Assembly (NCBI GenBank): GCA_012862495.1
Contig: BLSG01000257.1
Span: 115,577 to 159,101, forward strand
From: Thraustochytrium aureum
Taxonomy: Eukaryota
Direction of reading: 5' to 3'
Length of the DNA stretch: 43,525 nucleotides
The notes beneath the pieces were generated by a model, which did no database searches, was not told the DNA's origin, and was given only the letters and a program-made list of their open reading frames with translations. Shown here piece by piece: positions 1-43,525 of the stretch. The position numbers and the translations under genes were made by a program. Positions within the stretch are counted from its first letter, which is position 1. Every line of letters begins with the position of its first letter.

Positions 1-459
1 GTCCCACACTGAATTGTGGGTCTTTGGTTTAGTTTGTGGGTGAACCGTCCAAAATTCACTCTCCAGCCAGGGAACCTCGCAAAGACCCCTTGCAACTTTC
101 CACATCGACAACCAGCCCAAAGCACTGCCACCTGCCTGCAAAGCCACCCGCGAACTTCAGGCGAGTGGTGGTTGCGACTCCGGCCGCTCGCCCACACGCC
201 GCTGTTGTGGCCGCCAAGCCGGTGAAGTGGTATTCGTCGAAGCGGCGCCACATCGCCGCGCCCAGGCGACCGTCGTCGCGCAACGTCAAACGGTCCCCTA
301 CAATATCGAAACGCCATCGTCGCAGAGCCAGACGAGGAACTCCCTGCACAGCACCAAAGCGGGAGTCTGGTGAGAAGTGCACCTTCTGGCCAGGCGCTTG
401 TGAAATCAAAACAAATCCGACGCAAACCTTTCTCACCTTCGTTGAAATTATTACAGGTC

Positions 460-822
460 TCATGGGACGCAGTCGGGCTTGCGCGGCGCAACGAGCGCAG
501 CTGGGTGGTCGCCACGGTGGAGTTGAACCTGCTCCAGCATAGAGCGAGACGCCTGAATCTGGGACTCTGAAACGCCACCCCGATCCAGCACTTGCTGCGG
601 GACCTGATATCTCACAGTCCCGTCCGCGCTCTGCAGCGCCTGCCACTTTTCGCTCGAGCGCGCTGTGGCCCAGTCCATCAGAAAGTACCCGCCCACGAGC
701 GGAATCGACATGTACGCAAGCATGGCGACGCGCTGGCCGTTCTTTGACAGCGGGACCCGCGTTGCATGAATCCTCTCTTTGAGCGCCCTGTGCTTCGCCG
801 CGAGTCTGCGCAGCGCGTCCAT
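460..822 (-). CDS. Small single-TM hypothetical protein (120 aa, MDALRRLAAK...)
   Basis: ATG at 822 within ORF 460..1068. Basic N-terminus followed by a hydrophobic helix (VAMLAYMSIPLVGGYFLMDWA) and natural-looking composition. Confidence 0.55.
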   Translation of the reverse strand: MDALRRLAAKHRALKERIHATRVPLSKNGQRVAMLAYMSIPLVGGYFLMDWATARSSEKWQALQSADGTVRYQVPQQVLDRGGVSESQIQASRSMLEQVQLHRGDHPAALVAPRKPDCVP

Positions 823-1266
823 CGCACTCGCGAGTCCGGGCGGCAGGTCGGCGCTGCCGAGGCAGCCAACCCCGCGACCTGCTGGCCTTCCCACGACGCG
901 GCGCAGCTGCCGGGACCGAGCCCGAGCCCGCTCCTTCCCGCGACCGCCGTCAACGCTGCTTGCTTGCCCTCCACGCGGCCGCCGCCTCGCTGAGCTGCGC
1001 AGCTCTCGAGAGTCTCCGAAGACTCGCTCCTCTGCCGGCCTCACCTGAGCGCCATTAAGGCGCCACACGCTGCTTGCTGCTGCTGCTTCGCTCCGAAACG
1101 AGCAGGCGCCGTTAAGGTGGAGACCGCGCGCCTATGTGCAAGGTGGCGCCGTGGGACGGGACGCCGCCAGAACTGCAGCAGTCCCTCAACGCGGACGCGC
1201 GCGCAGTGGAGCGAGACACAGCGGCTGACGCGGGCCCCTGTCGCCGCGCGCCGCTCGGGCCGGATC

Positions 1267-1294
<28 letters not shown>
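1267..1294. repeat. (CTG)n microsatellite
   Basis: About 9 CTG units read directly. Confidence 0.9.
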
Positions 1295-1297
<3 letters not shown>

Positions 1298-1633
1298 TGC
1301 TCGCCGTGGAAGCAGGCCAGATCNNNNNNNNNNNNNNNNNNNNNNNNNNNNNNNNNNNNNNNNNNNNNNNNNNNNNNNNNNNNNNNNNNNNNNNNNNNNN
1401 NNNNNNNNNNNNNNNNNNNNNNNNNNNNNNNNNNNNNNNNNNNNNNNNNNNNNNNNNNNNNNNNNNNNNNNNNNNNNNNNNNNNNNNNNNNNNNNNNNNN
1501 NNNNNNNNNNNNNNNNNNNNNNNNNNNNNNNNNNNNNNNNNNNNNNNNNNNNNNGTTTGGTTGCTCGCCGTGGAAGACAGGCCAGATCGCGAAGTTTTTG
1601 TTCTGTTTTGATTGAGGTCGTTGTTGCCACGAG

Positions 1634-4600
1634 ATGGGTATCGTCGCGGCGGTCATGACGAGGTGGAGGGCGAGAGCGCTGCGCGCGGCGGTGATGGTCG
1701 CGGTAGTGATCGGGGCCGCCAGCGCTGCGGGGAAGGGGCTGGAGAGGCAGGGCATCGTGTGGCCGCGGGAAGAGGAGTGGGTCGTGTTTGTGGACGGGGC
1801 AAGGGTGGACGTGGACGAGGCCAGCAACGACTTGGTTTGCGATGATGCCCTCGAGCGCGCACGACAGCTTGCGCAGTCGCTTTGCGCGACGTACGAGCTG
1901 CGTGATGATAACTGCGAGGCTTCGACCGAAACTGTAGTCAAAGCAGCACGAAGCACCGCAAAGGGGAGTGCTCGCGGCGTCAAGGTGCTGGTTGACAGGT
2001 CCATCTCTGTGCGTGTGCAGCTTCGGGAGGGAGACGGGGAAGCGTACTTTAAGCCGATGAAGCTGTACGTTGACGAGAGTCTCGACGCCGTAGTCACGGC
2101 GTTCTGCTCGGACAACCGGCTCGAAGGCACGAGCTGCACCAAAGTCGCAAATGACACGCTGCCGCACTTTGCTCGGATGAAAGAAAAGGTGGTTCAGAGC
2201 TTGATAAGGCGGTACGAGATCATAAATGCTGCAATGTCTCGCCTGCGCGCGGGGACAGCCGAGCAGAAGGATGTCGTCAACATCAGGCACAACCTGAAAG
2301 CGGCCTTGGCGGTGGAGCCCAACAACTGGAAGGCCCTCAAACTCTTGGGCGAGGTTTTCGGCATCGCGTCGAGCAACGCGTGGACTGCGGCCCAGCTGGA
2401 AGAAGGAAACTCGACTTCGCTGATGCTCCAGAGCCTTGACGGGTATGCCAAAGCTCTCGAAGCTCTTGGCAAATTCGAAACGCACGCGGAGGACGACTGG
2501 TCAGCACCGAGAGTGGAGCTGACCACGGAGCGGTTCGAACTGCTCGTCTTGAAGGCCCGTGCCGCAATGCACCTGAGTGAGACTGAAAGCGCGCGCGACA
2601 TGCTGACGTCGACATTTTCGCAGGTGAAGAGCACCATTCAGCACGCCGAGGCGAACGCGCCAACGACAGTCTTGGACGCCTTGCGGAAAACTGCGGTAGC
2701 CTGCGCCGACTTGCTCGCTACGCTAGAGGCCAACGTGGGCAATGCGGCGGCTGCAAAGGGAGGCCATCGAGGCCGGCCTGAAGCTGGCGCCAGCGTCGCT
2801 GGAGACCGGGCAACACATTGCGCGAGAGATTTTCGCCGCGTCCAGCCTTCCGTTCGTTTCGCGCTCGCTCGAGGAGGGGAGNNNNNNNNNNNNNNNNNNN
2901 NNNNNNNNNNNNNNNNNNNNNNNNNNNNNNNNNNNNNNNNNNNNNNNNNNNNNNNNNNNNNNNNNNNNNNNNNNNNNNNNNNNNNNNNNNNNNNNNNNNN
3001 NNNNNNNNNNNNNNNNNNNNNNNNNNNNNNNNNNNNNNNNNNNNNNNNNNNNNNNNNNNNNNNNNNNNNNNNNNNNNNNNNNNNNNNNNNNNNNNNNNNN
3101 NNNNNNNNNNNNNNNNNNNNNNNNNNNNNNNNNNNNNNNNNNNNNNNNNNNNNNNNNNNNNNNNNNNNNNNNNNNNNNNNNNNNNNNNNNNNNNNNNNNN
3201 NNNNNNNNNNNNNNNNNNNNNNNNNNNNNNNNNNNNNNNNNNNNNNNNNNNNNNNNNNNNNNNNNNNNNNNNNNNNNNNNNNNNNNNNNNNNNNNNNNNN
3301 NNNNNNNNNNNNNNNNNNNNNNNNNNNNNNNNNNNNNNNNNNNNNNNNNNNNNNNNNNNNNNNNNNNNNNNNNNNNNNNNNNNNNNNNNNNNNNNNNNNN
3401 NNNNNNNNNNNNNNNNNNNNNNNNNNNNNNNNNNNNNNNNNNNNNNNNNNNNNNNNNNNNNNNNNNNNNNNNNNNNNNNNNNNNNNNNNNNNNNNNNNNN
3501 NNNNNNNNNNNNNNNNNNNNNNNNNNNNNNNNNNNNNNNNNNNNNNNNNNNNNNNNNNNNNNNNNNNNNNNNNNNNNNNNNNNNNNNNNNNNNNNNNNNN
3601 NNNNNNNNNNNNNNNNNNNNNNNNNNNNNNNNNNNNNNNNNNNNNNNNNNNNNNNNNNNNNNNNNNNNNNNNNNNNNNNNNNNNNNNNNNNNNNNNNNNN
3701 NNNNNNNNNNNNNNNNNNNNNNNNNNNNNNNNNNNNNNNNNNNNNNNNNNNNNNNNNNNNNNNNNNNGGCGCTGGCACAANCGGGGGGGGCACGTGTTGG
3801 GCGATGTCAACGTGTACTACTTGCCGCATAGGCTGATGAAGCTGCATCCGAGCATGGACGAGGCGCTCGCAGGGATCTTGCAACGTGACCCGAAGGGCGT
3901 TTTGGTCCTCCTCCGCGGCAAGGAGACGGCGGGGACCTTTTCTGTATTTCGAGAGGGTCGACGCAAGCTCATGGCCCGGTTTGCGGCCTTTCCTGTGATG
4001 GCTGGCCGCGTCGCGTGGGTGCCGGAGCTGACGCTAGGCGAGTTCCTGGCAATGGCGACCCTAGCCACGGTTGTGCTGGAGGCGTTTGGGTCGTTTGGCA
4101 GCGGGGTCACTGCGCTGGAGGCGTTCTCTGTGGGCGTCCCGCTCGTTTCGTTTCCTGCGCGGCTCAAGGTCGGGCCCAGCGCGCACGGGCTGTACAAGCA
4201 GGTGGCGGCTGCGACTGGGCTCGAGTGGGTTGCCCAAGAGCTCAGCTGCTTGGACCCGCAGGACCTGGCGTGTTACGTGGACAAGGCCGTGAAGTTCGCT
4301 TCGGACGCGCAGGTCCGGCGTCGCTGGCGGGATTTGATGCTGAACAACACGGCGGCGCGGGCCGCGCTCTTCTCCTCGACGGCGGTTGTGGACGAGTGGG
4401 AGCGCGTGCTGAACGGCTTGCACGACAACGTTTCGCCGCAGTTCGAGTATGTCGATGTGGAGGAGGATCCGCTGGAGGAGCTGTCTCCAGAGTTGCTCGC
4501 TTCGCTAGGATTCGCGAAGGTCAGTCTGTCGGATGAGAGCAGCCCGTCGGTTGCGGAGGGCCAAGCTGTGAAGCAGGATGCGCTATTCACTCCGCACGTG

Positions 4601-4666
4601 ATCGTGCTCGCTCACACGATCAAGCCTCTCGTCTTGGCCAATTCGTCCGACCCCGATCTCTCGTAG
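1634..4666 (+). CDS. TPR-containing GT41 / SPINDLY-OGT-like glycosyltransferase with N-terminal signal peptide (gapped, probable frameshift at ~2758)
   Basis: Hydrophobic N-terminus (ALRAAVMVAVVIGAASAAG) and TPR-like helices (ALAVEPNNWKALKLLGEVF). The C-terminal part after the gap has GT41-type motifs (YYLPHRLMKLHPSMDEALAGILQRDP; VVLEAFGSFGSGVTALEAFSVGVPLVSFP). An extra G in the run at 2758-2760 shifts the frame. Confidence 0.7.
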   Translation: MGIVAAVMTRWRARALRAAVMVAVVIGAASAAGKGLERQGIVWPREEEWVVFVDGARVDVDEASNDLVCDDALERARQLAQSLCATYELRDDNCEASTETVVKAARSTAKGSARGVKVLVDRSISVRVQLREGDGEAYFKPMKLYVDESLDAVVTAFCSDNRLEGTSCTKVANDTLPHFARMKEKVVQSLIRRYEIINAAMSRLRAGTAEQKDVVNIRHNLKAALAVEPNNWKALKLLGEVFGIASSNAWTAAQLEEGNSTSLMLQSLDGYAKALEALGKFETHAEDDWSAPRVELTTERFELLVLKARAAMHLSETESARDMLTSTFSQVKSTIQHAEANAPTTVLDALRKTAVACADLLATLEANVGNAAAAKGGHRGRPEAGASVAGDRATHCARDFRRVQPSVRFALARGGEXXXXXXXXXXXXXXXXXXXXXXXXXXXXXXXXXXXXXXXXXXXXXXXXXXXXXXXXXXXXXXXXXXXXXXXXXXXXXXXXXXXXXXXXXXXXXXXXXXXXXXXXXXXXXXXXXXXXXXXXXXXXXXXXXXXXXXXXXXXXXXXXXXXXXXXXXXXXXXXXXXXXXXXXXXXXXXXXXXXXXXXXXXXXXXXXXXXXXXXXXXXXXXXXXXXXXXXXXXXXXXXXXXXXXXXXXXXXXXXXXXXXXXXXXXXXXXXXXXXXXXXXXXXXXXXXXXXXXXXXXXXXXXXXXXXXXXXXRWHXRGGHVLGDVNVYYLPHRLMKLHPSMDEALAGILQRDPKGVLVLLRGKETAGTFSVFREGRRKLMARFAAFPVMAGRVAWVPELTLGEFLAMATLATVVLEAFGSFGSGVTALEAFSVGVPLVSFPARLKVGPSAHGLYKQVAAATGLEWVAQELSCLDPQDLACYVDKAVKFASDAQVRRRWRDLMLNNTAARAALFSSTAVVDEWERVLNGLHDNVSPQFEYVDVEEDPLEELSPELLASLGFAKVSLSDESSPSVAEGQAVKQDALFTPHVIVLAHTIKPLVLANSSDPDLS

Positions 4667-5271
4667 GCTTGTAGCGTCCGCCATGTAGAGTATACTTTTG
4701 CAACGTCGAAGAAGGCCTGCCTGCTTGATTGAGCGACAAGTCACTTTCCCTTCTCTTGTCATGAGCAGCGAGCGTCCCATCCCAGATGCAACTTGAAGCC
4801 GCACGACGCCTTTGCTGATTCTGGTGATGAGAACCATCGCAAGGGGGCGAGGAAGCCGCGAGATCGAAGCGGGCCGCCTGCCTGCCTGCATGGGACTCGC
4901 GTCCCGCTCGTCCCAGGATCGACCCAATGCACACGTCGTCCTCAGGCGTGAGGGCGGCACTGGCAATTCATTCTTTGGCGGCAGTCCGTCTGTTGGGCTT
5001 CGCGTGGCCCTGCGGCGTAGCCAGTGGCGCGACAGGTCCGAGCCACGCCAATCCCGGGTGCTCCGACGCGCGCACAAATCGCGCTGCAAAAAGCCCAGTC
5101 TGTCAGGCAGTGTCCCAACGATCAAACGAAGCGAGGGTTGTTCGCGAAGAGAAAGCCAACTTGCCAAGTGCTGTTCTGATGAGAGGGGGATGGAACGTGC
5201 GGCTCTGCGAGGCGGAGCCATGAGTTCAGCCGGTTGGCTCATGAGAGGGGAGGAAGTGAGCGGCTGCGCGC

Positions 5272-6178
5272 TGTGAGGGGCCGCAGCCACCTCCCTCCCT
5301 CCCTCACAACGTTCGAGGAGGACGGTTCTTTCATTCATTCATTCATTCATTCATTCATTCATTCTTTCTTTCTTTCTTTCTTTCTCCTCTGCTCGTCGGC
5401 CAACTGAAACGCCTCACAGAGCGAGTGAGAGGGCAAGTGAGACAGTCAGCGAGTAAGTGAGTGAGCGAGCGAGTGAGTGAGTGAGAGAGTGAGTGAGGTA
5501 CGAGTAGGGAGAGGGAGAGGCCAGGTGGGAGCCGTGCCGGAGGTCCCCCTCAGGGCCTCAGCAGGGCGGGGAGAGAACGTTTTTGCGCGCCCATCAATCA
5601 ACTCGCGGGACAATAGGCGTTGCCCTAGTGGAGCGCGTAGGCCTTCGTGCAGAGAGGAGCGCGCCCCGGCGCACCTGCTGTCTCTCTGCACCAGAGGGAG
5701 AGCGAGCTGAACGGCGCGAAAACTGCACGGCTGAATCTGCTGTGGAGCCCCTCACAACGCGAAAGATTCGCTCGAGAACAGCGGATCGCCTCACGAGAGC
5801 CGCCACCGTCCCTCGGATGGACCGTGAGGGGCGCCAATCAAGTAAGAGGGACAGAAAAACCAAACGAAAAAAGGAAAAAAACGAGTTCGCCGCTCCAATC
5901 GCGCGGGGAGAGGAGGAATCCCGTTACTCTTGCGCGGAGGGAGCGAAACGAAAGGAAGGGGGGTTTGGTGTGAGGCAGGCCTCTTTTCTCGACGCGTCGT
6001 TTTGGGAGGGAAGGGCGGATGTCCCTCTCCTCTCTTGCAGGCACTGGGCCCCGAAAAGTCCAACTCGTCGCTCTCCTGCCGCCTCACATGGCGCATCGCT
6101 GGCTTTGTGAGGGAGACGCTCGCTGTCCTCACAGGGCGCCGCGCTGGCTTTGTGAGGAACGTCCACGTCACACTCACA
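5272..6178. promoter_or_regulatory. Cluster of CCTCACA/TGTGAGG motifs (candidate TF binding sites)
   Basis: Exact copies at 5272, 5302, 5412, 5750, 5969, 6082, 6106, 6127 and 6151, with variants at 5789, 5823 and 6172. Two CCTCACA-N17-TGTGAGG inverted pairs lie at 6082-6112 and 6127-6157. Confidence 0.5.
5330..5384. repeat. Compound (TTCA)n(TTCT)n microsatellite
   Basis: Read directly. Confidence 0.9.
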
Positions 6179-6359
6179 GGGCGGCTCGCGCCCTGCAAAC
6201 CCGAACTGAACTCCTCCCAAAGGCCAAACCAGCCACGAACAAAGAAAATCCGGCAACCCACATCCCCCTCAAGGCAAGGAGCGTCCCTCTGAGGCCACGC
6301 CGAAAAAGGAAAAAAAAAAAGGCGAAAAAAAGGCGAAAAAAAGGGAAAAAAGGGGAAAA

Positions 6360-6406
6360 CGTAAATAAACTTACGTAATAGACATACATTATACGAAGTT
6401 ATACGA
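6360..6406. other. 454 Titanium paired-end (loxP) linker remnant, an assembly artefact
   Basis: cgtaaataaacttacgtaatagacatacattatacgaagttatacga matches the reverse complement of the Titanium linker (CGTAATAACTTCGTATAGCATACATTATACGAAGTTATACGA) with insertions, at a contig end. Confidence 0.9.
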
Positions 6407-6879
6407 NNNNNNNNNNNNNNNNNNNNNNNNNNNNNNNNNNNNNNNNNNNNNNNNNNNNNNNNNNNNNNNNNNNNNNNNNNNNNNNNNNNNNNNNNNNNNN
6501 NNNNNNNNNNNNNNNNNNNNNNNNNNNNNNNNNNNNNNNNNNNNNNNNNNNNNNNNNNNNNNNNNNNNNNNNNNNNNNNNNNNNNNNNNNNNNNNNNNNN
6601 NNNNNNNNNNNNNNNNNNNNNNNNNNNNNNNNNNNNNNNNNNNNNNNNNNNNNNNNNNNNNNNNNNNNNNNNNNNNNNNNNNNNNNNNNNNNNNNNNNNN
6701 NNNNNNNNNNNNNNNNNNNNNNNNNNNNNNNNNNNNNNNNNNNNNNNNNNNNNNNNNNNNNNNNNNNNNNNNNNNNNNNNNNNNNNNNNNNNNNNNNNNN
6801 NNNNNNNNNNNNNNNNNNNNNNNNNNNNNNNNNNNNNNNNNNNNNNNNNNNNNNNNNNNNNNNNNNNNNNNNNNNNNGG

Positions 6880-7864
6880 CCCTACATCAACACGGCGAGC
6901 CCCGACATCCTCAAGACCCTGCTTGACGACGAGCCCACGCGAATGGGGTCCCCTACGCGGCCCGCATCGTCTGTGCGCCCTGCAGATGCGAAACGGCCCG
7001 CGACCGAGGCGCTCGGCGCTGTTGCATCCGGGCCGGCGTCGCCCAAACGCGCCAAGCAAGCCGGCAGCGCCCTCTCCGGCCCCGCCTCGCCGAGCCGGCC
7101 TGGGCCTTCTGCCGCTGCTCTCAAGTCGTCGCCGATCGCCCCGACCAGCGAGCCTGCCCCCGCCCAGCGCCCTGTCGCCGACTCGAGCGCCGCCTTGCTT
7201 TTGCCGAAGAAGCGCACGGTCTCGAAGGCAGCCGCCTCGGCGTCCCAGCAGAGCGCGCCGGCCCACCGGAAACTGACAATCTCAACCGCCCTCAGCAACG
7301 CCCCGTTCGGCAGCGCGGGCTCGAGCATGTCGGAGCGCGAGGCGCACGTCATGAGGAGCCGCGACGAGGAAGACCTCAAGTGGCTCGTCTCGATGTCGGC
7401 CCGCATGCCGGACGCCTCGCCCACCGCGGTGTCCGACTTTGCCTTTTACCAGGACTTTGACAACGGCGACGATTTGTTCCTGCCAATGACCCCGACGCCA
7501 GAGGAGGACGAGCACGCCATTTCGAGTGGCAAGCCCTCCACCGATCGCTCTGCCCTGGCCGCGCAGCCCTCGCCCGGCGCGCGCAAGTCCCTGGCTGCTG
7601 TCGTCGACGCCGACTCGGACGCCGCGTCACACCTCGCTGTCTCCGAGGCGCAGAGCCTCGAGGAGTGGATCTCGTCCTCCGAGACTTCTGGCAGCATTGA
7701 CGGGACCGAGTCTGACCTGCTCTCCGTGGAGGCGGCTTCGGACTGCGACGGCCTCGACCATCCGCCCGAGCTCACCGAGATGGGGGCCTTTCACCAAGTT
7801 TGTCTTTGGCGATGATGGCCTTGAGGACTCTGGCAAGCGCGCTGCGCTGGCGGCGGGCTTTTGA
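6880..7864 (+). CDS. C-terminal part of a Ser/Pro/Ala-rich, acidic-tailed protein (possible transcription regulator); 5' end in gap
   Basis: Frame is open from the gap edge (PYINTASPDILKTLLDDEPTRMGSP...) to 7815. A probable homopolymer frameshift near 7790 would extend it to ...FTKFVFGDDGLEDSGKRAALAAGF* at 7864. Codons are GC3-rich. Confidence 0.6.
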
Positions 7865-8486
7865 CACCTCACCGTGGGGTGGCACTCCTCCGTCTTTACA
7901 GTGAGGCGCTGCGGCGCTCAGCTTGCGCTGCTCTGCCCGCTTTGCTGCGGAGTTTGCCCGTCCCCCCCCCTCTCTCTCCCTTCTCTCACTATCCTCCTGC
8001 TCGTCCGCGCGACGAGACCTGCACTGAACCTGGCCTGTGTTTTGGCGGCTGGCAGACGGCGGATTGACTGACTTATCCTGTCAAGCTCCTCTTTGGTCAA
8101 GCTTGCTCAACCGCACGGATTGCTTTCTACGCGCGTCAAGCGAGCAAGATGAAATCATGAGGGGTGGATGGGGTCGGTTGTCTGACCTCGCCCTGCTGCC
8201 GGCACGAATCGCTTTGAAAAGCGGGCGCGTCGCTGCGCTGCGCTTCCCAAAACCTCACCCTACTAGCACCCAACTAACCTGCGTACTCTACTGCCTCCGA
8301 AAGCTGCGAATCCGCGCTCTGCCTTGCCCTTGCACGCGTCGTCGTGGTGTGGTGAGCGCCCCTGCAACAGGGCGACTGGGGCAACTTTCTCCGCATGGCG
8401 CCGAGCAAGGGAGCGGCGATAGGTGATGCACAGCCGATCGTTGATATAGTCAATTGCAGCTAATCAGACTTGGCCCAGCCAAATAG

Positions 8487-11372
8487 CTAGCCGAAGAGGC
8501 CCCACAACCGGCCCGAGCGGGGCACGCTAACCGCCTCGACCGCCTCCGCCGCGCCCGCCTCGCCCGCCTCGATACTTTCCCCCTCCTTCGCGGCGCTGCG
8601 CCTCTTCTTGCTCTTGCGCTTTCGGCGCTTTTTGCTAGACCCGTCGCGACGGCCCTTGCTCCTGGGCGTCGCCGTCTCCTCGGGCTCGTCGTCTCCCTCC
8701 TCCTCCTCCTCCTCGTCCTCTTCGCCTTCCTTGCNNNNNNNNNNNNNNNNNNNNNNNNNNNNNNNNNNNNNNNNNNNNNNNNNNNNNNNNNNNNNNNNNN
8801 NNNNNNNNNNNNNNNNNNNNNNNNNNNNNNNNNNNNNNNNNNNNNNNNNNNNNNNNNNNNNNNNNNNNNNNNNNNNNNNNNNNNNNNNNNNNNNNNNNNN
8901 NNNNNNNNNNNNNNNNNNNNNNNNNNNNNNNNNNNNNNNNNNNNNNNNNNNNNNNNNNNNNNNNNNNNNNNNNNNNNNNNNNNNNNNNNNNNNNNNNNNN
9001 NNNNNNNNNNNNNNNNNNNNNNNNNNNNNNNNNNNNNNNNNNNNNNNNNNNNNNNNNNNNNNNNNNNNNNNNNNNNNNNNNNNNNNNNNNNNNNNNNNNN
9101 NNNNNNNNNNNNNNNNNNNNNNNNNNNNNNNNNNNNNNNNNNNNNNNNNNNNNNNNNNNNNNNNNNNNNNNNNNNNNNNNNNNNNNNNNNNNNNNNNNNN
9201 NNNNNNNNNNNNNNNNNNNNNNNNNNNNNNNNNNNNNNNNNNNNNNNNNCTTCGTCGAGTTGCCCTTGGTTCGGCGGCGCGAAGCCCGCGACGGCGTCTC
9301 GGGGGGCGACTCGGGCAGAACGACCGCGGCCACCGTCACGGCAGCCCCGGCGGATCCCAGCGAGGCCTTGCTCGCTCCGCCATTCTCCTCCACGATGGGA
9401 GGCAGGTCCGTCACACGGTCGCGGTTCACGCTGCGCCTGGAATCGGCCGAGCGCGGCTGGCCGAGCTCGCCCAGCGAATCGCTCACAAAGAACGAGCGGA
9501 CCTTGTAAAACACCTGGAGCGCGACCTTGAAGATGTTGTGCGCCCCGCGAAAGTAGGGCAGCTGCAACCAAAGCGTCAGCACCAGGAGCATGTGGTGGTA
9601 GAACGGAAACCAGAACAGCACCACCGACACAATGCCGTGCGCCAGCATGACGAGCGAGAAGACCACCCAGTACTCGGCCCACTGCGTGCACTGGACGGCG
9701 CCGTTGGCGATGCTGATGCTGTTGGAGCGAAACCGCTTGAGCGACGGCGCGTCCTTTGCCTCCGCGGCCGCGAGCGTGACGCGCTGTGCGCGCTCCATGG
9801 CCACAATCACGCGCGTGCCAGACACGATTGGCCGCCCGACACCCACCAAGATGGCGCCGATGCCGGTGAAGACCGCGGGCAGGAAGAAAAACGGCATCGC
9901 CACCATGACCACGGTCCCGCCCGTGTGGAACACCTCGGCCAGCTTGACGCGAGTCTCGGGCCCGATGAGCCGAAACGCGAACAGCAGGTTGCCAAAAGGT
10001 TCTGCTGCTCCACTGACACGGAGGGGCCCGCGACGTTGCCCAGGTACCGGTCAATGATGGGAACCACGAGGCGGAAACCGAGCGAGGCGCCGGCCGTGCC
10101 AGGGAGCTGCAGCCACAGCGACCACATCACACGGAGCGGGGGCCAGATCGGCACCACGGCGAGCATGTGGCCCGTGAGCGGCAGCTGCTCGACGAGCAAG
10201 GCCAGCCCGAGGACAGTCCAGTACTGCAACCAGTACAGGACGCTCTGCAGCTCGCCGTACAGCTCGAGCGAGGCGTCCGGGTCGTTCTCGAGCCGCTTCG
10301 GGTACCGGATTCCCTCCACGATGGACACGTCGTTCGAGTCGATCGAGCCCACAGAGCTCGTGTCGTCCTCGCTGCTGTCCGCCCGGCGCCGATCGCTCTT
10401 GCGCGCAGGCGAGAACCACGACGAGAACAGCTTCGTGGCCGAGTCGGCCAGGTTGAGCTGCTGCGTCTCGGCGCTGTCGGGCGTGGGGAAGTGCGAAAAG
10501 GTGCGCCGCCGCTGCCCGTGGTACTTTTCGACCTTCTTGCGGTATGCGATGTCGTAAACGATGAGCGCGCGCGTGGTGAGCACGACGGGGAGCCCAATCA
10601 CGACCGTCCAGCCGCCGATGCCGCGCGAAAACTCTGTGAACTGCGCGCGGAAAACGACGAAGGCGGCGCCCGCGCCGATCGCAAAGATCAAGTGGGGCAG
10701 CAGCTCGGCGAGGATCTTGGACTCGCGGCGCACCTCGTCGGCGACCGAGAGGTAGACGCCGTGCACCGCGTTCCAGCGGCGCATGTACCAGCCCTGCACG
10801 CGCTCGACGTACTTGCGCCGGCGGATCTCGCGCTGCAACAGAATGGCCGCCACCACAGCCAACAAGGCGGCGCCCATCGCCAGCTTAGTGGTCCAGTGCG
10901 TGTTGAGGAAAAACTTCCACGTGGCGCGGATCGAGGGCTGCATCGCCGACATGCCGCTCTTGGTAATGCGGAATGTCTGGTGCGAGGTGGGCAGCAGGAT
11001 CGCCACGATCAGGCGGGCCCACAGCTGGGCCGAGAGCCACGTCGTCTGGCAGGCCATGATGAAGACGTCCTTCGCGACGTTGACGTTGACCTCCTGGTGT
11101 TCGGCCACCTGCGAGGCGATCGCCTTGTTGTTGCTGCTCGACGCCAGTTGCATCAGGCCGCCGATCGACGCCATCACGGAAAAGATGAGCAAGAACACGC
11201 CCATCGACTTGAAAAACGAGTCAACGTCCGACAAGCCCAGCTCCTCGCGCACCTCCGACTGCGTGCGCTGCCTCAGCAGCGGCGCCGGCCGCTTCTTCTT
11301 CCCATTCTTCCGTTTCTTCTCCGTCTCCTCCACCAGCTTCACCGTCTCCTCGTCCACGTCGAGCTCCTCCAT
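8487..11372 (-). CDS. Multi-TM protein with two HVA22/TB2-DP1 (REEP-like) domains and a charged C-terminal tail
   Basis: Two REEP motifs: WLQYWTVLGLALLVE...WSLWLQLPGTAGA and QWAEYWVVFSL...WFPFYHHMLLVLTLWLQLPYFRGA. ORFs 9807..11372 and 8635..9933 join by a missing base in the A run at 9994-9997. After the gap the tail reads ...EEDEEEEEEGDD...SGRLWGLFG* (stop at 8487). Confidence 0.75.
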
Positions 11373-12820
11373 CCCGCCGCGCCGCGCTCACCCGTGTGCA
11401 CCGCCTCGACCTGCCAGGCGACCTGCGCCNNNNNNNNNNNNNNNNNNNNNNNNNNNNNNNNNNNNNNNNNNNNNNNNNNNNNNNNNNNNNNNNNNNNNNN
11501 NNNNNNNNNNNNNNNNNNNNNNNNNNNNNNNNNNNNNNNNNNNNNNNNNNNNNNNNNNNNNNNNNNNNNNNNNNNNNNNNNNNNNNNNNNNNNNNNNNNN
11601 NNNNNNNNNNNNNNNNNNNNNNNNNNNNNNNNNNNNNNNNNNNNNNNNNNNNNNNNNNNNNNNNNNNNNNNNNNNNNNNNNNNNNNNNNNNNNNNNNNNN
11701 NGCTGCTGCTGCTCGAGGGCGCAGACGCGGTGCCGGGATGTGCCCACCGACCGTGCAGCCCATCCCGGCGCTGCGCGGCACGCCTGTGGAGCTTGGCGAC
11801 GTGCGGGGCGGGCGGCAAGTGGACCCGGGGCGCAGGGCGGACGGGCTGGCTGCCCCTCGAGGGGGTACTGCTTCCGTTCTGCTGCTGTGCGCTCGCGCGA
11901 AGTGCGCCAGCTCGGCAGAGGCCTTCGCGGGAAAGTGAGTACTTACTCTGCTCTGCTCCTCACGGAGGGAGTAGTGCAGGGGATGGAGGAGGGCGAGAGG
12001 GCTCCCCAAACGCGTGGTGAAATCGCTTCGACGCCCTCGTCCTGCTCCGTCCCGCTTGTCACGGACGGATTCTGTTCTGGCGGCGCTGGGCGGCAAGCGA
12101 GAGGCGCCCGCACCGCGCCAACTTGGAGGCCTTGTTCGCCTGGACGCGCCAACTCGGAGGCCTCGGTCATCTGGACGCGCGGCGTGGGCTCGAGCTCGAG
12201 CTTCGTCGCGCGGTGCTCACCTGCGACCCGACCATCTCCGGAGGAATGGGCGCGCGCTCGCGACCGTGGTGTGCACCGGTTCTCCACAGCCGGAAGGAAA
12301 GCGTTCGGGTTTCGCTGCATTCGTTTCGCGCAGCGGGTGTGCTGCTGGGCCGGCGTGGCTCAACGGACAGATGCGGGCACTTTCGTACTTGTTTGGTGCT
12401 TGCTCTGAAAGGGAGCGCGTGAGCTCGAGCGCTTCGCCGCGTCCGCGCCGCTGGAGCGAGAGGCGTTGCGAGAGGCCGAGCGGAAAAGAGCGCCTTGAAC
12501 TTGCTTCGTTTTTGGCTGTGTCTTTGGGGTCGGCTCGGGCCTTTTTGGCTTCCGCTTGTGCGATCCAGTGGAGAGCCGCTCACTCTGGCATCTTTCATTG
12601 AGCTTTGAAAGGCCGGCCCTCCGGGCGCTAGACTGAATCGCCGAGCAGGGAGACGCAGACACGCTGCCGGCGCCCGCAGGGACAAGCGCTCGATCAACGC
12701 GATCGGCGTGGAACTGGTTGTAGACGTGGAGGACCGCGCGGCGAGCGAGTCTGTCGCGTCCACGCTGGAACAGCGCTGGACGAAAGCACTCGAGGCTCGT
12801 GCAAAGGCAAAAGGCGCAGG

Positions 12821-13753
12821 ATGGGTTCCGGGCTGAGCAACCTCGGCACAGTCTCCAGGACAACGCTGTACGACGAGGTGGTGCGAGAGTACAACAAGAT
12901 CAGGGCGGAGCACGAGAGCGCCATCCACAGCGGAGCAGTGTCCTCCGCGCGCCTGGCCGAAGTGAACACCTGCTTCGAGCAGCTTGGAGAAGAGTTCACG
13001 CAGTTCAAGTCGGTGTTCACCAAGACAACAGACAACTCGGAGGTTGTACAGCTTGCATTGGCCCTCAATGACAAGTACCGCGAGTACCGAGCCCTGAAAT
13101 CGCACTATGTTTTTGAAGTCGGCGACATTGTTCAGGTCCGTGATGACGAGATGCCCAGTTTGTTTATCGAGGGTGTCGTATTCGATGTAAAAGACATGAC
13201 TGTGCGCGTCAAGATCACCGACAGCGAAGCTGACCAGGATGCGCTGGTGTCCGACGCCACCGAGTGGCGCGAGATTCAAGTCGACAGCGATGACATCCGC
13301 AAGATACGCAGCTGGGACTTTCTCGAACGCGGGGACCGCGTCCGCGTCAAGGAGGGCTGCCTCTATTTTCAGGGAATCGTCGTTGGCGTCTCTGACGATG
13401 GCGAGCACGTCACGGTAGACTTTGCTTGTGAACACGACGCGCACAGCATCGAAGGTGCCTCGGACGACTCAAGCGACGAGGAAGAAGAATCCACCAAGAC
13501 AGTTCACCGCCAATTCGTGGAGAAGATCGACACCAGGCGGATTGCGATGATTCGCTTTAAAGACTATGTGCGACGCGTGCAAAAATCCATTCTCGTCACG
13601 AAAGCGTTTCGGGCAACGGCGATGGCACAGCTGCAACTCCCAGACGGACTCACTGTCGACAGCGCCAGACTCGGGGGCACGTCGCGAGACAAGCCGGCAA
13701 GCGCGAACGGCTCGCCAGCACCTGACGAAGTAAAGTGTTCTGAAGATGAATGA
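12821..13753 (+). CDS. Putative N-myristoylated protein with two Tudor/KOW/SH3-like beta-barrel repeats
   Basis: MGSGLS myristoylation consensus, a helical segment, then FEVGDIVQVRDD...IEGVVFDVKDMTVRV and LERGDRVRVKEG...FQGIVVGVSDDGEHVTVDF. Intact 310-aa ORF. Confidence 0.7.
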   Translation: MGSGLSNLGTVSRTTLYDEVVREYNKIRAEHESAIHSGAVSSARLAEVNTCFEQLGEEFTQFKSVFTKTTDNSEVVQLALALNDKYREYRALKSHYVFEVGDIVQVRDDEMPSLFIEGVVFDVKDMTVRVKITDSEADQDALVSDATEWREIQVDSDDIRKIRSWDFLERGDRVRVKEGCLYFQGIVVGVSDDGEHVTVDFACEHDAHSIEGASDDSSDEEEESTKTVHRQFVEKIDTRRIAMIRFKDYVRRVQKSILVTKAFRATAMAQLQLPDGLTVDSARLGGTSRDKPASANGSPAPDEVKCSEDE

Positions 13754-13763
13754 GGGGCGAGCT

Positions 13764-16700
13764 TTATCTTTTCTCCTTTCGCCCAGGTTTGGACTTGCGA
13801 GACTGCCGTTGTTCTTGTTTGCTTCGCAGTCGCCTCGGGGCGCCTCTCGAAGAAAGAGCGAGGCGGCTGGTCTTGCGAGCATCCTTAGGTGCTGGGCTTG
13901 AGCTTGAGCTGTCGGAGGCGGCGTCATCGCTTCCGTCTCTTGAGAACGGGCTGCGAAGGCCAGCTCGACTAGCCGGCTTGAGCACTGGCGCTGCGCTCGC
14001 ATCCTCCGCGGCGGAGTCATCGTCCGCGTCATTGGACGACGCTCNNNNNNNNNNNNNNNNNNNNNNNNNNNNNNNNNNNNNNNNNNNNNNNNNNNNNNNN
14101 NNNNNNNNNNNNNNNNNNNNNNNNNNNNNNNNNNNNNNNNNNNNNNNNNNNNNNNNNNNNNNNNNNNNNNNNNNNNNNNNNNNNNNNNNNNNNNNNNNNN
14201 NNNNNNNNNNNNNNNNNNNNNNNNNNNNNNNNNNNNNNNNNNNNNNNNNNNNNNNNNNNNNNNNNNNNNNNNNNNNNNNNNNNNNNNNNNNNNNNNNNNN
14301 NNNNNNNNNNNNNNNNNNNNNNNNNNNNNNNNNNNNNNNNNNNNNNNNNNNNNNNNNNNNNNNNNNNNNNNNNNNNNNNNNNCGCTCTTGCGAGTCGGCT
14401 TGGGCGCCACCGATTTCACTTCGCTTTCGCCGCGGAGTCGTCGCTTTCATCCTTGGACAGCGCGCGACGCCTCCTCTCGCGGACGTTAGCAAGGGCGGAA
14501 CCGTCGCTTGCGTTCTCCGAGGCGGAACCATCGCTATCAAACTTGGGCTCGGCGTTTGATTCCCTCTTCGCAGGCCTTGAACTCGAGGTATTGCTTGCTT
14601 CGTCGCCATCGCTTGCGCCTTCGGACAAGGCCCGACTGCCAGCCCTGCTCCCGCCCTTGCCGCGGGCCTCGCCTTCTGCTGGACTCCGGGGCTTGGCTGA
14701 ACCCGTAGGGACGACGAGAAAGCCAGCCTTGCGAGCAACCTCCAACATAGACCGCAGCAAGTCGCGCTGAGGAAGCTGCGTGTTGACAAAGTTGACGTTT
14801 TCCGTCGACAGCGTCTCGAGCCCGGTGAAGAACCGTGTTGCCCACCAATCGCGACCCTGGAGCTCTTCTCGAACGAGGTTGTCTGGTGCGCGCGCCAGCC
14901 TGCACCAGAGGTCCTCAGCCAAGTCCCAGTTGTGCGAGAGTACATCTTCGTGGCCAAGCGCTCGCGATTGCCCACCAACAAAGGCATCAAGCCCGCACCT
15001 GTCGACTGAGCGCGGATATGTCGCGCCACTGCTCGGCCCAGCTTGGCCGGGACCATCTCGTGGCTCTGATTCGTTGCTGCTCTCAGACGATTTGTGAGGC
15101 GAGTCAGGGAGATGTTCGCTCTTGTTGCTGTCTGCGCGCGGTCTTCGGTTTGGCGTTTGCGAGCTGGCGAGGGCGGCGTTTGACCCGCTCCCCGATTCTC
15201 CTTTATCTGTGAGGGTACTAGCGCTGCCGCCAAGTGACGCGGGCAACTGCTGTGCCGGCTGGTCGTGTCGACTGTCGACGATGCCACTGGTTCCACTTGG
15301 CGGCGAACGGTCCCTCTTGCGCCGTCGAACGCGCTCTGTCAACGACCTTGATGAGGATGCCGACGAGGAGGAGGAGGACGACGACGACGACGACGAGGAG
15401 GAGGAGGAAGAGGAGGAGGCTTGCGACTGGCCATCCGCTTGATCCAATTGAGGGTCAGAAAACGACACGTTTGGCACGCCCTCCTGCCTTCGATACCAGC
15501 CTGGAACGAACCATGTGTGGCAAACCAGGTCCGCGACGGCAGGGCACTGGTCGAACGTGAGGCAGTCGATGCTCGCCAGAAGCGCCTCAACCGACTCGTG
15601 CTGCGCGTCGAGGTTTTCTTCCAACAAGTCATGGATTCGCAACTGGAGCGGATCGCTCTGGAGTCGCTGCTTGCGCACAAATGCGAGGTTGGCGCGGGTC
15701 GTGTCAAACTTTTCCTCTTCGTCCTCGTCCGTCATGTCAAGCTGGATCTGCAAAAGGCGCTCCATCTGCGCGTACCCCGTGGGGTCGAACGGATTGGCTT
15801 CGCAATAGTTGCGCACCAGCTCGAAGACATCCGCGCCGCCCTTCTCCGCAGCGCGAGCGGCAGGTGCGCCCTTACCATCCGTGCCATTCAAGTAGCTGTC
15901 GTTGTCCGAGTCGGACGACAACCCGGACCAGGCGTCCGCCGCAAACGCTGCGACGCCGTCCGCTGCGACTGCGACAGTGGCTGCGACTGAGTCATGCGCT
16001 GGGCCGTGGACACGCCCACGCGCAAGATCACCTGCAAGTGAACGTCCACCAGACAGGTCAGGATCAAAGGGTTGGAAGGGCTGCGCTGCAGCGCCGTCTT
16101 CATCTCCTCCTCCGCCTCCTGCAGGGCGTGAAGCTTTTGCTGCTCGCCGTCCAGTTGCAGGGCCTGGCGAGCCCGCATGCACCCGAGAATGAGATGCGGC
16201 TCCCAGGCTTTGTCAAACGTTGAGAGGCCCAGGCTGTCGTTTAGAATGGCCGTCGCGCGTTCGTAACCATCATTCGCGAGAAGGAGTCGAACAGTCAGAA
16301 CAAGTGTACGGATCCGCAAGCGCACCCAAATCTTTGGGCCCCAGGCTTCGATGTGAACTTGGTATTTCGCGTGCGGTGCGCCCAAATCGACAAGCACTCT
16401 GCTGGAAATGCCTCCGAACCAGAACTCGCGTTTTGCAACTTCAGGTGTCAGCGATGCCGAAGAACAGTGCCCGTGAATGCGTCGGAGTTCGGTAGCCATC
16501 ACCGTGAGGAATTCCAGGCATTCGCCGACTCGGCCGGCATGGATGAGGCCTCGAGCGGTAGCGTCTATCGTTATCCCAACCGCGATATCTTCCCCGGCCC
16601 ACACCAGTTCGAGCACTCGAGGGAGGAGGGACGCCGCCACACGGCCTGCTTCTTTGAACCGCCCCCTCTCGAGCAGACCATGGGCTATGGCCGACAGGTC

Positions 16701-17121
16701 GCGGCTGCGGTTTACAACCGGAGGTATGTACGATCTGCCCATATTTTCCTTCCGCCCAGACCGGTAGGCGTCCTCCAGGACCTCGCGCGCCGTCTCCTTT
16801 GAGTCTCGCTCGCGGCACCACCTCCTGCGCAAAACCTCCGAGTTTAATTTTGTTGCGTTGGGGCCTTGCACGCGCAGAACCCAGTTGTCGTGCGCTAGAG
16901 CAGCGGCCCTGACAGTCTTGAACCTACCGATTGGCCACACCTTCAACCTGAAAGTGACAAACCCCTCGTATGGCGGCCCACCATCGTCTGGCGCACTCCG
17001 CACCCCATGCAGGCGAAACTTGGAGTAGTTTTCGGCGATCATCATCGCGTCTTGAAACGACTCCACGACCGCCGTCACCGCGTACCGCGTCCGGGGGTCG
17101 AAATAGACGATTTCACGCTCC
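13764..17121 (-). CDS. Large nuclear protein: AP2-like domain + TPR-like helical region + TAF1A (Pol I SL1 subunit)-like C-terminal motif; partial and frameshifted
   Basis: Frame is open from the gap at 17121. AP2-like segment HGVR...WPIGRFKTVRAAALAHDNWVLRVQGPNATKLN at ~16840-17018. ORF 15888..17078 continues into ORF 14416..16182 via a shift near 15920. The motif RDWWATRFF...EVARKAGFLVV is at ~14830. The basic/acidic tail may run past the gap to 13764, but the 3' end is uncertain (may stop at 14416). Confidence 0.55.
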
Positions 17122-17942
17122 NNNNNNNNNNNNNNNNNNNNNNNNNNNNNNNNNNNNNNNNNNNNNNNNNNNNNNNNNNNNNNNNNNNNNNNNNNNNNNN
17201 NNNNNNNNNNNNNNNNNNNNNNNNNNNNNNNNNNNNNNNNNNNNNNNNNNNNNNNNNNNNNNNNNNNNNNNNNNNNNNNNNNNNNNNNNNNNNNNNNNNN
17301 NNNNNNNNNNNNNNNNNNNNNNNNNNNNNNNNNNNNNNNNNNNNNNNNNNNNNNNNNNNNNNNNNNNNNNNNNNNNNNNNNNNNNNNNNNNNNNNNNNNN
17401 NNNNNNNNNNNNNNNNNNNNNNNNNNNNNNNNNNNNNNNNNNNNNNNNNNNNNNNNNNNNNNNNNNNNNNNNNNNNNNNNNNNNNNNNNNNNNNNNNNNN
17501 NNNNNNNNNNNNNNNNNNNNNNNNNNNNNNNNNNNNNNNNNNNNNNNNNNNNNNNNNNNNNNNNNNNNNNNNNNNNNNNNNNNNNNNNNNNNNNNNNNNN
17601 NNNNNNNNNNNNNNNNNNNNNNNNNNNNNNNNNNNNNNNNNNNNNNNNNNNNNNNNNNNNNNNNNNNNNNNNNNNNNNNNNNNNNNNNNNNNNNNNNNNN
17701 NNNNNNNNNNNNNNNNNNNNNNNNNNNNNNNNNNNNNNNNNNNNNNNNNNNNNNNNNNNNNNNNNNNNNNNNNNNNNNNNNNNNNNNNNNNNNNNNNNNN
17801 NNNNNNNNNNNNNNNNNNNNNNNNNNNNNNNNNNNNNNNNNNNNNNNNNNNNNNNNNNNNNNNNNNCAAGCCAAAAAGCTGGCCTCGCTGGCTGCGTCGA
17901 AACTGAGCAGAGTTGGGCCTGCCTCGGCCGGCGCCGTTGGTC

Positions 17943-18657
17943 TTATCTGGCGCCGGGGACGCCGGCGCCCTCGCCAGTCCGCTCGCCTCCGTTACGTGCG
18001 CCGCCTGCTGAGGAGACCCCGCCCGACGAAGCACCAGCCTGCTTGGAAGAGGCAGAGATGGCGGCCGACCTGCTCTTTCCGAGCTCGTCGATGGGGCTCC
18101 ATAGTTTGTCAAGCATGGCCATGCTCGCTGGGTTGTTATTCACCCAAAGGATGAACTTGGCGAGCTGTCGCGGAGTGAGGATCTTTTGCAGTTCCTTCAT
18201 CTCTTCCCCAAGCGCCTGGTTCTTCCGCTCCATGCGGCGTTTGAGGTCGTCGCACTCGCGCAACGTAAACCTGAGGTCCTTGGCCATCAGCCGCGCGTCG
18301 TTGCGGTGCTCCTTAATCTTCTCCCGTTGCTCTTTGCTTGCGCCGATTTCGCTCATGACGATGCCCCAGATCGAGCTCCCCCCCGCGACGAGGCCGGCCT
18401 CGCCAAAGGCGTCGTAAAACTCGTCCTCTTGGTGCAAGGACCACATGCACATCTTTGTGACCTGCGTTGGGAGCAGGAGGCGCTCCAGCTGCTCCATATG
18501 GCGCTGGATCGACCCGGTTCGCACCGCGCCGTAGTCGCTAAATTTTTTCACATAGGTTTCCAGCACACTCTGGAGCTCCTTGTCGCTGGCGTCGCGATTG
18601 ATCATCTGCTCGAGCTGCTGCGTGATCTCGAGTTTCTCCTGCGCATCGCGCTGCACC
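17943..18657 (-). CDS. C-terminal half of a stramenopile bZIP-type transcription factor (DOG1/TGA-like helical domain); 5' end in gap
   Basis: Clear coding frame with LLLPTQVTKMCMWSLHQEDEFY...ILTPRQLAKFILWVNNNP, which resembles the helical domain downstream of bZIPs. The bZIP itself is not visible. Confidence 0.6.
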
Positions 18658-19372
18658 NNNNNNNNNNNNNNNNNNNNNNNNNNNNNNNNNNNNNNNNNNN
18701 NNNNNNNNNNNNNNNNNNNNNNNNNNNNNNNNNNNNNNNNNNNNNNNNNNNNNNNNNNNNNNNNNNNNNNNNNNNNNNNNNNNNNNNNNNNNNNNNNNNN
18801 NNNNNNNNNNNNNNNNNNNNNNNNNNNNNNNNNNNNNNNNNNNNNNNNNNNNNNNNNNNNNNNNNNNNNNNNNNNNNNNNNNNNNNNNNNNNNNNNNNNN
18901 NNNNNNNNNNNNNNNNNNNNNNNNNNNNNNNNNNNNNNNNNNNNNNNNNNNNNNNNNNNNNNNNNNNNNNNNNNNNNNNNNNNNNNNNNNNNNNNNNNNN
19001 NNNNNNNNNNNNNNNNNNNNNNNNNNNNNNNNNNNNNNNNNNNNNNNNNNNNNNNNNNNNNNNNNNNNNNNNNNNNNNNNNNNNNNNNNNNNNNNNNNNN
19101 NNNNNNNNNNNNNNNNNNNNNNNNNNNNNNNNNNNNNNNNNNNNNNNNNNNNNNNNNNNNNNNNNNNNNNNNNNNNNNNNNNNNNNNNNNNNNNNNNNNN
19201 NNNNNNNNNNNNNNNNNNNNNNNNNNNNNNNNNNNNNNNNNNNNNNNNNNNNNNNNNNNNNNNNNNNNNNNNNNNNNNNNNNNNNNNNNNNNNNNNNNNN
19301 NNNNNNNNNNNNNTGCCAGGGGACTTCCATCCACGGTTTGGCGGCTGGCGTCGCCGCCTGTTGCGGCGCGGG

Positions 19373-20599
19373 ATGCTAGACCAAGAAGCCGACCTCGAAC
19401 TGGCGAGCCTGGAAACACGGCAAGAGACGCTGGCGGCCCACAGGCCTGCGCAGGATGAACAGAGCAGGATACCGCTGAGGGTCGGGACGGTGGCGGATTT
19501 GCTCGATGATATGGACCTCGTTGTGGAAGAGGTCGTGGCGTGGCGGCTTGACTCGGACGAGGCGCGAAAGGACTTGGTGCGGTTTCGGGACGACATGCTG
19601 GCGGCGGCGAGGGATGTCCGGGCGGCCCAGCCAGAACTCTGGACGCAGGATGCGGCAAAGAAACTGAACCTTGCACTCACAGCGTGCGAGCGACGGCTCT
19701 CGGGCCAGGTGACCGTCCTTGAGGACTCGATTTTCTGTAAGTCTGTCTCCATTTCCGCCTCGTCCTCCGAGGGCTTTGGCGGCTGACACTGCGCAGCTGG
19801 AGCGCTGGAGCCGGTGCTACGTGACGACCTTCGTCTTGAAAGCTTACAGAATACATTTTATCAGCACGAGATTGATGCCCAAGACTGCACGCGCGTGACG
19901 TTTGGGTGGATGTGCCTCGGCGTGTTTTGCTACGCGCCGTGGATCACCGCGGCGGTCGTCTCGCTCCGATTGTTCGACCAGAGCACGTGCGCGTCGAAGG
20001 ATTCCGAGTCCTTTGTAGTGTACGTTTGCGTGTTTTTGCTGGATGGCGCTTCCCCGCCGGACGCGCCCTGACTCGGCACTGCAGCGGGTTTGTCTACTTG
20101 CTGAGCCTGAACGCGCTCATTAGTTGGTGTGTTGCGTGCCTTCCCACAATCGACCGCGGCACAACATGGTGAGTCCCACGTGCGAAAGAGAGGCCAAAGG
20201 CGGCGCGGCCGTGTAATGAATGGCTCAACCTCTGCCTCTGCTGACGTGCGGCCTTGCTGTGTTAGGGTGAACGCAAGGGCATATTTGCTCGTGCGGGTCA
20301 TGGCGGTCGCCATCATGATCTACCACATATGGGGTCTGACGATCGTCTGGGCGCCCAGGTCGGACGTCTTTGACTGCGTAAGTTTGGGCAGTGTTCCTTT
20401 CCGACCCGCCAAGTTGGTGGCCGGCTCGGAATAAGCATGGATCACGGTCGCTCTCCATGCTGACAAGCTCGGGTGCGTCGCGCGTGCGCGGCTTCAGGAG
20501 CTTTCCGCGCTTATTCTGTCCATGGTGATTGTTTTCTTGGTTCTACCGTGCGTCTGCTTCCCTGTCCAGCTGTGGTTTGCAACCGGCAACACCGTGTAG
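19373..20599 (+). CDS. Five-exon hypothetical protein: N-terminal helical region + four TM helices
   Basis: Phase-consistent GT-AG introns at 19737-19796, 20020-20084, 20169-20265 and 20378-20497, each with a CTGAC branch site. The spliced ORF ends ...ELSALILSMVIVFLVLPCVCFPVQLWFATGNTV* at 20599. The start could lie further upstream in the gap. Confidence 0.7.
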
Positions 20600-20661
20600 C
20601 CCGTGCTGGAGCACGAGCACGAGCAAGAGCAAGAGCGGAGTGGTAGAGCACAAGATGCAAC

Positions 20662-20779
20662 ATTGCTTTGCAAGAGTATTGCTTTGCAAGAGTATTGCCT
20701 TGCAAGAGTATTGCTTTGCAAGAGTATTGCTTTGCAAGAGTATTGCTTTGCAAGAGTATTGCTTTGCAAGAGTATTGCT
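20662..20779. repeat. 16-bp minisatellite (ATTGCTTTGCAAGAGT) x ~7.4
   Basis: Near-perfect tandem copies with one substitution, between two convergent genes. Confidence 0.95.
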
Positions 20780-20791
20780 GAGTTTTCTGTT

Positions 20792-23231
20792 TCAACCAAC
20801 ATGTGCTGCCCAGTTCGCTGCAGGAGGACGGACGCTCAGGTCAGGTGGCCTTCGCCGGGACAACCGTGGCCCCGGTAGCTCCGTTATGTCTGTATTGGCA
20901 CTCCCACTCACACCTGCGCTTAGTTCGTGCAACACGGCCTGGACCTTGGGCACAAAAACAAGCAAGAGGACCGAAATGTCGCACAGGAAGATCACCGCGC
21001 TGCGGAGGGAACATGTTGGAGGTCGGGTTGTCAGAGGCGATGATCAAGATAGGGATCGCCAAAGAGTAGACCTGCAGCGTGCTCACCATCGCGATCGAGA
21101 CGTACTTGCCCTCGGAAAACGCGGTGTGAACATTGCGCGTTACGAAGGCAAAGTAGTTGCCAATGAAGAGCAGGGTGAAGTGGAAGGCGCCGAGGAGGCC
21201 GAGGAATACCGAAGACTGCTCCGAGTAGCAAGAGCCGACGCTCATCAGCGGCTGGCCGAACGCGTCGCGGTCGACGACCACACGCCGGAACTTTAGCGGC
21301 GCAAAGATCTGCCAGAGCGCCAAGATCGCGATGTCGATAGCTCCGCAGACGCCCATCATCGTGAAAAGCTGTTTGTTGGTGATGGCGACCTTGCGCAGCG
21401 ACTTGTTGTTGAAAATCTTCTTGACGCGAAAGATCTTGGTGGCCAAGCTGCTGTAGCTGAGAACGAACCCCATCGAGAACAGCCACACCGACAGCGAGCA
21501 TCCAATGTTGGCTGGCTCGTAGTTGCCGTTCAAGGCAATGTCGTTGGCGTAGTTGTAAAGCGTCGGGTCGGCCCCCGCGTCGTCGATGGTAACAAACACG
21601 ATGGCCGAGCTGGAAATCATGGCGCCAAACGCAACAAGGCTGAGAAACTTGGTCTGGCTCGCGCGGACAACCGGCTTGGACCTGTTGGCCCACGTCCAGA
21701 AGAAAAAGCCCGACCCGATGCACAGGTTGATCCCAAAAAGCATGTAGCAGACCCCTTTGATTCCAGGGAGCCTCCTGTCGTGCACAGGGATATCGACATC
21801 GACCACTGGGTCTGTTGACTCACCATTGAACTTGATTGGTGTTGGAAACGTCCACGCTTTTTGGGTGTTGTTGAACGATCCGATTTCCAGCACTGTCACC
21901 GTATCCTCGGTCAAAAACACGTTCGACATGCGATAGTTGGCCGTGTCGGTGGCGCGGTTCCCAATCGCGTCAAAGCGAACAGTGCCGCTGAGGCCTTCGA
22001 AATTCAGCGACCCCTTGGCGTTCCAGAACTTTGTCCCGAATTCCTCAGGGAGCGGTCCGGTTGGCGCGATCTTGCAGGCCATGAGCCCGACGGTTGCGAA
22101 CGCGTCGAACAAGTATGCTCCAAAGTCCATGGCCATCGATTCCTCCGCTTTGGTCGTGTTGAAAAGGTCCTCGGGCGACTGCCAGTGAGCCGGGAGGTAG
22201 TGGTTGATCTCGTCGGCAGTAAACGTGGGCCAACTCGTTTCGAAAGCCTTCCAGAGCGGATTCTCCTTCGTCCCACCAGCCGCCGCAATCCGAAGCGATC
22301 CGCTCACAGCGTAGCGGACGTCTTTATCAAGGTCGTCAAAGTTTTGGTTGGACATGGATTCCGAGAACATCCATGACCGCCCCTTGCCGACGATGCCGAG
22401 CTTGTATCCATGACTGAGGATCGTGCCTACTCCGCCGGATCCAACAACGAGAAAAACGTTGACTTTAGTGGCGGCCATTGCCTCAACTTGCGTTTTGATG
22501 GGCTCTTCGGTCTCGTTGCCGCCCGAGACGAATGGGAACGAAAACACCTGGATGGCCTCGTTGGCGCAGTACTTGATGATCGACTCCTTGTACGACTCCC
22601 CGTAGTTGTTGTTCAAGTAGATCATCGCGGCGTACCTCCAGCCTCGCCCCTTCCAGAACTGGCAGATGCTGAAGGCCACCGCGTCGTCACTCGCGATCGT
22701 GCGCATGAATCGCGGGCTTTCTTTGTCGTTGTCCAGCCTGGCGCTCGTAGACCCATAACTGATCTGGGGAATGTCGTACACGCCACTGATAAGCGAGGTC
22801 GGGATCGATGCTCCGGACGTTGCCGGCCCAACGATCACGTGCGGAAACCGCGGCCCACTCTGAAGCATCTCCAGCATTGCGCGAATGGAAGCCACAGGGC
22901 TCAGACCAGAGTCGTAGATGGTCACGTTGATCGTCTTGTCGCATCCACCGAGCTGGCCAAACGCTGGGGCAAAGCGTGGGTTGCGGCTGTTGAACTCGTC
23001 GATTGCCAGTAGGCCAGGGGCAGTCATCGCGTGAAAGCCCCCGTCTGAGAACATGCATCGCGGGGAGGTTTTATTGTCTTGGTAGAACGTCGCCCAACCG
23101 TCGCATTCTGCCTCGCTCTTGATCCCCGCGTCGCTCATCAGGGCCAAGAACGAAACCTGGATGTCGACGGCAACACATGCCTGGGCCGCGAACGACAGGG
23201 CCAAAGCGGCGAGCGCTCCATGGGTGCGCAT
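20792..23231 (-). CDS. Class C GPCR, GABA-B/metabotropic-like (Venus flytrap ANF-receptor domain + 7TM_3)
   Basis: Signal peptide (MRTHGALAALALSFAAQACVA), then IVGPATSGAS...IPQISYGSTSARLDNDKESPRFMRTIASD. 7TM motifs include KPVVRASQTKFL, KIFRVKKIF and AFSEGKYVSIAM. An extra G at 21007-21009 shifts TM7 into ORF 20792..20995. Confidence 0.9.
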
Positions 23232-24715
23232 CGCTGCGTTCCTTGTTGTAGAACCAAACGAAACGTCCTTCGGCAGACTGGAGGAGATCGCGGGCAGACC
23301 CTTTTTTTGTGTCCTGTTCGATTGTCTCAAGCCAGATTCGGTTCGTCCGTGGTTTGGGGTCTGTTCCCTGAGCTTGCGACAGAATGTTCAGACTCCGACG
23401 GTCACAAGCCCCAGCTTAGCCCTTGCGATAAACAAGAGTAGCAGAGCAGGTTTTCGACTTAGGCGCAAAAACAAGTTCAACGACTTGCCAGCGGTCGCAA
23501 ATTCGCAAACAAAATTTCAAACATCACAATCAACGGCCCGCCTCTTGAAGGCTATGATGAACCATGATGCCGGGTCACACGATGACATTCGCTTGCCCAG
23601 CCTCGGCCGTCGTTCTTCACAGCGCGGTAGAACCGCTGCGAAATGAATGTGTCGTTCTTCACATCTGGGCAAAAGATTCCGTTGGGATGCTCACCGTCAG
23701 ACGTTTGCCTTGTCAAACGTTTGCCTTGAAGTCGCTCATCTAGCTACAGAAAGGCTGGCTTTGGTTTTCTCTGCTGTCTTGCTACATGGGACAAACCACC
23801 ATCATGCATTTTCGGTTGCCGTTGGCCCACCAGCGAAAAACAACCAACTCGCGCTCCCAGAAATGAAACGGGCTCCTGAACTTGGCCCTCCCGCCTCTCG
23901 GACACCGCCTAGCTACAGGTCCTGTCGCCCAAGACACCGCCTGGATGGCCCGCTCGGAAGGTCGGCCAAGCGCAGCTTGCGTATCTCTCACGCTCCTTCT
24001 AGTAATGAATGTACCGCCGTACTCGACACGTCGCGAGGCTGCATTCCTTCCTCATCGAGCGGGGCGGATTGTGACTCGGTCAGGAGCACGGCGTTGACAA
24101 GAGCGCCTCGCAGAAAAAGGCAGGTTACATGTAAACCCCTCCGAGTGACTTTCAACCCGCTGCAGCAGCGGACCGTGTTAGGTGTTAGGCGGTGCAACAA
24201 TTGGCCGTCGACCCTGACCATGTTTTTGGCGCATTCCCAACGGCTCCCGAGTAGGCTTCCTCTTCTGAAGGATTTATGTCGGTTGAAGGCCGACTTGCCG
24301 CCTCGGAGGAAGCCGGGCTGCCTTGTCCTCCTCGGAGGAGGCCTGGTTGCCTTGCCCGGCCAGCTCAGAGCAGCATGCGGGACTTGCACCGTCGTTACTC
24401 AGGCTCGATCGCCCGAACATGAAGGCTTGTCATGTGGACCTGCTGGGAGGGAAGTCGAGGGGTTGAAGTTTGTTGGCCGCGTCGCTCGCCAACGTCGTTG
24501 AGTTTTCATTAGCTGAACGGAAAACTGGGAACGGTGTTTGGTTTCAGTGGCTTTGGGTTCGTGTTGAGTTGGGTACGTTTGCGACCCTTGTCGTGCGGCA
24601 CTTTGGAGGTGGCAAAGCACAACGCAACGCCAACGAAAGCGACCGCCATTCAAAAGTAAAGCAACGCTCTGCCTCGCAACCGGGCTTGCGACTGGCCGCC
24701 AGCATCACCAGAGCT

Positions 24716-25853
24716 TCAGAGCTTGGCTTGCACCTCAGGGCTGGCCAGGATCTCAACTTGCTCTTCCACGATCCGGGTGAGCATGAAAGCCACCCCTTTC
24801 TCGTAATAGGCAGCCTCGTTGACAAACATCGGGTAGTAAGCTTCTTCCTTGCGGAGGTTGCCGGGCAGTGCCGCCACGTCAAGCGTGACAGTACCCCCCG
24901 CGAGGTCGGAGAATATGGGGCTCCCGTGACGCAGAGTGTTCGCCGGGTTGAGCTCCGCCACGCCCTGCAGGGTCGGGTGGATGAACGCCGTAAGGCGGCC
25001 TTCGCTGTCCCGAGGATAGTCGATCTCGGCCACGCGGTACGCGACAGGGAGCGTGACCGAGATCACCTTGGCCGCTGACCTGGACGGGTCGCGAAGGTGC
25101 CTGTTGTGCATCTCGATGTAGTCGAGCGCATGCTTGATGATGTTCTTCGTGCGCTCGTACACCGCCGCACGAACCGTGCTGTGCGCAACAGGGCCGACTT
25201 CGACCGTCATCCCCTCCGCCCGATAGACGGCAGGAACGGCGGGTCGTCCTGGGGCCAGAACACGGTAGCGATCTCAGGGTCGGCAACCATCTTGAGGTAG
25301 GCNNNNNNNNNNNNNNNNNNNNNNNNNNNNNNNNNNNNNNNNNNNNNNNNNNNNNNNNNNNNNNNNNNNNNNNNNNNNNNNNNNNNNNNNNNNNNNNNNN
25401 NNNNNNNNNNNNNNNNNNNNNNNNNNNNNNNNNNNNNNNNNNNNNNNNNNNNNNNNNNNNNNNNNNNNNNNNGTCGTCTTTATGAAAGCAGAGAAGGACG
25501 CCGCAGTTGGCTGTCGTGTTGTGGAGGTCGAAGACAATGTCGGCGGCAGGGGCCTCGGAAAACTTTGGGCCCAACACGCCGTCGAGCTCGAGCGCGCGCT
25601 TCATTTCGTAAAAGCGCTGGTCCGCGGGCGTGGCGCGCGCCTTGTCCAGGAACTCCTTGTCGAAGCACCGGTTCAGATCGGTTGACACGTACCGGCGGTC
25701 AAGGCGGATGGCCTCGAGGTTGCTGAGGACGCAAGTCGTTTCAAAGCTCGGCCTGCGGACCACCTCTGGCTGGCTCTCAAAGTGCTGGATCATGTGCACG
25801 CCGGACCGCTCGTTTCCGTGCGTGCCGCCCACGATTGCGACCCGGCGCAGCAT
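24716..25853 (-). CDS. ASPA: Aspartoacylase (AstE/AspA family, M14-like zinc hydrolase)
   Basis: Motifs VAIVGGTHGNERSG, DLNRCF, DLHNTTAN, VEVGPVAH, IHPTLQG and YPMFVNEAAYYEK. Contains a gap and a homopolymer frameshift at ~25212. Confidence 0.9.
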
Positions 25854-26515
25854 CGAGCTAGGGTTGGTTCGCTTTGCGATCAGTGTGCGGATCGTCATTC
25901 CAAGCGGCTAGCGGAGAAATCGGCTGGCCTCGGCGTGCCTTTTCTGCAGCTCGCTCGCCGCGCTGAGCTTTCTTGCGCGCTCACGCGCGTTCGCCTCCCG
26001 CGCAGACTCGCGCCCCCGTCCGGACGGCCGCTCAGCCTGCGTGGAGCGCGAAGCTTAGGTAGGCTACTCGGCGCCCGTGGGCCGTGGGAGGATTGCCTTG
26101 TCGGAGCCCGGTCTCTGCCGCCAGCGGCCAGCGTGCGCCGCCGTCCCTCCGCGCTGCGCAGGCGATTCGATACTTGCGCGCCGCCTCTGCCGCTGCTGCT
26201 GGTCGCAGGCTGCGCTGTGCCTCTAGAGCTGACTGGTTTGGGCCGCTTGCCCGCAAAAGGCCGCGCAAGCAAGGTACTCTAGCTCTAGAGTGTGGACGCT
26301 TTCCCCAGTTGGTCGAGGCAAGCGCTGCGCCGTGGGGCCCGCCGCCGGTCGCGCAGGCCGGGGTGGCGGACCCTCTCTAGAGCTCAGGATTCGGGCGTCG
26401 GCGTCGCCAGGGTAGTCTAGTCGGTAGAGTACGTTAGAGTACGTTTCGTGTGTTTTAATTAAAACGAGGTGGCTGGGCCGCGTGCGCACAGTCGGCCGCC
26501 ACGCGCGCCCCGCAC

Positions 26516-27949
26516 TCAGAGGACCGGGTACGAGGCGGAGAGCAGGATCCCGCACTCGCCCCCGCGCACCTCCTTGCCGCGCTGCAGCAGGATGTAGCCG
26601 TTCATGCCGAACGACGGGCCCCACGAGTTCTTGACCTTCCAGTACTTGACCCCGTCCAGCGTGCCGTACCCGACAACGAGCACGCCGTGGTCAAGGCGGG
26701 CACCGCAGCCCGCGGTGAGCACGCCGCGCTTGTAGAACTGGAAGGCGAGCTGGTCGGCCTCGATGGCGACGGCGACGGGGCGCTTGGCAACAGCGGCCTC
26801 CAGCGCCTCCTCCGTGTGCTCGACGTCGACGATCTCCTTGGGGGCGCTGCCCTCGATCTTGCTGCACTTTTGGCAGGCCGCCTGGCGCCCGGTGCCGGAA
26901 ATGTACGGGTAGTCTTCCTCCGTGCAGAGGCCGCCGGCCTTTTGAATAAAGCGGTCCGCGTTGTCCATGAGGCCGCCGTTGCAGCCCTGGTCGACGTGGT
27001 CGCACGAAACGAGCTCCTGCTCGCTGAAGGAAACGAGCTTGCCCGTCTTGAGAAAATAGGCGCCCTCGAGCGCGCCGGTGGTGCTGAAGGCCCAGCACGA
27101 GCCGCAGCTGCCCTGGTTCTTGACCTCTGTCACGGCGCCCTTGGTGGTCCAGTCAATCTCGTCCGGGATGTCGGTCAGGCCCAGCGTCTGGACGTCTAGC
27201 GAGTAAAAGGTGTGGTTGCGCTTGCGGGCGACGGCCGAGTTGGCGCCGCCGGAGAAGCCGAACCTCTGCTGGGCAAACTCCTCCGGGGCGAGGTGAGCGA
27301 ACTCGTTGATGGTAAGCCAGTACGAGTTGTCCTGCTTGGCGTTGTGCGTGGCGACAGCCTGCAGGTTGTCGGCGAAGGCCTTGATGCGGTCAACCGTCTC
27401 GGCCGGCGAAAACTCGAGGCCGTACTCGCGAACGTATTGGTCAAACATGAACTCGAGCTCGTGCGCCGAGAGGCTTAGACGACCGGCAGAGACGCGGAGC
27501 TCGTGGTTGTTGGCCTCCTTGGAAACGCTCACGCCCTCGGCGTGGACGCAGCTCAGGAGGGCGCCGTTGTGGTCGTTGACGATGATCTTGAGCGTGGTCT
27601 GGAAGCCCGCCGGAACGTGCTCGGGCACGGTCAGGTGAAACCGGCTCTTGCTCTCGTGCTTGGCCTGCACGTGGCAGTCGGTCACGGCGCACAGCTCGAA
27701 CGTGTCCGAGGCCACCTTGACACCCTCCACGTCCAGCTCGACTCGGACCATGCCCTTGCCGACATACTTGTTTGGCACTTGGGTGACTTCGACCGCGATC
27801 CGCTCGCCGGCGATGACCACCTCGGGAAGCTCGATGTCCTTGATTCCAAAGTCGTTCAGCGAGTCGCTGCAGACCTCCACGGCAAAGCCTTGCGCCGAGC
27901 CGACCAGGGCGGCGGCCGCGGCTGCCACGCCAAACAGGGACTTGACCAT
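26516..27949 (-). CDS. Cathepsin L-like papain (C1A) cysteine protease with signal peptide, ML/NPC2-like domain and I29 propeptide
   Basis: Catalytic motifs QGSCGSCWAFS, LDHGVLVVGYG and YWKVKNSWG; ERFNIN-like propeptide with INEFAHL. The N-terminal ~130 aa is a Cys-containing beta-rich ML-like domain (EVCSD...FELCAVTDCHV...LLSCV). Confidence 0.92.
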   Translation of the reverse strand: MVKSLFGVAAAAAALVGSAQGFAVEVCSDSLNDFGIKDIELPEVVIAGERIAVEVTQVPNKYVGKGMVRVELDVEGVKVASDTFELCAVTDCHVQAKHESKSRFHLTVPEHVPAGFQTTLKIIVNDHNGALLSCVHAEGVSVSKEANNHELRVSAGRLSLSAHELEFMFDQYVREYGLEFSPAETVDRIKAFADNLQAVATHNAKQDNSYWLTINEFAHLAPEEFAQQRFGFSGGANSAVARKRNHTFYSLDVQTLGLTDIPDEIDWTTKGAVTEVKNQGSCGSCWAFSTTGALEGAYFLKTGKLVSFSEQELVSCDHVDQGCNGGLMDNADRFIQKAGGLCTEEDYPYISGTGRQAACQKCSKIEGSAPKEIVDVEHTEEALEAAVAKRPVAVAIEADQLAFQFYKRGVLTAGCGARLDHGVLVVGYGTLDGVKYWKVKNSWGPSFGMNGYILLQRGKEVRGGECGILLSASYPVL

Positions 27950-28319
27950 CGTGCTCGATCCGCCACTCCTGCTGCTGCTGCTGCTGTTGCTCGCTGGCTT
28001 GCTCGCGTGCTTGATGCTTGCTCTCGGCTCCCGCGCGCGTTTGGGGTCTGCCGGTCCTCTTGCCTGGCCGCCTGCCTGCCTGCCTGCCTGTCTGTCTGTC
28101 TGTTTGTCTGTCGCGTCTCGGCGAAAGGCGCGTTGGGTTGAGCACAGCTTCCTCCACCTTCGCGCATACTACTACCCTTTCCTCTAGCCCTCCACTACTC
28201 CCATACATACGGTACACGAGCCCAGAAAAATCTTTTTTCCAATCCCCGCCCTCCTCAGTACGAAAAACCGCTCAAGAGCGCAGGTTTCCAGGCTCTAAAG
28301 CGTCCGGGCTGCGTATCGC

Positions 28320-28480
28320 CCTCACAACGGAGGCGGCCGGTCCGTGAGGCGATCGGGCGAATCCCCAACGTCCTCGGATACCGGCACGCTTGTGCTGTGA
28401 GGTAAAGGAGCAAAGCCGCGGGATTCTCCGAGACGCGCAGGCGTTCGCTGTGAGGTGAAAGGAACTTTTGCGCGTGAGCC
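28320..28480. promoter_or_regulatory. Second CCTCACA/TGTGAGG motif cluster upstream of the cathepsin gene
   Basis: CCTCACA at 28320, CGTGAGG at 28343, TGTGAGG at 28396 and 28449. The last two share the context GCTGTGAGGT(G)AAAGGA. Confidence 0.45.
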
Positions 28481-28990
28481 TCTCCGTTTCGCCGCGCCGA
28501 AAAAGCGGAAGCCGTTAGAGAGCGCGCGGACTGGACTCGCTCCAGCGCCCGCGCGGGAGTGGGCGGCCAAGCATGCTTTCACAGGCGGCGCGCGGGCACT
28601 CGCAGATGACGACGCGGTCCGCGGGAGCGCCGCCGGGCGGCTCCAGCCCCACGGGACACCGCGCGCGGCAACCAGCGGCCTGCAGCGCGGCCGACGAGTC
28701 CGGTATGGGGACTGCGCGAAGAACTCTCCGCGCGCTCGATCGACGGCACAAAAGCTGCGTCGGCGAATTCGCATGTCTTCAGGACAACCTGCGCACAACC
28801 AAAGAGCGGACGGCGGACAGACAAGCGTCGGACACAGAGCGCGCGGCGAAGATGGGTGAACGCACGAACGGACTCGTCGCTCGCGCGTGGGTGGGTGTTC
28901 ATCGCTCGCGGATGGAGTTGGTCGCTCGCGGATGGTCTTCTTCGTTTGATTGCGCGACCGACCAGGCGAAGACCAGGTGGAGGCCACGCC

Positions 28991-29029
28991 ATGGACTTTG
29001 CGGCGCTGCTCGCCGAGGAGCGCCGCAAG
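28991..29029 (+). CDS. N-terminus of a gene mostly hidden in a gap (MDFAALLAEERRK...)
   Basis: GCCATGG start context and coding-like codons up to the gap edge. Identity cannot be determined. Confidence 0.35.
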
Positions 29030-30740
29030 GNNNNNNNNNNNNNNNNNNNNNNNNNNNNNNNNNNNNNNNNNNNNNNNNNNNNNNNNNNNNNNNNNNNNNN
29101 NNNNNNNNNNNNNNNNNNNNNNNNNNNNNNNNNNNNNNNNNNNNNNNNNNNNNNNNNNNNNNNNNNNNNNNNNNNNNNNNNNNNNNNNNNNNNNNNNNNN
29201 NNNNNNNNNNNNNNNNNNNNNNNNNNNNNNNNNNNNNNNNNNNNNNNNNNNNNNNNNNNNNNNNNNNNNNNNNNNNNNNNNNNNNNNNNNNNNNNNNNNN
29301 NNNNNNNNNNNNNNNNNNNNNNNNNNNNNNNNNNNNNNNNNNNNNNNNNNNNNNNNNNNNNNNNNNNNNNNNNNNNNNNNNNNNNNNNNNNNNNNNNNNN
29401 NNNNNNNNNNNNNNNNNNNNNNNNNNNNNNNNNNNNNNNNNNNNNNNNNNNNNNNNNNNNNNNNNNNNNNNNNNNNNNNNNNNNNNNNNNNNNNNNNNNN
29501 NNNNNNNNNNNNNNNNNNNNNNNNNNNNNNNNNNNNNNNNNNNNNNNNNNNNNNNNNNNNNNNNNNNNNNNNNNNNNNNNNNNNNNNNNNNNNNNNNNNN
29601 NNNNNNNNNNNNNNNNNNNNNNNNNNNNNNNNNNNNNNNNNNNNNNNNNNNNNNNNNNNNNNNNNNNNNNNNNNNNNNNNNNNNNNNNNNNNNNNNNNNN
29701 NNNNNNNNNNNNNNNNNNNNNNNNNNNNNNNNNNNNNNCCTGTGCTCCGAGCCGCTGCCGAAGCGCTGCCTACCGCCTGCTTGCGGCCTATCAAGACGCG
29801 GCTTTCACAGGTGTAAGCGCCTCCCAGCAGGCAGACCTGCCGTTAAGGCCCGCCTGCGGCTGCCCACCTCGCGCAACAGCCGACTGGGCGGAACCTATTA
29901 GCAGTTCAGTTTTTTTTCCCCGAGGTGACGTCACGCTGACGTGCCTCGACTCGTGCCGCCCGCCGCGCCCGCGCCAGAGTCCGCCCCGCAGGCGTCTCTC
30001 GAGGGCGGCCCGCCCCGCCCCAGGAACGCGACCTCCGGTATTCCCCGAGAGGAGGCTCTGCTGCAGCGAGACCCGCGCGTGACGCTGGCACCCCCAGGAA
30101 GAGCGCGCGGGGAATCCTAGTCCAGGCCAGGTCCACGGCTTCGCTGTTCCGCGCAGGCCGGGAGCTCGCCGCGAGTTGCGCCGAGTGGGCCTGCGGCCAG
30201 CAACGGCTCTGGAACGCGGCCGCGCGGGCAGAGGGACGCGCATGTTTTTTTGTGGCTTTGCGGCTGCGAGGCGGCCGCCCTCTGCCGGCACCGCGCCCGT
30301 TCAGAATTCGGCTCCAACTTCCCACGCACTGCCAAGCGAAGAGGCTACTCTACCCTGGCATCGAATCAACTCGACTTGTGCCCGAGGCGAGCGGGCCTGG
30401 CCGCGGCGCCGCTCCCTCCCTCCCTCCCTCCCTCTGTTCTGACGAATGAAAGCGCTGCCCGCCCGCGGCTCTGAACGAACGAGCCAGAAGCACAAAGAGG
30501 CTGCGCCGGTGGCCGAGCCGTGGACTCGCAGACTTCTCACACGAAGCGGTGGTGGGAGGTCGCTGCAGCTGTCGCTGATTGTTGTTGGGGCTTGTTGTTG
30601 CTGTCTTTGCCGCCGCCGCTGCTGCTGCTGCTGCTGCTGCTGTGCAACCCTTTCCGCTTGCGAGGGGCTGGTTCGACCGAGTTGTGTTATTGTGCCTCGA
30701 GCAGACCCAAGTCGAGACGCAGCGAGCGAGCCGCCAACGC

Positions 30741-30830
30741 AGAGCGCGAAAGAGCAGAGCGCGTAAGAGCAGAGCGCGACAGAGCAGAGCGCGACAGAGC
30801 AGAGCGCGTTAGAGCAGAGCAGAGCAGAGC
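30741..30830. repeat. 15-bp tandem repeat (AGAGCAGAGCGCGNN)n ending in (AGAGC)n
   Basis: Read directly upstream of the aminotransferase ATG. Confidence 0.85.
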
Positions 30831-30947
30831 AAGGCTGACAGCGAGGCGGCCAAGGCCCCGGCAACGAGCGCTGAAACGCACCGCAGGCGCGCTGGGCTCG
30901 ACGGGGACCGCTTGCTGCGTCAACGCTCCCGGCCGCACCCCGCGAAA

Positions 30948-32520
30948 ATGGCAGCGCCGACGCGAGTGGCGTGGAGGCAGCGCGCCGCGGCCGTGCGGCT
31001 GGCGAGCCGAGCGCTGGGCAGCAAGGCGGGCCTCGCTGCGGATGTCTCGCCGAACAGGATGGACAAGCACTCGGGCGGCGTGAGCTCGAAACCAAGCCTG
31101 ACGCTCGACTCGATGAACGAGAGGCTGAAGAACATGCAGTACGCCGTGCGCGGCGAAGTCCCACTGGCTGCTGCGCGCATGCAGCGCGAGATGGCCAAGG
31201 GCGCCTCCATGCCGTTTGACAAAATTCTCTACTGCAACATCGGAAACCCGCAGTCCGTGGGCCAACCGCACCTGACCTTTTACCGAAGCGTGATGGCGCT
31301 CGTGGACAACCCGCGCATGCTCTCGCCAGAGCACAGGACCGCGCTCCACAGCATGTTCGACGACGAGGAGATCGCGCGCGCAGAAGAAATCGTCAGATTC
31401 CTCGGCGAGGGCGGGTCTGGCGCGTACACCGACAGCCAGGGCGTGGCACAAATCCGCGAGCACGTGGCGCGATTCATCGAAGGCCGCGACGGGTACGCGT
31501 CCGACCCCGACTGCATCTTTCTGACGAGCGGTGCCTCGTCGGGCATCACCATGCTCCTCACGGCGGTAATTGCCCGGCCGGACGACGCTGTCATGATTCC
31601 CATCCCCCCAGTACCCTATTTACACGGCTCTCATCAACCTGCTCGGCGGCCAGCAAGCGGGCTACTTTCTCAACGAAGACGAGGCATGGTCGCTGCGCGA
31701 GGAGGAGCTCGAGCGATCGTTCGAGGACTCTGTGCGCGCTGGCAACCGCCCTCGCGCGATCGTCGTTATCAACCCGGGCAACCCGACAGGGAGCGTGCTC
31801 TCGTACGACGATCTGGCCACAGTGGTGCGCTTTTGCCACCGGCACAGCCTCGTGCTTCTCTCAGACGAGGTTTACCAGGACAATTGCTACAACCCCTCCG
31901 AGCGGCCCTTTGTGTCGTGCAAGAAGGTCGTCGGGGACCTCGGCCTTCCAGTTGAGCTTGCCTCCTTCCACAGCACGAGCAAGGGCTTTATCGGCGAGTG
32001 CGGCCGCCGCGGTGGGTACATGGAGCTCTGCAACTTTGACCCGGACGTCCAGGCGCAGATTGTCAAGCTCGCCTCCAGCAATCTATGCTCGAACACGAAC
32101 GGCCAGATCCTTACCGATCTCATGGTCCGCCCACCGGCCGGCGGCACTGCTGCGCAGGCTCGGTTTGAGGGGGAGAGGGACGCCATCCTTGGCCAGCTCG
32201 CGGAGAAGGCTTCGATGGTTCACGCCGCGCTGAACGAGATCCCGGGCGTGTCTTGCCAGCGCCTCGAAGGTGCCATGTACGCGTTTCCCAGGCTTGAGCT
32301 TCCACAGTCGTTCGTAGAGAAGGCGCGCCGCGCTGGCAAGAAACCGGATGCGCTTTATGCGCTCTCCCTGCTCGAAAAAACTGGCATCTGCACTGTGCCG
32401 GGCAGCGGGTTCGAGCAAGAGGCGGGCACGCACCACTTGCGCCTAACCTTTTTGCCACGCCGCGATGATCTGGCCAAGGCGCTCGACAGCTTTGCCAAAC
32501 ACCATCGCGAGATCTGCTAA
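30948..32520 (+). CDS. GPT: Alanine aminotransferase (class I PLP), probably mitochondrial
   Basis: Arg/Ala-rich transit-like N-terminus; motifs MQYAVRGE, CNIGNPQ, GAYTDSQG, VVINPGNPTG, DEVYQDN and PLP-Lys SFHSTSKGFIGECGRRGGY. An extra C at 31604-31609 splits IPIPQYPIY. Confidence 0.95.
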
Positions 32521-32977
32521 TCGTGCGAGACCTGATGTAATGCTCGTGGCGAACTCCGGCGGTTGGAAAGCACTTTTGGAATGAATCTTTGCATGAGCGT
32601 GCTAGGGGTTGTTGGGCGTGCGGAGCGGTCGGAGCATGTGCAGCAGCCATTCCGTTCCCCGTTCCGCTCTGGCGGCAAGGTGTGCGGTTGCGCGCCAACA
32701 CATTTTTTAATTTGAAGACAACAAGCTTTTTGCCAAACACCATCGCGAGATCTGCTAATCGTGCGAGACCTGATGTAATTCTCGTGGCGAACTCCGGCGG
32801 TTGGAAAGCACTTTTGGAATGAATCGTCTTTGCATGAGCGTGCTAGGGGTTGTTGGGCGTGCGGAGCGGTCGGAGCATGTGCAGCAGCCATTCCGTTCCC
32901 CGTTCCGCTCTGGCGGCAAGGTGTTGACACGAACGGTCGCGCGCCAACACATTTTTTAATTTGAAGACCACAAGCTT
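32488..32977. repeat. ~240-bp imperfect tandem duplication covering the last ALT codons and 3' UTR
   Basis: 32488-32723 is repeated at 32724-32977 with a few SNPs and indels; AGCTT occurs at the junctions. Confidence 0.9.
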
Positions 32978-33405
32978 GCTTGCGCACGTGCGCGCTTTGA
33001 CCCGGTCAAGGGCGCCCAGTTGCACTAGCGAGTATCTCGACTCAGTGTGATTCTCTTCGTCTTCTTCTTCTTCTCCTTCTTCTTCAACCTCTAACAAACT
33101 CTACAAAAGCGCATGCCGTCGTCGAGCTTTGCTTCATCAGAAACGTTCCATCCCTTACCCAAGACGCGCGCGGCCAAGATGGCCCATTGTATCGCCTGCT
33201 ACTTTAGCCCAGAGACCCGCCACGAACGTGTCCGAGGGGGCAACCCGCCTACAGAGCTCCGAACCCGCTTCGGCAAAGCGCCATCGCTGGCTTCGCGCAA
33301 CCGCAACGAAAGGCCCTATCACGAGCCTTGTCTATGAACTGTGAAAAGAGGCACCGCCCATGACTGAACGAGTCCGCCCGTCTCACTCGCGCTGCAGCAT
33401 GGCTG

Positions 33406-33729
33406 CTACGAGACGATGCAGCAACCACCACCACCTTGTGGGCCGCCGTCTGCCGGCGCAACCTTGTTGCCCTTTCCAGCTGGGGCATCGAATTCTCCAA
33501 CGTAATAGTCTTGCATGAGGTCGTTCGCGGTTTCACTATGCTTGACCTTCTTGAACTGCTTCGTTGCGTCTTTGCCGCCCATCGCAGTCAGTAGTCCAGC
33601 ACCCCCTGGATGGTCTTCGAGGTATTCCGTGATGTTGTACACTTTGCCGTCGATGGCAATCCAGCAGTCCGTCTCCGTGTTGTGCGCAGCCAGCGCTTCT
33701 GGTGTGATTTTCTCACCCTCGCCAGCCAT
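33406..33729 (-). CDS. Cytochrome b5 with C-terminal CaaX box (CCIVS), no TM anchor
   Basis: HNTETDCWIAIDGKVYNITEYLEDHPGG...GGKDATKQFKKVKHS contains both heme His ligands. The protein ends GGGGCCIVS*. Confidence 0.93.
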   Translation of the reverse strand: MAGEGEKITPEALAAHNTETDCWIAIDGKVYNITEYLEDHPGGAGLLTAMGGKDATKQFKKVKHSETANDLMQDYYVGEFDAPAGKGNKVAPADGGPQGGGGCCIVS

Positions 33730-35687
33730 CGTTCCTTAGTCGTCGCCGCGCCGAAGCGGGCCGCAGCTACCTCCGCCGCCAAGTCTTCGCGGCCGTGCTC
33801 GCGAAACCCCTTGCAGCTGCGCCCTGGCCTGCTCAATCGCTGCGCTCTGCTTGGTCGGCTCCAACTTTCTTTCGCGTACCCGCGTGGCCGCGGGGCTTCG
33901 TGCTGTATCGCAAGTGCCGTCTCGTCGCCCCGGCGAGCGCGAAGCGGACGGCTGCGCAGGTCCCCGACCGCCTTCCCCACCCCCCGCCGCGCGCGCCTCG
34001 AGAGGTGCTGTGCTGCACGAGCGCGCCGCCGGACGCGTTCAACTAGCTTTGCGCAGCTTTCGCTCCGCTGCGCAGCTGCTTTCGTGCATGCACATGCCTC
34101 GCAGAGAGTCATGATAGCCAACCCACGCCAGCTTGAGAGGGAGGTTATTCAAGCCAACGCCTAGAAATTGCGAAGGAAAAGCGGTTACGGCAGCCGGTCC
34201 TCACAGGCCGCGGCTTGAAATTGCACCCAGAGCGAGCTCGCGCCGAAGAAGCCTGCCTCTCTCTTGCACTCTGCCGGCTCCTTGCGTGGACTGCCCATCC
34301 TCCGCTCTGCCTTGGTGTAGGGGAACGCACCAAACGGACAAATGATCCGGTGACGTCGAAATTGTAGTCGACCAACCGGTTTATCTAATAGATCTTACGA
34401 GCTATTCAAAGCTACATTGTACTGCCGAAACGTTTCGCTGTATATCTATGTGCCCCACCCCCCAGGCGGTGTCCCGCGACGCGGAGGTGGGCAGGTTTAT
34501 GCTCCAGCGTGTCGCTGCTTTAGTGCCTTCGCTACGCCTCTCGATGGTGGGCGAACCGAAGCGTGAAGGTCCGTGGACGAAATTCTCAACAATTTCAGCA
34601 TCTCGCGGCGTGTCGTTGAACGCGGAGATGAAAACCAAACTCTAAGGCGAGGTCGAGGCTCAGGATTTCTTCTGCTGCGAGAGCTGCTTTCGCTGCGCAA
34701 TAGCGCAACGGCACATAATTCGACCCGACTCCCATCACCCGCGGCCAACGAGGAAATTGTGGGGGCGCAGGTCTGTACAATGACCATCGATGTTCTGCTG
34801 TGGTGTGAGCCGCTTCCACGTGAAGTGCGATTCAAACCAAACGCCGTGCTGACGCGCGGCGCGTGAGATGCACTTTTTGACGTAGGCCTACTCCATGCGG
34901 TTGGGTTGTTAGTTCTTGTTACTCTACGCTACGAATTGAAAGTGATTCCGCTCGACTCGACTCATCAGCGTAGGCGCAAGATGCCCCAGAGCCGTTGACA
35001 ACAGCCTTTGCTGGGCTCCTGCTTGCTACGCATTCGCGTTGTCAGTCGTAGACGCATCGGTGGGTAGTTTGTGCAAATGCTCGATGCTGGTGCGAGAAAG
35101 AGCCGCGAGAGCAAGGGGACAGTTGGCGGCGCTTTCGCGTTGGCGTTATTTCTGGAGCCAGGGCTGGGAAGAAAGATGGATTTTTTTGCACGATGCATCA
35201 TGCCACACGCCGCGCCGCGCCGTCCTGCTCATAGCGCCGCCAACCCGTCGTGCAGGCCAAAGATACCGAACCTTCAGAAAGCACGGCTCGGAGCGCCGTG
35301 GTTTCTTGCAACTGTCACAGCATCTATTTCCTGGAGACGCCCCGAACCAGTCCCACGTGAGCTCTAGGCCTGCACCGAACCTCAGGTACCCAGATGGCGC
35401 AGACTGTGAAGGATGACAGCCTGTGCGCTGCTGGCATGAGCAACCTCCGCCAACACGGTGGCTTGCTCGGTCCTACGTATACCCCTTAGACAAACCGGTG
35501 TAAAATTGAAATCCAATACCTTTTATTTAAAATTCGCCGACTGTACGGTAGCACTCCCAATCGTGCGTGCTTGCCAACGCGCACTCGTGCGACGCAAGTC
35601 CACATTGCCGTAAGGCTTGGCGGTGCAGAGCAGGGATCGCTCGCTGGCAGGGTTCGGCGTACGCGCTCGCGCAGCGAAGCAAGAGCG

Positions 35688-36200
35688 ATGGCAACGCGAG
35701 GGCTGCTTCCAGGTGACGGACCCACGGACGACCGTCGCGAACACCACCTCGAGATCCAAATGTACTACGAAGACACCGACTTTTCCGGCGCCGTGTACCA
35801 TGGCAACTACCTTCGGTACTTTGAACGCGCTAGAGACTCGATGCTGGGCATCGACGCGCTGCGCGAGCTGCACGAACAGGGCGTCTCGACCCAAGTGTAC
35901 AAGGTCGCCAACCTCGACTTTTCTGGGGCTGCTCGGCACAATGACATTCTTGTGGTCACGACTTCGGCGCATATCGAGAGCGACTACCGCATCGTATTCA
36001 GACAGCGAGCGGCCGTCAAAAGCACCGCCGCTCCTGCAAGCGGCTCCGAACAGCAAAGGCGAAGGGAAGGCGATGTGGCGGGTACGACGCAGGTGGTTTT
36101 CATTGAAACGGGCTCAAGAAAGCTCCGACCGATTCCAGAATCACTCGTCGCGGCCCTACAGCAGTACAGCGCATCAGCTTCCGGCCCGAACGAGGGCTAG
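35688..36200 (+). CDS. YbgC/4HBT-family hot-dog acyl-CoA thioesterase
   Basis: Signature YYEDTDFSGAVYHGNYLRYFERAR and C-terminal RPIPESL; intronless. Confidence 0.88.
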   Translation: MATRGLLPGDGPTDDRREHHLEIQMYYEDTDFSGAVYHGNYLRYFERARDSMLGIDALRELHEQGVSTQVYKVANLDFSGAARHNDILVVTTSAHIESDYRIVFRQRAAVKSTAAPASGSEQQRRREGDVAGTTQVVFIETGSRKLRPIPESLVAALQQYSASASGPNEG

Positions 36201-36510
36201 CCGCCGTGCTGCATGGCTCCGCAAAAGTGAAACGAGCCGTTTTCGTTTGATGTGTTCCTGCTTGACGCGGTAAGAGGCGACGTTGAAAACGAACCGTTCC
36301 GCTGCCGATGCAGCTTCGCAGCTCGCCCTCCAGGGCCGCTCAGGTCCTTCCCGCAGCCAGGCAGCGCAGCAAGCCACGCCCGAGCGGTCGATATTGAGAT
36401 CAACGCTGCGACAAATATGACCAGTGTCCGACCACTACGGTCGCTGCGCAGCGCTGCTCCTCAGTTTCCGGGGCGGGCGGGCGGCTGCTGGCTCTGGTGT
36501 GGCGCGCGCG

Positions 36511-36991
36511 ATGTCGAACGCTGTGCTAAGCGCGTTGGACGCCGAGCTAGCGGCTGTCGAGCAGCGCGCCAAGACCTTCTTCAATGCTCTGTGAGTTTGT
36601 TTTGCTGGGGCATTGAACGGTTGGTTGGGTTGGTGTGAGGTGACCGCGTCGTACCGTTTGCACGCCGCGGGCGCTGAAGACCAAGACATTGCGCGCTGAC
36701 AGCTGAGCGCTGCACGGCTCGGCGGGTTGGTGGACCAGTGATGCGTCTGCGACCAACGCATCGCAGCTCGGCAAGGAGCTGCTGGAGGAGATTGAAAGGC
36801 TTGACGAACAACTACGCGTTTCTGGTGCGCAGGGCCTGAGTCTCCTCGTCGGCAGCAAAGACATCGCCAACGACGCGGCAGTGCGCGACTGCCTGAAGAC
36901 GCTCGACGAATCGCTGCGCGGCAAAGAGGCAGCGCGGGCCACGCTGCACTCGACGCTCGATATGGTCGTGTCGCTCATGAAGGCAAATTAG
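36511..36991 (+). CDS. Two-exon small coiled-coil hypothetical protein (~110 aa), absent from the ORF track
   Basis: Exon 36511-36590, intron GTGAGT...GCTGAC...CCAG at 36591-36738, exon 36739-36991. Translates as MSNAVLSALDAELAAVEQRAKTFFNALDASATNASQLGKELLEEIERLDEQLR...MVVSLMKAN*. Confidence 0.6.
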
Positions 36992-37406
36992 CACGCTACT
37001 TGCGGCGCGGACGCAAGAATGGAACGACCGTCTCAGCCGCCATCTCAAGTAGGCTTGAGGCGACAAGAGCGTGACAGATTTGTTTGTTACTTGACTTCTC
37101 AATGACGAAACTGCCCAGTTGGACGTGTTTCCGCCGCGATGCGAAAAAGGCCTGCAACTGAGCAGAGCGGGGCAAACCCTGGGACGGCATCTGTCCTCCA
37201 TTCACATCTCACGCCACATAACCTCGGCTCAAGCCCAAAGCAGCTCCCGATTCCTACTCGACCCACGCTCATTTGCCATCCTCGCCGCCGTGCCCGCACG
37301 TTCGCTGAGGGTTACTTTGACCATCGATCTTGATCTCGTCTAGCTGAGATAGAATGGCCCGGCTTCCTCTGTTGCTTACCACTTTGCGCCGCGATCTGCT
37401 CAAGGT

Positions 37407-38140
37407 TTACGCCGCGATCTGCTCAAGGGCGCCTTGGCGAATCAGGTGCTCAACGTCAGCGCGCCGCAAAAAGTGTGTCGTGTTGCGTTCCAAACGAACC
37501 GGCCCGCTCTCTGTCAGGATTTCTCCGCAGTCCTGTAGGACGCGCACTTCGATGAAAAGCTTTTTCGGCGGTTGTTGGTCCTGCGGCGATCGCGCACGTT
37601 AGAAGGTGCCTCTCGCCGTGGCACTCCGTTTCCCCGTTTCAAACGTACCGCTGTGAGGTCCAAGTCCATCGACCTCATGTAGGCGCCTAGAATGCCGTCA
37701 TAGCCCTCAAAGTACTGCCGCTCGTCTGCGCTGAGCTTGCGGTCGAACTCTGCTGGAGGCGCGCTGCCAGCTTGCCAGCGCAGCTCCACGAGCTTTTCGG
37801 TGCGGTACTGCAGATAGGCGAGAAGACACCGCTTGTTTCGGATTGCGCTCGTGTGGAACACCATAAGTGGGCAGGCCACCGCGGGGTCAGAGGGCTCCCC
37901 TTGGGTTGCGACAGCATCGCGGATTTGTTTGTACAGTGCGTTGACTTCCTCAATGATCTGTCGAACCAAATCATCCTGCACAACCCCCAGCGAGCGTCAG
38001 CGGACCACGTCGCTGCCTCGCTACGGCAGGCGCGCCAAGTGTCGCGCCACACTTACATTGAAAGCTGGAAGCCATTCGCTGCGCTTGAGCTCCTGGAGAA
38101 GCTCCTTGGCGCGTTGGCCAAAAGGCAACGTGGACGTCAT
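37407..38140 (-). CDS. PSF1: GINS complex subunit Psf1 (three exons)
   Basis: Exons 38140-38057, 37975-37649 and 37580-37407 with canonical phase-0 introns. Motifs LPAFN-DDLVRQIIEE, RNKRCLLAY, LRW, PPKKLFIEVRVLQDCGEI and HLIRQGALE. Confidence 0.95.
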
Positions 38141-40358
38141 CTCGGCCTCCACCGACACCCAATCCGAGGAAGCTGCGAGCACGGTTCGCAAGCTAAGCTT
38201 GCTTCAACGCAGGTACGCTGCCGTCCCCGCTCGTCGCGCAGCGGCGCACAGCTCCTCCGCGGCGCGCCCAGCTGAGGAGTCTGTTGCGTCAGCCTCAAAC
38301 TTCATCGAGTGCCCTGACCAATTCAAAAACCTAAAACCTAACTCAAAGTGAACAAACCTATCCCAACGGATTTGTTCCGTTTGGCATGCTGCTCGACGGT
38401 ACTCTCTACTAGAGTAGAGTGGTACGTATCAAGTAAGTGACGTCCACCGACGGCGCCAAGGTCGGCGATGAGGTCTTGCCTTATTCCAATGGGCGCTTGG
38501 AAAGGCCGACTCTCTCTTCTCAGAAATGACCAGCTTCTCGCAGCCCGATCCTGTCACGGGTCGATGTCTTGTGCGTTGTGTATGCCCGAGACTTTGAGCC
38601 CTCGAGCTTCCCGGCTTTAAGCTCTGAGACAGCCCTGCAACCGACTCCTTACTACACCGCGAAGAAGAGCTGGATCTGCGCAGAAAAACAGAAAACTGTC
38701 AGCCCCGTCCAAATGTACACCGCGCTCTACTAGCTAGCTAAAAGCAGCAACAGCTGTTGTACAACTGGCGTTTTGGGGGGTTTCCCGAAAGAGCCTCGAG
38801 GTTTAGCGCCTTGCTGAGCGCCACCAGGCTTTGAGCGTTGAAGCGTTTTACTGTTAAGGCCGACGTGGCATGTTGTAGAGTAACGACTCTGCGGACGGGA
38901 CGACCCCAGTCGATTGCCGATGCCTAACCTTAGCTTTGCTCCGCTGAGTGAGTGAGTCCACGATCGGGGCAATCTGGAAGTGCGCTCAAGCAAGCCTGGT
39001 TTCATTGTGACGAGCTCCGGCAATTGCTTCTTGCTTTGCTTGACCATCTTTGGTTGTCCGTTCGCGTGGCTGACGAAGATCGTCCGAAAACTGACCAACT
39101 CGCTCTGAAAAGAATCGCCCCAAGCCATCTCCACGCCACGAAAACCAATCAACCGAGCTACCGAACCCTGCCAGTGTGCTCGACGTGGGTCTTCCTTTTT
39201 CTCGTTCTTTCCTTTTCCTCTTTCTCTAGTCATCGGTTGCCAACCGACCCAACCGACCGAGTCAGTTTCACTGTGAAATAACAGAGGGCACCTGGCCGGA
39301 ATAGGCACAGCGAGGGTTTCTGCGACTCGTCGCCGTGAGGCGGTCTAGCTAGCTAGGCGTCTCACTTCGACTTTTTTTGAGGTGCATGGTTGTTATCGGC
39401 GGACTTTACCGTTGGACGCTCAGGTACGAGAAAATTTTGCATTGTGTGTTGACGTGTTGGGCGAGCCGCGCCAAACTGCGATGGCTCGTTCAGAAGTGAG
39501 TACGTTTTCCTTGCGAGAAAGCAGATGCCAGTCCACACAACCTGATTTGAAGTGCATGCCTCGGCTTCGAAACCTTCCCTCCGATGAATGTAAGCCCAAG
39601 CTCCAAACCCCTCTCAAAACGGATATATCTACTCTACCGATTGGCTGTGCCACGCAGAGCAATGGTTGACCGGCCAAAGGGGCGGCAGGCTTCTTCTTCG
39701 CATCGAACGTGGTGTTTGATANNNNNNNNNNNNNNNNNNNNNNNNNNNNNNNNNNNNNNNNNNNNNNNNNNNNNNNNNNNNNNNNNNNNNNNNNNNNNNN
39801 NNNNNNNNNNNNNNNNNNNNNNNNNNNNNNNNNNNNNNNNNNNNNNNNNNNNNNNNNNNNNNNNNNNNNNNNNNNNNNNNNNNNNNNNNNNNNNNNNNNN
39901 NNNNNNNNNNNNNNNNNNNNNNNNNNNNNNNNNNNNNNNNNNNNNNNNNNNNNNNNNNNNNNNNNNNNNNNNNNNNNNNNNNNNNNNNNNNNNNNNNNNN
40001 NNNNNNNNNNNNNNNNNNNNNNNNNNNNNNNNNNNNNNNNNNNNNNNNNNNNNNNNNNNNNNNNNNNNNNNNNNNNNNNNNNNNNNNNNNNNNNNNNNNN
40101 NNNNNNNNNNNNNNNNNNNNNNNNNNNNNNNNNNNNNNNNNNNNNNNNNNNNNNNNNNNNNNNNNNNNNNNNNNNNNNNNNNNNNNNNNNNNNNNNNNNN
40201 NNNNNNNNNNNNNNNNNNNNNNNNNNNNNNNNNNNNNNNNNNNNNNNNNNNNNNNNNNNNNNNNNNNNNNNNNNNNNNNNNNNNNNNNNNNNNNNNNNNN
40301 NNNNNNNNNNNNNNNNNNNNNNNNNNNNNNNNNNNNNNNNNNNNNNNNNNNNNNNNNN

Positions 40359-43300
40359 CTCGATCGCGTGCTACGAGGACTTCTCTTGCAGCCCGAGGCC
40401 GATGCCGACGTCTCCATCGCGTATGACCTCCGCAACCACGCCATCCTCCGAGACCTCGCCGCGTACGACATTCAGCGTGGGCGTGACCGTGGGCTTGCCT
40501 CTTTCAACGACGTTCGCGAACAGCTTAACATGACACGCTTCACCTCATGGAGCGACCTCACGCCTGAAGTTGAGGTCCAGGAACTGCTGGCATCGGTCTA
40601 CGCCAGCGTGGACGAGCTGGACGCGTACGTAGGCGGTTTGGCCGAGCGCCCTGTGCTCAGTGGAATCGTGCCGCCCACCTTCAACCGACTTATCGAGCTG
40701 CAGTTCGATCGCCTCCGTGCCGCGGATAGGTTCCACTACGAGAATCCGGGCATTCTCGACGCCGAGACGCTTGCCGTCGTGGAGAACCGGTCGCTTTCTG
40801 ACATGGTGCTTGACCACACGGGGATCGAAACGATTGCAGAGGACATGTTCCTCCTTCAAGACATTCTCTCCAGAAGCGAGTGCGACGATACCGAGGTCCA
40901 GCCTGCCAGCACGTTTTCGCCCCTCACCGGGTACACGTTCGCCTGGAATCTCAACATGGAAAGCCGCACCATCAACATCCAGATAAGCGTCCCAACCACA
41001 GAGTACGGATGGGTCGCCATCGGATTCAACACGACAATGATGATTGGCGCCGACGTGGTGATGGGATACATCGACGAAGCCGGCTCCACCCTTGTTGTGC
41101 AAGACATGAAGATCACAGAGGAGGACCAAGTTCCAGTCAGCGACAGCAGCCTCGGAGCTGCGTCAAACATCGAGAGCGGTTTCACTGGCGGCTATGAAGG
41201 CGGCGTGCTGTGGGTAAACTTTACGCGCAAGTTTGATACTGGCGACTCTGCTGGCGATGCGGCTCTCCCGATCCCAGAGTCGATCGAGGACCTCGCCGAA
41301 CTCAAGGTGAACTTTATCTTTGCGTATGGGACGAAACTGAACGGGTACCATGGGCGCTCTAGACGAGCCGCCGTGGCGGTCGACCTGATCGGCGGCAGAG
41401 CTACCGACTCAGGCGGGAGCGGTTACAACGCGACGGTGCTCTACGGTGTGCACGGCATTGTCATGGTGCTCATGTGGATGGTCTTCATCCCGCTCAGCAC
41501 CTTCGTGGCGCACTTTTTCAGAACGTGGAAGTACGCCATGGAATTGCACCAGACCTTGGCTCAGGCTGGATCGATCGGGATTATCTCGTTCGCCGCCAGC
41601 GCGCTGGCGGCGAACGATCGCATCTTTGACAGCCCGCATGCACTCTTGGGGCTTCTTGTGGTCGTGTGGTTGGTGTTTCAGATCTGGCTAGGGTGGTACC
41701 TCCGCCTCGGGTTGCAGAACAGCTCGGACTTGGACCGAATCATGCTCTTCAAGAAGACGCACAGGCGCAGCGGGTGGGCGCTGCTCTTGCTCGCGATCGC
41801 GAACTGCTACTTGGGCGTGAACAAGCTCTTTGACGAAGACAACCTTGCGCCGCGGGCCATCTACTTTTCCTATGTTGGGCTCATGGCGGGCACCTTCGCG
41901 GTGCTCGATCATCAGCGCCGCAGACGAAAGACAAGGCGCGTCTCCAGCGACGAAAGACGCGAGCGGCCAAGCTTGGCGCCTCTGGAACTGGTAGTCGTGT
42001 GGCTGCTGCTGGCTCGCGCAGGGTAAGCAGCATACTTGACAGCACGGAGCTTGACGCCGACAAAGAGATCATGCTTCCCGGTTGGACGTGGAAAGAGTTC
42101 AACGAGAAGGTTTCAAGTGGCCAAATGCTCTTGGTGATTCAGGGCCAGGTCATGGACGTGCGAAACTACGCCATCAAGCACCCTGCCGGAGCCAAAATCA
42201 TCGAGAGCTTTGTCGGGACTGACGCCACTGCGGCGTTTCTTGGAAGGGACACGGACGCAAAGGCCAAGCACGCTCACTCCATTGACGCTCGCGATCTGCT
42301 CCGGACGATGGTGAAAGCGAAAATCCTTGACTACACGGTGTCCATGACAAAGCTCAACACCACGGATATCAACAGCAAGACTGAAAAGGTGCTGGAGCAC
42401 ATTACCCACCGATTCGTCAGCCTCCCTGTTGTGAGTACACGAGAGCTGAACAATGCCGCGGACAAGGTCTTTGAGATCCGCGTCGCGACCGACCCGACCA
42501 CGGTCGAAAAGTGGATCAAGCGCACGAGCGGAGGAGTTCTCGGAGATGCCGGGCGGCGCGAGCTTCAGACGATCGCCTCGCTCAAGTTTGGCCAGCACGT
42601 CAAGCTTTTGCACGTTATTGACGGCGTCCCAGTCACGCGGCTCTACACGCCGACCGATACAGTGTTTGACGGGTTCATCAACTTTGTGATCAAGACGTAC
42701 GAGAAGGGCGAGATGACGCCGGCGCTTCGCAAGCTGTACCTCGGCCAGTCGCTCCGCATCCACGGCCCATTTGGGCCGGATCTGTACTGCAAGCACGGCA
42801 CTTTGCCGGAGGGCTGCTGGGATAATGTCATCTTCTTCGCTGGCGGGTCTGGCTTGACGCCGGCGCTCGCCACAATCGAGCATCATCTGCGCCACGCGGG
42901 TGGGAAGACCAAGATCTGGCTCTTCTTCAGCAACACGGAGGAAGCCGACTTTTACTACATGGACGAGCTACGCGACCTGGAGGCGCGCGCTGCAGGCGCG
43001 CTCAAGATCACATACTGCGTCACCAAGCCGAAGGGGGTGCCCATCCCGACCGCGAAGGACATCAAGTACGAAACAGGTTACCTGGACGCGGCGATGTTTC
43101 AGCGCCTAGGCTGTCCGAAGCCGCCAGCCCTGCCTCCTGGTGGCGTCCACCGCACGAGCTCGGTAATGTCTGATGAGAGCTCGACCTCGAAGCCTTCTGC
43201 TGGTTCTGCTCCGACTTCTGCGCATGATACCGATGAGGCCGCTGGGGCAGAGCCCTGCGATCCGACTGCAGCAGAGCCCCGCGAGCCGACGATGGCACTC

Positions 43301-43387
43301 ATCGCAAGCGGGCCCCTTTCCTTTTGCCGAGCCTGCGACGCCGTCACATCCAAGCTTGGCTACCCGAGGGTCCGCAAGCTCTGCTGA
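40359..43387 (+). CDS. Multidomain oxidoreductase: animal-type heme peroxidase (C-terminal part) - DOMON - cytochrome b561 - cytochrome b5 - FAD/NAD(P)H cytochrome b5 reductase; 5' end in gap
   Basis: Peroxidase: DIQRGRDRGLASFN, DAYVGGLAE, QFDRLRAADRFHYEN. DOMON: GWVAIGFNTTMMIGADVVMG...GYHG. b561: four His (VHGIVM, ELHQT, SPHALLG, KTHRRSG). b5: HPAG...HAHS. Reductase: RLYTP, HGPFG, AGGSGLTP, SGP. ORFs 40368..42026 and 41999..43387 join if one A is missing at 41953-41955. Confidence 0.85.
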
Positions 43388-43525
43388 GCGCGTAAATTAC
43401 CGTTTCAATCCTTCTTGTCAACAACACAACAACAAAAGAAAAGAAAAGAACGTTTTCTGCATCGCAGAATCGCAGATTCTTTGCGCGAAGCCGTCGACAT
43501 GACCGCAGCCGCAGCGCGACGTGCG

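Follow-up and report, generated by a model that had tools for sequence, protein, structure and literature searches.

Two long forward-strand reading frames (40359-42026 and 41834-43387) in a 43,525-nucleotide stretch of Thraustochytrium aureum DNA, hereafter the window, were found to be a single gene that encodes a real six-domain fusion of a haem peroxidase, a DOMON domain, a cytochrome b561, a cytochrome b5 and an FAD- and NAD(P)H-binding reductase. We propose that its product is a single-chain, NAD(P)H-fed outward reductase whose electrons most likely reduce H2O2 to water at the peroxidase head, a function to which we give an even chance. The family to which the protein belongs is real and widespread.

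Two frames, one gene

A Pfam scan of both frames placed all six domains above the curated cut-offs and in the order that had been proposed from the sequence alone (Table 1). Specifically, the first frame yielded An_peroxidase (profile positions 355-530 of 530, 138 bits), DOMON (64.3 bits) and Cytochrom_B561 (30.6 bits, cut-off 23), and the second frame yielded Cyt-b5 (44.5 bits), FAD_binding_6 (47.2 bits) and NAD_binding_1 (45.1 bits). The scan of the window frames gave no Ferric_reduct match at E 0.1, in line with the claim that the membrane domain is a cytochrome b561 and the protein is built independently of NOX. No EF-hand families were found in Pfam scans of the window frames or of four relatives.

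Table 1. Features of the fusion gene and of its assembly in the window
Feature	Position	Strand	Basis and details
Assembly gap (637 N)	39722..40358	.	takes in the missing N-terminal peroxidase part with the distal His/Arg and proximal His positions
Peroxidase-cyclooxygenase-superfamily haem peroxidase, C-terminal third	40359..40850	+	PF03098, 5e-40
DOMON domain	40905..41390	+	PF03351; structure matches; conserved haem ligands Met 41040 and His 41349
Five-helix cytochrome b561	41430..41909	+	PF03188; His 41451, 41547, 41637 and 41760 on helices 1-4
Missing base	41930..41931	+	extra base in runs X1, X2 and X4; the shift creates the false stop 42024-42026
Cytochrome b5, predicted cytosolic	42071..42330	+	PF00173; His ligands 42179 and 42275
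FNR-type FAD-binding domain	42570..42775	+	PF00970; RxYTP motif 42638
NAD(P)H-binding domain	42813..43387	+	PF00175; GGxGxxP 42842, Thr-Lys at the coenzyme-discriminating position 43022, SGP 43307, low-complexity insert, stop 43385-43387

The apparent stop at 42026, across which the sequence-only reading had joined the two frames into one polypeptide, proved to be an assembly error and not the end of a gene. Contigs from three public runs of three different studies (X1 may be the source sample, X2 and X4 are from other studies) restored the frame by the same extra base: a contig of DNA run X1 (41773-42265, depth 6.3), a contig of DNA run X4 (41866-42015, depth 2.2) and two short contigs of run X2. 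Because run X2 skips two GT..AG introns of neighbouring genes, it is RNA, and the parts of the gene that it covers are thus transcribed. Its contig 41932-43392 crosses the TAA without gap or joint; together with the extra base, this continuity means that no intron is needed and that the TAA lies out of frame. A frame-restoring 20-base GT..AG intron at 42023-42042 was ruled out by the same jointless passage. Codon-position GC placed the frame switch between 41930 and 42070 and was uninformative within the linker. The whole gene was spanned by no single contig of the public runs, and the match of run X7 to the window was 218 bases only.

The assembly appears to be indel-prone, since the runs differed from the window by further small indels (at window positions 37602, 39353-39356, 39435, 41074 and 43438), and other frameshifts of the window may likewise be assembly errors. 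One of these indels is an in-frame three-base insertion within the DOMON domain in run X1. At the other end of the peroxidase domain, contigs of X1 and X4 extended from 40359 into the gap, and the 30 letters gained there read in frame and were peroxidase-like as in the relative P0004. No peroxidase similarity was found upstream of the gap (38301-39721), and a word-index search revealed no fragment covering it. As the missing peroxidase part needs about 1,050 bases against the 637 N of the gap, either the gap length is underestimated or the peroxidase head is truncated.

The neighbouring genes contain spliceosomal introns, as in a eukaryote host. Other genes of the window include a GINS/Psf1-like gene with two introns (37514-38140, minus strand; 37580-37647 spliced in runs X2 and X6), a small stand-alone cytochrome b5 gene roughly 6.6 kb upstream (33409-33729, minus strand), a papain-family protease with an N-terminal ML lipid-binding domain (26519-27949, minus strand) and an apparently intronless class C GPCR-like gene with ANF_receptor and 7tm_3 domains (20991-23384, minus strand). 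In the 5′ region of the fusion gene itself, there is a possible intron at 39497-39658 (plus strand), of which the GT donor is kept in X4 and the upstream ATG is not.

Haem wire, topology and electron donor

The candidate haem ligands (the DOMON Met/His, four b561 His and the b5 His pair) could all be located as codons and are conserved in the family. Among the 73 peroxidase-fused proteins listed, the DOMON Met was present in 72 and the DOMON His in 71, the four b561 His in 73, 72, 73 and 73, and the first b5 His in all; the second b5 His, which sits in a variable loop, was aligned in 96 of 132 rows. A model of the window DOMON-b561 part (pLDDT 88, pTM 0.76) contained five helices, as expected for the four-His bundle plus one further helix. 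The best structural matches of the modelled b561 were plant b561 (4o6y, Z 15.6, rmsd 2.8, 161 aligned) and Dcytb (5zlg, Z 15.4), with only Z 11.3 for NOX5, and the modelled DOMON matched DBH-DOMON and cellobiose dehydrogenase cytochrome domains (Z 12.5-14.3). Moreover, the b561 haem His are distributed one per helix, unlike the FRD pattern of two His on each of two helices.

The peroxidase and DOMON domains are predicted to lie outside the cytosol and the b5/reductase part inside, because the proteins combine a signal-like N-terminus (P0003, P0004 and 31 of the 47 complete members listed) with five helices, a basic stretch following helix 5 and glycosylation sequons that are commoner on the N-terminal side (36 of the 47 complete members listed). 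This prediction agrees with the claim that the two halves occupy opposite sides of the membrane, where the outer side would be either that of the plasma membrane or an organelle lumen. In a model of the 1,186-residue P0004, the domains were good (pLDDT 85.6) and pTM was 0.53.

The cytosolic ascorbate site of Dcytb is described as having basic residues at H2-7, H2-3 and H4-7 (PMC10691727). The window protein carries Trp, Met and Ile at these positions; across the 132 aligned rows, H2-3 is mostly hydrophobic (Arg in 4) and H4-7 is Arg in 16, and a basic residue at another position, H4-3, is kept in 114. Such poor conservation of the ascorbate-site residues would be expected if b5 is the donor.

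The best solved relatives of the FAD/NAD module are NADH-cytochrome b5 reductases, and the RxY(T/S)P, GGxGxxP and (C/S)GP motifs of this FNR type are all present. In such reductases, an acidic residue at the coenzyme-discriminating position selects NADH over NADPH. The Thr-Lys of the window protein, standing where yeast b5 reductase 7rom has Asp, therefore suggests a preference for NADPH. Across relatives, Ser, Lys or Thr predominate in this poorly aligned column, and 4 rows have Asp.

Spread of the family and exchange of its heads

Word-index searches revealed P0003, P0004 and P0005 (44-45% identical) as well as P0011, all of which have their domains in this order. When 1.84 billion representatives were scanned with a profile of the DOMON-to-NAD part, 262 matched at 1e-30, and the best 150 of these were analysed together with seven earlier matches using our own domain HMMs. 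All six domains occurred in order in one chain in 66 of these 157 proteins, 64 of them among the best 150 of 262, so that both halves are indeed joined in homologs. The peroxidase-DOMON-b561-b5 series was present in 73 of the 157, and b561-b5 without a PF03098-type peroxidase in 58, some of which are fragments. An ESM Atlas cluster of 179 members contained An_peroxidase in 100%, Cyt-b5 in 97% and DOMON in 88%; an Atlas search that excluded PF03098 clusters gave no usable match. Insensitive pattern scans returned only single-domain matches from metagenomes (3 of 271 stretches), only peroxidases from prokaryotic genomes (4 of 156 stretches) and nothing from viral contigs (0 of 83 stretches). A quick tree of 120 of the 132 core sequences grouped the window protein with P0003, P0004 and P0005 (SH-aLRT 100).

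Looking up 24 proteins yielded 13 clusters with organism names. Peroxidase-headed members came from fungi (Lobulomyces/Clydaea, Borealophlyctis, Sorochytrium, Allomyces and Acaulospora), the green alga Cymbomonas, the brown alga Discosporangium and Rigifila, the last as a Trinity transcript product. The named groups with the six-domain chain were thus chytrids, blastoclads, an arbuscular mycorrhizal fungus, a green alga, a brown alga and Rigifila, and another head or none was found in Gonapodya, Paulinella, Blepharisma, Globomyces and a bicosoecid.

On the same wire, P0145, P0126 and P0092 carry peroxidase heads of the PF00141 type. The P0145 head is closest to cytochrome c and ascorbate peroxidases and has kept the distal Arg/His and proximal His. 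Ceruloplasmin/hephaestin-like multicopper oxidase heads with copper motifs are found in P0135, P0034 and P0130 (Paulinella and unnamed sources). A small head domain of P0030 and P0017, without a match in the databases, has a His/Cys/His/Met pattern like that of a type 1 copper site. Since about 20 members among the matches listed have a signal peptide alone before the DOMON domain, the head is dispensable; headless members occur in ciliates and chytrids. On the tree, PF00141 heads required two changes and the oxidase head one. P0145 and P0126 fall within a clade (SH-aLRT 98) where the distal triad has been lost from the original heads, as if, judging from these sequences, a working peroxidase had replaced a dead one, although P0126 itself has no distal His.

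Some members depart further from this layout. P0034 contains a second DOMON-b561 at its N-terminus besides the oxidase head. In P0013 (4632 aa), 20 DOMON repeats, all with the Met/His haem ligands, precede the b561-b5-reductase part and could form a long extracellular haem chain; 16 of the repeats are near-identical, and their count may be inflated by assembly. In the headless P0124, P0134 and P0107, the cytosolic reductase region is interrupted by an SH3 domain, a feature that recalls the SH3-based regulation of NOX.

Catalytic residues of the peroxidase head

By sequence, mammalian peroxidases and DUOX1 were more distant from the head than its closest solved relatives, the cyanobacterial peroxidase 8s6c and Dictyostelium DdPoxA; by fold, DdPoxA ranked first. 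The window protein has Asp at the proximal Asn position (40467) and keeps the proximal Arg (40476); its catalytic Gln, His, Arg and proximal His fall within the gap and are unseen. In P0003 and P0004, the nearest complete relatives, the distal Gln, His and Arg and the proximal His are all kept. All four residues occur in 17 of the 47 complete heads listed, scattered over the tree, and 15 have lost the distal Gln, His and Arg while keeping the proximal His, which is present in 41 and absent from 6. Intact and lost distal residues are separated by three changes on the tree. Because catalytic residues are lost in so many heads, many members cannot be peroxidases.

At the ester-bond positions, Asp was found in at most 1 and Glu in 7 of the 47 complete heads listed; P0003 and P0004 have Cys and Val there, and the window positions lie within the gap. 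In superfamily peroxidases, fewer ester bonds are reported to go with a lower Fe3+/Fe2+ potential (-0.276 V with one bond), and halide-oxidising power tracks these bonds (PMC5787809). The characterised enzymes of the superfamily mostly oxidise halides or small molecules and not a protein partner (PMC4420034).

Proposed function and alternatives

In the mechanism that we propose, electrons would pass from NAD(P)H to FAD, the b5 haem, the inner and outer b561 haems and the DOMON haem, and in a last step from there to Compound I/II of the peroxidase. The b5/reductase tail would replace ascorbate as the electron donor, and the flow would be outward because of the order of the parts and the analogy with HYP1, a CYBDOM protein reported to move electrons outward and to reduce Fe(III) chelates and Cu(II) (PMC10784544). 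Chelates of Fe3+ or Cu2+ may be further acceptors for the DOMON haem; the head would then clear the peroxide that could otherwise feed Fenton reactions. The potential of Compound I/II is about +1 V and that of O2/superoxide about -0.16 V, with NOX haems near -0.25 V. Given reported potentials of about -20 to +190 mV for eukaryotic b561 haems (bioRxiv 2021.12.23.473985; PMC12723747), Compound I/II or Fe3+ should be easy for the wire to reduce, and O2 or a resting ferric head hard.

The near-invariant wire ligands, the unrelated acceptor heads on one wire and the intact residues of P0003 and P0004 count for peroxide reduction at the head; the degeneracy of about half of the heads and the many headless members count against it. 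Taken together, the acceptor-type heads and the b561 potentials favour the removal of peroxide over metal reduction or the production of reactive oxygen species (ROS), and different members may do different jobs. Of the electron wire as originally read, the path from NAD(P)H via FAD, b5 and b561 to DOMON was supported, with its ligands conserved, and a ROS output found less support.

Ferric reduction is a strong alternative function. The protein might be a ferric or cupric reductase for metal uptake, namely a CYBDOM with its own NAD(P)H supply and an accessory head that takes no electrons from the wire; we consider this unlikely, yet a serious contender. It would fit the activity of CYBDOMs such as HYP1, the headless members of ciliates and chytrids and the common degeneration of heads, and the ceruloplasmin-like heads would suggest a reductase-ferroxidase pair. 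However, it leaves unexplained why peroxidases of unrelated kinds were taken up on at least two further occasions and why the catalytic set survived in 17 of 47 heads across the tree, and no iron transporter was recognised among the neighbours examined, which are the annotated part of the window genes.

A DUOX-like or NOX-plus-peroxidase-like protein, in which the wire makes superoxide or H2O2 directly or via Fe2+/quinone cycling and the head uses these ROS to oxidise halides or cross-link extracellular matrix, seems improbable to us. The overall layout is that of DUOX, DdPoxA, one of the closest solved relatives of the head, oxidises iodide and thiocyanate with NOX-derived H2O2, NQR-AIR12 modulates apoplastic ROS, and O2 could bind to those heads that combine a haem ligand with a hydrophobic distal pocket. 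Moreover, the bacterial b561 CybB is reported to make superoxide in reverse (bioRxiv 2021.12.23.473985), which also counts against peroxide removal. On the other hand, the potentials known for eukaryotic b561 haems are too high for them to reduce O2 directly, the ester bonds tied to halide oxidation are mostly absent from the family, and cytochrome c peroxidase-like and copper-oxidase heads are scavengers. The DUOX analogy drawn from the sequence alone therefore holds for the layout and is less well supported for a role as ROS generator, which the head swaps, the b561 potentials and the proximal His retained by the nearest relatives disfavour. Finally, the fusion could be an artefact in which two genes, or a decayed gene, are joined across a real stop, as might be suspected from the frame change and stop in the window, the gap too short for the missing peroxidase part and the want of one contig for the whole gene. 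With the frame restored by three runs and six domains in one chain in 64 of the best 150 of 262 matches, including the Rigifila transcript product, this is very hard to believe.

Beyond the reduction of H2O2 by the peroxidase-headed members, we tentatively suggest, with somewhat less than even confidence, that the proteins make up an unrecognised family of NAD(P)H oxidoreductases, ancient in eukaryotes and independent of NOX, FRE and STEAP, in which a single trans-membrane chain carries a fixed five-haem wire and takes plug-in terminal enzymes. If so, a peroxidase head would make a surface NAD(P)H peroxidase with protein-to-protein electron transfer into a peroxidase-cyclooxygenase haem, a copper-oxidase head would make a water-forming surface oxidase, and up to 20 DOMON haems would make a eukaryotic extracellular nanowire. 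Because heads have been swapped naturally on one wire, the question of the acceptor can be tested directly; the wire could also be used as a genetically encoded conduit that leads electrons from NAD(P)H to the surface.

Comparison with known systems

No description of the six-domain architecture was found in the full-text literature (subscription papers, supplements and architecture databases aside), and the family is apparently undescribed. Related fusions may be listed in the work of Iyer et al. from 2007 on DOMON architectures. Animal-type peroxidases in Mucoromycota are treated in PMC10629195, the available text of which does not mention this architecture.

By its domains, the window protein is an extended CYBDOM. 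With CYBDOMs (Arabidopsis HYP1/CRR, animal FRRS1/SDR2 and Drosophila CG8399) its family shares the signal peptide, the Met/His DOMON, outward flow and a five-helix b561 with four His, one per core helix, as these are described in PMC10784544 and PMC10691727; it differs in that CYBDOMs use cytosolic ascorbate, whereas the window family has a fused b5/b5-reductase tail and an enzyme head. DUOX (family 7 of the peroxidase superfamily) likewise combines, in one chain, a PF03098 domain outside (predicted for the window protein), a dihaem membrane domain and cytosolic FAD/NAD(P)H domains. However, the window family has a b561 in place of the NOX domain, no EF-hands and the additional DOMON and b5 haems, and 41 of the 47 heads listed keep the proximal His, which DUOX peroxidase domains lack (PMC4420034).

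FRE/FRO proteins are also NAD(P)H-FAD-dihaem outward reductases, and Naegleria and oomycetes have DOMON-FRE fusions with an extracellular DOMON (PMC3591440); they differ by an FRD domain with His pairs on TM3 and TM5 and by having neither b5 nor peroxidase head. The likeness to the bacterial quinol peroxidase YhjA and to cytochrome c peroxidases is functional only: in these, too, a haem chain feeds a peroxidase that reduces H2O2 outside the cytoplasm, but with c-type haems, a quinol donor and an unrelated fold (PMC10301912). Cellobiose dehydrogenase likewise uses a DOMON haem as inter-domain relay. In nitrate reductase, the modules stand in the order b5-FAD-NAD(P)H. This order is shared by the window family, whose reductase part was matched by solved structures; NCB5OR likewise has b5 and b5-reductase modules. 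Unlike the window family, these three enzymes are soluble and have no membrane wire.

The family spans fungi, green and brown algae, bicosoecids, ciliates, Rhizaria and Rigifila, where its members are annotated only as 'hypothetical' or 'Peroxidase mlt-7', and in microbial eukaryotes, arbuscular mycorrhizal fungi among them, it is a concrete candidate for removing peroxide at the surface, reducing iron or putting out ROS. Eukaryotes are held to export electrons across membranes by the NADPH-fed NOX/FRE/STEAP proteins and by the ascorbate-fed cytochromes b561, next to which this family would be a third design.
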